Shown here piece after piece: positions 1 through 64,000 of a stretch of 64,000 bases of DNA. The position numbers and the translations under genes are program-made. The stretch lies in contig OX597819.1 in assembly GCA_951406725.2 (NCBI GenBank), positions 65,286,001-65,350,000 on the forward strand. Direction: 5' to 3'. This DNA is from Octopus vulgaris (lineage: Eukaryota). Each line of letters opens with the position of its first letter. Positions within the stretch are counted from its first letter, which is position 1. The notes below the pieces were generated by a model. It made no database searches. It had not been told where the DNA came from and worked only from the letters and a program-made list of their open reading frames with translations.

Positions 1-482
1 AAAATGATTCCTCATCAAGTGGATTCAGATTTAGCCATGATTACAACTGTTTAAGATAAGAAAACAAGACATCGTAAAAGACAGATGAAAAGGAAAATGA
101 ATCCACAATTTCCAATTTTAATTAAACCATAATTATTCAAGATTGAAAAAACAAATTACAGGACGCAAGACATAGCGTTTTAATAATACATTCCGACAGA
201 ATGATTTGTAAATGTATGTATATATGTGTGAGTATTTGACCGCTCACGCGTACATGTGTGTATGCTTGTGTATGGGAGTGTGTTACGCTATGAGTTTGTG
301 TTTCTCTTAATGTATCTTGTGGCCAGTATTAAAGGTAAGTTATCTGCTATGCTAATATGAAATTTATGTACATAACACATTCTTACAAGATGTTCCGATA
401 ACGGATATATTTGTAAATAAATAAATTATACACACACACACATAGATATACATACATATATATATATATATATATTCGTATG

Positions 483-532
<50 letters not shown>

Positions 533-537
533 CAAAC

Positions 538-569
<32 letters not shown>

Positions 570-1137
570 GTAGACTTACACATACATGGCTATATACATA
601 TACATTTATATGCATGTTTAAACATATATGTGAATGATGTATGTATGTATGTATGTATGTATGTATGTATACACACATACATATATATCTCTTGTGATGT
701 TTGCTATCTTGTCGCTCTAACTGAATGATTTCTATCCCTGCAAGGCTTACATAAAGATGTTTTCCTTTGGAATTCCGTAGGGGTTACAGCTGCTTACGGT
801 TTCAAATGGTTTCTCTGTAGGGATTGCTGCTGTTTATTTAAAAAGAAATGAAAGTAACAAACACGAGACCTAAACACCCACATAGGGAAACATATTCTAG
901 CGTACAGACATACAAAATGTAAGGAAAAGGAGAGTAGGGCGAAACATAGGAACAGAGATAGTGAGATGCGAATGCGTATGCGCATGCCTGCTTCTGTTCT
1001 CCAATAACTCCATTTTTTTCCTTAATCATAAAACCCTTGGGCACACGTTTCCAAGATGCTAAAATAATTACGTATGCCTACATATGTATTTGTGTGTTCA
1101 TGTGTCTGTGCGTGTGTACGTGTGTGCGTATATATAT

Positions 1138-1169
<32 letters not shown>

Positions 1170-1181
1170 GACGAGAAAGAG

Positions 1182-1237
<56 letters not shown>

Positions 1238-1279
1238 TGATGGATAGATAGATAGATAGATACATAGATACATAGATAA

Positions 1280-1311
<32 letters not shown>

Positions 1312-1322
1312 ATGTACGTATG

Positions 1323-1372
<50 letters not shown>

Positions 1373-1380
1373 GATACATA

Positions 1381-1432
<52 letters not shown>

Positions 1433-1611
1433 CATATATACACATATAGATAGATAGATAGATAGATACATAGATAAATATATATATATATGTGTGTGTG
1501 TATGTAAGTATGTATGTATGTGTGTATATATATATATATATGTATATATATGTATATATATATATAAACATATATATATATACATATATATATACATATA
1601 TATATATATAC

Positions 1612-1704
<93 letters not shown>

Positions 1705-1767
1705 CATCTGTATGTGTGTGTATGTTTGATCATTGAATTCTCCAAGCCATATTGTTTATGTTTTCAG

Positions 1768-1875
1768 GCAACATCCTTCGACCATCTGAAAACTGAATCT
1801 TTCAAACTCATACAGGATGAACTTAAAGCATTAATACCCGCTTTAACGTTTCGAAGTCTGCAATGTGTCCAATAG
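1768..1875 (+). CDS. Candidate terminal coding exon of an unidentified host gene ([35 protein letters not shown])
   Basis: Acceptor tgtttatgttttcag| ends at 1767. A phase-0 open frame of normal complexity runs to TAG 1875, with AATAAA motifs near 2070-2083. Protein not recognised. Confidence 0.45.
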
Positions 1876-3110
1876 AGCTATTAACAATATACTATTGTGC
1901 TATTTTGTATCTATTCATCTAGTTATATTAGCTTATACTCGTATTTGATAAACTTGCACTTTTGTTGTAAATTCAAATGTAATACGTACTATTTAACCAA
2001 TACAGAATTTATTATTGATTTAAGGACAAAATAACATAGACAGAGCTCAAGCTTTATCTAGCAATGGTAAATAAAATAATAAATGTGACTTGTTCTACTC
2101 CGTTTCATATTTCATCGGAGTAAGATTACATATGATATATCTGCACGGAGGTTTTTGGCATTAATTCATAGTTTATTCTTGTGTAGAATCTCAAACGTAT
2201 CTAACTGTAATGTCAATTTGTACGAATGTCTTTGTGCTGACAACCTGGATAAATCTGCTATTTAATAGATTGACAGATTGTCAAAAACAGTTGAGAATCG
2301 TAAAATAGATGCTCTGCAGTATTTATATACTCCAGATGTTTATGAACTGGTTACGAATCCTGCCGATATCAACCGTGTATTTTCTTGCCATCGAGCTAAA
2401 TAAATAAATCTAACTGTTGAGTTGTTGAGTCGATAGTATCGACTGAACGCCCCTTTTAAACCTCTGTCATTTTCCTCATATGAAATAACATAGTTAAGCG
2501 AGTTCTAGGGATCTTAGACTTGCAGAATAGTTAGAGATTCGGAAATTTGCTGTGCATTATTTGTTACGAATTTTATGATACAAAATGCAACACCGGGCGT
2601 GCTGAGCTTTACATTTTCTCTTTCCAAGTTTAATGAAAAGAAGTAGCAATCAAACATTTGGATCAATAGTTTCCACTCGTATCAACTCATCAAAATTACA
2701 GACCCTGGTCTAAATCAGAAAACAGCCATTTATAATCCACTACACCATCTTTCGTGTATAATTTGGATTCTAAACAAACAATAAGTATCACACGACTCAA
2801 ATTTGGTTAAATTACAGTTTATGTTTCTAGTTACATTAGACTTGTGGTCATATCATTTCATTTGTAAACAAAAAAATGTTTTAAAATTCTTTGGGAATAT
2901 AATATAGAATTGTTTGTTTCCCATTTTTCTTTTCGTCTTCATTTTGTTTTTTAGTGAATGTCTGTTTGTGATTACGAGATATAGTTTTCGAGAAATCTCT
3001 TCATAGAAAATAGAGTGAACAGTGTTACTGAACACCTTGGCTCTTCACAAATATAGAGACATGTTTACACGCTCACTCATGTATGTATCTGCGTATGTGT
3101 CTGTGTATAC

Positions 3111-3157
<47 letters not shown>

Positions 3158-3240
3158 GGTCCCGGGTTGATTCGGGGTTAACCACAGTAAATAAGGTACT
3201 CAATACATAGCAGAGTAAAATTAATTTATTATATAGAAGG

Positions 3241-3291
3241 AGCTTCTACAGGACTAGAACTGTTTCATTCAAGAGAAATCTTCAGGAAGCT
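3241..3291 (-). ncRNA. Type I hammerhead ribozyme motif
   Basis: Minus strand: AGCTTC-CTGAAGA-tttctcttgaat-GAAACAG-ttctagtc-CTGTA^-GAAGCT. Helix I 6 bp, helix III ACAG/CTGT, GUA triplet, weak helix II. Confidence 0.75.
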
Positions 3292-4444
3292 AGTTAACAA
3301 GAATTGTATTGGCCTTTATACATTTAGGCAGGTTTAAAGGGGTGTTGGTGGGGGACTTTTTGGGGGTAGGCATAGCGCAAAATATCATCCTTGGGGAGTG
3401 GTCAGGGAGTCAGTGTTAAATTAGATAGAAGAATAAATAAAAAAATAAAAAAAATAAAAAAATATATATAAAAAAAAATATATATATAGAAAAAATGGGG
3501 GAGTAGAGTGTTAGGTAAATAAGGAGATTCTCACTTATACCTATGCACATATGTATACATATATACACACACATACAAACATATATACATATACATACAC
3601 ACATACATACACACACATATATATACATATATATACACTTACACATACATATACATATCTACACATACACATATATGTATACATACACACACTCACATGC
3701 ATACACGTATACACACATGTATATATACACACACGACCACACATACATATACACACAGAAAAATATACATACACATACACACACATACTCACATACACGC
3801 ATACACACACATATCCACACACACACATGCACACACAGCACACTAGTCCCTATATACACATATATACACATACACACATATATACATACACACACATACA
3901 TATACATAGATATATATATATATATATATATACATATGTGTACCTATGCATACCTACACATACACACATATATATATATATATACACATACAAATACAGA
4001 CCCATTCCCTCCTCCTTAACAAAATCTCAGAACACTCCCCAAATTGTATGCATAAGAAGTATGCGAACTACAAGAACTATAGACCTACCCGGCAACCAGA
4101 TTGATGACACCCCACCCACAAAACCCCCCCAATCCCACCGTTCCCCTAGCACCCCCGATTACCTTTTCTCCTAAGACCTTTCACATATTGTATGTGCACG
4201 CTTGTATATGTGTATCGTATATATGTATAGAAATGTATGGGTATAGTAGGAATATACGCATGTATTATGTGTGTGTGTGTGTGTATGTATGTAAAAAAAA
4301 TATATATATATATATATATTTGTATGTGCGTGTGTGTATGTGTGTGTGTGTATATATGTATATATGTATGTATGTATAAATGTATATATGTGTGTATGCA
4401 TATGTATGTGTATATGTATGTGTGTATGTATGTGTATGTATGTA

Positions 4445-4660
4445 TAAAATATTATATAATTAGGGCTTAGTAAAATAAATTACTTTGCCACATACTGAAC
4501 TTTCTAGAAATAGCAGCCAAAAAAGTTTTTTAGCCTCTTCCACTACTTAGAGAATATCTTCCCTCAGACATTGTTTACTCAAAAAAATAATGGTCCTTTT
4601 ACATACTGAATACTTGGTGAAATTGATTAATAACTAATTAACTTTACCCTCAATTGTTGA
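4445..4660. repeat. Interspersed repeat related to 29955-30170, internally rearranged
   Basis: 4445-4570 resembles 30060-30170 (tagaaatagcagccaaa). 4592-4660 is the reverse complement of 29960-30040. Confidence 0.6.
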
Positions 4661-4740
4661 TATATGTATGTGTGTGTATATATATATGTGTGTGTATATA
4701 TATATATATGTACATGTATGTATATGTGTATGTATGTATG

Positions 4741-4813
<73 letters not shown>

Positions 4814-5322
4814 ATATGTGTATTATATATGTATATATTTATATATATATATATATGTATATGTATATGTATGTGTGTGTGTATATGTATATATGTGTAT
4901 ATATATGAGTGTACGCGAGTATGTCGATGTATATGTAGGTATGTAGAGTTATGTGTATGTGCATGTATGTGAGTGTAGATACAAATTGTAGATGTGTATA
5001 TATATGTAAGTGTATATATACATGTATATAGGTATATGTATGTGTGTGTATATGTATATATATATATATATATATATGTATATGCGAGTATGTAGCGATA
5101 TAAGTATGTGCATGTGTATATATATGTGTGTATATATATGTATAGGTATGTGTATGTGTATGTATGTATATATATATATGTGTGTGTGTATGTATGCATA
5201 TATGTATGTATGTATGTATATGTGTATGTATATATGTGTGTAAGTGTGAGTATATATGTAAATGTAAGTGTGTGTGCTTGTATGAGTATGTATGTATGTT
5301 TGCACACATGTATATGTGTGTG

Positions 5323-5399
<77 letters not shown>

Positions 5400-5678
5400 A
5401 TATGTGTGTGTGTGTATATATGTGTGTGTATGTGTGTGTGTGTATATATGTGTGTATGTGTATGTATGTATGTATATATATGCGTGTGTATGTGTATGTG
5501 TATATGTACATATACGCGTACGCTCGTGTGTTTATGTATATGTAGGTACGTAGAGTTATCTATGTGTGTATATATTTGTACATGTGTGTAAGTATGTATA
5601 TATATATATGTGTATGTGTGTGTGTGTATATATATATGTGTATATATGTATATGTATATATATGTGTATATATGTATG

Positions 5679-5727
<49 letters not shown>

Positions 5728-6111
5728 AAGTTTATATGTATGTATCCGTCTATATAATAGGTAACTGCACGTACATATACTTAATATTTATTATTTATTT
5801 TTTGAGTATGCATGTATGAATAACTGCGCGTATATATATTTTACTATTTACTTATTTTTGAGTATGCATGTAAGTATGAATATAAGGAGGCGCGTGTGTG
5901 TGTGTGTATGTGTAAGCATAGATATATGTATACTTTTACGCATGTGTGTACTTATGTGTATATATGGATGCGCGCGTGTGTGTGTGTGTGTATGGGTACG
6001 CATGTACATGTGTATGTGCGTGTATGTGTATATGAGTATGTATGTGTGTGCGTATATTTGTATATGTATGTATGTATATGTATGTGTGTGTATGAATGTA
6101 TATATATATAT

Positions 6112-6250
6112 GAAACTTTAGCGACTGAAGAAGGGGATTTTTCGTTGTGCTTATTGTCCTGTATTTCCTTTTTTTGCTTGTCTTGTTCCTTGGTTTGTGT
6201 CTATGTTTTTCGTCTCTCTATGTGTTCGACGTCCTTTTGGTGTCCTGTAC
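6112..6250 (+). repeat. 5'-truncated copy of the repeat family at 8470-8675
   Basis: Shares ctga(a/t)gaagggga...gtgtcctgtac with the minus strand of 8470-8610. Embedded in TA/TG microsatellite. Confidence 0.6.
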
Positions 6251-6324
6251 ACATATACGCGTGTATATGTACATGTAGAGGTAGGTACGTACATATATGT
6301 TTATATATATGCATATATTTTATT

Positions 6325-6380
<56 letters not shown>

Positions 6381-7026
6381 TATGTATGTATGTATCTGGG
6401 TGTGTGTATGTGTATAAATGTATGTATGTATGGATGTATGGATGTATGTATGTATGTATACGTATGTATGTGTATGTGTGTATATGTATGTATGTGTATG
6501 TGTATATATATGTATATGTGTGTATGTGTGTATATATGTGTATATATATATATATATGTGTATATATATATGTGAATATATATGTATATATATATATATA
6601 TACATGTATGTATTTGTATGTAGGTGTATATGTATGTGTGTGTATTTATATTTATTGGTGTATATGTATAGACTAGCCTTCTAAGAGTGTAGACATGAAT
6701 CTGTAGGTACGCGTACGTATGTGTATATACGTGAATGTATGTAGATGTATGTATGTATGAATATAACGCGTGCGTGCGTGTATGTGTATGAGTGTACGAA
6801 TGAGTGAGTGTACGTGCTAAAGAGTGTGCGTGAGTGAATGAGTGCTTGTTTTCCAGTAGACAGATATATGGACTGGCTGTCATAGCCAAGATGTTTGTGA
6901 CCAAGCGGCCAAAGATAATAAAAGTAATAAACGAAGATAATAAAATGAAAATTACGGAATGGGTCTGTATTTGTATGTGTATATATATATATATATGTGT
7001 GTATGTGTAGGTATGCATAGGTACAC

Positions 7027-7066
<40 letters not shown>

Positions 7067-7680
7067 ATGTATGTGTGTGTATGTATATATGTGTGTATGT
7101 GTATATATGTGTATATAGGGACTAGTGTGCTGTGTGTGCATGTGTGTGTGTGGATATGTGTGTGTATGCGTGTATGTGAGTATGTGTGTGTATGTGTATA
7201 TATATTTTTCTGTGTGTATATGTATGTGTGGTCGTGTGTGTATATATACATGTGTGTATACGTGTATGCATGTGAGTGTGTGTATGTATACATATATGTG
7301 TATGTGTAGATATGTATATGTATGTGTAAGTGTATATATATGTATATATATGTGTGTGTATGTATGTGTGTATGTATATGTATATATGTTTGTATGTGTA
7401 TGTATATATGTATACATATGTGCATAGGTATAAGTGAGAATCTCCTTATTTACCTAACACTCTACTCCCCCATTTTTTCTATATATATATCTTTTTATAT
7501 ATATTTTTTATTTTTTTTTTTTTTTATTTTTTATTTATTCTTCTATCTAATTTAACACTGACTCCCTGACCACTCCCCCAAGTATGATATTTTGCGCTAT
7601 GCCTACCCCCAAAAAGTCCCCCACCAACACCCCTTTAAACCTGCCTAAATGTATAAATGCCAATACAATTCTTGTTAACT

Positions 7681-7731
7681 AGCTTCCTGAAGATTTCTCT
7701 TGAATGAAACAGTTCTAGTCCTGTAGAAGCT
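7681..7731 (+). ncRNA. Type I hammerhead ribozyme motif (inverted copy of 3241-3291)
   Basis: agcttc ctgaaga tttctcttgaat gaaacag ttctagtc ctgta gaagct. Confidence 0.75.
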
Positions 7732-7741
7732 CCTTCTATAT

Positions 7742-7820
<79 letters not shown>

Positions 7821-8207
7821 GAGAGAGAGAGAAAAAGAAAGAAAGAAATAAAGAAAGAAAGAAAGAATGAGTGAGTGAGAGAGACTGATTGGTTGATTGA
7901 TTGATTGATCTGATTCAGTAGTTCTGAACCCGTAAGAAGCCTAGGAAACTTTAAACTGCATGGAACTGAAACCTATTTTAAATAATAGATACATATGTTG
8001 ATACATACATAGGAGTGGCTGTGTGGTAAGCAGCTTCCTTACCAACCACATAGTTCCGGCTTCAGTCCCACTCTATGGCATCTTGGGCATGTGTCTTTTA
8101 CTATACCCTCGGGCCGACCAAAGACTTATATATTTTTAATTATATATATTTAATTTAATAAATAAAATATATGCATACATACATACATATATGTACGTAC
8201 TTAGATC

Positions 8208-8254
<47 letters not shown>

Positions 8255-8258
<4 letters not shown>

Positions 8259-8437
8259 TGATCTGAGAACATAATCTTTTGTGGAGAATGACGATTTGAC
8301 GTCTATATCTAGCATGTTGACTGTCCACTTTTCGTGTTCAGTCCTTAATTGGTATATATAAATATTTTAATCTTCGGATTCTTTTTTAATATGCTAGACC
8401 ACTGGTCTTAATTGATAAATATCAATTTCTACCCTTA

Positions 8438-8445
<8 letters not shown>
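8255..8445 (+). repeat. Fragment of the family at 26048-26724 (opposite orientation)
   Basis: gacgtctatatctagcatgttgac and aatcttcggatt are reverse complements of 26480-26660. Confidence 0.85.
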
Positions 8446-8469
<24 letters not shown>

Positions 8470-8471
<2 letters not shown>

Positions 8472-8675
8472 AGTACAGGACACCACAAATAAACGTAGAA
8501 CACAACGAGAAACGAAAACATGAAAACAAACTAGGAAACGGACTTTTTTTAACAACGAAAAAACAGAGTACAAGACAAACAATACAAGGAATATTCCCCT
8601 TCATCAGCTGTCCCTGGTTCGACTCAATGCGTGTTTCGAAGGTAAGGACAGAACACGATCCGGTCGAATCACATT
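8470..8675 (-). mobile_element. Short TA-embedded repeat with hammerhead core boxes in unusual order
   Basis: Minus strand has GAAAC (8637-8633) before CTGATGA (8607-8601), with three complementary segment pairs. Homologue at 6112. Confidence 0.55.
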
Positions 8676-9815
8676 ATATATATATGTATATATATATACG
8701 TGCGTGTATGTATATATTTGTGTCTCTGTGTTTGTCCCCCCAACCTCGCTTAACAACCGATGCTGGTGTGTTTACTTTCCCGTTATTTAGCGGTCCAGCA
8801 AGACAGACCGAGAGAATAAGTACTTTGCTTACAAAGAATAAGTCCTGGGGTCGATTTGATCGACTAAAGGCAGTGCCCCAGCATGGCCACTGTCAACTGA
8901 CTGAAACAAATAAAAGAAAGAAAAGGAAAAGAATACATACATACATACGCACATACAGACAGACAGACAGACACATGTTTCTATGTATATATGTATGAAT
9001 ATATATCAGGATTAGCGAACCCATTCTACATGTATGAAGATATCATATCATACCCTATAATATCTTACCATTTCTCAAATTGCATATACGCACGATGTAA
9101 TTGTCGTAGCATGAGTAATGAATTGGTCTCTCTTCTCGCCTTCTGTGATTCTGGTTCAGTTATCTAGTTCCTCACTCTGTATTTTACAAAAGGCTTTAAT
9201 TTTAGTAGAGAGATTGTATGACTTTTCATTCTAGAACTTTACTTTGGGGCCGAGTTTCTACCATTTTTTCATCATTTCCAAACAACAAATAAATTGCTGC
9301 GCAAATATTTTAGCTATGTTATCAGAAATTGATCTTGTAGTCCTTATCGATTTCATTGTGCACAATTAAATCGTACAATTTCAGTCAACTTACTGGTATT
9401 ATCCCCATTATTTAGCATTTAGTGCTAAGCCTTGGAGGGACATATTATCCAATAGATGTTTGAAAAAACCTCTCATATATAACATATCGGAAAATCATAT
9501 AACATATAGGAAAATCTATCGTATGTATAAATGAATATATGTTTGTGTGTGTGAATACATTTTCAATTACAATGGACGTTGCGTTATACTGAAATGACTT
9601 CGAATTTCTGAAGACTGTTCTGGAGACATATGTGACATTTATTGTGCTTCAGTTCCATTATTGGATGCCATGTGTATCTTGTCACACTAAATGATCTCTA
9701 CTAAGATTACGTTTTCTAGAAATGTCATAGTGATGGCTTTCTTGACTGGTTGACATGTTGGAAGGACCTGGAGATTACACATCTCTCTATGTTGTCATAT
9801 ACATATAGAGAACTA

Positions 9816-9910
<95 letters not shown>

Positions 9911-10127
9911 GTATATATATATACACTCAGAAACATATAAATGTATATATATGTATATATTTATGCACACACACTCACACACATATATATATATATAGAT
10001 GGTACATATGTAGATAAGAAATACATGTATACATACATACATGATACATATGTAAATTAAAATATACATGCACATATGCGTATATATACATGTATGTGTC
10101 TGTTTGTGTGTTCGCCTCTATGTGTGT

Positions 10128-10162
<35 letters not shown>

Positions 10163-10728
10163 AATGTGCGTATGTGTATTTCTATATAAGTATATAAATA
10201 TAAGCATCTAAGGAAATATGGTGGCATACATTGAAGTATACTTGTCGATGTATATAAATCGTTACGTAGTTATTTATATGCACGTCCATTGTTATAAAAA
10301 CACGACACGCGTGCACACACATAGACGTATGTTTTTATGCATACATGCACACATACACATATGTTCAGAGGTTTGTGTTTGTGTCGTCATTGTATGTATA
10401 CGCTTTGTTGTGATTAAATGTATGTGTAGGCTACACATCAACACAGTAACATCGCTCATACACGTATTGACATTTCCAACCCTGATATTTTCCTATTTGG
10501 CAATCACGTACATGGTTATGGCACATAGTATACAAATATAGTCTTTCCTCATACACAAATACACGTAAATCCTCAACTCGCTTTTCATATTAGATATAGA
10601 ACGGTATACATGCGCTTGAAAGGCATTCATACAGATGCAAACGCAGATAAACTTTTAAGTATTGACAACTTATCGTCAACTACAGAAACTGTGCAACCAT
10701 AAATATCCAGTACCATAATCATATAATC

Positions 10729-10824
<96 letters not shown>

Positions 10825-11422
10825 ATGTATATCTGTGTGTGTTTAGAAACGGTTGCGGAAACACGCTTGTATATATACGCCGCTCATGACCATTTTGATA
10901 TATATATATATATATACACAAATTTCGAATCTTCTATCTATATATTTTCTTATAATCCTGTTGAATTCTGGCCAAAATCAACTTCCTGTTCATGTGAACT
11001 GTAATATACTTTATGTTACTTACGGGGGAATTATGGTTGTTCTTTGTCTATCTAAGCGAATGCTATCATCGCCTTCGTCGCCATCATGATGGAGCTGGCG
11101 CTGTTCACTTTTAGAATAATCATTATTAACCTTTACAAGAACACAGGTCATTGTCTACCGTTCCCGAAAAGATGCGCCTCTTTATCCTTGAGACGAAATG
11201 AAGCTATCGCTACATTATCGTCTTCTTGAATTAAATGGTAGATGGCGTTTACATGCTGCTTTGTCTAGATGGACATGAAACCACTTCAACGAAACCACTT
11301 AATGTTGTCTATTATTTCTCATATTGTTGAACACAGTGTTTATGTTGGGTGACATAGTCAGCGTGTAGCAATTTGTACTGATTATGGCGTTTACTATAGC
11401 GAAAGCAAATACTACTAAAGTA

Positions 11423-11727
11423 ATGGGGTGTCCGGAAAGTTCATACCGATTTTCAAAGAACAGAAAAAGGTCAATGAATACTTGCCATTACAACCAAATA
11501 TGAACCATTTTGTTGCACAATGCGTCTCCATCTTTCCTTTAACTTGAAATTACCCTCTTCTTTTCCCAGAAATGAGTTGGTTTCATAGCAAACAATTCAT
11601 CATGGTATCATTTTACGTCATCCAAGGAATTGAAAATTTTACCATTAAGACTATTCTGCAGAGACCTGAATAAGTGGAAATCCGAAGGAGTAATATCTGG
11701 TGAATATGGCGGGTAGGGTAACCATCT
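11423..11727 (-). mobile_element. Mariner transposon 3' fragment (pseudogenised transposase C-terminus plus probable TIR)
   Basis: Minus-strand translation LPYPPYSPDITPSDFHLFRSLQNSLNGKIFNSLDDVK matches the mariner YSPDLAPSDFHLF motif. Terminus ta-atggggtgtccggaaagttc. Confidence 0.9.
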
Positions 11728-12431
11728 CAGGGTGTGATGTGTTAACATAAGAGCTCTTTGTTTTATCAGATGTACTTTTTCTGGTATTTGATCAACGAAT
11801 TTAAGAGCATCATTTTACAACATTCCGCAAGAGAAAGCTGATCACAGCCACATTTTTTGAGACCTTTATTTCGAGGTCTTTGCATTTAACTTTAAAAATA
11901 CTTTGACTGAGGCGATACAGTTTGCTGAGTTTGAGAAAGCTATGAGCAAAGCTTTCAGGATTTTGGACCACATTAGCTTCATCTTTTTCAATACTAAATT
12001 TTAAACACTGTTGAAGATATAATTTTCTATCACTTCGGCAGGGTTATTTTCTCACTAGTTATCGTAAGGAGTTCAAATTCACGGTATATGATCCGGTACA
12101 AATACTAACCAAGTCTATCATAGCAGAGCAAAAATATTTCGTAAACTGAATTTTAATTAACATGGTTGTCAGAAATATCTGTGTGGAAGAGTTCTAATAA
12201 GACTAAAATATGTCATATGCAGATATCATCCCTGCGGAAACAGACTAGTCTTCACAAGAGCTATGATATATATACATACATATATATATAAATTATTATT
12301 GCATAAATAATTTAAAATTTCTACAAATTATCATCTCCGTTCTTTGTGGGTCGCTAATTCGCCAAAGTTAGGCACAATTCAGTTCATTAAGAATTTCTTT
12401 GTACGTTACACATCACACCAACATCTATTTG

Positions 12432-12462
<31 letters not shown>

Positions 12463-12684
12463 GGTGTATAATCTAAATATATGCCTGAGGGTAGTCAATC
12501 ATATAGAAACGCATAATTACAATGCTTTCACTTGTTGTAATTGTCTGTGTATAATTATGCGCATGGATGTATCTATATATAGATGCGTGTATGTGTATAT
12601 ATATATATATCTATCTGTATATACATATGTATGTGTATATATATGTATATGTATATATATATATATGTATTTATGTGTGTGTAA

Positions 12685-12727
<43 letters not shown>

Positions 12728-13403
12728 ATGTTCATAGTTTGTACTTCTTACGATTGTATTTCTGCATGTGCATGCGAATCTGCTTCTTCATTCTGAGCAT
12801 GTGGGTGAGTTTATAGTCTTAGGTGTAATATCCTTTTCTCCATCCGTGTATGAACGTATGCATGATTTTTATAGTCGCGTACTTAAATATATATTGTAAT
12901 ATTTGTTACACTGTATCATTACATATTTGTGTAATAGTATATTTCGAATGCATAAGACTTTATTCATTTTCGTGTGAGCGTTTGAGTTTTTGGGTTATAG
13001 CGTTCTTGTGTGTTTGCTTGTGTAATGAATGAGATGAAATACAATACAGGTGGGCAATGTGACATAAAGGTATATAGAGACACACGCTTTGTGTTCAAGA
13101 ATTATTGTGTTATAACGTGCATTTATGCATGTTTTATATGTGTATTCTTGTATGTATCCTTCAGTCGATAATAGCTATATTTCTCTCTAAGTATATCAGT
13201 ATGATAATGTATGTTTGAATAGAGATACCTGTTGGTTGTTGTTGAATACGTACAATTTTGAAAGAGTCTGACAGACGAGAAGAGAAAGGGAGAGGGGGAG
13301 AGAGGCATACAGAGAGTGAAATGAGATTAAGAAATTTATAAAGAAATGAAAGAAGGAATGCAGAAGAGAGTGAGCGAGAGAAAGAAAGAGAGAGATGTAT
13401 AAG

Positions 13404-13477
<74 letters not shown>

Positions 13478-14066
13478 TATATAGAGAGAGAGACACACAC
13501 ACACAGACAGACAGGCAGATAAATATAGAGAGAGAGAGGAAACAAGAGAAGAAGCGGGAGAGAAATTTTGAAGAAAGTAGAACTAATTAGCTAATTAGCA
13601 AGTTGGATTGATTTGCAGTTCTCTTCCTCGTTAGTAAGTTAGTTAGTTAGTTAGGTACCTAGCAAGATAGTTCATTAGACCGATTCCTTCGTTTATTAGT
13701 TTCTGGAATATGTTGTCAGTCACCTAAATAGGGAAACAGGTAAAATTTAGGATAGTCTCGTGAAGATTGTGTAGAGATATTACAAATTCTCAAACTAGCA
13801 TACAACCTTTGAACAAAAATCTGTATCAACAAACGTAATCTTAGGTGATAACTTTTATTCTTCAAGCTATCGTAATTTTACTTTTTTAAATTTCAAGATG
13901 TTTGCAACGTCTCATAGTAAAAAGTTAATATAATCTTCAAATGGAAAAAAGTGGGAACATATGGCACATTTAACTACAAAACGCTTTGGAAATGATTAAA
14001 TAAAGTAAAAACATATTTCCCCATAGGACAAAGAACAATCTGTGCGTAGATACCGATAATTGGTTT

Positions 14067-15363
14067 TTAAGTAACTTCGGTAGAAAAATTAAGGTAATAT
14101 ACCCATCGAAATAGTAATGTCAGCGCTGATATATTTTCATTAACCATGAAATTGTAATCAATGAAATTTTCTGTTTTTTCATATATTAAAGAAGCTGGCG
14201 GAGAATTTGCATTTAAGTGAAAATCTTCAAGTTCCCTACCAATCCATGTAATTATTACCACCAATAATATGCAACTGTAAGGATATGGCAATAATGTAAA
14301 GCTGAACAGTTCCTGGTACCACAGACCGTCCATGATTCGTTTATAAAAACTCCTCTTTAATGGGATTTTAACTAAAACTTCTATTAAATTATCATTCAAA
14401 TTTGTATTTCGAAAGCGTAGAGCAAAGTAACAAAATCTTGAATTTTTCCCTATTTATAATGAAACGAAGACAGTGCACTATGATAGGGCTGTTGGAACAA
14501 ACTCTTTTGATTACTTAGATGTCGATCTCTCGATTTCATCAGATAATTGTTTTTGTTTCTTCTTCTTCTTCCAATCAGGACTCACGCCATTAACCACAAA
14601 GAATAATCTCTAATTCGAGCCTACTCTAAGCTACTAAGAATGCGTGTGGCAACTTGAAGATCCACCCACCACACGCGATAGCCTGGTGGTTGTACGGGCA
14701 CGAAAGCTACGTTGTTATCCTTATTCCGTAAACGGTGGCTTTTAACGGGTGGAGAGCTGAACCATCCTGGGGTACAGAGAGAATTAGCAATCTAGACTAG
14801 GGTCTGAATGTTTACCCCACCATAGTGGGTTACACCATGGTTCCTCTGCTTAGTGGAAGAAGTAAGATGAAAGAGTGAGAGAAAGTAGTGGTGAAAGGGT
14901 ACAACAGGGTTCACCACCATCCCCGCCGGAGCCTCGTGGAGCCTAGGGGTTTTTGCTCAGTAAACACACACAATGACCGGTCTGTGAATCGAAACTGCAT
15001 TCTTACGACTGCAAGTCCGCTGGCCTAGCCACTGGGCCATTGCGCCTCCACTATTGTTGTTTCTATCATTCTTACTCTTGACATAATCTTGTTTTGTAGT
15101 GCAAGGGCGTGTCACCGAGTATCTGCTTTTTTTTTTGGTCTTTTTTTATAGGGGTTTAGCTACGTTTCTTCATTTTTGCAGATAAATATCTTTAATCATC
15201 ATGACATTTCACCAGAATAACCATACCTAAAACAGCAATTTACAATTTCCCCTCCTTTTCCTTTAATTGCATAATTAATTAATTGATTTATCTACTTACT
15301 TTTGAGAGTGAAGACTCCTAGTCTGTTATCTTTAGCACGTCGACAACCTCGAAATTCATCCAT
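14067..15363 (-). CDS. Tentative two-exon ORF (15363-15300 joined to 14449-14067), ~148 aa, unknown product
   Basis: gccgATGG start. The phase-1 donor A|GTAAGT at 15300/15299 is compatible with acceptor ataaatag|GG at 14449, and the frame is open ~127 codons to TAA. No recognisable domain. Confidence 0.3.
14565..15051 (-). mobile_element. tRNA-derived SINE family C with (GAA)n tail
   Basis: Minus-strand head gtggaggcgcaatggcccagtggctagg...gtttcgattc (A/B boxes). Body shared with 32858-33000. Ends in gaagaagaag. Confidence 0.8.
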
Positions 15364-16610
15364 CGGCTTCTTTATCGAATATTTCTATGTGTTCGTATTT
15401 GCCATTTATCTCTTTGGCTATGTATGCGTTCATTTATTTGTTTTGCTTACTCCAGCACAATATTTAGTAATATATCTATAATAATTAATTTTAGACGTGA
15501 GAAAATTTTAGTATTGTAGACTTTAATTTCAAGTATTTCATTACGTTTTATTAGGTTCAAATTAAATATAACAAGCGAGTTTATTTCTTATATCTGTTTC
15601 ATCAATGATTCATACCATTTAATTATTTCCTTTATTATTTCATTTCAGTTTGATTTACATGTTTTACAACTCTTGAGAAACAGAGAATACTATTAAAAAG
15701 TTCACTGTTATTAACATATCAGTTTGTATGTTTGTACGATGCTAAAAAAAAGAACAACAAATAGTTCGTAATATGCGTGAGGTTCTCTTCTATCGACTCC
15801 GATAATTTAATCGTGGATATCGCCAGTAAAACACAGTAAATCATAAAATACACTTGTTTCAATATTTGTCACAAAGTTAGTAATATCAATGGCAGGAGAG
15901 TTGATTACATTGTTCCCAGTTCTGGTCATATACTTAATAACATCGACCCCAATAGGATGAAAGACAATGCTGAAATTAGGAGGGTATGAACTCAGAACAT
16001 TAATTCAAGAAAGAAATGAAGAAATGACGCTAAAAGATGTAACTTATGCACTTGTAATTAAATCCAGCTGTAGTGGAAATGTATAAAACTTCAGAGTTAA
16101 AAGAGTAAAACTGTAAGTTTGAAGAAAGTGGCGTTGTTTATCCTCAACAAAAATACTGGAATTGTTATTTCGAATACAAGAATGTGAAATGAGGAAATGA
16201 AGGGTTTATTGTAATGATGACGCATGTAGGAACTTAATGGTCTGGAAGGAATTTCTATGCGATTATAGAAAACTGAGCGAAAGCGAGGTGGTTGAGTGCA
16301 AGAAAAGGAAGGGTACTTGAATTGCATCACGTTTAAAGAAGAGAAAGTGAGGGTAGGCAGAAGTTACCTGTTAGCAAGCATGTGGAGGGTAATGAGTTAG
16401 AAGAAAAGGTAGTGAGAAAGTGTAAATAAAAATGAAGATAATGAGAAAACATGCGGGGTAAAAAAAAAAAAAAAAAAATTTTTATGCAGATGAGTATTGG
16501 TACGATTTTACAAACAAAAATGAAAAAAGGATGATCACTTGGAATGAGAGAGGGCCAGGAGTTATTTAATTGGCAAGCAAATAAAACACGACTGAAACAT
16601 ATTTCTCTAG

Positions 16611-17025
16611 GGGCAGGCGCATTGTTTTATAATAAGATTGTCTCCCAACAACATGGTTCAGGATTACGTCCCACTATGTGGCACCTTGGGCAGTTATCTT
16701 CAACTGTACCGTTCGGTCGACCAAACATTTCTGTGGGTTTCGTGGACGTAAACTAGAAGCCCGTCGTATATATATATACATGTATATATCTATGTGCGCG
16801 TGTCTTTGTGTCTGTGTTAACCCCCCCCACACACACACACACTACCGGTTTGCCAACCGGCGTTGGTGTGCTTAAGTTCACGTAACTTAGCGGTTCGGCA
16901 AAATAAAACAATAGAATATGTACTAGACCGTAAAAAATAAATACTGGTTTTGATTCATTCGATAAAAAATCATTCGAGGCGTTGCCCCAGCACGGCCACA
17001 GTCTAATGAGTGGAACAAATAAAAG
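16611..17025 (+). mobile_element. SINE family A (diverged)
   Basis: ggcaccttgggc, gtaacttagcggttcggcaaaa, ccagcacggccacagtctaatga. Confidence 0.85.
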
Positions 17026-17068
17026 ATATATTTATATATTAAATATATGTGAATGGATACGTACATAC

Positions 17069-17198
<130 letters not shown>

Positions 17199-17199
17199 G

Positions 17200-17380
17200 T
17201 GAGAATTTACAAAAAAAAAAAAAGACGAAGACGGGTGTGTAAACAACAAACAGATGTATTAGTTTAGCGCTCGGCAAGTGAGAAAATCTTTTACGTTTCG
17301 AGCCTACGCTCTTCGACAGAACGGAACAGAGAATTAAACAGGGAGAGAAAATAGAAAACGGTTTACTGGCTAGCGATAAG
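17200..17380 (-). mobile_element. TA-adjacent repeat with variant minimal hammerhead (17289-17322); deleted relative at 31855-31980
   Basis: Minus strand ctgtcga-a-GAGC gtag GCTC-GAAACGTA. The core deviates from CUGANGA at A6. Confidence 0.55.
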
Positions 17381-17392
17381 CTATTTACCAAT

Positions 17393-17864
17393 ATAATGTG
17401 GCTGTCCCGAAAGGGACGATGTTACTGTTGTTTTACCCCAAGAAACTTTGTTTCTAGCTGGCTATACAACCAACTACCTGTGTCCGTATATTTTTGAACA
17501 GGGAGATCAGCATTCCCATCAAGCGCAAAGCAACATCTGTGGACTAAATTCTGGGTTATTGCACTTTATCAACAAAGAGTAGCTGCTTTGGCGACAGCCA
17601 CATAATGCTGGCAAATAGCCTTTAGTTTCAAGGACTGTTACTGAATGTCTCTCTTTGAGAGATCTAGAAATAATAATATTTCGATTTTTTGATCAGGGAC
17701 TGTGTGTCACTTTGAAAACTATATGTGCGATCGGTGAATGGACATACTGAGCTCCCTGTTCGAAAATGTAAGGGCACATATATTTGTCGTACAGCCAGCT
17801 AGAAGTGATGTGTCCTCGGGTTAAAACAACAGTAATATCGACCCTTTCGGAGCAGCCATATTAT
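17393..17864. mobile_element. Inverted-terminus element (~80-bp arms) with degenerate internal hammerhead; same family at 28380-28600, 28690-29260, 38460-38745 and 53189-53700
   Basis: Left arm ataatgtggctgtcccgaaagggacgatgttactgttgtttta pairs with right arm taaaacaacagtaatatcgaccctttcggagcagccatattat. Confidence 0.8.
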
Positions 17865-17868
17865 GTTA

Positions 17869-17905
<37 letters not shown>

Positions 17906-18098
17906 CGCAGGCGTACCTATGTGATAATAACTTTGATTTCCATTTGTGGTTCCATGTTCAGAGACCACTGTTTCGTAGCTCTAGCTATAGCCTCGAGCCG
18001 ATTAAAGACTTGTAAGTAAATTTGGTGGATGCAATGTGTGTGTGTCTACATATAATTTTATGTATGCATCTATGTTGGAATATTGATGTGACTGTAAT

Positions 18099-18310
18099 GC
18101 GGCGAGCTAGCAGAAATGTTAGCACGCTGGGCGAAATGCTTTGCGGTATTTGGTCTGTCTTTACGTTCTGAGTTCAAATTCCGCCGAAGTAGACTTTGCC
18201 TCCCATCCTTTCAGGTCAATAAGTTAAGTACCTGTTGCGTCCTAGAGTCGATCTAATCGACTAGCCCCTCCCTCAAAATTTCAGGCTTTGTGCCTACACG
18301 AGAAATTAAT
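18099..18310 (+). mobile_element. SINE family B
   Basis: gcggcgagctagcagaaatgttagcacgctgggcgaaatgc...gttctgagttcaaattccgccga. Many copies in the window. Confidence 0.85.
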
Positions 18311-18749
18311 ATTGATGTAGCTCTGTACAGTGTGCAAATCTTTTTTTATGGATTGTTTCTTTGCTTAAATTTATCTAAAATATGTGCGCCACCTTAATTA
18401 TGACAAGACCAATACCAACATCAATAAATGGTAACTGTAATGGCTGTCATATATCATATAGCATTTTCTACTCAGTGTATTTGATATCTTGCTTTGTTGG
18501 TAGATCGAAATTTATATTTTCGTTGTTAGGGAAGAAGACGGATGACATAGTTAATCAATTTTCTTTTGTTTCTTTTTTGGTGGTAGATTCATGCGACGAA
18601 GTATATTTCTCTTTAAATATGTCAATGCCTTTATGCAAATATATAGATATTCATAAAGGATGTAGTATCGATTTCAGTGTGTGCAAGCAAGCTTCTCTCG
18701 AGTACAGGACTGTATGTAATTGCTTACTTCTATCAACAAACGTTTCTAA

Positions 18750-19183
18750 TTTAATTTCAAGTCCAGCAATTTCAAGGGAGAATGTAAGTCATTTACAGTG
18801 ATCGCTGTGCTCAACTAGTACTTATTTTATAGACCATGAAAGGGCTAATAGTTTAGTCGACCTCTGCGGAATTCGAACACAGAATGTGGACACCGACAAA
18901 ATGCCGCTTAGCATTTTTCTTGGCATGTTAATGATTCTGGCAGCTTTTCAGTTTTATTAGCATATTTATTATTGTTTCGAATTTTGGCAGAAGGGAAGCA
19001 ATTTTGAGGAAGGAGATAGATCACATTGGCCCCTGTGTTCAACTCGTACTAATTTTATGGACCGCGCAAAAGGACAAAAAGCAAAGTTGACGACGGAGGA
19101 ATTTGAACTCAGAACATGAAGACAGACGAGATGACACTAAACATTTTTCCCGGCTCCGTAACAATTCTGCTAGCTCCCCGCCT
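18750..19183 (-). mobile_element. Two tandem SINE family B copies
   Basis: cggaattcgaacacagaa at ~18867 and ggaatttgaactcagaac at ~19098. The head ends at ctgctagctccccgcc. Confidence 0.8.
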
Positions 19184-19194
19184 TTGATAATATA

Positions 19195-19407
19195 CAATAA
19201 TCCCTCGCTGTATCACGGTTCATCTCTCGCACTTTATTAGTTAAGCTTACGTCAATTTCTCCGTGTTTTTTTGGGTTTTTCTTGCATTAAAATAAAAAAA
19301 GCAATAATAAAAATATATACCGTACAGTTCTGTTTCTACTGCGCGGATTTTCCCCTATCACGGTGGGGTTTTCGAGCGTAACACATGCGATAATCGTGGG
19401 ACTACTG
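19195..19407. mobile_element. Tigger/pogo-like MITE
   Basis: TA-caataatccctcgctgtatcacg ... cgataatcgtgggactactg-TA: imperfect TIRs with TA TSD. Confidence 0.7.
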
Positions 19408-21194
19408 TATTAGCATTAACACTTTAGTAACATTGTTTCTGTGATTTCTTATTTGTGCCCTTTACATGCAATCAGTTTTAATGTAGTATATATATTTCTA
19501 ATTCCATTAATATTGCTTTGAGTCAAAATGAGACTATAGTATGCATGCAATTGAATCCATGGGACTTATTTATGAGCCCTTGCCATTGAAATCTTGAAGG
19601 TGACACGAATTCTATGATACAGAAGAAAATTACGTATAAGTGGGAGTATGCGTTCATGCGTGTGTGTTATAAAGAGAGAAAGAGTGTGAGTGAGAGAGAG
19701 ACAGAGGGAGAGACAGAGAGAGAGAGAGAGAGGTGTGAGAGATAAATAGATAGATAGATAGACAAATATATAGATAGTTAAATATATAGAGATAAGTAGA
19801 TAGATAGATAGATAAATAGATAGGTAGACATAGATAAATAAATAAATTGACAGACAGACAGACATATAGATAGATAGATTCCTCCAATGATGGAATAGAT
19901 CGAAACTATAAGGTTGACTGTTGATCAGCTGCAGGGAAACGCCCCTTCTGCACATCCGTACCTGAAGCGACTGTAGGAGACTGCATACCCCCCTCCTTCC
20001 CGTTTTCTTCTCACACATCTTTGGATTCTAAATACGATAACCAGCGTTAAGTAATACTAATAATTACTACTTACCGTATAATGGCTCCCTCAGAATAGTA
20101 GCAAACACCATAACTTTTATGAACCTTCCACAATTGATTCTTTATCGACCTCTTTTGATCGATATTCCTGTAACAATTCTGCCCTCATGTTTCAATACAT
20201 GATCGTTCTAATTTGACTCGAGACAATTTGTTAGTATTTATATAAATATGAATATTTTTCTCATGCGTGCGTACATGTGTGTATTATTGTGTGTGAGTGT
20301 GTGCGTTGTGTTTGTGTGTATGTGTGTGTGTGCATACATGTATGTATGTATTTACGTATGTTTCTATGCATAGAGTGTTTTTGGCGTTAACTTTGACAGA
20401 TTGCATAAAAAGAAATAAAAACACAATATTGTTATATTTCCTGCCGGTCATTTTTTTTATTTTTATTTTGCCAAATAAACACTCACACTATATTGTATAT
20501 TTACTCATTTATTGATGATCTTATTTTATCTTATATTATTTATCTTATATTATTAATGTCTGGCAACATTTCGTCACATATCTGTTACCTCTTCAGCAGC
20601 TTTACGTGTATCCTCCTGTTCCGCCTACTAAATTCCCAAAATAGAAGATCCTTTCACAAAATAATTCTTTTAAAAATCCAAAATAAGCTTGGCGTAAGCA
20701 GTTCACCTAAAGCAGTAGTCTCGCCTTCCACTACGTTCTCAAACCGGATCCAAAATGTGGTGCATGCATCCCTCACCGTGTCCCTGACAAGACGTCCTTC
20801 TCGTTGGCCACTATCCCAAAAATTGGGGTTAAAGTGAGAGGCTGGTGTCCTTTTCAATCACGCTCCATACTTAATAATGTGATTACCGTTAGAGGAATTA
20901 GGGAGCCAGAAATTCAACCTGGTGAAATTCAATGACAACCAGTTATGTCGTTTTCGGAATAACTACAAAGAGCTGATCCTGCTGCCACACATAGAGTCTT
21001 ACATCAGCTACTCCTACATCTCTAGTTTGACCACAGTCTCCAGTAGCTTCACCTAATCGTCTATTTTCAGCGTAAGGCCCAGATCATTTTAGTGTAGAGC
21101 GCCGAGGACTATTCACTAATACATCTTCCTGCACCTAAGAATAAGAGAAATCCGAAATCGCCATTTTACCCCGAACGTCATTAATATACATATA

Positions 21195-21353
21195 CGGCTG
21201 TGTGGTAAGTGGCTTGTGTACCAACCACATGTTTACGGGTTCCGTCCCACTGCGTGTCACCTTGGGTAAGTGTCTTCTATTACAGCCACGATCCAACCAA
21301 AGCCTTGTGAGTAGAATTGGTAGACGGAAACTGAAAGAAGCACATCGTATATT

Positions 21354-21390
<37 letters not shown>

Positions 21391-21583
21391 TTGTTTGTTC
21401 TCCCAACATCGCCTGACAACCGATGGTGGCGTGCGTACGCCTCCGTAACCTAGCGGTTCGGCAAAGAGACCGATAGAGTAAGTACTAGGCTTACAAAGAA
21501 TAAGTCGATTTGCTCGACTTCTGGCGGTGCCCCAGCATGGCCGCAGTCTAATGACTGAAACAAGTAAAAGAGAGTAAAAGAGA
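21195..21583 (+). mobile_element. SINE family A with internal (TA)n(TG)n
   Basis: Near-complete copy matching 62455-62880. Confidence 0.9.
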
Positions 21584-21593
21584 ATATATATAA

Positions 21594-21626
<33 letters not shown>

Positions 21627-21627
<1 letters not shown>

Positions 21628-21917
21628 TCAAAATAAGCAACAAGAATGACTCCGCTAATTTGGTACGATCGTTTCGTACTACATCATTTTATTGAATGTT
21701 GTAAGTATTACAACAGATTACAACATGATACTTACAACATTTAATAAAATTATGTAGTACGAAACGATCGTACTAAATTACCGGAATCATTCTTGCTGCT
21801 TATTTTGATTATAATCACCCCACTGATTTTTATGGATAATACCATACAAAATTCTGGTGCATCTAAATTAAGTACCATATTCGTTTGAATCTAAATTTTG
21901 CTGAACTTATATAAATA

Positions 21918-21920
<3 letters not shown>
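21627..21920. mobile_element. Foldback element (arms 21627-21710 and 21727-21808) holding the 3' half of a hammerhead
   Basis: ~83-bp inverted arms with about 7 mismatches and a 16-nt spacer. GAAACGATCGTA gives a palindromic helix III. No CTGANGA box present. Confidence 0.8.
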
Positions 21921-22002
<82 letters not shown>

Positions 22003-22019
22003 GCCTGAATGTTTCCCTT

Positions 22020-22584
22020 GTTAACAATTAACACAGAAAAAATAGATCAATAGTTACCAGGGTAGCAAAAAATCACACAAGTAAAAGGGTTGTAGCTCCT
22101 TGTTTTTACAAGGTTCACATGAAATATTTCGTATAATATATATAAATAACAGGAGTTAAACGAAGGTGTTATTCAAATTCTTTTACTTCCGACACATGTT
22201 TCGAAGTTATCACTGGTGATATTCCAAAGGAATAAAATGGTGTAAAACAATGTAATCTTCTCTTCAGGGAAATGAAGAAATGAAACTCATATACATATTG
22301 TATTTATTAGACTTCCTTTCCTTTATCCATCCTCTTTTTATAGGCTACCTCTCATGCTATATCCCATAACGCTTTTTTTAAACAATCTGAATACGTTCAG
22401 AAAATCACTATACATATCCATCATTTTTGATTAAAATGTCTTATTGACGAGTTTCGTTTCTTCACTTCCCTGAAGAGAAGACTACATTGTTTTACCTCAT
22501 TTTATTCCTTTGGAATGATACCAGTGATATCTTCGAAACATGTGTCTAAAGTAAAAGGATTTGAATAAGAGCTGCATTTAACTC

Positions 22585-22588
<4 letters not shown>
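22020..22588. mobile_element. Foldback element with hammerhead-bearing inverted arms 22151-22289 and 22449-22588
   Basis: ~140-bp reverse-complement arms with a 160-bp spacer, flanked by (GA)n/(TA)n. Confidence 0.85.
22185..22273 (-). ncRNA. Type I hammerhead ribozyme with long helix II
   Basis: ATTTCC-CTGAAGA-GAAG...CTTC-GAAACATGTGTC^-GGAAGT. The plus-strand copy at 22464-22552 has a mismatched helix I. Confidence 0.8.
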
Positions 22589-22643
<55 letters not shown>

Positions 22644-22725
22644 TCATATATGTCTCTCTTTGTATCTATGTATGTATTTATTTATCTATGTATGTATTTA
22701 TTTACCCCCGTCTCTCTCTCTCTCT

Positions 22726-22796
<71 letters not shown>

Positions 22797-23744
22797 TTAG
22801 TGCTTTTATTAGTGTACTGTTGAAGTACAAATGTAATCTAATAAATCGATTAGTTGTATTTCTTGTCAGTATGTGTAAAATACGCTACGTTAAATTTCAT
22901 TAACGCTACAGTTATATATTAGGAACTTCATTTTGTAGCTTATTGATGCAGTTTGGAATATATATGCAGCTGTTTGTGAGAATTAGGTTTGGATGATATA
23001 TACGTGTGAGAGAGTAATTTGTTGAACTTAATGCAGTTTATTATATATAATATTATTCGTTTAATATTGTGATTATGTAAAGTATAATATATTGATAAAA
23101 AATGCATTAACTAAAACAAATAATTTTAATAATAGATGAAGACGAAGACAAAATAATTCGCAATAAAAATAAATTCCGCAGAAGTAATACGGCAACGATG
23201 AGAAAAGAGAAAAATTAACAACACCAACAACACCTGGACTCGGAACAGTTCAATAAATAACTATAGAAAAGATAATTACAAAGGGAGCAAAAACGTTAAC
23301 GTATTATAAATATGTCTGTGTTCATTTTCTGTGTACAATAGAGCACAAAATATAGGCTTTGGAGTCGTAACTAAATTGCTTTTGTTATTCGCTCCGGCTC
23401 TAAATCAAGCTGATAGAAATTTCTCGAGGTATGCTGTGGAATTTCTATTTTGGATATATTTGGGGTAATTAAGTGTGCTCATGACTTAGTGTTTACTTCT
23501 TCCATGGGTACAAGTAAGTATCTCATATATTTTCTTATCGTATTTATCGCTGATGACGAGAAAATTCTAAATGAATTAACTCAGAAATTGGGACCGATCC
23601 AATAATAACGAATTTTTTTAGAAATTTCTATCGGCTTGCTTTCGAGACACGTGCTTATAGTGATAAATTATATGGTTATTCACGATTAAGTCTATTTCGG
23701 CATATTTGGTATTGAATTTTTTTCTTTTGCCCATGTTTATAAGT

Positions 23745-23805
<61 letters not shown>

Positions 23806-23806
23806 T

Positions 23807-24290
23807 TTTATATTATATTGAGGGTACTACTATTCGTAGATACCAACACGCTATGAGGGACCAATGCGGTCAAAACTACTAAAAATAAACAAAATTTTAC
23901 CGAATGCAAAAACTTCAAAACACATCATTTTAAAAAAGAATTCAGTTACATATCACATGTGATTTCGCATTTAATGCAGATTATGCATTTCATGTTCATC
24001 AGTGCAACAAACATTAAATGCGAAATTACATGTGATATGTAACTGAATTCTTTTTTAAAATGATGTGTTTTGAAGTTTTTGCATTCGGTAAAATTTTGTT
24101 TATTTTTAGTAGTTTTGACCGCATTGGTCCCTCTTAGCGTGTTGGTATCTACGAATAGTAGTACCCTCAATATAATATAAATGAATATTTTCAAAGAGGA
24201 AAAATTTACGGATTTTTTCTCTTATGAGGTTTTTCACGCTGACTACTGATAATTTCTTTTAAAGATTTTATCCTCAATTGTTAATTTATG
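23807..24290. mobile_element. Foldback element, 170-bp near-perfect arms 23807-23976 and 24012-24181
   Basis: Reverse-complement arms with a 35-nt spacer. The right arm continues ~110 bp further. The left end abuts (TA)n. Confidence 0.9.
23945..24008 (-). ncRNA. Type I hammerhead ribozyme
   Basis: GTTGCA-CTGATGA-aCAT...ATGc-GAAATCAC at GTGATA^-TGTAAC. Helix III is palindromic (ATCACATGTGAT) with an AUA triplet. Confidence 0.8.
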
Positions 24291-24296
24291 TATATA

Positions 24297-24800
24297 TCTA
24301 TATATATAAAACTCTAGTTGTGTGAGTGTCTGTCCCCTTCGATTTAGATTCCTAACTCCTCCCACATTTTGCGGTGCAGTTTAACCAAATTCGGGTATCT
24401 TATAGTCGTGATTCATATCGAGCCCGTCTGACTATTAGCGCGCGTCAACGATGAGTCTACGATTTTAAAAATAATTTAACATCATTTTTTATTCCATTTT
24501 AATGCATAAAATGCATCGTGTGTCGATGGCGGCGGAGTTGGCGTCCACGCTCACAGTTGCACCTGTTTGCTTCTCCCCCTTCCCTCCTCGTGAAGCTGTG
24601 GGGAAGGGAGTGTAAAGAAATCAACGGCGTAAAGCGTTGTGAAGGAAACCAACGTTCTTTTAGAACAACGACTTCATGGCTTGAAGACACCAAAACAAAA
24701 ATGGCTAAGAAAGCCCGAATTTATAAGGGAAGTAACTCTCTAAAAATGCTTATATAGTTATTTCCCTTACAAACCCGAGCAACGCCGGGCGATACTGCTA

Positions 24801-24801
<1 letters not shown>
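24297..24801 (+). mobile_element. Non-autonomous Helitron
   Basis: Starts A|TCTATATATATAAAA, has subterminal hairpin cccg-agcaacgc-cggg, ends CTAG|T. Inserted at AT with no TSD. Confidence 0.85.
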
Positions 24802-24849
<48 letters not shown>

Positions 24850-25081
24850 ACATCAGGGAAATAAAAATTTTAGAAATTTTTACTACCAATGGCTTAGTGT
24901 GTAGAAAAATTTGTGAATAGACTATATATTATTCATATAAATACAGTGTACATTTAAACACATAAGAGGTATCCGATACAGGATTCCTAGCACGATAGAA
25001 AGAACTGCTAAAATCCAAACAACTATTAGGGAAAAATTTTGGAGGGAAGGAAAAATACGAACATTTACCATCTATTTGAAC

Positions 25082-25112
<31 letters not shown>

Positions 25113-26047
25113 CATGAACACGCACATACACACATATATGCATATATATACACGCACATGTATAGATATGGTGAGATATACACGTTCAATTTCATAATTT
25201 GATCGTTTTTTCGATGTCTCCAAAATAAACACATGCTCACATGTTCTCACTATATCTGCGTATGTTGTGTATGTATGTATGCATGTATGCGCATGCGTGT
25301 TTTTGTGTTCGTTTACGAATACCTGTATCTTTATATATTAAAATCTAACATAGTTAAACTCTAGCAAAACGTTGTTCAAAATTCTCTATCTTATTATCAG
25401 TTATATTTAACCACATCATCGACCAAGAAGTACTTCACCGCGAACAACGACAACAATATATGCACACAGTGGCTTCGATTTTTTATTTTTATTTTTATCT
25501 TCTTCCTCATTTTGTTAACAGCGTGATCGTAGCTCTGTTCCGTTTGTCTTTGTTCTCAATTGCCCAAAATATCAGTCGGCCAGAACAAACTTGCTATTCT
25601 AAATACGTACAATGGAATCGAATTATTCCTGTCTAAGAAGAAATAGATTCTATGGAAATCTTTCACTAGGTCAGCACCATATCAAGATCCGTGGTCATAT
25701 GGTTATTGTTATGAACCAAGCAAACTAGCAAATTTCAAACTCAACCGGATATACTGAAACAGCATACGCACTAATTGTCACATAAATATAGAAAAGATCA
25801 CATACATGTATATACATGCATGCATAGATACACACATACATACAGAAATGCACGCATAGTTATCTAAATACATACAAGCATAAATGGAATACGCGTGTTT
25901 ACGTATATTTCTATGGTTACATGTATCTGTATGTATGTTGAGATACCTCTGAGTCTTCGGGCGCATGTATATAATTCACCCAATAATTAGCCGCTTCTCC
26001 CTTCAGTTCACATGTATCTGAATATATATATATATGTACATATATAC

Positions 26048-26724
26048 AAAGGACTGACCACTAAAAGTGGGCGGTCAACATGCTAGATATAGACGTCAAA
26101 TCGCTATTTTCCACAAAAAATATGTTCTCAAATAAAAAAACCAGCACGAACCAAAGTCTTAAAAATAAGCAAGACAAATGAAAATATACGAAATAAAAAT
26201 GGTTACCTATGTACTGATCAGTTTCGATTGTTATTATCCACGCATGTAAATACCCGCAATCTCTTCAGCATAGTCGTCATATAGAAATACAATTTGCTGG
26301 ACTAGATACAAAAACGTTTGACCGAAGTCTCGCATGCATAGAGTCCAACCAATTATATTTATGTGTATCTTTCAAATGCCTTCACTTTGGCGCGCTGAGA
26401 TTGGAAATCTACCCTGCAGCTAATAAGCAGGAGCAGTCAATTTACCGGTTAGAGAACATTTATTATTATTTAAAATTTAATTAGGGTAGAAATTGATATT
26501 AATCAATTAAAACAAGTGGCCTAGCATATTAAAAAAATCCGAAGATTAAAATATTTTTACATACAAAATTTAAAGGACTGACCACTAAAAGTGGACGGTC
26601 AACATGCTAGATATAGACGTCAGATCGCTATTTTCCACAAAAAATATGTTCTCAAATAAAAACCAGCACGAACCAAAGTCTTAAAAATAAGCAAGACAAA
26701 TGAAAATATACGAAATAAAAATGG
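26048..26724 (-). mobile_element. Partial-tandem (1.3-mer) hammerhead element, retrozyme/Penelope pLTR-like; 524-bp period
   Basis: Near-identical direct repeats 26048-26202 and 26572-26724 flank a unique segment containing an HHR. TA tracts lie on both sides. Confidence 0.85.
26207..26273 (-). ncRNA. Type I hammerhead ribozyme
   Basis: CTATG-CTGAAGA-GATTG...CAATC-GAAACTGATCAGTA^-CATAG. All three helices pair, helix III is palindromic (ACTGATCAGT), GUA triplet. Confidence 0.9.
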
Positions 26725-26739
26725 GTATATATATATATA

Positions 26740-26741
<2 letters not shown>

Positions 26742-26801
<60 letters not shown>

Positions 26802-26819
26802 TATTATTATTACTATTAA

Positions 26820-26853
<34 letters not shown>

Positions 26854-26971
26854 ATTATTATTATTATTATCATTATTATTATCATTATTATTATCATTAT
26901 TATTATTATTATCATCATTATTATTATCATCATTATCATTATTATTATCATTATTATTATATATTATTATT
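26742..26971. repeat. (ATT)n/(ATC)n microsatellite; second tract 28105-28362
   Basis: Direct reading. The two tracts flank the RLE LINE. Confidence 0.95.
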
Positions 26972-28104
26972 CAGTAGTATATTTTTATAGCGTGCTTTCA
27001 CTTCACTACCGAGCACAGCTCTGTGTGCCCTGGGTATGTACTGTGGTTTATTGGGATGCTGTTATGGTTACTGTATCGAAAGTGTTTTGCATAGGATGTG
27101 TGCAGTGCCCAGTAGTGCAATTTTCTGTATGTTATATGTGTATGTAAGTCCTGGTGTTTTTGTTATGTATTTGTCTGAATATTTTTTTATCATACCTAAT
27201 GCGCCTACTATGATAGGAATTGTTTCTGTTTTTAGATTCCACATACGAGGTACCTCTATTTCCAGGTCTTTGTATTTTGATAGTTTCTCCATTTCTTTTA
27301 GAGCCACGTTGTCATCTGCTGCTATTGATACATCAATTAGAATGTTTTTTTTTCTTCATGATCTCTGACAACTATATCTGGCTTATTGGCCTTAATTTTT
27401 CTATGTGTGTTAATTGGCATATCCGAAAGAATGGTTGCTTTCTCGTTTTCCTTTACCTTTTCTGGCGTGTGCCAATACCATCTTTTTTCTGTTGTTATTC
27501 CATAGTGTTGGCATAGCTTCCACTGTATGAAGGTTTCAACTCTGTCGTGTCTGTGAGTGTATTCCTTCTTAGCCAGGACTGGAGAGCCAGAGATAAATGA
27601 TTTATTGTTTCTTGTCCATCTCCACATATTCTGCAGTTACTTCTTATGTTTCTTTTCATTACATGTTTTTGGTAATTTCTGGTGGGGAGGCTTTGGTTTT
27701 GTGCTTCATTTAAAAAAACCCTCTGTCTCTGTTTTGAGTCCTACGCTTCTCAACCATTGCTGGGATTTTTCTTTGTCTATTTTTTTTGCATTTAGTTTTG
27801 TCCAGTATTTGCTATGAAGGGGCTTTCTTGCCATCGTTTTATCATGGTCCCTTGCTGTTCTAGTTTTAGTTTGGATTTCATTTGTTTTATACCTTTTGCT
27901 GTTTCTTCTTCTTCTTCTTCTTCTTCTTCTTCTTCTTCTTCTTCTTCTTCTTCTTCTTCTTCTTCTTCTTCTTCTTCTTCTTCTTCTTCTTCATATTTGT
28001 TAGGTTGTATGATTTCTTGTTTGTATTTGTCAACTTCCTTAAATACTGAGAACATTCTTTTTATGTGGCTCGTGCTTTGCGGCTATTTGTATAAGTTTTC
28101 CTTG
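26972..28104 (-). mobile_element. 5'-truncated, frameshifted R4/Dong-type non-LTR retrotransposon (RLE endonuclease region plus 3'UTR)
   Basis: Translations ISGSPVLAKKEYTHRHDRV, KANKPDIVVRD, EKLSKYKDLEIE..RMW, IPIIVGALG and IQKIALLGTAHIL: the RHD and PD..D motifs of RLE LINEs. Confidence 0.9.
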
Positions 28105-28177
28105 CTTCTTCTTCTTCTTCTTATTCTTCTTCTTCTTATTATTATTATTATTATTATAAATATTATTATTATTATTA

Positions 28178-28303
<126 letters not shown>

Positions 28304-28317
28304 ATTATTATTATTAA

Positions 28318-28363
<46 letters not shown>

Positions 28364-28649
28364 TCTAAATCTCTCAAACAGAGACATTCAGTAACTGTTC
28401 TTTGAAGTAAATGCTAATTGTGTCCCTATATTTTCGGTCAGGGAGTTCAGCACTCCTATCCTGCGCTGCATGTGAATGTTGATGTCCCATGTTCGAATAT
28501 ACAAGACACCGATATTGTGTCGTATAGCCAGCTAGAGACGATGCTTCCTGGGGATAAACAACAGGAACATCCTCACTTCCAGGCCAGCTACATTATGTAG
28601 GCAACTAGCTTTTACTTTACTCAGACAAACACACACGCACACACATACA

Positions 28650-28689
<40 letters not shown>

Positions 28690-28691
<2 letters not shown>

Positions 28692-29260
28692 TAAGCTATA
28701 TTAAATCTCTGAGCGAGAGTTACACAGTAAAAGTAAGGAATCGTATAGTATGCCGACTAAATGTGGCAGTCCCATAGAGGACGATGTTACTGTTAGTTTT
28801 AGCCCCAGGAAAACATCTTCTCATGCTGGCTAACGATACACTGTCGCTCCCAACTCTAGCCTCACGGGATACACACCGACCCGGTGTAGCTATCCCTCTT
28901 CAGTAAGTGATAATCACCAGCTAGTGACGATACTAATTCCACTCGCAAAATACTGTATGCTTTTCCCAACAACAAACTGTCGCTGCTCTCGAAAAGGAGA
29001 AATAAGCAATATTACATCTCTGAGCGAAAGGTAAATAGTAACAGAACGAATTCCTAAAGTATATTTCCCAAGTAAATGTAGCGATCTTTGTGTATCACAT
29101 AAGGCTAGAGATAGGAGCGATGACCCCACCTTGCAAATACTAATCAGACATTAAAAATATGTTGTTAGTCAGCTGGAGGAAATATCTTCCTAGGGCTAAA
29201 AACCAAAAGTCACACCATCCTCTATGGGACCATCACACATCGTTGGCAAATATAATTTAC
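28690..29260. mobile_element. Inverted-terminus family copy with degenerate minus-strand hammerhead (~28868-28908)
   Basis: Arms atgtggcagtcccatagaggacgatg... and ...catcctctatgggaccatcacacat. Internal tcttcag box. Confidence 0.75.
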
Positions 29261-29340
29261 GATATATATATATATATAGCATTATTATTATCATTTTTAT
29301 TATCATTATTATAATTCTTTTCTTGTCTATATATATATAC

Positions 29341-29414
<74 letters not shown>

Positions 29415-29514
29415 GAGTCAGTAGCTCCTTGCCATACACATACGCGCACACTCATACAAACAAACACTTATACATACACCTATGTATTCCCTTCTTGTTT
29501 TTATTGCTTTATTC

Positions 29515-29672
29515 TTTAGCTTGTTTCAATCATTAGATTTCGACCACACTGGGTTCCGCCTTGCCAAATTTTAGTCGGTCGAATCGACCCCAGTACTTTC
29601 ACCAAACCTGCTACTACTCCTATCGATCGTTTTTGCACGGCTGCAGTGAAATGACTGAAACAAGTAAAATAA
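29515..29672. mobile_element. SINE A 3' fragments in tail-out inverted arrangement
   Basis: cttgtttcaatcatt on the left, aatgactgaaacaagtaaaa on the right. Confidence 0.65.
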
Positions 29673-29754
29673 TAAAAGTATATAAACTTAGATAAACTTA
29701 GATATGTTTCGACCAAAGACTGGTCCAGGCCATGTCTAACTTAATAACACACAT

Positions 29755-29789
<35 letters not shown>

Positions 29790-29867
29790 CATATATAAAG
29801 ATCGCAGCTTCACGCTTTTAATCAGTATACATACATATATATGTACAAACATAAATATGTATGCATG

Positions 29868-29959
<92 letters not shown>

Positions 29960-31753
29960 CAATAATAACAAAGGATAAAATTAATTAATTAACTAGTAAT
30001 CAATAATTTCACCAAGTAGAATTCGGTATGAAAAAGGACAATTTCTCGGTAAACTTAAGTAATATTTTATAATTAGGGTTCAGCAAATATCTGCTTTACC
30101 ACACACCGAAGTTTAGAAATAGCAGCCAAAGAACCTTAGCTATTTCCTCTACTTTAAAAAGAGCCTCCCGGACAAAAACAAAGTACTGGAAAACAATCCA
30201 CGCAGGCAGAGAGGTAAAATAACGAAAATCAATCGATATCTGATTACCCATGACCAAATACACCACTTGTTTCTTGGCTGCATCAATTTGCCAAATGTTT
30301 GAGTCATTTTGGATAGATTCTGTTGTTAACGTCCAGAACGATGTTGGTAATTTTTTCTGTCCCATGAAGTACTGATTTAACTCTAAACGTTAAACCATTT
30401 GATAAATATGCTACCTCATGATCGAACTTATTCGCAAATATAATCTATAAATGAATGTCCAATTGTATTTTCAGTGTCATTGTTTTCTTAAAGGATAATT
30501 GTCGCATTTATATAAATATTTCTAATACATGTTTTGATGGAAGAACGATATTAATGATAATATTATTTGACGGGCATTTATTCTACTCAGTGTGAAAATA
30601 TTAAAAAGCAACGCCGATCTCGACCTGCTGAAATTCAGAAATTTGAGTAACTACTACATACCTCAAGCAATCTTCACCGACGCTCTAGCGATTCTGAGGA
30701 AGCGTTACACTTAAAACTTTGCAAATGTCTTCTTGAAAAATGATCTCGTAAATGTTATGCCTTTGAGTAATTTAAAACAAAAAATCTGATTCCACTTCCA
30801 TACGCTTGGAAACTTTATAAGTAAATTTGTTTCAGCTGCTAAAGAAAACCTTGCGGAAAATTGTGAAATACACAGCTTACAGCGAAGTAACTGATTCGAA
30901 TATGTAGTGAGTGTGTTCTACTTTAGAAATTATTTGGCTTAGTTCGTATGATTGTTTTAGTTCGTCTGACAGTACATCTGAACTTTTGACATTGTTTCAA
31001 GTCATAATTCAGTTTCGTGATATATATATATATATATATATATTCAGTTTCGTGATATACATTTATATATATACATATATATAATTCATAACGAAGAAGA
31101 GAATGGAGATTTATAGACATGGAAAACTTTTATATTAAAATGTTTTCTACTGCATATATAACACTGACCTTCATGTGTTTCGACCGCTACAATTAATTGA
31201 AATCCGAATATATATTTTAAAAGTACACTTCAAGTGCAATGCCAGTAGAGGTGATTATAAATCCAGAATTCTATTGGACTTAAGAAGTAACGCTATCACT
31301 ACGCAGGACATTTGTTTAAATGAGTTCACTTTGAAAACGTCATGAGTTATGGAGCATTGAAGGAACTGCAGCGACCAGGATGCATGATTGCATACAGTGC
31401 AATGTGCAGTTGCTGGATTCGGAACATGTAGGTCAGTGTTATGTATGTTGTGGAGAACATTTAGTTAAAATACTTCGTTATTAATTATATAGTCTACGAA
31501 TGATATGCAGTTCTGAATAGGATCATGGAACTATCCAACGAGTGAAGCTTAACAGTACCACATTTTGAGTTCTATGTAACTGCACCGTTGTCAACAGCCG
31601 GCATCTACACTAATATGTAAGATAATAGTGTCCGCCGAGATAATGTATCACTTTAATTTTCTCTCTCTCCCTCTCTCTTTCTTTTTCCCTCTCTTACCTC
31701 TGTCTATCAATCCTTCTCACTTTCTCTCTCTACATATGTATATTTATGTGTGT

Positions 31754-31817
<64 letters not shown>

Positions 31818-32004
31818 ATACGCACACACACATATAATTAAAATTTATATATAGAAACAAAAGACGAAGACAGGTGTATTAGTTTGCCGCTCGGGAGGGT
31901 GAGAAAGTCTTTTACGTTTTCTTCAACAAAAAGAAACACCACGAACTAAATAAAACGAAAATAAAAAGCTTGTGGATTGGTATATATATATATATATATA
32001 TATA

Positions 32005-32305
32005 CTTTTGCCAAACTGCTATGTTATAGGGGCATAAACGCACCAACACTAGTTGTCAAGCGATGGAGTGCGTCAAACACAGAGACACAATCACACACAG
32101 AGAAACATTCAGACACACACACATGACAGACTTCTTTCACTTTCTGTCTACGAAGTTCATTCACACGGCTTTGGTCGGCCTGAGACAATAGAAGAACATT
32201 TACGGTCAAGGTGCCACGCAGTGGGGCTGAACCAGGAACTATGTGGTTGGGAATTAAGCTTCTTGCCAAAACAGCCAACCTGCGCCTACATGGCCACACC
32301 TGCGC
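32005..32305 (-). mobile_element. SINE family A (3'-truncated)
   Basis: caaggtgccacgcagtggggctgaacc...ggccacacctgcgcc is the reverse complement of the head. Confidence 0.85.
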
Positions 32306-32343
32306 CTTTATAAACACTAATGGGCCTATAGACCCACACCTAC

Positions 32344-32389
<46 letters not shown>

Positions 32390-32390
<1 letters not shown>

Positions 32391-32700
32391 CTAAAAAGAT
32401 AAAAAAACAACAACGCGAGGACGTGGTACATGCAAAGTATTAATAAGACTCTCAGGGAAGGAAAGAAAGGGTGTTTTACGTTTCGAGAAAAGCTCTTCTT
32501 CTGTATCAAGAGACGTAAGATAGAAAATGGAGAAGGTGGAACAAAATCGTCAACAGTCCATGTGTATTTACGTTTCTGAATGACTGGAAGTAGGCGGACA
32601 AAGAGAAAATGTTTTCTATGACAGGAGAGTATAAAGAATGTTTGGTATCTGTGTGCATGTGTGGGTGTGCGCGCGTGTGTGCGTGGCAGTGACTGAGTGT
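32390..32700 (-). mobile_element. TA-adjacent repeat with degenerate minimal hammerhead (32473-32505)
   Basis: Minus strand cagaaga-a-GAGcttttCTC-GAAACGTA-aaac. Confidence 0.5.
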
Positions 32701-32747
32701 ATGTGTGTGTAGTGTGTGTGGTATTAACTGATTATATGGTTTTATAT

Positions 32748-32781
<34 letters not shown>

Positions 32782-32788
<7 letters not shown>

Positions 32789-33070
32789 ATCACGTGACCG
32801 ACCAGACCATCAGATGTTGTTACATATCGCTGGTCACAATGCGTTCGCATTGTTTTTCGATTCCCAGACCGGGCGTTGTGAGTGTTTATTGAACGAAAAC
32901 ACCAAAAAGCTCCACGAGGCTCCGGCAGGGGGTGATGATCCCTGCTGTACTCTCTCACCACTCTTTCTCCCACTCTTTCTTCCGTTGGCCTGCTCGAAGG
33001 CAAAAACAATGCGAACGCATTGTGACCAGCGATGTGTAACAACATCTGATGGTCTGGTCGGTCACGTGAT

Positions 33071-33077
<7 letters not shown>
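32782..33077. mobile_element. 296-bp element with 76-bp inverted termini enclosing SINE C body, in (TA)n
   Basis: Arms 32782-32857 and 33002-33077 differ at one position. The interior matches the reverse complement of 14870-14993. Confidence 0.9.
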
Positions 33078-33101
<24 letters not shown>

Positions 33102-33175
33102 AACATATATATATGTTTGTGTATGTGTATGTATATATATATATATATATATACATATATATATGTTTGTGTATG

Positions 33176-33206
<31 letters not shown>

Positions 33207-33329
33207 TTATATACATACGTATGTATGCATATATGTATACAGGTAGTATAACTGTGTGCATGTGTGTGTATGCACAAATAAATATCTGACTGTATCCGTG
33301 TAAGTGTTTTATGTATATACATACACACA

Positions 33330-33423
<94 letters not shown>

Positions 33424-33729
33424 CTGTTGTGTCTGGGGAGAATCATTCTCTTTTATTAGCTTCTAATTTAACGCACTCACCGGTAAGATTTCCATTTATT
33501 TCTTTTTTTTCATTTTTCTAAAATTTTCGTTGCGTCTTGCAACCTTTTCAATAATTCTTACTGTTTTCCTTGAAGATCCATAAAAAAACTGCAATTCTAG
33601 AACTAATAAGTTGCTCACAGGATGTATAAAATAAGTCGTAGAGTGGAATTTACGCATCTACATTCAATTCTTTAGTTATTCGTCACTACATAGAGTATAA
33701 GTGCACGAACATAAATATTTGGTGTCAAA

Positions 33730-34156
33730 AGTTGGCATAAGTCCAGCAATTTTGTGTGAGTGACCAGACGATTACATCGACCTCAGTGCTTAGTTGGTAA
33801 TTATTTGATCGACCCCGAAACGATGAAAGGGAAAGTGGAACTTGGCAACTTTTGAATTTAGAACGTAGTGTCGGAAGATATGCGGCTAAGGACATTTTTC
33901 CAGTGCGGTAATGATTCTGCTAGATCGTCGACTTCAAATACATTTGTAATATTAATTTCAAAGTATGGTTCAAGACCAGCAAATTTCAGGGTAGGGAGTA
34001 GGTCGATTACATCGACCCCAATACTCAATTGGTATTTAATTTATCGACACCGAAACGATGAAGAGCAAAGCAGTTGAGGCGGAATTTGAACTCAGAACGT
34101 TAAGGCGGACATGTCGCTATCATTTTTCTACGGTGCGGTAACAATTCTGCCAGCTC
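33730..34156 (-). mobile_element. Two tandem SINE family B copies
   Basis: gattacatcgacc...gaaacgatgaa...gaa(t/c)t(t/c)agaacgt occurs twice. Confidence 0.8.
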
Positions 34157-34584
34157 AACATAAATTTGTAATACTGCAACACATTCATGTAAACTTTGAC
34201 CACCTCCTCAGGAATTCTTCAAACTCTCCATCATACCACAATATCTTGCGCCTGGCGCTCGCCTACAAATATCCGTGAAACTGCTAAGTTGAGAATTTAA
34301 AATAATACATCGTCATTTTGTTCGTTTTATTGTTCACAACCACGTCAACTATTGTCATTTGCAAAGCGTTATGATAAAATTGCATGTGTAGGAACCGTTT
34401 GCATGATTTTCAGTTATACAATATCCTTGAATATATGAAATCTATTCGAAATTTATTCCTACAAGCAATGATCTGCGAACTGCTTAACTGGAATTTGGTG
34501 AAATATCCCGAGAAAGATTTCCACATTGCTGGTGTAAACAACCGGCCTTTACCTAGGCATTCGCTATTCTTTTTACAGACATAG

Positions 34585-34649
<65 letters not shown>

Positions 34650-34929
34650 GTATACATGTATATATATATATGTGTGTGTGTACACACACGCATATCATTT
34701 AATGAGCATTGCACATATAAAGCAACGCCAATAATAGACATTTTTTATGCAGGTTTCTATAATGTGCCTTGTGACTGCTGGCAATCTTCATGTATACGAT
34801 GTATATACGTGTGTTCTTACTCGCCTTTGCGTGTTGCTTGTATGCGCGCACATGTATATATACACACACACCTATACATATGTGTTTGTGTATGCATGTA
34901 TCGGGCCTTCAACTATATTTTCAAATAAA

Positions 34930-35512
34930 GTCGACAAGCTGCCAAAAATGTCAGCACGCTGGGCGAAATCCGTAATCGTATTTCGCCTGCCGTTACGTTC
35001 TGAGTTCAAATTCCGCCGAGGTCGACTTTGCATTTAATCCTTTCAGGGTCGATAAATTAATTACCAGTTACGCACTGCGGTAAGTCGATGTAATCGACTT
35101 AATACGTTTGTTAGACCTTGTTTGTCTTCTCTGCGTTTAGCCTCTTGTGGGCAGTAAAGAAATAGGCATTACCTCTGCCGCTACGTTCTGAGTTCAAATT
35201 CCGCCGAGATTGGCTTTGCTTTTCATCCTTCTGGGGTCGATTAAATAAGTACCAGTTACGCACTGGGGTCGATGTAATCGACTTATCCGTTTGTCTGTTC
35301 TTCTTTCTCCTCTGTGTTTAGCCCCTTGTGGGTAGTAAAGAAATAGGTATTTCGTCTGCCGCTACGTTCTGAGTTCAAATTCCGCCGAGGACGACTTTGC
35401 CTTTCGTCTTTTCGGGCTCGATAAATTAAGTACCAGACCCGTACTGGGTCAATCTAATCTACTGGTCCCCCCACCCAAATTTCGCGCCTTGTGCCTAGAG
35501 TAGAAAAGAATT
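34930..35512 (+). mobile_element. SINE family B internal tandem trimer (~180-188-bp units)
   Basis: acgttctgagttcaaattccgccgag at ~34995, ~35183 and ~35364. Confidence 0.9.
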
Positions 35513-35963
35513 ATATTTTCAAATCATATCCGTCCCTCAATGACGAAAAAGACAAACCCGAACAAAAGACTACAGGTTTGTAAAGAACAAAAAAACAAGC
35601 ATAAAGAAATTACCGTATGTGGATGGTCGTGGCAGGAGTGCCTTTGATCATAGTTCTCGTCGATCAGTACTAAGTGCAGTCGAAGTAACAACAGCAACAA
35701 AGAAGAGACCAACTGCAAATGACAATGTCATGTTCATTCTATCAGTCATCCTGGTTTTTACACTGCACAAGTTATCTCAGTAATCAAATCTGTCCAGCTA
35801 CGAAGACCATCTAAACTTACTTGTAAAGAATTCCTAACGATTTCACTAATGCATGTTCTTAACGATAGGTTGTCGATTTTACTGAAGATATGGACTACGT
35901 TCTAGGTCTATCAGTGTCTGTATATGCGAGTGTGTGTGTATGTATGTATGTATATATATATAC

Positions 35964-36032
<69 letters not shown>

Positions 36033-36220
36033 CATATATACATGCATAGATATATATATATATATGTATGTGTCTGTGCATTTCTGGCTTTCCATGTATA
36101 CACATTTCTGGAAAGGTTTATATACGTGACCATGTGTGCGTGGATTTTTCTGCACACATACACTGATGGCAAACGATAACTATACAAAAACATAGTCACG
36201 AATGTCAAAGTGTGCATATT

Positions 36221-36275
<55 letters not shown>

Positions 36276-36591
36276 GTGTGTGTGTGTGTGCGTGTATATG
36301 TATGTATGTATATTTATATATGTATTCATAAATATATATACATATATGCATATATATATTCATATATATATATACACACATATATATGTATATATATATA
36401 TAAATATATATAAATATACATATATATATACATACATACACATACACACATATATATCTATTTGTGTGTGTGTATGTGTGCATGTATAGATATATACGCA
36501 TAATTGTGTTTTCGTATATATATATATATATACACACACAAATACTCATACACACACATATACATATACGCACACACACATACACACACGC

Positions 36592-36691
<100 letters not shown>

Positions 36692-37256
36692 GTATATGCA
36701 AACATCATGTGTACGTGTAATTACGCAGTGTATCATGGTACCCATTAGAAGAGAAAAGAATGCGTATCAACGAACGTATCAATCAATCTACAAACCGGAA
36801 TTTTTCTCTGTATTCTTTGTGTACGTATGCATGCAATACCTATGCATCGTATATACATATATCTGTGTATATATACATGTATATCTGTGTATATACGCGC
36901 ATACGTACATATCTCCAAACGCATATATATGAAAATACACATGTCTATGAAGATAGACAGATATGTAAAGGTGAATTGTCTACACTTGTATAAATGCATG
37001 TATATGCCAACATATTTTTGCATACACACAAATATATACATACAAATAAATATGCACATATGCATACATGTGTGTCTGTTTTATTTATATATATTTCTCT
37101 TGAAGTATACCTGTTCAATACTTGCATGGGTGTGTAAGTGTGTGTACAGAGCAATGATTATGCTTTTCTGTAAATGTGCGTGCCGTGTGTGCGTGTGTAT
37201 GCGTGTATCAGTGGATATATGTATGCGCCTGTATGTGTGCAAACACAAACTGTGTA

Positions 37257-37270
37257 ATTTCCATAGCAAC
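37257..37270. promoter_or_regulatory. Possible RFX X-box
   Basis: ATTTCCATAGCAAC versus consensus GTTNCCATRGNAAC, ~500 bp upstream of a candidate start exon. Confidence 0.3.
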
Positions 37271-37765
37271 GTCGTTTATCAAGCTCTGCATCTGTCATCG
37301 AATTAACCCGGCTGATTCTTTCTCATCTACTCATTTCATCTACCTTACTTTCTTTCTCTTCTCTTATCTTCTCAACCACTTGCCCTCTCATCCTCTCAGC
37401 TTCGAACAGCAACATCCATACCGCTAACCTTAACATCCTCATCTCCTCCCTCCACCACCGACGCCGACAACAAGATAAAAAGAAGAAGAGCATCAAAACA
37501 ACACGATTTGCACTACTGGCAGCATCACGATAAACTTGCACAACTTTTCCCCCCATCACATTCCACCACAACCACCAACCGCTGGCATGTGAAGAAACTT
37601 CATGAGAAGAATTTCATGCGGAGAATTTCAAGTTGGTCGAATTACAACCTTGCGCTTTCTGTCAGAGAAAATAACGTAAATAACAATAGCAGAGAAAAGA
37701 AAAAGAAAGTAGAGAGAGAGCGAGAGAGAGAGAGAGATAATCACCGTCCACTATTCAGTTTCAAA

Positions 37766-37795
37766 ATGGAGTACAATGAGAGCGAACTGTCGGGA
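37766..37795 (+). CDS. Candidate first coding exon (MEYNESELSG)
   Basis: caaaATGG context and phase-0 donor GGA|GTATGT, preceded by unique 5'UTR-like sequence. Confidence 0.35.
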
Positions 37796-38374
37796 GTATG
37801 TAATTAACGTTCGGTTGGTTAACTCTGTTGCCTCGTTTCTTCTCTTTGGTTCACTTTAGTGCGGTTCGATGATTCGTTATTCCGATGGGAAAATATATTA
37901 TTTTTTATTCATTTGCTTCTGCATGTATTTATGTATTTATTTATTAATTTGCATCATCTTCTTATCGCAGTTTTTTTTAGGTTTTCTTTATGGTATCTAA
38001 TTTTATTCTTGTATCTACACAGTTGTCTTTCCTTGTATTTTCGTTTTCCTTTGTTGTTGTTCTGGTTGTAAATGCAATAGCGGCTCACATTTTAGCCATG
38101 TCAGTGTTGGTCGAGCAAGAGGTACGGCCTATGATCGTAAGGAATCCGGCTATGACCAGTTTCTATTTTTGTACATCTACAACTAATGCACCCGTCTTCC
38201 TCTTAAAAGGCCACGGTAGAACTGAACTGAGATTTCATCCGTCACACATAACTTACTTAAACATTGACACTTTTGACTTAAAATATTTTCTTTCTTCTTT
38301 TACCTTACACGAAAACTCTTTCATTATACGCGCACACACACACAGAGGAGCATATATATATATATATATATATA

Positions 38375-38430
<56 letters not shown>

Positions 38431-38543
38431 AGCAATAATACATCTCTGAGAGAGGTATAAAGAGATCAATGACTTTTCATCACTGGAAATAGGATATATA
38501 TATTTGCATTCGGAATCACTTCACGTCGACAGCCGGTGATTGT

Positions 38544-38588
38544 CACACGCTGATGACGGGTCAATATCCAGAAACTCGGGTCCGTGTG
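38544..38588 (+). ncRNA. Type I minimal hammerhead ribozyme within inverted-terminus family copy 38460-38745
   Basis: CACACG-CTGATGA-cGGGTcaatATCCa-GAAACTCGGGTC^-CGTGTG. Confidence 0.8.
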
Positions 38589-38762
38589 TTTCATATCAGG
38601 TTGGAGATGAGAAGGATAGCTTCCCTTTGCAAATACTGATAGAGCACAGGAAGTGTGTCAATAACCAGCTGGATGAGGTGTCTTCCTGGGGCTACAAGCT
38701 ACAGTAGCATCCACCCTTAAGGGTTAGCCACATTTATGTGAAAATATACTATATATATGTGC

Positions 38763-38816
<54 letters not shown>

Positions 38817-39056
38817 TGATGATGAGTAAAATCATAAAGGAGTTTTACCAAGTGGTCAACGCGAAAATTAAACTTCGTAGGTAAATTAATATAAATATTT
38901 TATAAATCAATATTCATATTTTATAATTATATACATAATGCTAACAAGTGTTTGGCTATGTGTAGAGAATTTATAGTCGTAATAGTGTCTTTTGACGTCT
39001 ATTTTTCAGTGCGTGGTGAGGCGAAAACCATGCCCTTGTTATAATTACGTACATAA

Positions 39057-39115
<59 letters not shown>

Positions 39116-41998
39116 AAACATACCCTGATTGACTGCTCGATTTTTTACTAACAAGGACACATTCGTCCGGTTTACAGCCATTATATATTATTAGATATAT
39201 TAAGTGTTCTCAAGCCAATATCCAGTCTTACTTTTCTGTTGGATGTATGATTTTCACATATTTATGCTTTTCTCTATGGATAAATATTGTGTCCCTCTCT
39301 TCTCCTAAAAACTGTTGGCCCAGTGTTGTCTTTGCAGTTCGTGTCGGTAAAACTACTACCTGTTTAATCCAAGGATGTATGTCATCGACCAACCCCTTCC
39401 CATCAAATACTTCAAATAACGCATGTATCGTAGAAAGAATTATTTATTTTTTCTTAAAATCGACCTCATGGCAGAGTTGACAGAACTTCGGCTAAATTTC
39501 TTTGAAGTATTTCCTCCGTGTTCAAATTTCATTCTTGTCTTGAACTCAAATTTCACTGAGCTCGACCTAGCTTTTCATTTTATCGGAATCGGTTAAATAA
39601 AAGCAATTTTAACACCGGTATTGATGTAATCAACCAAACATCACATTCACAATTGCTGCCTTTATGCCGAAATTTAAAACCATTACAGGATCTTTGTGGC
39701 TTTCGTTATTGTTTACTATTTTTTTTCAGTTGTTTTCAAATTTGGTACATGGATTAAGTCTTGCACAATAATTTTGAAAATTAAATTCATTTTTCTTATA
39801 AATACATAATTAAAAAGTTATTTGAGTCTAAAATTTGCAAAATTTGGATATTTTAGCCATTAAGAAGCGAGTATTTTTCACATCACTGTGGCGATAATTT
39901 CTATTTCCATAGTAACCAAAGATGCTGCGCATGCGCACAAGGAAGAGAAGGAGATACAAGAAAGATAATCTTCTACTGTAATAATACTCAAGTGGTTTTC
40001 TTCGTCACAGCATATGAACGAGAATGGAAGGGGTGATGGATGAATAAAGAAGGAAGAGGTGATGGCAAGCTGATGGTGGGAGCGTTTGAAATCTGTGTAA
40101 GTGTATGTGTGTGCTAGTAAAAGGGAGGTATGTGAATGTGTGTGTATGTGTGTGTGTGTGTGTGTGTGTGCAATTGAAGTAAGATGGTGTACATTACACG
40201 TTGAAAAAATCAAACTGCGTTTCAACTCTGCTCGCGATGTTTTAATGTTAACTTCATTCTTGTATATTTTAATGTCTTGACTGTTATTTCTAGCAATGTT
40301 TCGACATGCCGATCTCTCCCGCCTCCGATGAGAGAACGCGCTGTTTTCTGATTGGCTGAAAATTCTGAAAAGTATCAAAATTTGAACATCTGTAATATTT
40401 TTGAAAAAGTTTTGTGGAATAAGTGAATAAAAAATTCAGATTGAGCGTCTAACCCTACATCAATATGATGCATTAACAAATTTTTATAAAGAAAATTCTA
40501 AACAGTGACGAAAATCACAAACATTCCCATAATATATTCTTCTCTCATTTTGGTTGTTCAAATAATATAATACAAGGAACGTTATTGCGTGTTTTATGCT
40601 CACTGTGGCGCTTCATATTTAGAACATCTCATTAGAAAAGTAACTTACATAGAGATAAAACTCTGCACGAATGTTTGTCTATAAAGTCGCTTCAACGTGT
40701 AAATTGTATTTTAGCAATCTGCTAAGTCAGAAATAGTCCCATAAGAAATTAAACATATGGCACAAGACATGTAGTAAATTTATAAATGCATGTTCTTTGC
40801 ATCTCTTTCCAGAGTTTCATTCACTGTTTAGGACTGTAAAATCGAATCAACTTGGTTTTATTCTCCACTTGCTAAAAGTTTTTCATTATTTTCATCACTA
40901 GACCATTATTCAAAGCTGTGCACTTCACACAACATATACACTAATAGAGAAACCAAACTCGAACATTCGTACATGAAGCTATACGTACATCCCTATACAT
41001 CGCATCCCACCCAACCCCATCCATTAGACCACCACCTTCTCGCCTCGCCCCGCCTCGCCTCGCCTCGCCTCCAGAACACCACACACCACATCACACCACC
41101 TAGCACTGAACAATTCCCAGCACACACACCAGTGCACACTCTAGCACTGACCACTTCCCAACAGCTATACCGTCATCCACACGCATACACATGCACGTAC
41201 GCACACGTCAATGTCACAAGCTTCCTTCCAAACGTACGCACATACACGCTCTAAATTACTGTGTTGCTTTATATTAATCTGGTCATTGGTTTAAATTTAT
41301 ATTAATCAAACTAATATCCATTTTTTACAATTATATATATATTATTGTTATATATATATATATATTATATATATATATTGTTATATATATATATATACAA
41401 CCGATTATCACGTAATCTTATTTGGTTGATATAGGCATGTGAACTCAAATCTACCTAAGATCACGCAGTTACAACCGTCAGCAACGTAACATTAATATAG
41501 CAAATGACTGCAGAAAAGCTACACTAGCATTTCATGTCAACTACATGGGGATTTTTCCAATTTTTTCCACCAGTTTGTGCAGTAGAATTTTAAGCGTTGT
41601 TATATTGTTCAAAATATTAACTATTTCCTACATACCACAAAACTTGAATGTAGAAATAAGTCAGTTGGTACATAAAACAAAAAAACAAAAACACCAGTTG
41701 ATAAAGAGATAAAAATAATATGAAACTATTGTTTGTTTAGTTTATTTTTTACATGAAAGAGTTGAAAATAATTTGGTAAAAATATATAACAACATGTGAC
41801 TACGACATAACTCGATAACAAAATAAAAGTTGATATAACGATAGAAAACAAGACATAACAAGATTTAAATGAGATAAAATGGGAAATAACTCGATAAAGT
41901 TTGATACAACTAGTTATAATTTATTTATAGAAGTATATGGGTGTTCGTAGATATATACATATACATGCATTCATAAATGTTTCTGTGTGTAATAGTAT

Positions 41999-42076
<78 letters not shown>

Positions 42077-42559
42077 GTGTGTGTGTGCATGTGTGTATAC
42101 TTTTATGTGTATATGTAAATATACGTAACTAGTTGTTAGATTAAAGTTGATAACTAGTTATAACAATATATAACAGGATATCACAAAAGAAAACAAAACA
42201 TATCTAAAGTAAATGAGATAAATTCAGATCCAGTGAGATTTGATTTAACTCGATATAACTAAATATTATTAACTACATAAAACTTCCCATGAGATTAAAT
42301 TTCATAAATGCCAGACACAAGAAGGCATAAATCTAAACTTTCTGTAATATTTCGTCCCTCGTTTAAATACTACTTCTCAAAAATTTTTGTTGTGTTTGCA
42401 GTCATTCTGCTGAGAAAGCAAGCCACGTTTTGTAAACCATCTAATTTCTATCTTCTTAATGAAGCCATTGAATGAAATCGTATGAGAACTACGCTATCTC
42501 TCACTGAAAATTTCTCCCCACTGGATGTCAAATGCTAAACGTGTTCAAAGTTTTACGGC

Positions 42560-43255
42560 TCAGTGAAGCTCTCTATACTGTCATGAAAAAATTCAATGAG
42601 TAAATAGGGCTAGTAGCTTTTCTTTCTAAGCATTTAAAACTTCTTGTCTCTGTAATATTCAATCCTATGTAGACGAGAATGGCAACCTGCTGCACTTCGT
42701 CAAACACAAAGTCTTGTAAATATCAGTATCTCGAAAAATTACAGATTTAGGCCTCAAAGAAAAATACAACCAAGACTTTGAATTATGTCTTAAGATTCGA
42801 TGTTCTTCCACATTAGTCGTCCTACCAGTTGAAGATGTCGAAAAGACCTATGAAGAATTAATACACGATGACGACTTTACTTACATAGGCGTTGTGAGAT
42901 GACAAGGGGCTAGACGAAAGAGAGAACCACGTACATTCCCGATAGTCCTAAGGAATGTTAATCAGCGTATGCTTCAAGATCTTCCCAGAACAAAGAATGC
43001 TGCAGAGGAGTTTCAATCTGCGATAAAGCGTTTGGCAGCTGGAGTACTTTTAAATATTTGGAAATTAATCAAAACTCTGAAGGAAGGAGAAGGGTTCGTT
43101 CAAGTTGAAATGACAAATTCTTTGAGGAGATCTGTCAAATTCATGTACACGATATCGACGACTAACTGAACATCTTAAAAGATTGCTTATTGATTATGAG
43201 TCAACAACAAAAGTCGATTTCTTGAAGAGTGTCCCATATAATTTACATCAATTTT
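42560..43255 (+). mobile_element. Decayed MULE-like (Mutator) transposase fragment
   Basis: RKITDLGLKEKYNQD..., TYIG, FPIVLRNVNQRMLQDLPRTKNAAEEF and NIWKLIKTLK resemble the MULE FP..WN..LPRTNN..EGW motif. Confidence 0.7.
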
Positions 43256-43504
43256 AAGTGATAATAATAAATCATTAGTTATATCATATTACTTTTAAAA
43301 AATAACTGTTTTTAAATATACTTTTAAATATACTTCCCCAGTATTTTACATGAATGCTATCAATAAAATTCTCAACGATTATTGATTTTCATGTTCACCG
43401 TGTTTACTAAAGAGTTTATTTAAGATTGGGGAAAAAATCGTTGGAGTAAGTGACATCACACAAAAATGCGGATCACACACACACACACACACATATATCT
43501 ATTA

Positions 43505-43719
43505 TTCTTTTCTTTTATATGATTTAGTCATTTGACGGCAGCCGCGTTGAAGCACCGCCTTTAGTGAAGCTAATAGACCCCAGGATTTATTCTTTGTAAG
43601 CCTAGAACTTATTCTATCAGTCTCTTTTACGGAACCACTTGGTTACGGGGATATAAACACACCAGCATCGATTGTTAAGCGACGGTTGGGTGACAAACAC
43701 AGACACAGAAACATATACT

Positions 43720-43756
<37 letters not shown>

Positions 43757-43820
43757 GCCGGGTTTCTTTCAGTTTCCGTCTACCACAGCCACTCACGAGG
43801 CTTTGGGCGGCCCCATGCTA
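43505..43820 (-). mobile_element. SINE family A (head missing, abuts LINE)
   Basis: ttctttcagtttccgtctacca and gaccccaggatttattctttgtaagcctag. Confidence 0.85.
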
Positions 43821-43821
43821 T

Positions 43822-44870
43822 TTGAAATATTTCGACCAGTATTGACCCAGGTCATATCTAATTTACTAGCAGCACCTTACAGAGTCATTCAAATCAGAGA
43901 TCAGACAACATTGCCCACACGAGGAGAAAGTTTGTGGTGACATATGCGGGTATAGGAGATTTAACCGGGATTTTCTGAAGGAATTTGTCCAAAGACTTCT
44001 TGAACTTTATAGAGTATATTTCTGCTTTAATCTGTTTTGGTGTAATGTTAAAGAGAGAGGGACCAAATGAGGTGAAATTATTGTGACGGATTATTGTTAT
44101 GTGATGCGAGTATGATTTTCGTTGTGGACGTGTCTTAAAGGCGATGCCAACATCATTTGGGCAATGCTGATGGGATATTTGTAGCGCTCACGGGCGGCGT
44201 TGGAGGGAATAAAGCTTGAACTTGTCTATTCGACCCCAATAATCAATGCCTGCCTTGCCATCTACCTTTTTTTGTAATTGACATTTAAGTTGCTTCAATT
44301 TTCTTGATACTTTGTTTCGCGTTGGGAGATCACAGTTGACAACAGTATTAAAGATGGGCAAAATTGGAGAAAGTGAAGAATAATGGTGTGGATATCTCTC
44401 GACTGGAAAGTTCTGAAAATCCAGTAACTCATAATTCGGGCAATGTCGACTTTGCTGTTTATATGAGCAGCCCAGCTAATGTTGTTGTTCACAACAAATA
44501 CTTCAAAGGCTCTGATGTAGTTGGATGCCATGAGAGTTTCACTTGAAAGAATATTGTATGAGAGTTTCAGGGTATCATCTTTACGGAATTGGATTAACTC
44601 AAAGTGATCTTCGTTCAGCGGCATAATATTCTGTTGCACCAATTGGATTACAACCAGTACAGCTGACTGATGTCATGCCCGGTCACTCACTTCATTCATG
44701 ACCCTCTGGATCTTCGAATCATCTGCAAAGTTTCTTATGTTACAGTAATGTAATTGATGAAAAGCAGTGGGCGCTACACACTGCCTTGTGGAACACCACT
44801 ACTGTCTTTGGCTGGGTTTCATTTTACTCCTTTGACCATAACGGTGTTGGTTATGGCTCCGCAGCCTCTT
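43822..44870 (-). mobile_element. Decayed CR1/L2-group LINE reverse transcriptase 3' portion
   Basis: Minus-strand SGVPQGSV..PLLFINYI, FADDSKI, ISWAAHINSKV..A...WIFRTF and LDKFLQKIP, with stops and frameshifts. Confidence 0.9.
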
Positions 44871-45294
44871 GCAATATATATATATATATACCTGCATACA
44901 TACATACATGCATACATACATATACACATGTATAATTATATATATGTATAATTATATATATATATATATATATAATTATATATATATATAATTAATATAT
45001 ATATATTAATTATAGATGTATAATTATATATAGTGAACTATTACACGTGAAGAAATAAAGTGAAAATATTAAAAGTAAAGCAATCTAAATGCGAAACTAT
45101 ATATAACTGTTACTCCGTCGAGTATTCCTAGGGTTTTGTGGCGTAATGCAGAACAGTGACAAAATTGCATTGTTTTAATCCCATAGAATTATGTGTTGAT
45201 ATTCCTGCAGTTTCATATTGTTACCATAGAAAACTTGATTTCATCCGGATGAGCCGTTTGAGAATGCATTGGCAACAGACAGAGAAACAAAGGA

Positions 45295-45329
<35 letters not shown>

Positions 45330-45335
<6 letters not shown>

Positions 45336-45632
45336 TCTTTACGTACATTATATAATTTATTTGCATCTATATATCTTCATAATTCGTTCCCTACTAAGTT
45401 TATCCCCGATATGTATGTTTGTACAATGAGATTACTGTTTGTGTTTATTTGGGCTGTATAGAAAGCTTTCAACACATCTCTATAATCCGCTGTACTCCAT
45501 TTTATGCGTTTTGTTTTAGGTGGTGGTAGTGGTGACGTCACTACAGGTCTAGGATTAGGGTTACCCTGGTTCTGGTCACCTGGTAGATCGTTTTTATGTT
45601 TGTCAGTTTGTTCCTGCAGCATACTTTTCCCA
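45330..45632 (-). mobile_element. N-terminal ORF fragment of an R4/Dong-like LINE
   Basis: KRIKWSTADYRDVLKAFY ... YIDANKLYNVRKDII resembles the Myb-like N-terminus of R4-clade ORFs. Confidence 0.55.
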
Positions 45633-45694
45633 AATAATAATAATAAGAAGAAGAATAGGAAGAAGAAGAAGAAGAAGAAGAAGAAGAAGAAGAA

Positions 45695-45741
<47 letters not shown>

Positions 45742-45856
45742 AGAAGAAGAAGAAGAAGAGGAAGAACATGAAGAAGAAGAAGCACATGAAGAAGAAGAAG
45801 AAGAAGAAGAAGAAGAAGAAGAAGAAGAACAACAACAACAACAACAACAACAACAA

Positions 45857-46810
45857 GAGAGACTTCCCTGACATTGATAATGATAAGGGCTCACCACCCA
45901 CTAAGGAAGCAAGAAATGTAAAACATAACCGAAATAAGTTTGAAAGAAATATGAAGACTTTGGCAAGGAAAACCGTTGCAGGGGCCATACCCGACTCGAC
46001 CTGGAGAAGCTGATATAGATATGTAAAGAATCCATCAGTTGCTGCAGAGTGTTGGTTTCAAAACCGAAAGTATTCATCCTGGCAGCTCAAGACCAGTGTT
46101 TCTTCACCCGAAATTATCAAGCTAATAGCATACTCAATGAAATAGACACAAAGTGTATACTTTGCAATGACAAACGTGACATATTGATCAGGTTGTTGCT
46201 GTTTGCTCAGTCATCGCCTCTACAGAATATAAAGTCAAATATGATCGATTTGGTCAATCTCTACACTGGAGAATGTGCCGTCACTATGGAATTGAACAGC
46301 CAAAGTACTCGTATGAACACCATCCAGAAGGAATGTTACCATATTATGGGATTACGGAGTATATACAGATGGATACATAAATGATAACGGACACAGACAT
46401 CATCATCAAAGATTTAAAACAAAAACAAACATGATTGTGAATTGATATGACAGTGCCTACCGAGAGAAACATCTCAGCAAAGGAATTTAAAAAGCTGTCG
46501 AAATATAAGGACTTTGAGATTGAGATATCTAGGACGTGCCAATTAAGAACCAAAACTATATATGTTGTTGTAGGTGTCCAGGGAAGGATCTTTCTTTTAC
46601 TCCTTTGTGGAGAGTCACTTATAATCACTATGCTGACAAATTTTTTGAACAGATCCAGGGAAACTAATAATCTCTGAGACTCAAACATTTGTGTTGACAT
46701 CAACTGCCGACATTCTCAGGAAGTTTCTTTCCATCTGATTTACAGGTGCCTTAGGTTTCTGATTGAAAGCCGGTCAGAAAAGGAAATAAAATGCAATTCA
46801 ATCAGAAAAT
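45857..46810 (+). mobile_element. Second decayed R4/Dong-type LINE 3' fragment
   Basis: FILAAQDQ..TRNY, KCILC zinc knuckle, KLSKYKDFEIEISR, ILRKFLSI*. Followed by taataataat. Confidence 0.88.
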
Positions 46811-47526
46811 GATAACACTAATACTAATAATAATATTGTGATAATCTCTTTCTCTCTCTCCCTCTCTCTCTCTCCCACTCAGTCTCTTTCTCAGAACTAT
46901 TTTCGACAAACATGGGAAATCTATATTGCAAATGCAAAATATAGGTAAGATTTTGTTATTTCCATATCACTGGTACATACTTCCCTGTGTCCCATGTTTC
47001 ACGGATAATTAAGGCGTCTTTCTTCACATTTTAGAAACTTCTATTCCCAGATATAATCACAGGATAAAAACTCACTTTAAACAATGGAGATATTATGTAC
47101 GCCTCTATTCATTATGTTCTCTGATATATTTACAGTACTATGGGTGATTTTTTTTTATTTTCTTTGTATTATTACACTACGATCTTACCTTCTTTCTTTC
47201 CTCTCTCTTTCGTTCTTTGTTTTGTCCATCAATCTCGTCTGTGGTAGAAATCTTAATTACGTAGCCATCAAGAATATCATCAGACTATATATTTCATTAT
47301 GCTTTGAAGCGTTGCTATTGACGACACGTGTTGCTGACATTGATGGAATGCCATCATTTTAATCTTTTTTCCTTCTCTTCCTACACCTACCCTTTTCTCC
47401 GCTCATACTGCTAGGTTATTTTCTTTTCTCTTCTCTTACGATCGGTCATACATTTGCGACTAAATTGATTTAAGACTGTCACTTATACATCGCAATCACT
47501 CATTCTCTCCGTCACTCGCTTTGTCC

Positions 47527-47593
<67 letters not shown>

Positions 47594-47872
47594 TATATAT
47601 ATATGTATGTACATAGATAGATAGATAGATATAGATACATACATTTATGTGTGTGTATGAGTATACATGTATGCATACTACATACAATGAGACAGAAAAG
47701 GAGAGAGACAGACAGACAGTCAGAGACACAGACTGACAGACGTATCTTTCTTTCTATCGATCACTTTACTGCAATAAACACCTGCCCAGTAGTCTTGATA
47801 CCAGCGTTGCATCTAATCATACTTTTCCCTTTCAAATTCTTTCTATCTAGAAATCTCCCCCCCATATATATA

Positions 47873-47911
<39 letters not shown>

Positions 47912-48900
47912 TGTGTGTGTGTGTGTGTGCAGATGTGCGTATATATATACATATATATATATAGTCATGTATACATATATAAGTTATATATATATATATG
48001 CATATGTATACATATATATGTACTATGTATGTGTCTATATATATGAACATACTTACATACACATATACATTATACATCCATACATACACGCGCACACACA
48101 CGGACGCTCACGCACACATGAATATATATGTATGTTGTATGCATGGTGTATCAATTTATATTTCTTCCTAGTTTTCTATATGAAGAAAGAAATTAAGAAA
48201 CGCATTGTCAATTGAATAAGATATATACCACCACCCCTGGCAAGATTGTGCTAATGAAAAGAAAGCATACTTTATTCTTTATAGCAGACAGGAAGAAAAA
48301 AAGGAACTATTAATTTAATATAATACAACATATTGCTATGATATGTGGGGGTTATAAGCAATTATGAGAACCTACTTCTTTGACAACTGACATATCGTTA
48401 TTTGTACTAATTAGGTTTCTTTCAGCTTCGGTATAGTCAGAATGAAACTTCCTGAACAAGGCGGACATTTGTACATCAGGTAGGTCTGTTTTAACATATT
48501 CTGTGCCAGGAGTTTTATGTAAATATGCGGTGTTGAAAATTCGCAATAAAAGAATGTTGAATATATGTTTTTATATGTCCTGTAAATACTACAAATCTTT
48601 CTATTATATTTCAGTATTTTCCTGACCACACGTGAACAGAGTCGTCAAAGTATTTCCGAAATTACCGATACAAGTACAATTGTTTAAATATACATCATTC
48701 TAATGTTGTTAGTGCACCAACATATTATTGGGGAGAGAAATTATAAAACATGTCCGAGGAGTCAAGTGGAAGAAAACTGACGGTGATTTAGTATTAAGTG
48801 TAATGCATGGAATATTAAAACTGCTTGCATCTGTTTCGCAAGATGATTGATATGAAAGCATCTATTGCAATTAAGATTGTATTTTGGTTGAGTTATGCTG

Positions 48901-49078
48901 TAGGAGTGGTTGTGTGCTAAGTAGCTTATTTACTAACCATATGGTTCCGTGTTCAGACCCACCGGCACCTTGGGCAAGTGTCTTCTACTAGAGCATCGGG
49001 CCGACTAAAGCCTTTTGAATGGATTTGGTTGACTGAAATAAGCCCGTCGTGTATATATATATATTTATGTATGTGTGC

Positions 49079-49167
<89 letters not shown>

Positions 49168-49355
49168 GGTTTTTTCCTCCGACATCGCTTGACAATCGAT
49201 GCTAGTGTGTTTACGTTCCTGTAAATTAGCAGTTCCGCAAAAGTGACCGATAGAATAAATAGTAGGCTTGCAAGGAATAAATCCAGGAGTCGATTTGCTC
49301 GACTAAATGCTGTGCTCCAGCATGGCCGCAGTAAAATGACTGAACCAAAAAAGAG
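48901..49355 (+). mobile_element. SINE family A with internal (TG)n
   Basis: Head-to-tail match to other copies. Confidence 0.9.
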
Positions 49356-49356
49356 A

Positions 49357-49401
<45 letters not shown>

Positions 49402-49579
49402 AACAGGCAGGAAAGATTTCATCGTCACTAATTGCTAGAAATAAGAGTTAAAAAATGTTACTGCTGTAAGAAGAGCGCATGATATACACACTGACATTGG
49501 AGGTAACGATACGCATATATACATGCAAACATACATGCAAACATTCATGCATACACACATACATACATATATATTCTGT

Positions 49580-49937
49580 TATTCTCTTTTATTCTTGTAT
49601 TGGTTTCAGTCATTTGACTGCGACTATGGTGGAGCACTCAAACAAATCGACCCCCAGAACTCATTGTTTGTAAGCATAGTAGTTACTCTATCTGTTTCTT
49701 TTGCACAACTGCTAAGTTACGGGGACTTAAACACAACAGCATCGGTTGTCAAGCGATGGTGGGGGGACAAACACACACAAACACACACAGACACATACAC
49801 ACACACACGAAAAAATATATACACCACGGGCTTCTTTCATTTTTCTTCTAATGCATCCACTCACAAGGCTTTAGTCGGCTCGAAGCTTTACTAGAGAGCA
49901 CTTGCCCAATTTGCCACACAGTGGGACTGAACCCGGA
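49580..49937 (-). mobile_element. SINE family A
   Basis: gtttcagtcatttgactgcg...cagtgggactgaacccggaa. Confidence 0.88.
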
Positions 49938-50875
49938 ATAAAAACATAATGAAAACAGAAAATGGAGATAACATAGATAAACAACAATTTATTTGCATCA
50001 ATTATAATTTATTAATAATTTGCAAAAATATTGCATCCCAACTAATACCTGTTACTGCTGCCAATGTTCTTTGGAATTACGACTATGATGCTACGGGAAT
50101 ATTTATCTTAGTTCGTAATAAAACAGATTTGAATTAAGGAGCTTCATGGAGCGCTATAGACACGCCCGCGCACACACACAAATACACACATACACGGGTA
50201 GTTGCTTTAGTATTATTAGCAAGCAGTTAGATAATTAATCTATTAATGAATCGGTTAACGGATCTTTTCATACAGCCCAGGAGCCTGTCAATGATTACGA
50301 GTCATTCCAGTGTATCACTTTCCTCTGCCCTTACTGCGTGGTTATCATTCGCCTTACGGCTCTTATTGATTGGTCATAGAACTGAAGTGAAATATAACCA
50401 GCGTGTGAAATATTTCGCCGCATGACTCTCCCAAACACTTCAACAATAGCAGAATTCCAAATAGAATAACACTGGCAACAGGAACTAAGCAAAAACGATA
50501 TAAATGAATGAAATTTATTGCGGAAATTCTGTTCAATGAATGTATTTAGAGAATGAAGAAACATAAATATGTCCAATTCGGGAATAAAATATAAGGCCAT
50601 ACAGTATATGTTTCGTATGAGAGCGATAAGCTAATATTAACCTCGCAAACCAAGAAAGAGTGTATAATTTTGCCAACCGAAGATATTGTTATTTCAATCC
50701 GGACCGAAAAGGTAAGTTTAATAAAACATAAATAAAGTAATTAAGTTGGGTTAGTATCCAATCCAAATCAAAATATTGAACAATTTCAACGCAGACGTAT
50801 CGATTTTAGGTGTGGACAGTTCTATAAAAAAACATACATGAGTCCTTGCAAAAGGTGTTTATTCATTCACACACT

Positions 50876-50930
<55 letters not shown>

Positions 50931-51183
50931 AGATTTTCGAGGTAATCAAACCAACAATATTTAGGAAGCGATTAATATAATTTCTATTACTTACATTATA
51001 TTTTGGGCATTTTTATTTATGCAAGTTAAAGTGCAATTGACACATAGTTTATTAAATCTGCTGCCGTCATTCTTTAGTACTGACCTCCTGTAGTAGAACA
51101 TATTTCTTTTTGGGTAATTACGCTCTTCTTTAATAAACATGCAAACAAAAGTTTTATAATAATGACTGTCGTATTAGATAAAT

Positions 51184-51217
<34 letters not shown>

Positions 51218-51466
51218 TCGTCCCTGTTGCGTTTACATTCGTTCCTTTTTCCAAGAAATCTAATGCTCACAGCTTAGTTTTTCCTTGGGGCTGGGCGATG
51301 GAGCAAATTTCAGAATTAATCAGCCGAAATTTGCTATGATGATCCGGTTTCTGACTGAAGATTAAAGGCTTCGAATGACCCGTCTGTTTTCTGTGTTCGT
51401 CCCTTTGTGTATTTCACGTTCTTGTTTCTTATATATAAATTTTATTCCTATATATATATATATATA

Positions 51467-51553
<87 letters not shown>

Positions 51554-52602
51554 TTGTATGCATGTATGTATGTATATATGTATGTGTGTATATAGTTCTA
51601 TACGTATTCAGCTCAAATTGTTTGGATGCATCTTGATAAATTTTACGCTATGCAGATCGATCTAGGCAATGATTTTTCCAAAGATGACAAGCTGTAGAGA
51701 TAGTATCATACAGAAGAATTTCTGAATGCGGTTATTTTTCATTCGAGCAACTTGTCCTACCTATCTGCGCTGAATTCATTTCATGTTACTCCTGTCTGCT
51801 TATCTGCAAATTAGTCTGAGTAACAGTTATAAACATTTCCCGGTCTAGCGTTCCCTTCAGCAAGGTGCTGTAATCCAGATCAATTACCCACCATGCTATA
51901 CGGATTAAAACCCAAGATTTAATGAGGTCTAGGACAGAAATCATAATACGGTATTAGACTTCGACATTGACAGATCTAAGTCTAATATTTTATTCCCAGA
52001 AAATGTTAAAAAAATTGAAACAAAATTATAAAATGTGTGTGATTATTAGCAGGAACTTGGACTGAATCAACAAAATCGATGGAATCAGTCCCACAAAATT
52101 TGCATAAACTTCTTTCTTCCAAACATCTTTAAAGTACATAAATAATCGTGGTAAGAACATCTACGCTGCCACTTCCTGTTGAAATATCGTTACTTCTCGT
52201 ATGGTAGTACGGCTTTTATGACACCAAAAACAAGTTGAATAGATGATCTTCTATTCTCCGAAATTAGGACATTATGTTGGTTTATAAGGAAGATAGATTA
52301 AACTGAGTACATACACAAACACTTACGCACACTCATACAAACAAACTGATTAGCTCGTCGCAAGTCCAGTTGACCTTGCTAATCGATTCTAATTAATGCC
52401 TGAAATATATAATCTAATTTTGAAATATATGGTTGCTGCAAAATCCAATTTCCTTTCTATAAATAAGATACATTTTTCCTTAGCAGCAAGGTGGCCGATG
52501 ACTAAGCTTTAATTCGTTTTATTACGAATGCTGTATATATGCATACACATTTGCATATACATAAATAACTACATACATACGTACATACATATATATTTAT
52601 GT

Positions 52603-52677
<75 letters not shown>

Positions 52678-53188
52678 GTGTGTATATTATATATATTATG
52701 CATATATATAAGCATATATAAATATACATATATGTATGTGTGTGTGCCTCTAGAGCTGATTAACATCCTTCACAACCTATTTCCTTGAAGTTGTATTTAC
52801 CTATAAATCGCCCAGCCATCCACCATCCATAACTTCTATAATTAGCTAACCCCTAATTTAACATTGACCCCCAACTCCATCTTCCAGATCAATGCCCTCC
52901 CTTAACGCAGATGCTATACTAGCTATTGTCGCCAATTTTCACCATCCTCTTTGTCGATTTGAAGCCATTTCAGTTTTACTAATTTCATACCATTTGTCGT
53001 TTGCCTGAATTTTGAACGTTTGCTTTCTGACTGTTTGAAGCCATAATTTTGTGAAAATTTCCCTCACAATTATGGCTAATACAATTACATTGTAAAACCT
53101 TACAACTTTAATTTCACATGCATGTGTGATTGTGCTTCTTATATATATGTATACATATATGAAGGTATATATATATATGTATATATAT

Positions 53189-53700
53189 TTGTGGTGGTCC
53201 TATAGAGAACGATATTACTGTTGCTTTTAGCGCCAGGAAGACACCCTCTCTCTCCAGCTGGCTAACGACACACTGTCTGAGTGCGATTAGTTTTTGCGAG
53301 ATGTCATAGCCTTACGTGATACACACAAACGCGGGCTTCTGGGTAAATTACTCGTCTTTGGAATGTGATAATCGCGAGCTATTTAGAGGACGATATTACT
53401 GTTGCTTTTAGCGCCAGGAAGACACCCTCTCTCTCCAGCTGGCTAACGACACACTGTCTGAGTGCGATTAGTTTTTGCGAGATGTCATAGCCTTACGTGA
53501 TACACACAAACGCGGGCTTCTGGGTAAATTACTCGTCTTTGGAATGTGATAATCGCGAGCCATTTATGAAAACTCCTTCCACTCGGAAAATACTATGTCT
53601 TGTAACATCATCCCCTATGGGACCGCCACATTTAGTTGGCAAACATATCATACGATACAGTACTGTAACTGTTTACCTGTCGGTTAGAGATTTAATATAG
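53189..53700. mobile_element. Inverted-terminus family copy with a 181-bp internal tandem duplication (53203-53383, 53384-53560)
   Basis: Units are almost identical and each holds a degenerate minus-strand HHR. The right end is the reverse complement of 28690-28780. Confidence 0.8.
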
Positions 53701-53729
53701 TGTGTGTGTATGTGTGTATGTATGTATCG

Positions 53730-53767
<38 letters not shown>

Positions 53768-54058
53768 CGTATAATTATAAACAGGGTAAATTTTATTCAT
53801 TTCTCCGTATGTTGAAAATAACGACGAACAACCTTGATCGATTTTCGAACATATTGAGGCGTTCATATCATTCTGACAGTCCACGAAGAAACAAGCATCC
53901 AAACTATTTATATACTCAACAAACGCATCACTTACTCTATGAAGGAGTACCTAATTTGCATACCGAAAGTATTTACAGTATAAATAACAGCGGTGTCTGA
54001 ACGGGCATCTTAGTTCACACAGTATGAAGGTATGATATAAGAAATATATAACATATGG

Positions 54059-54132
<74 letters not shown>

Positions 54133-55189
54133 GTGTATATATATAATACCTGCAAAAGGTTGTCTTCTTTTTCTACGTTGGACGTGGGTAAGCTAAACCT
54201 GCTCATCACAAAAGTATTTAACTATAACAGGCCAACTTAAATTGTTATGTTCACATAAATGTGAGGGATAATAACAGTTCAGTTTATTAAAGTAGCCAAA
54301 TGATTCGAATGCTCAGCTAATCGATCATGCAGTTCACTTACCGGCAATAATGAATATTTTGTCCCCAATTCCAAATGTAGATTGAGTCTTCTCTGAGTGA
54401 AGTTGGATTAATTAATCAACTCATTTTGGAATATATCTACATATAGAAAAAAAAATCATTAACATCTTTCGATAGAACTCAAGCAACATAGTAATCAGTT
54501 TGTTAAGTAATAACAGCATCAAGAATGAATGCAAATTTAATCACTTCCATATTGTCGGATTATTCGTATAAATTTACTGCTATCCGAAACTGAAGATAAA
54601 AAAAAATCAGTCTACGAGCATTAAAAATCAGAGGTTTACATATTGGATTCAATCTGTGCATTCGATATTAGAATTATTTATATGTAGATTGTGCAGCTAT
54701 ATCTAATTTTCTCGGTTGTTACATCCGGAATGTATTTATGAATGACTTACTTAGAATTTTGAAAAAATATCATCGAAAAAACAACGATATTCATAAATAT
54801 CTTAATTCAGTATTAATTTTAAAATAGTGGACTGAATGTAAACAAAATTTGTCAGAAGTTATAACCATGGACGCATGGATCTCAGACATTCTGTCAAAAA
54901 TGATGGAGAGGCATTTATCGTACGTCTGATAATGGCGCCTTTCAGATAATTTCTCTCTGCTATAATAAGAATAGGACACAACTATAAGCTGCAATACAGT
55001 TCTATATTTATGAGACGAGGAATTATGTACATAATTTACAAAATTTGTTCTCATCTTGTTTGTTGTTAAAGATTCCGTTGCTATACCCTCCAGACTTCAT
55101 CAGGTGTCATGGGGAAATTTGTCCGATTAAATGGAGTTGCTTGAAACGATCGTACTGCATTACCTCTGGATATCTTTATTGCTTATTTT

Positions 55190-55233
55190 AATATATATAT
55201 ATAGAGAGAGAGAGAGATAGATAGATAGATAGG

Positions 55234-55298
<65 letters not shown>

Positions 55299-55521
55299 TC
55301 ATTGATTGATTGATAGATGGATAGACCGACAGACAGAAAAACCGACAGACGGACACAGGCAGAGATATAGATTGACAGATAAATAGATAGACAGAGGGTA
55401 GAGAGATATATAGATAGAAAGATAGATAAACAGATAATTAGATAGATAGATACATGGGAGACCTGCACACAGACAGACATACGGACATACAAACAGACAG
55501 ATAGACAGACAGATTGATTGC

Positions 55522-55558
<37 letters not shown>

Positions 55559-55560
55559 AT

Positions 55561-55629
<69 letters not shown>

Positions 55630-55867
55630 AAGACAGACAGACAAACAGACAGACGGTAAAATCCGGGGGTTATGAATGGTGAGAGATTGATTATATAAAC
55701 GATGACGATGATGACGACTGCGGCGGTTGTGGTGGTGGTAGTGGAGATAATGATTATGATAAAGATGATGTTGATGATGATGATGATGGTGATATTAATG
55801 ACAACGGCGAAGTGGGGAAAGAGGAGGAAAATATCTAATAAAACGAATTCAAGTCGAGCACCAGTGC

Positions 55868-55925
<58 letters not shown>

Positions 55926-55947
55926 GTTATTGTTGTTGCTGCTGTTG

Positions 55948-56039
<92 letters not shown>

Positions 56040-56145
56040 GGTGGTGGTGGTGGTGGTGGTGGTAGTAGTAGTAGTAGTTACAGCAGCAGAAGTAGAAGCA
56101 GCAGCAGCAGTAGTAGTAGTAGTAGTAGTAGTTGTAGTAGTACAT
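55190..56145. repeat. Compound microsatellite (GATA/GATT/GACA, then GAT/TAT/GTA/GTG/GCA)
   Basis: Direct reading. Confidence 0.95.
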
Positions 56146-57109
56146 GAATGGAGTAGGTAGAGCAATAGTCAGAAATGTGACCTGACTAAGATAAAGAAAA
56201 GAAACCGTTAAAGAAATCTAGGAGACGAAAGAAGGACAAGAGAGAAAGAACCATAGTGAGAACAATTTTCAGAACTGACGTGGAATGCAGAGGCACATGG
56301 GAAATGAGTGCAAGAGAGGAAGGGTTACAGACAAGTGAGATATATACGAGGAGAATACAATAAAGATAAGTTAGCGTGAAGCTGAAGACAAGACGGAGAA
56401 AAAATTGGAAGGATAGAAACTGAATGCAGAAAAGGTGGAATGAAATAAACTAGTAAGAAAGTCAGGTAAATAGAAAGAAGCTAAATAAAGTTAGAAGGGA
56501 TGAGGGATGGCAAGAATGATAGAAATAAAGAAAGGGTAAGGCAATCGAAAGGGGTGTATAGATTGGAAGCGAAGATATAATGCGCGGGAAAATGTGTAAG
56601 CAAGCAAGCAAGCCAGAAAGATGGGTAGAAAGGCAGAAAGATTGAAAGTGTAAAGTGTAAAAGGAAAAATGAGGAGAGAAAATAAACAGAAAGTTAATAC
56701 AAGCGAAGGAGAAAAATATATAGAAATTGAAGAGAATAGAAGCGTGTAGAGAAAGTTAATAGAAAGGACAGAGGTAAAATAGATAGAAAGCTAAGATGAT
56801 AAGAGCGGGGAAAAAGTGAACGACAGCGAGAGAAAAGAGGGAAATAGCATAAGAAAATAAAAAAAAGAACGTACAATATACTTTCGTCACCTATTAACTA
56901 ACCCCACAAAGATTGATTGGTTGTCTTGATAAATTACAGGTCAACTTGAAGTCGACTTAGCTGAAATTTAGGTTATTAACTTAGCGTTGACATATCAGCT
57001 GAGATTCGTGTATCTGGAAAAAAAAACAACATAAAATCCTACATGTACCAATTATTCTTTGTTTTGTTTACTTCTCCCCTCTCTCTCTCCCTCTGTATAT
57101 ATATGTATA

Positions 57110-57141
<32 letters not shown>

Positions 57142-57255
57142 AATATAAATATATATATATATACATATATATATACATATATATATACATATATAAATAC
57201 ATATATACATACATATATATATATACATACATATATATATATGTATATGCGTATA

Positions 57256-57319
<64 letters not shown>

Positions 57320-57481
57320 CATATATATACATATATAAATACATATATACATACATATACATACATATACATACATATACATACATATACATACATATAC
57401 ATACATATACATACATACATACATATACATACATACATATACATATACATATACATACATACATATACATATACATATACA

Positions 57482-57562
<81 letters not shown>

Positions 57563-58481
57563 GTTTTCGTCCCTCTTGTTGATTTCTTTTCTTCATATCA
57601 TTAAATAAACTATCGGAACAAGAATGCTGTCTCTTCCTATTCTATAGATATTTCTAGTTAATTTTGTTTGTTGTTTTTGTGTACCTTGTGGGTTGTTTAG
57701 TTTATATTTATGACTTTTGTTTTTTTGTAGAATGTTGCATTCTTTTGGTGGGTGCTTTCTTGTTTTTCCCCTTGTTTCCATTTTCGTATTTCTTTTGGTG
57801 TAGGGGGTATATCTTTTTTAATAAGGTTACATACAAATCATTATCGACCTTCCTTTGACACATTAAAGACCAACGATAGAAAATGAGGTGCACACACATA
57901 TGCATACAAGCAAACACACAATAATGAAAAGAAAAAATGGCTGCTGCATAAACAAGCAAAAATGCACATACAAAATAAGATGGAGGATTTGTGAGGGAAA
58001 GAAGAGTTAGAGGAAACACAAAATTTACAATATTTCTTTAAACAAGGTTACATACAAACTATTATCGTTCTTCACTTTACACACACAGAAAGACTCAAAG
58101 AAAACGATGTTTGATGTATACGAAAGGAAGCAAAATGGCGGAATTCGGAGCAAAATTGTTCGAGGAAAGACAGATTTTATAACATGTCTCCGAACGAGAT
58201 TGCGTAGAAAACATTATCTGCATTCTCTTTAAATAAATACCCACAAACTCACAGAAACTCACTCACTCTCTTAGTCATACGAAAAAAACATACGTACACA
58301 ACAACACAAAGAGAATGGCACTGTTCAGATCAAAATAGTTAGAAGATAGAAACAACGCTTGGAATATTTCTTTAATATAAGAGTGCTTAGAAATCATTTG
58401 CATTCCTTTTACGCATAATCATATTCAACACATGTACGCAAATTACATACTGCAGAGACAAGCAAATGCCTTCACACAAAC

Positions 58482-58553
<72 letters not shown>

Positions 58554-59618
58554 ACGCACTCACTCAAACAGACACACAGACACACACACTCACTCAAACA
58601 CACACACAAACAAATATACAAAGACACAGACATGCATTTATATATGCACGCAAACAGTACAATATATTTAATACAACCGAAAAAGAGACAACCGTGGTAT
58701 TCAAAAGAGTTAGGAGGCAGATATTACAGTCACACAGAGGAATTACATGCGAACGAATGGAGATGAAAAGAAGCGATAGAAATAACGAAGGAAAGAAAAC
58801 AGAAATAAAAAACAGAACGAAGCAAAAGAAGAAAATTGAAGGGTAGCGTGATTTGATAAGTCGTAAGAAATAGATAGCAGATAGTTTAAATGAAACAGGC
58901 GAGAGAAGTGTCATGAAATGGTAGAGAACGCCAAAAAAAATATATATATACAATAATAAAACGAAATCAAGAAGAAATGGTAAGGGATCCTTGAAATCTA
59001 TGGCGCTATTGTTTCGTAAACAATCATGAATTTAAGAAAATGGAGTTATGAAACATTGTATTCCAGTATTTTTTGATAGTGTTCTAGACTCGCTGCTATT
59101 ATTTCTAATAATTCTGTTGATTTTCTGTAATATTTTATGAAACATCATTGTTTTTTTGTTTTACAAGCGTTTTACTTTTTTAATACTAAAAAAATAAACT
59201 GACGTCTAAACTTGATGGTAACTACCTGCATGGTTTAGAGTTTGTGTTGAAAATCATACAAGGATAACGGTAGGAACAGCATACATAGACTAAAAGAAAA
59301 TTTTGAACAATTCTGAAGATTGTGTAAGGTTATCTATGCCAGTAACAATATCTGTGAATATCAACATTAACTTTATGTCTCTCTACATATGTGTGTGTGT
59401 GTGTGTACACATAATAGCGGGGTTTAGTTCACGTATAATCTAAGTGATTAGGTATTCCAGCTAAGTGCTGTTACGGATTACTCGGGTTCCAAGGTTACAG
59501 CCGAGACGGTAGTTATGGAGCCATTGCAGGTTTCCGAGATAGCGGTTATATCATTGTTGAAGAAGACAACAAACGTTTAGGCAAAGCAAACATCTCAAGT
59601 TATATACATTATTATTAT

Positions 59619-60058
59619 TGGAAAAAATTCAAAGTCTTACAGCTGTTTCTAGGATATGCTAGAGTATGGGATATTCTATCATCAGAGACAAATATGGAAA
59701 ATGCGATTAATGAAATGACGAAATAGAGATGAGGAGCAAAGGAATAAGGAGACGAAAACAGAGAAGAAAAAAGAGCATAAATATTCAGTTAAACTTTCCG
59801 ATCTTGTAGAAATAACTCGGATTACGCCGGGTTGAGGCTAAGGACTTATGAGCTTATTTCTACAAGAAAGCTGAACCCTGAACTTCTATGCTATCTTTTC
59901 TTCTCTTTCTTCATCTCCTTATTCCATTACACCTGTACTTTATGTCGTCACTTCATTAATCTATACCCTCCTCATTTTCCCTCTTTGAGTCCGATGTCGG
60001 AATATCCCATACTCTCGGATATCCCAGAAACAGGTGTGAGACTCTGAATATTTTTCCA
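59619..60058. mobile_element. Older foldback element (arms ~59619-59729 and ~59939-60058)
   Basis: agagtatgggatattc / gaatatcccatactct and attaatgaaatgacga / tcgtcacttcattaat. Confidence 0.8.
59634..59689 (-). ncRNA. Type I hammerhead ribozyme
   Basis: GTCT-CTGATGA-TAGaATAT...ATATcCTA-GAAACAGCTGTA^-AGAC with palindromic helix III ACAGCTGT. The plus-arm copy is degenerate (ccgatgt). Confidence 0.8.
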
Positions 60059-60420
60059 GTAATAAAAATGCAAATATTTTGAGATGTTTCCCTTGCCTTA
60101 ATATTTGTTGTCCTCTTTAACAAATATACATACATACATATATACATACATATATACATACATATACATATATACATATACACATGCACACACGCATTCA
60201 TACAAACGCACATATATATGGGAGACATTAAATGTGTAAGTCTCTAAGTGCATCCAGGAGTTATGACCTGCAAGCAACGCAGCGCCCTTAAAACGAAAAA
60301 ATGTAAGGAGTTAACGGCCGACATCTGATGTGTAGCTCTCTTGAAAGTTTCTTGCCGCAACACTACTGTATATATGGTAGAGAGAAAGAAGCACGCACAT
60401 GCAAATACAGATTTACACCA

Positions 60421-60522
<102 letters not shown>

Positions 60523-62454
60523 GTTTGCTTCCCTACCTATCTATCCATGTATTTATCTATCCAATATATATATATATATATGATACATATACACATACAT
60601 ACGGAAGTAGGTACATGCATTCATACATGCATACATGCACACATAAATTCACACATATATTCACGTACACACACACATAGAACAGACGACAGTCCGTTTT
60701 GTTTTTATATTTTTTGTTTTCCTTCTTTTCTATTCTTTTTTTTTCTCAGGTGGGCAATATTTACTGGGTATTCCCAAGAGATATTTTTTCTATTAAATGT
60801 GAGTGGGTTGACTTCGTATTGTTCTATTCTGTATGATCTAATGCTGTGATATTTTTTTTTAATATCCATAACTGTGTGTACACATGAATATAGACACACA
60901 AACACGCACAAACACACACACATATATATATATACACACACTAGTGCATATGAGTGCATAAAACTCATACGTATAAATCGGTGCATTCTTTCCGCTTTAC
61001 ATTTCTTTTGTTACTATTTAATTTACATCATATTTCCTACAGTTCCTTTCAACTGCTTCTATTTTTTATATCAATAATTTTATTTGGAATTTCAGAAGAA
61101 TTGTATTTCGGAGGTGTGTATATGTGGATGCCTCTTCCATATATTTTTTCTTCTGAATAATTCTTGTTGAGATGCGTATTTTTTCCTCGTGATGCTGTTT
61201 TTTTCGACATTTGCTTCTGTTTCTTTACACTTTTGCGTTTTCGTTTTCGATTCCAACTATTCCTCTCTGTGGTTCTTCCACCCATAATTTTTTTTTCTTT
61301 TGAGAAGAATCTGGTTGGGTATTTCCTATGATATTTTTTCTCGTTTTTCTTTCATGTTTTTCTTTTTGTTTGTGTCATTTTAAGGTGCGTGGGTTGGTAT
61401 AAGCTTATCTTTTATTCTGTATAATCTAATACTTACATTTGTGCGCTGTATATTTCCTAGTCTTTTAAGCGTTGTTGCTGTATTTCCGTTTCGAGTCACG
61501 CTCCGCCTGTTATCTTCTTCTTCTTCTCTTCTTCTTCTCCTTCTTCTCTTTCTTCTTCTTTTACTTCACTTCATTTTTTCTTTTTATTCTTTCACTACTT
61601 TTTCTTTTTCCTAATGTTTTCTTCCTTTTTTCTTCATCTCTTTGATATTTTTCTGCATCTTCGACTTATTTTTTTTCCATTTCATTTTTTCTTTCCATTT
61701 ATTCGTTTACTTTTTTTTCAGCTTTTTAATTTTCTTCTATCTACAGCGTTTTCTTTTTCTCTTTCTAATATTACCCTTCTTCTCCTTCTTCTCCTCCTCC
61801 TCCTCATCCTCCCCACCTCGTCCTCCACCACCACCTCTTCCTTCTTCTTTTCCTTCTTTTTCGGCTTCTTCCTTTCCATCTCCATCTTCTCTTCCTTCTT
61901 CTCCTTCTCGTTCTGCATCTGCTTTTTCTTCTTTTTCCTTATTAAACTTCTATCACTACCAATAGTATCAATACTACCACATAAAACAACAGCATTGCAA
62001 CAGCAACAACTACTACCAATGCTACTGCTGCTGCTGCTGCCGCTGCTGCTACCGCTGCTGCTGCCGCTGCTGCTGTCACTGCTGCTGCTACTGTTTATGT
62101 TGTTGCTTTCCTTTTACATTCGTAATTATTCTGTTTCCGTTATGGTCTGTTTTGTACTTTCTACACACTAATTCTTGTAAGTTATTTTTCGAGGTTTATT
62201 TAATGGATTTATTATTTCTACTTAATTCATTTTATGAAACACGTAATTTTCCATTCATGTTATTTTTCATTTGTTTTTTAACAGAATGAGAAGAGCGGCA
62301 GGTGAGATGCATTGCGGTATTTCGCTTTAACATTCCCGAAGAGGCCAATTAACACAAGATGGACTTTACAAGAGATGTTGCTTATGATTAGTAACGATAT
62401 AATGTAGACAAAGAAGCTCAGACACTGAGAAATAAAATTCTGTTAACTTTGTAA

Positions 62455-62617
62455 TAGGCGCAGAAGCGGTTGTGTGGTAAGTAGCTTGCTTACCAACCAC
62501 ATGGTTCCGGGTTCAGTCCCAATGCTTTCCAAATTGGGATAGTGTCTTCTATTATAGCCTCGGGCCAACCAAAGCCTTGTGAGTGGATTTCGTATACAGA
62601 AACTGAAAGAAGCATTC

Positions 62618-62678
<61 letters not shown>

Positions 62679-62880
62679 GTGGGGTTGTCCCCACAACATC
62701 GCTTGACAACCAATGCTCCAGTGTTTACGTACCCGTAACTTAGCGGTTGGGCAAAGAAACCGATAGAATAAAAACTAAGGTAAGAAAGAATAAGTCCTGT
62801 GGTCGATTTGCTCGACTAAAGGCGGGGCTCAAGTATGGCCGCAGTCAAATGACTGAAACAAGTAAAAGAATAAAAGAACA
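62455..62880 (+). mobile_element. Full-length SINE family A, followed by a diverged SINE B (62900-63110)
   Basis: ggcgcagaagcggttgtgtggtaag...ggttccgggttcagtccc (A/B boxes), internal (TA)n, tail gactgaaacaagtaaaag. Confidence 0.9.
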
Positions 62881-63614
62881 AAAGAATAACATTTGTAAAA
62901 GACGGTTAGAAGAATCGTCAGCACGGCAATATTGTTTTGCTACATATCATCTTCCTTTAGGTTGTGTGTTCAAATTCCGCCGAGCATGACTTTACCTCGG
63001 ATCTTTTCGGAATCGATAAAATGAGTACAAGCTGAGAATTGTAATCTAAATAGCAGTTGAGATCTTGTGTCGATGTAATCGTCTTTCCCTCGCCCTCGAA
63101 TTTCCTGTGATAATGTCAGTGTTTGAACACTATGTGTCAATGTGAAAGAGTTTTTATAGAATCGAGTATTTTCAGGTTAGCATGTGGACAGTACCCACAA
63201 AAACAAATTACTATGCTTCCTATAAATTGGCGCATACTGGTAGCTGGTTAATGTACTTAAGAGCGTTATTTCGTAATATCTCCACACCTTCAATAATCGC
63301 ATGTACAGTTTTTTTCTTATTTGCCACATTTCTGAGACTTCTGAAATGTTTTTGCAGAACTATTACTGTCTGCTGGGATTGACATGTCAATTAGCAAGCA
63401 AAGTTAAGCAATGTGATCAATCTGCTTTTTACAAGAATTGTGTTATCTCTCTATAATTTTTACTACTTTGGCAGTCTTATATACCTACCAGTTCTTCTCA
63501 CACGAGAGTCCAAATCTATGGCATATGTTTCAGTGCAGATGCTGACTAAGTCTATCACGATTAGGAATATATTTATTTAAGGCTAACGTAGAGCATTCAG
63601 AGACGAGCTGATCA

Positions 63615-63667
<53 letters not shown>

Positions 63668-63685
63668 TATATATCTATCTATCTA

Positions 63686-63746
<61 letters not shown>

Positions 63747-63804
63747 CTTGGCTGATGAGAAATCACGCGCCTAGGTGGCGCTAAATTTTGAAACCTGTAC
63801 CAGG
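63747..63804 (+). ncRNA. Type I minimal hammerhead ribozyme directly after (TA)n
   Basis: CTTGG-CTGATGA-GAAAT cac GCGCC taggt GGCGC taa ATTTT-GAAACCTGTA^-CCAGG. Confidence 0.75.
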
Positions 63805-64000
63805 TTGACCAGCATTTACTTGTTGTGACCCATTGGAGGTAAGACATTATTGTTGTTCACTGATATTTTTTCCTATCTTGTCTGTAATATATTTGTGACT
63901 ATTCGGTGGTACAGAAGTATTTTTAACTTCTATCATTAGCGATATAGGTACTCATGTAGTACCCTTGTGTATAAATGTACATATTTAATAACGTATGTAT

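What the first reader, a model, noticed from the sequence alone, without database searches (positions are those of the whole stretch)
3157..7746. 4.6-kb foldback whose 780-bp arms copy microsatellite-like DNA together with a ribozyme
Seen: the arms are near-identical even across ~450 bp of irregular TA/CA sequence. That low-complexity DNA was therefore copied recently as cargo rather than growing locally. HHRs point outward at both ends. The 2.9-kb interior is also degenerate TA/TG with pieces of other repeats. Inference: these elements spread microsatellite-like DNA (their own preferred landing sites) and could form a long dsRNA hairpin bounded by self-cleavage sites.
Basis: partly seen in the sequence, partly recalled or inferred. 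Interest (0 to 1): 0.7.

Follow-up and report, generated by a model that had tools for sequence, protein, structure and literature searches.

The report
Penelope insertion carrying microsatellite cargo
Two mirror-image, 98% identical 780-base arms, each ending in a hammerhead ribozyme motif, are likely the known footprint of one Penelope-type jumping-gene insertion whose RNA also carried repetitive TA/TG DNA, but whether other copies carry that cargo is untested.

Summary
Arms 3226-4008 and 6956-7746 are 97.6% identical, including 455 of 462 columns of irregular TA/CA DNA, and each carries an outward-facing type I hammerhead motif. The ribozyme end belongs to a very abundant repeat. Public contigs show family copies ending in TA runs at the right arm's outer end (about 3224) and, with thin support, at the left arm's tail end (about 3157). 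Inverted truncated copy, one-sided tail and (TA)n target are the published anatomy of Penelope-like element (PLE) insertions. So both arms were likely reverse-transcribed from uncut RNA that included the block: cargo in this event. No RT/endonuclease ORF is present. Each strand has only one sense ribozyme, so no hairpin is 'bounded' by two cuts. Family-wide spread of the block could not be tested (no genome held, no reads laid on it). This scan already reported the same foldback anatomy many times on other DNA of this genome. The unusual part is the 3.2-kb body with TG:CA 465:32 on one strand. Verdict: new member of a known kind, interest 0.3.

The parts
3106..3156 (.). left half of the (TA)n target
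   Evidence: TRF; flank view
3157..3225 (-). 69-nt one-sided tail, between the family's two likely RT start sites
   Evidence: absent from right arm; family-wide, with ends near 3157-3160 and 3220-3224
3226..4008 (-). left arm: inverted, 5'-truncated copy
3241..3291 (-). type I hammerhead motif, predicted cut after 3247
3300..3540 (-). C-rich 3' module, A/T linker (3433-3495) and 45-nt non-repetitive segment
   Evidence: contig cover up to 3429
3541..3998 (-). irregular TA/TG block, copy 1
4009..4190 (+). C-rich segment; either a decayed upstream direct repeat of the 3' module (+) or a G-rich continuation of the left copy (-)
   Evidence: borderline similarity
4190..6955 (+). non-coding body, mostly irregular TA/TG with one-strand polarity
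4446..4659 (.). rearranged fragment of a repeat also at about 29960-30180 (77% and 90% identity for the two pieces)
6113..6252 (+). nested stub of another repeat with half a hammerhead core, 76% like 8461-8690 reversed
6956..7746 (+). right arm: 3' end of the long copy, ending at the family's short end point
6966..7427 (+). irregular TA/TG block, copy 2
7681..7731 (+). type I hammerhead motif, predicted cut after 7725
7747..7816 (.). right half of the (TA)n target

Best explanation
This is likely one recent insertion made in trans by a Penelope-like retrotransposon enzyme, which would have cut both strands of a (TA)n tract and copied two uncut RNA molecules head to head from the family's two start sites, RNA that likely carried microsatellite-rich DNA captured upstream of a Penelope 3' end at one source locus. 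The left cDNA began at the tail end (3157) and stopped after about 850 nt. The right cDNA began at the short end (7746) and likely ran about 3.7 kb to 4009, where the two were joined. Shown: arms, tail, (TA)n flanks, ribozyme motifs, family end points, no coding frame. Inferred: the RNA route, the enzyme, the single event, and that the cargo belongs to one source locus rather than the whole family. The insertion is a protein-free scar; the ribozymes are predicted weak and would be masked in any read-through hairpin.
For: Anatomy equals the published PLE unit: inverted 5'-truncated copy, tail at one end, (TA)n target (PMC8557442 passages; Penelope-13_HM has a 966-nt inverted copy with a hammerhead on each strand). 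The purified anole PLE protein cuts and extends both strands, starts at two sites that define the tail, and uses uncut RNA (PMC11167929). 12095, 2435, 2034 and 205 contig records from 4 of 4 runs lie on 3157-3429; TA-run loose ends lie before 3220-3224 in all four runs; the long end is marked by one X10 contig (3160) and one X4 record that starts at 3157. The left arm cannot be a DNA copy of the right, because it has the tail; the right arm ends at a family end point. Each arm has a letter of its own against the family (3314 right, 3389 left). The hammerhead layout CUGANGAU...UGAAAC matches Hydra-clade motifs; common family variants inside the ribozyme fall only on N7 and loop III, not the core (2 of 8 listed places). 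The body holds old nested repeat pieces (76-77%) and no repeated 35-mer, as aged genomic DNA would. PLE terminal repeats moved a 4-kb host module in another animal (PMC6431247 passage).
Against: No second genomic copy with the block, no source locus, no empty allele and no long read were seen. The body is not typical flank DNA: 68% alternating vs 14%, TG:CA 465:32 vs 627:606, and a 16-bin one-polarity run vs at most 5 elsewhere; this suits a long-standing element UTR as well as a one-off capture. 4009-4190 has the left arm's CA polarity and folds colinearly against the C-rich module on the minus strand, which would put the junction near 4190 and need a second join at 6956. The tail is 69 nt, longer than the 30-40 bp in print. 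Support for the long end point is only two contigs among the rows shown. No link of this ribozyme family to a PLE ORF was shown here.
Confidence: 0.6

Rival explanations
1. Same insertion mechanism, but the block is a standing part of the 3' untranslated region of a PLE subfamily, so it is spread with every sufficiently long copy. The left copy would run on to about 4190, and its G-rich segment would pair with the C-rich module across the microsatellite loop.
Against: The pairing is borderline: 9 and 7 of 200 shuffles reach the duplex energy, 22-87 of 500 reach the alignment score over 10 tests, and an unrelated C-rich stretch ranks first of 788. It needs two joins instead of one. Many family contigs leave the sequence already at 3291. 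Sequence look-ups found no earlier finding like 3157-3430 or 4005-4195.
Confidence: 0.27
2. Two short PLE stubs landed independently around resident host DNA, and a DNA-level template switch or gene conversion later copied the block from one side to the other.
For: The family is very abundant, the window holds several other foldbacks, and the interior contains aged repeat fragments.
Against: Identity is uniform from ribozyme to inner boundary (98.6%, 100%, 98.5%); the two outer ends use one family end point each; the flanks read as one split (TA)n tract.
Confidence: 0.08
3. Assembly or fold-back read artefact.
For: No read or contig spanning the structure was seen; the DNA is highly repetitive.
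Against: The arms differ at 7 substitutions, each arm has private letters against the family, they are 2.9 kb apart, they do not extend into the flanks, and they stop at family end points.
Confidence: 0.05

Closest known systems
Endonuclease-bearing Penelope-like element insertion unit, Hydra clade, e.g. Penelope-13_HM (Craig et al. 2021, PMC8557442; passages, section 11 and supplement part 2 of 59 read)
   Same: Inverted 5'-truncated copy of about 0.8-1 kb, outward-facing hammerheads, one-sided tail, (TA)n target, CUGANGAU...UGAAAC ribozyme layout.
   Different: No RT/GIY-YIG ORF; body is microsatellite-like; tail is 69 nt; the hammerhead differs from that of Hydra-1_Obim, and 6 of 7 window motifs were absent from the supplement (1 hit, inside an unrelated coding sequence).
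Poseidon of Anolis, PAc (Frangieh et al. 2024, PMC11167929; main text read)
   Same: Two fixed end points downstream of the ribozyme, AT-rich target, ribozyme cut not used for insertion.
   Different: In PAc the ORF starts inside the hammerhead; here the ATG in the motif is followed by a stop after 4 codons.
Transduction of host DNA by PLE terminal repeats (Arkhipova et al. 2013, seen only as cited in PMC6431247, passages)
   Same: About 4 kb of non-element DNA moved with PLE ends as cis signals.
   Different: The cargo there is a gene module with an 8-bp target duplication; here it is non-coding repeat DNA and a duplication cannot be seen in (TA)n.
Microsatellites moved inside Penelope elements of penaeid shrimp (PMC7878876, passages)
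   Same: Simple repeats copied along with recent (>98% alike) Penelope copies.
   Different: Those copies are coding and were compared across loci; here both copies come from one event.
Animal non-LTR retrozymes (bioRxiv 10.64898/2026.07.22.740005, part 1 of 5 read)
   Same: Non-coding, type I hammerhead, dependent on PLE enzymes.
   Different: No tandem ribozyme-bearing units; one sense ribozyme per strand.

Membership tests
Autonomous EN+ Penelope-like element | single ORF with RT and GIY-YIG endonuclease | tested here: not met
   ORFs of 100 aa or more in the element are low-complexity; the two tested (3515-4171, 6944-7306) have 0 Pfam families
PLE-type insertion unit | inverted 5'-truncated copy joined head to head | tested here: met
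PLE-type insertion unit | tail at one end only; two fixed end points across copies | tested here: met
   69-nt tail; short end point in 4 of 4 runs, long end point in 2 contigs among rows shown
PLE-type insertion unit | insertion into (TA)n | tested here: met
   TA loose ends
PLE-type insertion unit | type I hammerhead motif near the sense 3' end | tested here: met
   not matched by Rfam models
PLE-type insertion unit | upstream direct repeat (pseudo-LTR) | tested here: inconclusive
   4009-4190 resembles the 3' module only at p about 0.04-0.17
Minimal PLE hammerhead (PMC4209133) | G10.1-C11.1 pair closing stem II | tested here: not met
   U.U here; the same U.U layout is common in Hydra-clade motifs
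Minimal PLE hammerhead (PMC4209133) | palindromic loop III | tested here: met
   CUAG here; a common family variant at 3258 lengthens it to 6 nt
Hammerhead ribozyme | self-cleavage | not testable with these tools
   fold only: -7.3 kcal/mol constrained, and a rival hairpin wins when 15 more nt are added
Hydra clade | RT/EN protein motifs of the parent element | not testable with these tools
   no genome held, no ORF in the window copy
Non-LTR retrozyme | tandem units each with a hammerhead | tested here: not met
   one sense motif per strand; no such period in TRF
Foldback DNA transposon (features recalled, from no call) | symmetric terminal inverted repeats | tested here: not met
   ends differ by a 69-nt one-sided tail

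The most novel reading that the evidence does not exclude
A PLE lineage acts as a microsatellite factory: read-through RNA captures the (TA)n tracts it lands in, A-to-I editing of the self-pairing (UA)n RNA turns TA into TG on the sense strand only, and reverse transcription pastes kilobases of this one-strand-polarised TA/TG DNA, with fresh (TA)n landing pads, across the genome. That would explain TG:CA 465:32 in the body and part of the irregular microsatellite load of this genome.
Probability: 0.12. Interest if true: 0.75.

Novelty: new member of a known kind. Interest (0 to 1): 0.3.

Why it matters
As it stands, it is a clean single example that a Penelope-type insertion can copy at least 460 nt, and likely about 3 kb, of microsatellite-like DNA, and it marks both start sites in one event. 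The architecture and the idea of transposon-borne microsatellites are published. It would matter more if the block or body proved multi-copy, or if its one-strand TG bias came from RNA editing: retrotransposition would then be a source, not just a user, of the simple-repeat DNA that fills such genomes.

Tried and rejected
No whole genome is held, so no genome-wide search was possible. Contigs could be laid only on the ribozyme end; cover is reported for 3157-3429 and none beyond, which says nothing about the block. Summed contig depth was not used as a copy number. No RNA holder is on record among the 24 runs listed; X10 is only a guess at RNA. A 26-nt ribozyme pattern found 0 matches in viral and 0 in metagenome contigs. 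Sequence look-ups in earlier findings: 0 for three stretches, 0 nearby. Rfam weak matches are TA/TG-like microRNA models far below their cut-offs and were rejected. A possible last exon at 1768-1875, which would put the foldback near a host 3' UTR, is unsupported: 0 Pfam families, and 2 library hits of which the one compared is a summed repeat match at 9 of 23 identities. Editing between the arms: 2 of 3 block substitutions are sense-strand A/G with G in the left arm, too few to count. Polarity of blocks outside the element is not significantly clustered (22 of 38 neighbours alike, p 0.16; longest run 8). Microhomology at 4008/4009 cannot be judged without a second copy. Literature searches with no useful hit on PLE template switching or on editing as a source of microsatellites.

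Full report
Observation. The window is AT-rich animal-type DNA (33% GC, no N). Earlier notes on this genome call it octopus; I did not test that. The two arms are 3226-4008 and 6956-7746, with 774 of 793 columns identical, 7 substitutions and 5 indel events. The irregular TA/CA block matches at 455 of 462 columns; 338 of its 428 31-mers recur in the other arm and none elsewhere in the window, and the best of 2469 other stretches scores 321 against 892. It was copied, not grown twice. The left arm has 69 extra nt (3157-3225). Both sides are (TA)n and read as one split tract.

Ribozyme. A type I hammerhead descriptor hits 7681-7731 (+) and 3291-3241 (-): stem I 6 bp, core CUGAAGA, stem II 3 bp closed by U.U, GAAA, stem III 4 bp, cut triplet GUA. 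The stricter descriptor has 3 hits in the window and 0 in 30 approximate shuffles. Rfam does not match it. The G10.1-C11.1 pair of minimal PLE hammerheads (PMC4209133, parts 1-2 of 4) is missing, but the U.U layout is common in Hydra-clade motifs in Craig's File S2. The fold is marginal (-7.3 kcal/mol) and loses to a rival hairpin once 15 downstream nt are added. Activity is untested.

Family. Laid on 3157-3540, four public runs give 12095, 2435, 2034 and 205 contig records, with cover on 3157-3429 only. So the ribozyme end with its tail is an abundant repeat. TA-run loose ends lie before 3220-3224 in all four runs, which is where the right arm ends. The long end is marked by one X10 contig at 3160 and one X4 record starting at 3157, among the rows shown (113 loose ends and 16864 pieces were not shown). 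Of 8 common variant places, only N7 and one loop III letter fall in the ribozyme. Many contigs leave the sequence at 3291, some into other hammerhead-like letters. Against the family, the right arm differs at 3314 and the left at 3389, so each arm has its own change.

Mechanism. Craig et al. describe PLE insertions as having an inverted 5'-truncated copy, a tail at one end and (TA)n targets; Penelope-13_HM carries a 966-nt inverted copy with a hammerhead on each strand. Frangieh et al. showed that a PLE protein cuts and extends both strands, starts at two sites that define the tail, and uses uncut RNA. Here both arms keep sequence beyond the predicted cut (21 and 90 nt), which fits. The left arm cannot derive from the right by DNA copying because of the tail, and the right arm stops at a family end point, so both are best read as cDNAs whose template held the block (inference). 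There is no coding frame, so the enzyme came in trans (inference).

The interior. It is 68% alternating sequence against 14% outside, with TG:CA 465:32 on the + strand against 627:606 outside, and the longest one-polarity run of the window (16 bins of 200 nt against 5). It has no repeated 35-mer and contains aged pieces of two other repeats (76-77% and 90% identity). The simplest reading has one junction, at 4008/4009, and one long cDNA from a source locus where genomic repeat DNA lay upstream of a PLE 3' end. 4009-4190 may be a decayed upstream direct repeat, as in PLE-mediated transduction (PMC6431247 passage). Against this, 4009-4190 shares the left arm's polarity and on the minus strand folds colinearly against the C-rich module, like a UTR duplex that an unchecked note reports for another family. 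The statistics are borderline (9 and 7 of 200 shuffles; 22-87 of 500; rank 2 and 3 of 788), so this stays a rival.

Cargo in this event: supported. Spread by the family: untested, since no genome is held, no contig cover was obtained on the block, and pattern scans were empty. The general idea is in print for shrimp Penelope copies (PMC7878876 passages). Hairpin: the arms would pair strongly (-1326 kcal/mol) in any read-through RNA, but each strand has one sense ribozyme only, and it would be buried in the duplex. No read-through transcript and no neighbouring host gene were established.

Novelty. The foldback anatomy is published, and this scan has noted it repeatedly in this genome. Recently active Penelope families are reported in Octopus vulgaris (PMC13282606 passages). 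This ribozyme family is not Hydra-1_Obim and was not found by motif in Craig's supplement (only part 2 of 59 was read in full, so other parts may bear on this). What remains unusual is the long, one-strand-polarised microsatellite body. Slippage with strand bias could explain it; so could A-to-I editing of (UA)n RNA fixed by reverse transcription, for which I have only the polarity and 2 of 3 block substitutions. My searches found no paper proposing that route, which is weak evidence of absence. Verdict: real, a new member of a known kind, interest 0.3.

Noticed in passing
window 22000-22605: Foldback (arms 22132-22288 and 22449-22605, 88%) with extra sequence on the left only and (TA)n on the right; by eye the arms hold a hammerhead core with a stem II of about 60 nt, missed by my descriptors.
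   Followed up: partly
window 23800-24188: Near-perfect 390-bp palindrome (93%) beside a (TA)n tract, with a hammerhead-like core at about 24002 on the minus strand.
   Followed up: partly
window 59547-60128: Older foldback (74%) with a hammerhead motif at 59690-59634 (-) and a decayed mirror copy near 60000.
   Followed up: partly
window 26048-26735: Direct repeat of about 166 bp (95%) with a hammerhead motif between the copies at 26274-26207 (-); possible retrozyme-like partial tandem; related to 8257-8445.
   Followed up: no
window 32783-33076: 75-bp inverted arms (99%) between (TA)n tracts around a 145-bp core that matches 14866-14994.
   Followed up: no
window 38543-38588 and 63746-63804: Two further single hammerhead motifs on the + strand.
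   Followed up: no
window 8461-8690: Repeat with a CUGAUGA half core on the minus strand; a 76% alike stub is nested in the element at 6113-6252.
   Followed up: partly
window 57089-57571: Another long irregular TA/CA block with strong polarity (57 C, 7 G) and no ribozyme motif found beside it, so such blocks also occur outside the element.
   Followed up: no
window 1768-1875: Possible last coding exon (splice-acceptor-like end, 35 codons, stop, poly(A) signals at 2070-2399); no homologue found.
   Followed up: yes
window 34978-35436 and 53203-53566: Two 181-bp tandem repeats (2.5 and 2 copies).
   Followed up: no
public contigs laid on window 3291: Many family contigs continue at 3291 into a different hammerhead-like sequence in the opposite sense, suggesting very short head-to-head foldbacks of two ribozyme variants.
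   Followed up: no

What the first reader, a model, noticed from the sequence alone, without database searches (positions are those of the whole stretch)
21627..24290. Three unrelated foldbacks in 2.7 kb, all tail-out with unequal arms
Seen: at 21627, 22020 and 23807 (also 3157, 31138 and 59619) the left arm reads as the ribozyme strand on minus and the right arm on plus. Both 3' tails therefore face outward, ending at different points in TA tracts. Inversion junctions fall within or just 5' of the HHR; at 23807 the CTGATGA box lies in the 35-nt spacer. Known: Penelope insertions often have an inverted pLTR. Inference: both ends of a break in (TA)n prime reverse transcription at different internal points of the RNA, and the two cDNAs join near the ribozyme.
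Basis: partly seen in the sequence, partly recalled or inferred. Interest (0 to 1): 0.7.

Follow-up and report, generated by a model that had tools for sequence, protein, structure and literature searches.

The report
Back-to-back Penelope retroelement stumps
These hairpins are pairs of shortened, back-to-back copies of unrelated repeats that carry hammerhead-ribozyme motifs; they are likely ordinary Penelope-type jumping-gene insertions, likely made when both ends of a DNA break start copying the element's RNA, and their joints do not sit at the predicted ribozyme cut site.

Summary
The three foldbacks are real, belong to unrelated multi-copy families and face tail-out. A missed fourth (23398-23747) lies among them. 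All 7 foldbacks that could be oriented are tail-out (p = 0.008). This layout is in print for Penelope-like elements: an inverted 5'-truncated copy, a one-sided tail, head-to-head most frequent, (TA)n targets.

Arms are unequal in 5 of 7. Only 9 of 14 ends abut TA tracts. The link between junctions and the ribozyme is not established: 0 of 12 arm ends lie at the predicted cut, 11 of 12 run through it, and 3 of 6 junctions lie in the ribozyme zone against about 2 expected (P = 0.30). The arm-level test is borderline (P = 0.03-0.19).

The useful detail is staggering: at 22020 and 23807 each arm holds sequence the other lacks. That favours two priming events over a simple snap-back. Tails are 72-138 nt, against 30-40 in print. 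No Penelope ORF was found in the window, and no genome or empty site was available. The scan has reported this layout and mechanism many times on other DNA of this genome. Interest 0.25.

The parts
21610..21627 (.). (TA)n tract at the left end of foldback 21627
21628..21708 (-). Foldback 21627, left arm: stem II hairpin, GAAA, palindromic stem III, predicted cut after 21664; short 3' end (+36); no CTGANGA box
21709..21725 (.). Foldback 21627 spacer; the 7-mer TACAACA of the arm start recurs at 21709, 21719 and 21733 (likely templated filler)
   Evidence: origin inferred
21726..21910 (+). Foldback 21627, right arm: predicted cut after 21772; long 3' end (about +138, end uncertain 21903-21927); tail about 102 nt
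21928..22000 (.). (TA)n then (GA)n tract between foldbacks 21627 and 22020
22013..22288 (-). Foldback 22020, left arm: complete type I hammerhead motif (box at 22267, cut after 22191); 5' end at -98; long tail to 22013 or a little further (+178)
22289..22586 (+). Foldback 22020, right arm including the 'spacer', which is the family's own upstream sequence; box at 22470, cut after 22546, two stem I mismatches; 5' end near -249 (lies in 22289-22324); short 3' end (+40) then (TA)n
   Evidence: (loose ends, joints)
23398..23424 (-). Foldback 23398 (added here), left arm of 27 nt, covering +21 to +47: wholly 3' of the predicted cut
23423..23747 (+). Foldback 23398, right arm: hammerhead motif (box at 23550, cut after 23599); 5' end about -177; long end +148; tail 101 nt
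23748..23803 (.). (TA)n tract shared by foldbacks 23398 and 23807
23807..24011 (-). Foldback 23807, left arm: whole hammerhead motif (box at 24002 in the 35-nt spacer, cut after 23951, A-C mismatch at the base of stem II); 5' end about -61; short 3' end (+144)
24012..24288 (+). Foldback 23807, right arm: starts inside stem II (-26); long 3' end (+251); tail 107 nt, then a short TA tract
   Evidence: (record 16)
3157..4008 (-). Foldback 3157, left arm (may run on to about 4190): hammerhead motif at 3285, long end +90
6957..7743 (+). Foldback 3157, right arm: hammerhead motif at 7687, short end +18, 5' end -769
31085..31176 (-). Foldback 31138, left arm (old; half motif)
31424..31491 (+). Foldback 31138, right arm (same 3' end, internal gap)
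59554..59815 (-). Foldback 59619, left arm: hammerhead motif at 59685, cut after 59638; 5' end -178
59854..60123 (+). Foldback 59619, right arm: decayed motif; ends in (ATAC)n

Best explanation
Each hairpin is two 5'-shortened, head-to-head copies of the 3' end of a hammerhead-motif repeat, likely a single Penelope-type insertion in which both DNA ends at an AT-rich break likely primed reverse transcription at two start sites about 70-140 nt apart. Steps: (1) Shown: unrelated multi-copy families, hammerhead motifs, tail-out arms, one-sided tails, mostly TA flanks. (2) From a paper on another Penelope element: the protein cuts and extends both strands of AT-rich DNA, starts at two internal RNA sites that bound the tail, and does not need ribozyme cleavage. 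(3) Inferred: each 3'-OH primes a cDNA pointing into the gap, which forces tail-out geometry; use of the near site on one side and the far site on the other gives the unequal ends. (4) Inferred: synthesis stops early (26-325 nt in 10 of 12 arms), and the two cDNA ends are joined by end-joining, sometimes with filler. (5) Shown: 11 of 12 arms run through the predicted cut, so uncut RNA was likely the template. The junctions lie near the ribozyme mainly because it sits 18-251 nt from the start sites. (6) Inferred: TA tracts left by one insertion attract the next, which gives the cluster. The RNA may be the end of a full element or a non-coding derivative; this was not resolved.
For: Tail-out in 7 of 7. 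Staggered arms at 22020: the left arm has the 138-nt tail but stops at -98, and the right arm lacks the tail but reaches about -249. Loose ends behind 22288 and 22290 (20 and 11 contigs) match the reverse complement of the spacer end, 6 opposite-strand joints link 22262-22288 to 22448-22460, and 78 contigs cover 22150-22151. Staggered arms at 23807: the left arm holds the box and the 5' strand of stem I, and the right holds the tail; one contig spans 24065-24218. One joint in another copy of the 22020 family has a readable tail-out orientation and 5 shared letters (22038 to 22433; one contig, 24-nt short side). A sixth family shows two 3' ends 102 nt apart without being a foldback (26048; 26470 and 8447). 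Summed contig depth on the 21627 right arm rises toward its 3' end from 63k to 262k (a poor measure by the tool's own note). Papers: PMC11167929; PMC8557442; twin priming in L1, PMC2912911.
Against: No RT or GIY-YIG ORF was linked: 0 Penelope-type hits among 90 frames. No empty site, target duplication or whole genome was available. Staggering is clear in only 2 of 6 elements. 23398 is nested (the long-tail arm is also longer at 5'), 21627 is tied, and 3157 and 59619 are unresolved. Two of 7 have about equal 3' ends, and 5 of 14 ends lack a TA tract within 20 nt. Four other inversion joints show 0 shared letters and their orientation is not given. PMC11167929 saw no difference in start site between strands, so near/far pairing is not shown in vitro. 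Its tail is 30-40 nt, not 72-138. Arms 8-18% apart could have come from different source copies. The arm-level test for junctions in the ribozyme zone reached P = 0.03 at one zone width (P = 0.011 before conditioning on detectability).
Confidence: 0.62

Rival explanations
1. Snap-back (self-priming) makes one hairpin copy, which the endonuclease later opens or trims unevenly, leaving a tail on either arm.
For: PMC3846280 proposes self-priming on an antisense template from palindromes at inverted junctions. PMC8557442 ascribes the tail to endonuclease resolution of the intermediate. 23398 is nested and 21627 is tied at 5'. Arms are nearly identical at 23807 and 3157.
Against: A plain snap-back copy must be nested in its template arm, but at 22020 and 23807 the arm longer at 5' is shorter at 3', so an extra trimming step is needed. 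In vitro the tail ends equal the RT start sites (PMC11167929).
Confidence: 0.17
2. The hammerhead fold, not its cleavage, stalls reverse transcriptase or offers the pairing for the join, so junctions really are enriched in the ribozyme.
For: 5 of 12 arm ends lie in the zone against 2.6 expected (P = 0.03 at 25-nt padding). In five read-derived joints of the 22020 family, 5 of 10 ends lie at -14 to -81 and one at -114.
Against: Element-level 3 of 6 against 2.0 (P = 0.30); arm-level P = 0.07-0.19 at the other paddings; exponential nulls expect 2.0-2.9 of 6. Arms of one element are not independent, and the zone was drawn after seeing the data. 3157, 59619 and 23398 fall outside it. The laid stretch could only show joints between about -270 and +180.
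Confidence: 0.25
3. Two separate insertions of the same family at one spot, the second landing in the first.
For: Arms differ by 8-18% in five elements. The Anolis protein cuts its own ORF-pLTR junction in vitro.
Against: 169 of 170 identity at 23807 and 7 mismatches in about 780 nt at 3157. No TA tract lies between the arms of the 2.7-kb cluster. Orientation is always tail-out. Each foldback family occurs once in the window. At 21627 and 22020 the arms share 0 and at most 1 listed difference from the family majority, which fits drift after one event but does not prove it.
Confidence: 0.08
4. Ribozyme self-cleavage sets the RNA 5' end and so the junction.
For: Intact cores in several arms. One copy of the 26-kb family begins about 10 nt 3' of its predicted cut.
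Against: 0 of 12 arm ends at the cut and 11 of 12 extend 5' of it; 0 of 10 read-derived joint ends at the cut. Ribozyme mutants do not alter insertion in vitro.
Confidence: 0.04
5. Miniature inverted-repeat DNA transposons (MITEs) with TA target sites.
For: Short, non-coding, inverted arms next to TA.
Against: Ends are unequal, arms carry hammerhead cores, the family runs colinearly through the 'spacer', and junctions differ among copies.
Confidence: 0.03

Closest known systems
Insertion units of endonuclease-positive Penelope-like elements (PMC8557442 Fig. 2 legend; PMC3846280)
   Same: Inverted 5'-truncated copy adjacent at the 5' end; head-to-head the most frequent form; optional tail at one end; hammerhead near the 3' end.
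   Different: Both copies are cut down to a few hundred bases with no ORF. Tails are 72-138 nt against 30-40. No target duplication could be read.
Hydra clade of Penelope-like elements (PMC8557442 section 11, Files S1 and S2)
   Same: (TA)n preference. Canonical hammerhead about 90-270 nt from the consensus end in most listed families (for example 2403 of 2507 in Hydra-1_Obim). An unpaired base pair at the base of stem II, as at 3285.
   Different: No RT or EN here to place the clade. The listed Hydra-1_Obim ribozyme differs, by eye, from every motif in this window. Six window motifs gave no Hydra hit in the supplement text (one 10-mer hit in an unrelated Naiad; wrapped lines and cut cells can hide matches).
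Opposite-strand pairs of minimal hammerheads in Schistosoma (PMC4209133)
   Same: Dual motifs 100-700 bp apart on opposite strands, ascribed to truncated Penelope-like elements.
   Different: Orientation, tails and junctions were not tallied in the part read.
L1 twin priming (PMC2912911; PMC11702581)
   Same: Both DNA ends prime, giving an inverted 5' part with both RNA 3' ends outward.
   Different: In L1 the second primer anneals by microhomology next to the end of the first cDNA, so arms overlap by 10 bp or less (10 of 32 duplications, 22 of 32 deletions). Here arms overlap by 27-790 nt and start sites look fixed per family.
Animal non-LTR retrozymes (PMC7229834; bioRxiv 10.64898/2026.07.22.740005)
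   Same: Non-coding, type I hammerhead, proposed Penelope derivatives.
   Different: Defined by tandem units. The foldbacks here show no tandem unit; only the 26-kb family (524-nt spacing) approaches one.

Membership tests
Endonuclease-positive Penelope-like element | ORF with Penelope RT and GIY-YIG endonuclease linked to the repeat | tested here: inconclusive
   No such domain in 90 frames of the window. The stumps are too short to include one, and no genome was held to walk upstream.
Endonuclease-positive Penelope-like element | Type I hammerhead motif near the 3' end | tested here: met
   Full cores at 22267, 23550, 24002, 3285 and 7687 and 59685; only the 3' half at 21627 and 31138.
Endonuclease-positive Penelope-like element | Inverted 5'-truncated copy, head-to-head | tested here: met
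   7 of 7.
Endonuclease-positive Penelope-like element | Optional tail at one end only | tested here: met
   5 of 7 have one, 72-138 nt long; the length differs from the 30-40 nt in print.
Endonuclease-positive Penelope-like element | AT-rich or (TA)n target | tested here: met
   9 of 14 ends within 20 nt of a TA tract; no null computed.
Endonuclease-positive Penelope-like element | Dispersed multi-copy family with variable 5' truncation | tested here: met
   Many diverged contigs on all four cluster elements; 5 different inversion joints in the 22020 family.
Endonuclease-positive Penelope-like element | Target-site duplication or empty allele | tested here: inconclusive
   Flanks are microsatellites. 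The joint table was swamped by flanking repeats (15 of 379 rows shown).
Hydra clade | RT phylogeny; EN lacking CCHH; CxCX5C linker | not testable with these tools
   No coding sequence is linked to these families.
Hammerhead ribozyme (active) | Self-cleavage | not testable with these tools
   Motifs only. In the folds of eight isolated motifs none showed all three helices correctly formed (read by eye), and whole elements fold as long hairpins (-53 to -302 kcal/mol).
Non-LTR retrozyme | Two or more tandem units with hammerheads | tested here: not met
   No direct repeat within the four cluster elements. The source family may still be one.
MITE | Fixed, symmetric terminal inverted repeats | tested here: not met
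   Unequal ends in all four cluster elements; variable junctions in the 22020 family.

The most novel reading that the evidence does not exclude
A Penelope protein dimer loads both cut DNA ends onto one uncut RNA at two fixed sites about 100 nt apart. The far-site enzyme trails the near-site enzyme, so the long-tail arm is usually the one shorter at its 5' end, and the hammerhead hairpin acts as a roadblock rather than a knife. The recurring 101-107 nt tail in four unrelated families would be the spacing of the two active sites on folded RNA. Head-to-head Penelope insertions would then be the routine product of a two-ended priming cycle, readable from genome sequence alone.
Probability: 0.2. 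Interest if true: 0.6.

Novelty: new member of a known kind. Interest (0 to 1): 0.25.

Why it matters
The layout itself is ordinary for Penelope-like elements and needs no new system. What is still open in print is how the head-to-head copy arises: one paper proposes antisense self-priming, and the in vitro paper shows two-strand priming but its main text does not discuss inverted copies. Staggered arms are a simple sequence test between the two models, and this genome has many short examples. Six elements in one window cannot settle it, and the scan already holds genome-wide versions of the same argument.

Tried and rejected
Whole genome: none held, so no genome-wide tally or empty-site comparison. 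Rfam: 0 at gathering score; the 150 of 309 E-value rows shown were below-threshold matches, nearly all microRNA models on microsatellites or hairpins. Sequencing runs: no RNA holder listed, which says nothing on expression. First read-laying was swamped by high-copy flanking repeats. A locus-like contig crosses the 23398 junction with only 27 nt on one side, below the tool's 31-nt rule, so it is not counted as bridging. No cover at 21700-21725 is not taken as evidence. The family sequence 5' of 21726 was not among the 6 of 247 loose ends shown, so the box of that family is unverified. Two metagenome scans gave 0. One prokaryote-genome hit, L001, is a bare 19-mer chance match. Look-ups by sequence in earlier findings gave nothing relevant, nor by nearby place. 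Idea that the tail pairs with the strand after the cut to silence the ribozyme: 1 of 6 families at 10 of 1000 shuffles, the others at 129-743 of 1000; rejected as a rule. Candidate foldback at 38530: 33 of 1000 shuffles reach it; dropped. Rows left out of counts: 31138 from the junction test (cut and 5' ends not placeable); 32785 and 24720 from the orientation count (no hammerhead motif). The first masked screen missed 31138. Assembly artefact rejected: arms differ by 0.6-18% and have unequal ends. Paper searches for twin priming applied to Penelope inversions listed no paper that makes the claim; the library lacks most subscription papers, and the supplements of PMC11167929 and of the bioRxiv preprint were not seen.
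Full report
Setting. The window is AT-rich and microsatellite-rich (GC 0.27-0.39; 13,959 of 64,000 bases masked as simple repeat). A Pfam scan of 90 reading frames gave one notable hit, a LINE-type zf-RVT fragment at 27498-27740, below its curated cut-off. No genome is held. Earlier scan notes call the genome octopus; I did not test that, and run labels were coded.

The observation. The three headline foldbacks exist, at 79 of 86, 141 of 155 and 173 of 177 identity. So do 3157 (770 identities, 7 mismatches), 59619 (215 of 262) and, weakly, 31138 (39 of 46; 0 of 1000 shuffles). The families are unrelated (28 of 28 pairs within shuffle range). A screen of 25 candidate sites found a fourth foldback in the same 2.7 kb, 23398-23424 against 23620-23646. 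My hammerhead descriptor gave 8 hits scoring 11 or more, against 0.1 per shuffle; a first scan added 59685. Of 8 insertions with a full core, 5 are foldbacks and 3 are not (26268, 38550, 63752). Orientation is tail-out in 7 of 7 (p = 0.008), or 5 of 5 using full cores only (p = 0.03). The cluster is two pairs that share a microsatellite tract: 21627 with 22020, and 23398 with 23807. Four of 7 within 2180 nt has P = 0.005-0.014, post hoc.

Anatomy relative to the predicted cut, as 5' end / 3' end. 21627: left -45/+36, right -47/+138. 22020: left -98/+178, right about -249/+40. 23398: left +21/+47, right -177/+148. 23807: left -61/+144, right -26/+251. 59619: -178/+84 and -185/+85. 3157: -762/+90 and -769/+18. 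For 21627, 59619 and 3157 the two 5' values are set by where the alignment stops, because the spacer's owner is unknown, so they are not independent. Tails are 102, 138, 101, 107 and 72 nt, with a few bases of uncertainty in AT-rich ends. A sixth family that is not a foldback has two ends 102 nt apart.

Family data from public contigs. All four cluster elements are covered by many diverged contigs in 4 of 4 runs. A single-arm stretch laid with one run shows that the 160-nt 'spacer' of 22020 is the family's upstream sequence on plus: loose ends behind 22288 and 22290 match the reverse complement of its end, and 6 of 11 joints connect it to the left arm. So the right arm is the long one at 5' and the left arm is the inverted truncated copy. 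The other 5 joints are inversion junctions of other copies. One (22038 to 22433) is readably tail-out with 5 shared letters, but has a 24-nt short side in one contig. Four (22086/22222, 22094/22204, 22098/22215, 22206/22271) have no shared letters and the table does not give their orientation. If they are head-to-head, three pair an arm that stops inside the tail with an arm that starts in stem II. The window copy matches the family poorly at 22090-22141, which could shift those ends.

Is the junction tied to the ribozyme? Not to cleavage: 0 of 12 arm ends and 0 of 10 joint ends lie at the cut, and 11 of 12 arms run through it. This agrees with PMC11167929, where ribozyme mutants did not change insertion. 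Enrichment near the fold is unresolved. Permuting arm lengths gave 5 of 12 in the zone against 1.9 (P = 0.011). Conditioning on detectability gave P = 0.19, 0.09, 0.03 and 0.07 at four zone widths. At element level it was 2-3 of 6 against 1.3-2.2 (P = 0.30-0.50), and exponential-length nulls expected 2.0-2.9 of 6. In Hydra-clade consensus sequences the ribozyme mostly lies about 90-270 nt from the end, so short copies end near it by default.

Mechanism. Geometry (inference): a 3'-OH on each side of a break primes a cDNA pointing into the gap, which puts the RNA's 3' end outward on both sides. PMC11167929 shows that a Penelope protein cuts and extends both strands, prefers AT-rich DNA, starts at two internal sites that bound the tail, and is predicted to be a dimer. 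It found no strand difference in start site, and its one use of 'inverted' concerns a blocking nucleotide. PMC3846280 instead reads head-to-head copies as antisense self-priming. A snap-back copy must be nested in its template, but 22020 and 23807 are staggered, each arm holding what the other lacks. That favours two priming events, though uneven trimming of a hairpin by the endonuclease (the tail explanation in PMC8557442) could mimic it. 23398 is nested, and three elements are uninformative. The 21627 spacer repeats a 7-mer of the arm start, which looks like templated filler from end-joining (inference from general knowledge of end-joining, recalled). I put the Penelope-type identity near 0.9 and the full two-ended model near 0.6.

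Comparison with what is known. The inverted 5'-truncated copy, the one-sided tail and the TA preference are described in PMC8557442 and PMC8969392. Head-to-head is 'most frequently observed' in PMC3846280, and opposite-strand hammerhead pairs 100-700 bp apart are noted in PMC4209133. The elements work like Penelope-type insertions; strict membership and clade are untested because no ORF is linked. Differences from print are the longer tails and the near-total truncation of both copies. L1 twin priming gives the same orientation but almost no arm overlap.

What I saw of each paper. PMC8557442: passages, section 11, supplement searches and part 2 of 59 (cells over 400 characters are cut). PMC11167929: parts 1-2 of 4 (all of the main text and the start of methods), no supplements. 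bioRxiv 10.64898/2026.07.22.740005: part 1 of 5, supplements closed. PMC4209133: part 1 of 4. PMC3846280, PMC8969392, PMC2912911, PMC11702581 and PMC7229834: passages. Unseen supplements could hold tail lengths or a model for inverted copies.

Earlier scan notes. The same layout and the same two-ended reading were reported many times on other pieces of this genome, including the argument that a single fold-back cannot build all cases. These notes are leads, not independent support. My search words already named staggered arms.

Verdict. Real, mostly ordinary: new members of a known kind. Interest 0.25. The boldest reading left open (one RNA, two enzymes, fixed spacing of about 100 nt, hairpin roadblock) has probability about 0.2.

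Noticed in passing
window 3229-4008 and 6957-7743: The arms of foldback 3157 share about 450 nt of degenerate TG/TA microsatellite almost letter for letter (770 identities and 7 mismatches over the whole arm). The element likely carried this microsatellite as cargo, a possible route for spreading complex microsatellites. The origin of the 2.9-kb interior is unresolved.
   Followed up: partly
window 26048-26725 (minus) and 8258-8447 (plus): A further hammerhead family in direct partial tandem with 524-nt spacing (retrozyme-like or pLTR pair). It has two 3' ends about 102 nt apart, and the upstream copy begins about 10 nt 3' of the predicted cut.
   Followed up: partly
window 32785-33074: Foldback with 73-nt arms (98.6%), equal ends in TA tracts on both sides and no hammerhead hit. 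Its interior matches a repeat at 14866-14994 that has a B-box-like motif (label recalled), so it may be a SINE-like family inserted with the same geometry, or a MITE.
   Followed up: partly
window 6125-6267 (plus) and 8460-8607 (minus): Two decayed copies of another family starting at a CTGANGA box (104 of 154 aligned columns). The one at 8460-8607 meets the 8258-8447 copy tail to tail across one TA tract.
   Followed up: partly
window 38550 (plus) and 63752 (plus): Hammerhead motifs with no significant inverted partner nearby.
   Followed up: partly
window 24720-24773: Small hairpin, 20 of 24, 0 of 1000 shuffles, inside a high-copy repeat; no ribozyme motif.
   Followed up: no
window 27498-27740 (minus): LINE-type zf-RVT fragment (E = 5e-05, below the curated cut-off).
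   Followed up: no
window 21392-21586, 8729-8930, 43511-43699, 49169-49356, 49580-49773, 62685-62877: Abundant SINE-like family, about 72-80% identical between copies, in both orientations; it swamped the first read-laying.
   Followed up: no
window 21773-21790 with 21809-21910: In the 21627 family the strand after the predicted cut can pair with the tail (10 of 1000 shuffles); not seen in five other families.
   Followed up: yes

Follow-up and report, generated by a model that had tools for sequence, protein, structure and literature searches.

Metazoan non-LTR retrozymes are described as non-coding, GC-poor units carrying one type I hammerhead and no LTR, present in high copy number, with genomic copies longer than one unit and a proposed mobilisation by PLEs (PMC7229834; bioRxiv 10.64898/2026.07.22.740005). 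The insertion analyzed here, found in a 64,000-nucleotide stretch of Octopus vulgaris DNA (the window; contig OX597819.1), is like them in these traits, its unit being non-coding, some hundred bases long and low in GC (33%). The axolotl retrozyme (PMC7229834) has a dimer-dependent ribozyme, as is predicted here. "Active" retrozymes feature two hammerhead-bearing tandem units, unlike the insert locus, where 1.3 units and one hammerhead are found, a difference that holds for the locus and not for the family. The 524-nt unit is also longer than the 170-400 nt RNAs of the metazoan retrozymes demonstrated by experiment (PMC7229834). Plant LTR retrozymes carry a type III hammerhead in both LTRs, a PBS and PPT, and a 4-bp target-site duplication, whereas the insert motif is type I, lies outside the repeats, and is accompanied by TA matches only.

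PLE insertions are the second close parallel. As described in PMC4209133, PMC8557442, PMC11167929 and PMC3846280, these share with the insert and its family the partial tandem arrangement, the fixed 3' end downstream of the hammerhead, the variable 5' truncation, the inverted joints, the (TA)n targets without a readable target-site duplication, and the short palindromic helix III. Partial tandems, inverted 5' copies and a (TA)n bias are described for non-autonomous PLEs too (PMC8557442, PMC3846280), and PMC8557442 presents partial tandems of more than one unit as the ordinary form of PLE insertion. Non-autonomous PLE forms include Chlamydomonas MRC1. In work with a purified PLE protein, AT-rich DNA was nicked, and reverse transcription of unprocessed RNA began at an internal position downstream of the hammerhead (PMC11167929). 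Penelope elements are reported to be expanded in coleoid cephalopods (PMC8967140). In R2, a ribozyme cut sets the 5' junction and microhomology joins the ends (PMC3774820); the insert is comparable in that a cut may define the template's 5' end, a parallel resting on one copy, and R2 differs in having an HDV-like ribozyme, an autonomous element and an rDNA target.

The insert is a hammerhead-bearing repeat of the retrozyme type, probably mobilised by a PLE. The labels "retrozyme" and "pLTR derivative" are compatible, animal retrozymes having been linked to pLTRs (bioRxiv 10.64898/2026.07.22.740005).

Layout of the insert and its hammerhead

The features of the insert, its flanks, and a second member of the family are as follows.

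26048..26724, minus strand: whole insertion, 1.3 turns of the 524-nt unit (repeat alignment; no separable target-site duplication)
26572..26724, minus strand: upstream (5') repeat copy, beginning at +10 after the hammerhead cut position (repeat alignment)
26467..26571, minus strand: 105-nt continuation of the repeated part, whose end (about 26467-26472) is the common 3' end of the family (contig loose ends, 8257-8451 copy)
26285..26356, minus strand: long hairpin, predicted, capped by GAC-UUCG-GUC and lying upstream of the hammerhead (-25.6 kcal/mol for 26283-26358)
26207..26273, minus strand: type I hammerhead motif whose helix III is short and palindromic, predicted cut 26212/26211 (descriptor, folding)
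26048..26202, minus strand: downstream (3') repeat copy, ending at +164 after the cut, right behind a small predicted hairpin and at a TA-rich stretch
26725..26971, no strand: 5' flank, (TA)n and then a 230-nt (AAT)n, the latter the probable tail of the neighbouring non-LTR remnant
26020..26047, no strand: 3' flank, TA-rich microsatellite target
8257..8451, plus strand: second family member, 5'-truncated (start about +73), with the common 3' end, (TA)n on both sides, and no hammerhead

The insert is a 677-base non-coding stretch on the minus strand. An earlier note on this DNA had described it as a 1.3-mer with a 524 period and a repeat of about 155 nt, and the repeat alignment confirms both the arrangement and the coordinates. 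The two copies of the direct repeat, 26048-26202 and 26572-26724, are offset by 524 at the left end and by 522 past a 2-nt indel in an A-run, and over the 153 bases that align they differ by 2 substitutions; at 524 nt, the unit exceeds the maximum period of TRF (500). Both flanks are TA-rich microsatellites, and the window as a whole is AT-rich (33% GC) and full of microsatellites. The search for a target-site duplication gave TA-repeat matches only, none separable from the flanks.

Unlike an autonomous PLE, the insert has no RT-GIY-YIG ORF between pLTRs. Its longest stop-free frame measures 88 codons, Pfam gave no match for the three frames of at least 60 codons inside it, and frames and Pfam together revealed no coding remnant there. 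Neither RT nor GIY-YIG families matched any of the 150 frames scanned, out of 166 complex window frames of at least 60 codons. Five of the 150 had any match at E <=0.01, all under the curated cut-off, the only meaningful one being zf-RVT at 27498-27740. The unit is non-coding and hammerhead-bearing, and no Penelope ORF adjoins it, in line with the retrozyme-like nature first proposed for it.

The hammerhead is of type I and lies on the minus strand. The core CUGAAGA starts at 26268, GAAA is found at 26225-26222, and GUA has its A17 at 26212; helix I is made up of 5 bp (CUAUG/CAUAG), helix II of 5 bp (GAUUG/CAAUC) plus a 7-bp inner hairpin, and the cut is predicted at 26212/26211. The descriptor finds in the motif the CUGANGA, GAAA and UH core and helices I and II of type I hammerheads, and matched none of 2000 dinucleotide shuffles of the element and nothing in 30 shuffles of the window. 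Rfam gave no hammerhead at the gathering threshold in the window, nor up to E=10 in 25800-27000, where none of the 15 weak matches is to a ribozyme and microRNA models rank highest, on the TA microsatellite; the hammerhead call therefore stands on the descriptor and the shuffle control. That the hairpin at 26285-26356 might be another, degenerate hammerhead was ruled out, as it has no CUGANGA or GAAA core. Thirteen variants, among the 40 listed of 141, bear on this hairpin: six involve unpaired residues, four keep the pairing, three break it, and none is a two-sided change.

Helix III consists of 3 bp and a GAUC loop within the 10-nt palindrome ACUGAUCAGU at 26222-26213. In the folds predicted for the monomer and for the circular 524-nt unit alike, it has a pairing probability of 0.00, and the core CUGA pairs with UCAG instead (p 0.95-1.0). 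A stable helix III is therefore not formed in the predicted monomer, and the palindrome is predicted to pair between two molecules: when two motif copies are co-folded, the double hammerhead is the minimum-energy fold (-39.0 vs 2 x -14.3, or -28.6, kcal/mol). The earlier note had called this hammerhead fully paired; the minus-strand motif and its cut site stand, the full pairing does not. By these folding predictions, the hammerhead would be blocked as a monomer and active only as a double hammerhead. PLE and axolotl hammerheads are described as double hammerheads (PMC4209133, PMC7229834), and hammerheads blocked singly and active when paired are likewise reported in PMC6765202. The insert locus contains one hammerhead only, hence unit-length RNA cannot be released as a monomer from it, and without a partner in trans such a copy would lead no further.

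The 5' end of the insert, 26724, maps to 26202, or +10 after the cut, as had been noticed earlier; by eye it is placed at +7, counting a TA common to the flank plus one mismatch. The chance of a start at +10 is 0.019-0.038, for one copy and a post-hoc observation. The 3' end lies at +164, and the repeat boundary at 26048 thus differs from the usual 3' end of the family, near 26467-26472. A splice-donor-like AG/GTAA was noted by eye shortly past two hammerhead cuts, at 26204-26211 and at 63838-63846. The 5' regions of PLEs are reported to contain introns.

The repeat family and the surroundings of the insert

The stretch is contained, wholly or partly, in 20 of the 24 listed sequencing runs. 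Four runs, all made up of contigs, were aligned to 25640-26571: X1 and X6, which are DNA runs, and X15 and X16, which are only guessed to be RNA. Family contigs numbered 6732 in X1 and 7948 in X6, most of them less than 95% alike, 472 in X15 and 1705 in X16. The repeat family is abundant and diverged. Being contigs, these data carry no information on RNA ends or circles, and the family contigs of X15 and X16 do not amount to expression of the insert locus. Outside these runs, a scan with a 20-mer of the repeat returned 0 loci each in metagenomes, prokaryote genomes and viral contigs, and a scan with the hammerhead pattern 0 loci in metagenomes.

The usual 3' end of the family is found at about 26467-26472 (+269), abutting (TA)n, and the 5' ends are variable. 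Among the rows listed, loose-ended contigs at 26467 with a TA-repeat consensus number 60 in X6 and 5 in X16, and the A at 26470 accounts for 71-86% of the aligned depth in all four runs. Three contigs at 26467 (X1 record 8, X15 record 14, X16 record 23) fall just short of the 31-letter rule, and a diverged one (X15 record 15, 26382-26500) crosses this position. The cut site is crossed in other copies as well, X16 record 17 spanning 26149-26245, and variant rows at 26202 sit 32-44 letters inside contig ends. Joints going back from the unique part to the repeat run from 26549 to 26080 in X1 and from 26551 to 26160 in X6, a further X6 joint, from 26551 to 26064, having letters in between. The 8257-8451 copy, which had been noticed earlier as a fragment at 8255-8445 spanning the repeat/unique junction, does cover it, and matches 26467-26661 at 86% identity. 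Since all junctions round the unit are present in other copies, the closed 524-nt unit is a trait of the family, which is thus multi-copy with a closed, circularly permuted unit, as in retrozymes. Two of the 12 listed joints switch strand. At all six letters checked, the two repeat copies of the insert agree with each other where 66-100% of the family depth differs; these common private letters and the near-identity of the repeat copies argue for one source lineage and one event.

The core of the family hammerhead seems to be kept, and its stems to be variable, judging from contig sequences. In X6, 38 loose ends at 26199 run on into a hammerhead-like sequence with a different helix III region (agreement only 0.54), and the loose ends at 26291 in X15 and X16 lead to a variant with a CUGAUGA core, an altered helix I and different neighbours. 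In X15 and X16, the runs guessed to be RNA, no contig over the hammerhead-proximal region is deeper than that of this variant, and the CUGAUGA subfamily is a candidate expressed source. No source array with two hammerheads turned up in these data, the insert locus itself having one.

No pile of (TA)n loose ends was found near 26202-26211 among the 24 of 636 loose-end rows listed. Aligned depth is mostly confined to the 3'-terminal ~180 bases. Summed depth, about 10^4-fold over the flank at the 3' part and dropping across the hammerhead, was rejected as a measure of copy number or of 5'-end clustering, as variant hammerheads fail the 80% filter. One X15 contig ending at 26211 and two starting at 26204 were set aside as RNA ends, contig ends being assembly breaks. 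Five of the 12 listed joints start at 26188-26209 and were left uncounted, as four have a short side of less than 27 letters and the joints resemble diverged single loci.

The neighbour of the insert is the decayed, frameshifted 3' end of a non-LTR retrotransposon, at about 26972-28100 on the minus strand, which contains the zf-RVT match and is interrupted by a (GAA)n expansion. The remnant has 81 longer homologs, several with RT domains, and has the look of the R4/Dong type. Its (AAT)n end immediately precedes the 5' flank of the insert.

Elsewhere in the window, at 22267, 22470, 59685 and 63752, there are four type I hammerhead-like motifs that differ from this one in sequence, identified by the descriptor or as an inverted twin. 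Fragments of this kind are therefore common in the genome, and the insert is one of many. Two of the motifs (cores 22267 minus and 22470 plus) reside in a head-to-head inverted pair at 22132-22605, 88% alike and belonging to another hammerhead family, both copies ending within TA-rich DNA ~40 nt past the cut, in the manner of a PLE pLTR and its tail. The third, at 59685-59638 on the minus strand, has a palindromic helix III and is part of an imperfect palindrome (74%) at 59547-60128, a probable inverted PLE-type insertion; the fourth, at 63745-63805 on the plus strand, directly follows a long (TA)n tract. At 8472-8674 (minus) and ~51210-51430 (plus) lie short repeats with a (TA)n end, in which the order of the two halves of the hammerhead core is reversed or unusual, the former repeat adjoining the 8257-8451 family member tail to tail over a (TA)n tract. 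The window also hosts a 575-nt inverted repeat (3427-4001 and 6967-7541, 93% complementary, 2965 nt apart, largely microsatellite) and tandem arrays of period 181 at 34978-35436 (2.5 copies) and 53203-53566 (2.0 copies), possibly tandem SINE copies.

Origin of the 1.3-unit copy

The reading that we favour, with moderate confidence, is that the insert is a copy of an abundant non-coding 524-nt hammerhead family, likely a non-autonomous PLE partner and, in a wide sense, a metazoan non-LTR retrozyme, and was probably made by target-primed reverse transcription of a linear RNA of more than one unit. A source array of at least two units, located elsewhere, would be transcribed in the hammerhead sense. 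The hammerheads would cut only as pairs, via the palindromic helix III predicted here, and cleavage would consequently be partial. After nicking (TA)n DNA, a Penelope-type RT/GIY-YIG protein would begin at an internal RNA position downstream of a hammerhead, in most cases near +269 and here at +164, unless the last 105 nt were lost later via TA microhomology. Copying would proceed through one uncut hammerhead and a complete unit, and break off 6-9 nt before the position of the upstream cut, at what may be either the 5' end of a self-cleaved RNA, to which about half the weight is given, or a random 5' truncation.

Copying of the PLE type is supported by the fixed 3' end on (TA)n, the variable 5' ends, the inverted joints and the copies running across the cut site; partial tandems with a fixed 3' end and a truncated 5' side, together with inverted joints and a microsatellite target, are what is found in non-autonomous PLEs. 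The start at +10, if real, would mark where an RNA cut by the upstream hammerhead has its 5' end, by analogy with R2. Counting against this last step, no RNA-seq reads beginning or ending at the hammerhead cut are reported for PAc in PMC11167929. Counting against the reading as a whole, the 150 of 166 window frames scanned gave no autonomous partner. The 3' side is less regular. Since the common 3' end of the family is at +269, the +164 end of the 26048-26724 copy needs an account of its own, and may reflect a start at another site or else the later loss of sequence via the TA-rich stretch. The two 3' ends are 105 nt apart, the shorter possibly a later deletion, and this distance exceeds the 30-40-nt tail of PLEs, with its two RT start sites, which speaks against the favoured model.

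Rolling reverse transcription of a ligated 524-nt circle, according to which monomers would be released by double hammerheads, closed by a host ligase, and copied by a PLE RT for 1.3 turns, is unlikely. A circle as template has already been proposed for PLEs and retrozymes (PMC4209133, PMC7229834), and metazoan retrozymes are reported to make circles (PMC7229834). The unit is closed, with all junctions found in other copies, and its circular fold (-124.7 kcal/mol) exceeds all of 60 shuffles in stability (z -3.75, against z -2.44 for the plus strand), the core being predicted to be blocked in it, which would protect the circle. A circle copied twice would account just as well for the near-identity of the repeat copies. 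Yet a circle has no end at the cut, so that the start at +10 would have to be due to chance; unless it is, it indicates a linear cut RNA over a circle. The unit also exceeds the size of the animal retrozyme RNAs found by experiment (PMC7229834), yet is within the 51-972 bp of computed families, and only one of nine Xenopus retrozyme dimers cut in vitro (bioRxiv 10.64898/2026.07.22.740005 for both). The earlier note had seen in the insert the reverse transcript of a self-cleaved monomer or circle that ran for more than one turn. Reverse transcription of a more-than-unit RNA remains probable; the 524-nt circle is not supported so far, given the single hammerhead at the locus and the lack of an end at the cut in any circle. 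A circle is neither shown nor needed for the insert.

A linear monomer could not yield 1.3 turns without a template jump. In a process of this kind, which we hold to be very improbable, the RT would start at +164, run to the 5' end of a self-cleaved monomer, and jump to the 3' end of that monomer or of another to make a near-full copy; the 1.3 turns and the +10 start alike would then be explained by monomers alone. Against this, the cut junction is exact and agrees, on the helix I side, with the loose-end consensus of the family, whereas non-LTR RTs often insert extra bases when they jump from end to end; acceptance of a 2',3'-cyclic phosphate end would moreover be required. Formation at the DNA level, be it as an internally deleted PLE with 155-nt terminal repeats, a local tandem duplication, or a chance head-to-tail arrangement of truncated copies, is quite improbable. 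The upstream part, 26724-26467, stops exactly at the common 3' end of the family, PLE insertions often consist of truncated copies in partial tandem (PMC8557442), and many retrozymes are pLTR-derived (bioRxiv 10.64898/2026.07.22.740005), all of which would suit such a product; against it, diverged contigs of other copies cross 26467, making the short unit a family trait, and the insert has no coding remnant. The neighbouring non-LTR retrotransposon (26972-28100) shares the strand of the insert and immediately precedes it upstream, its (AAT)n tail abutting the 5' end, and could have mobilised the family or been inserted together with this copy. This is scarcely credible, as a (TA)n stretch separates the two, the 8257-8451 copy has (TA)n on both sides and no such neighbour, family 3' ends lack an (AAT)n tail, and a common preference for AT microsatellites explains the adjacency.

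Possible template cleavage in Penelope-type copying

Whether PLE hammerheads cut the template in vivo, and whether circles or linear multimers are used, is an open question in PMC8557442, PMC11167929 and PMC7229834. The type of element being known, the locus alone is unsurprising, and its value is that of a test case. No description of such a family, or of a test based on 5' ends, was found in the literature covered, which consisted mostly of the main texts of open-access papers. Linear and circle models predict different distributions of 5' ends among copies longer than 269 nt, and the family is large enough for these to be counted. If, as is less likely than not, the start at +10 holds across copies, hammerhead cleavage would define Penelope-type templates in vivo, and a many-copy family would provide genomic evidence that hammerheads of the PLE type process the transposition template in vivo.
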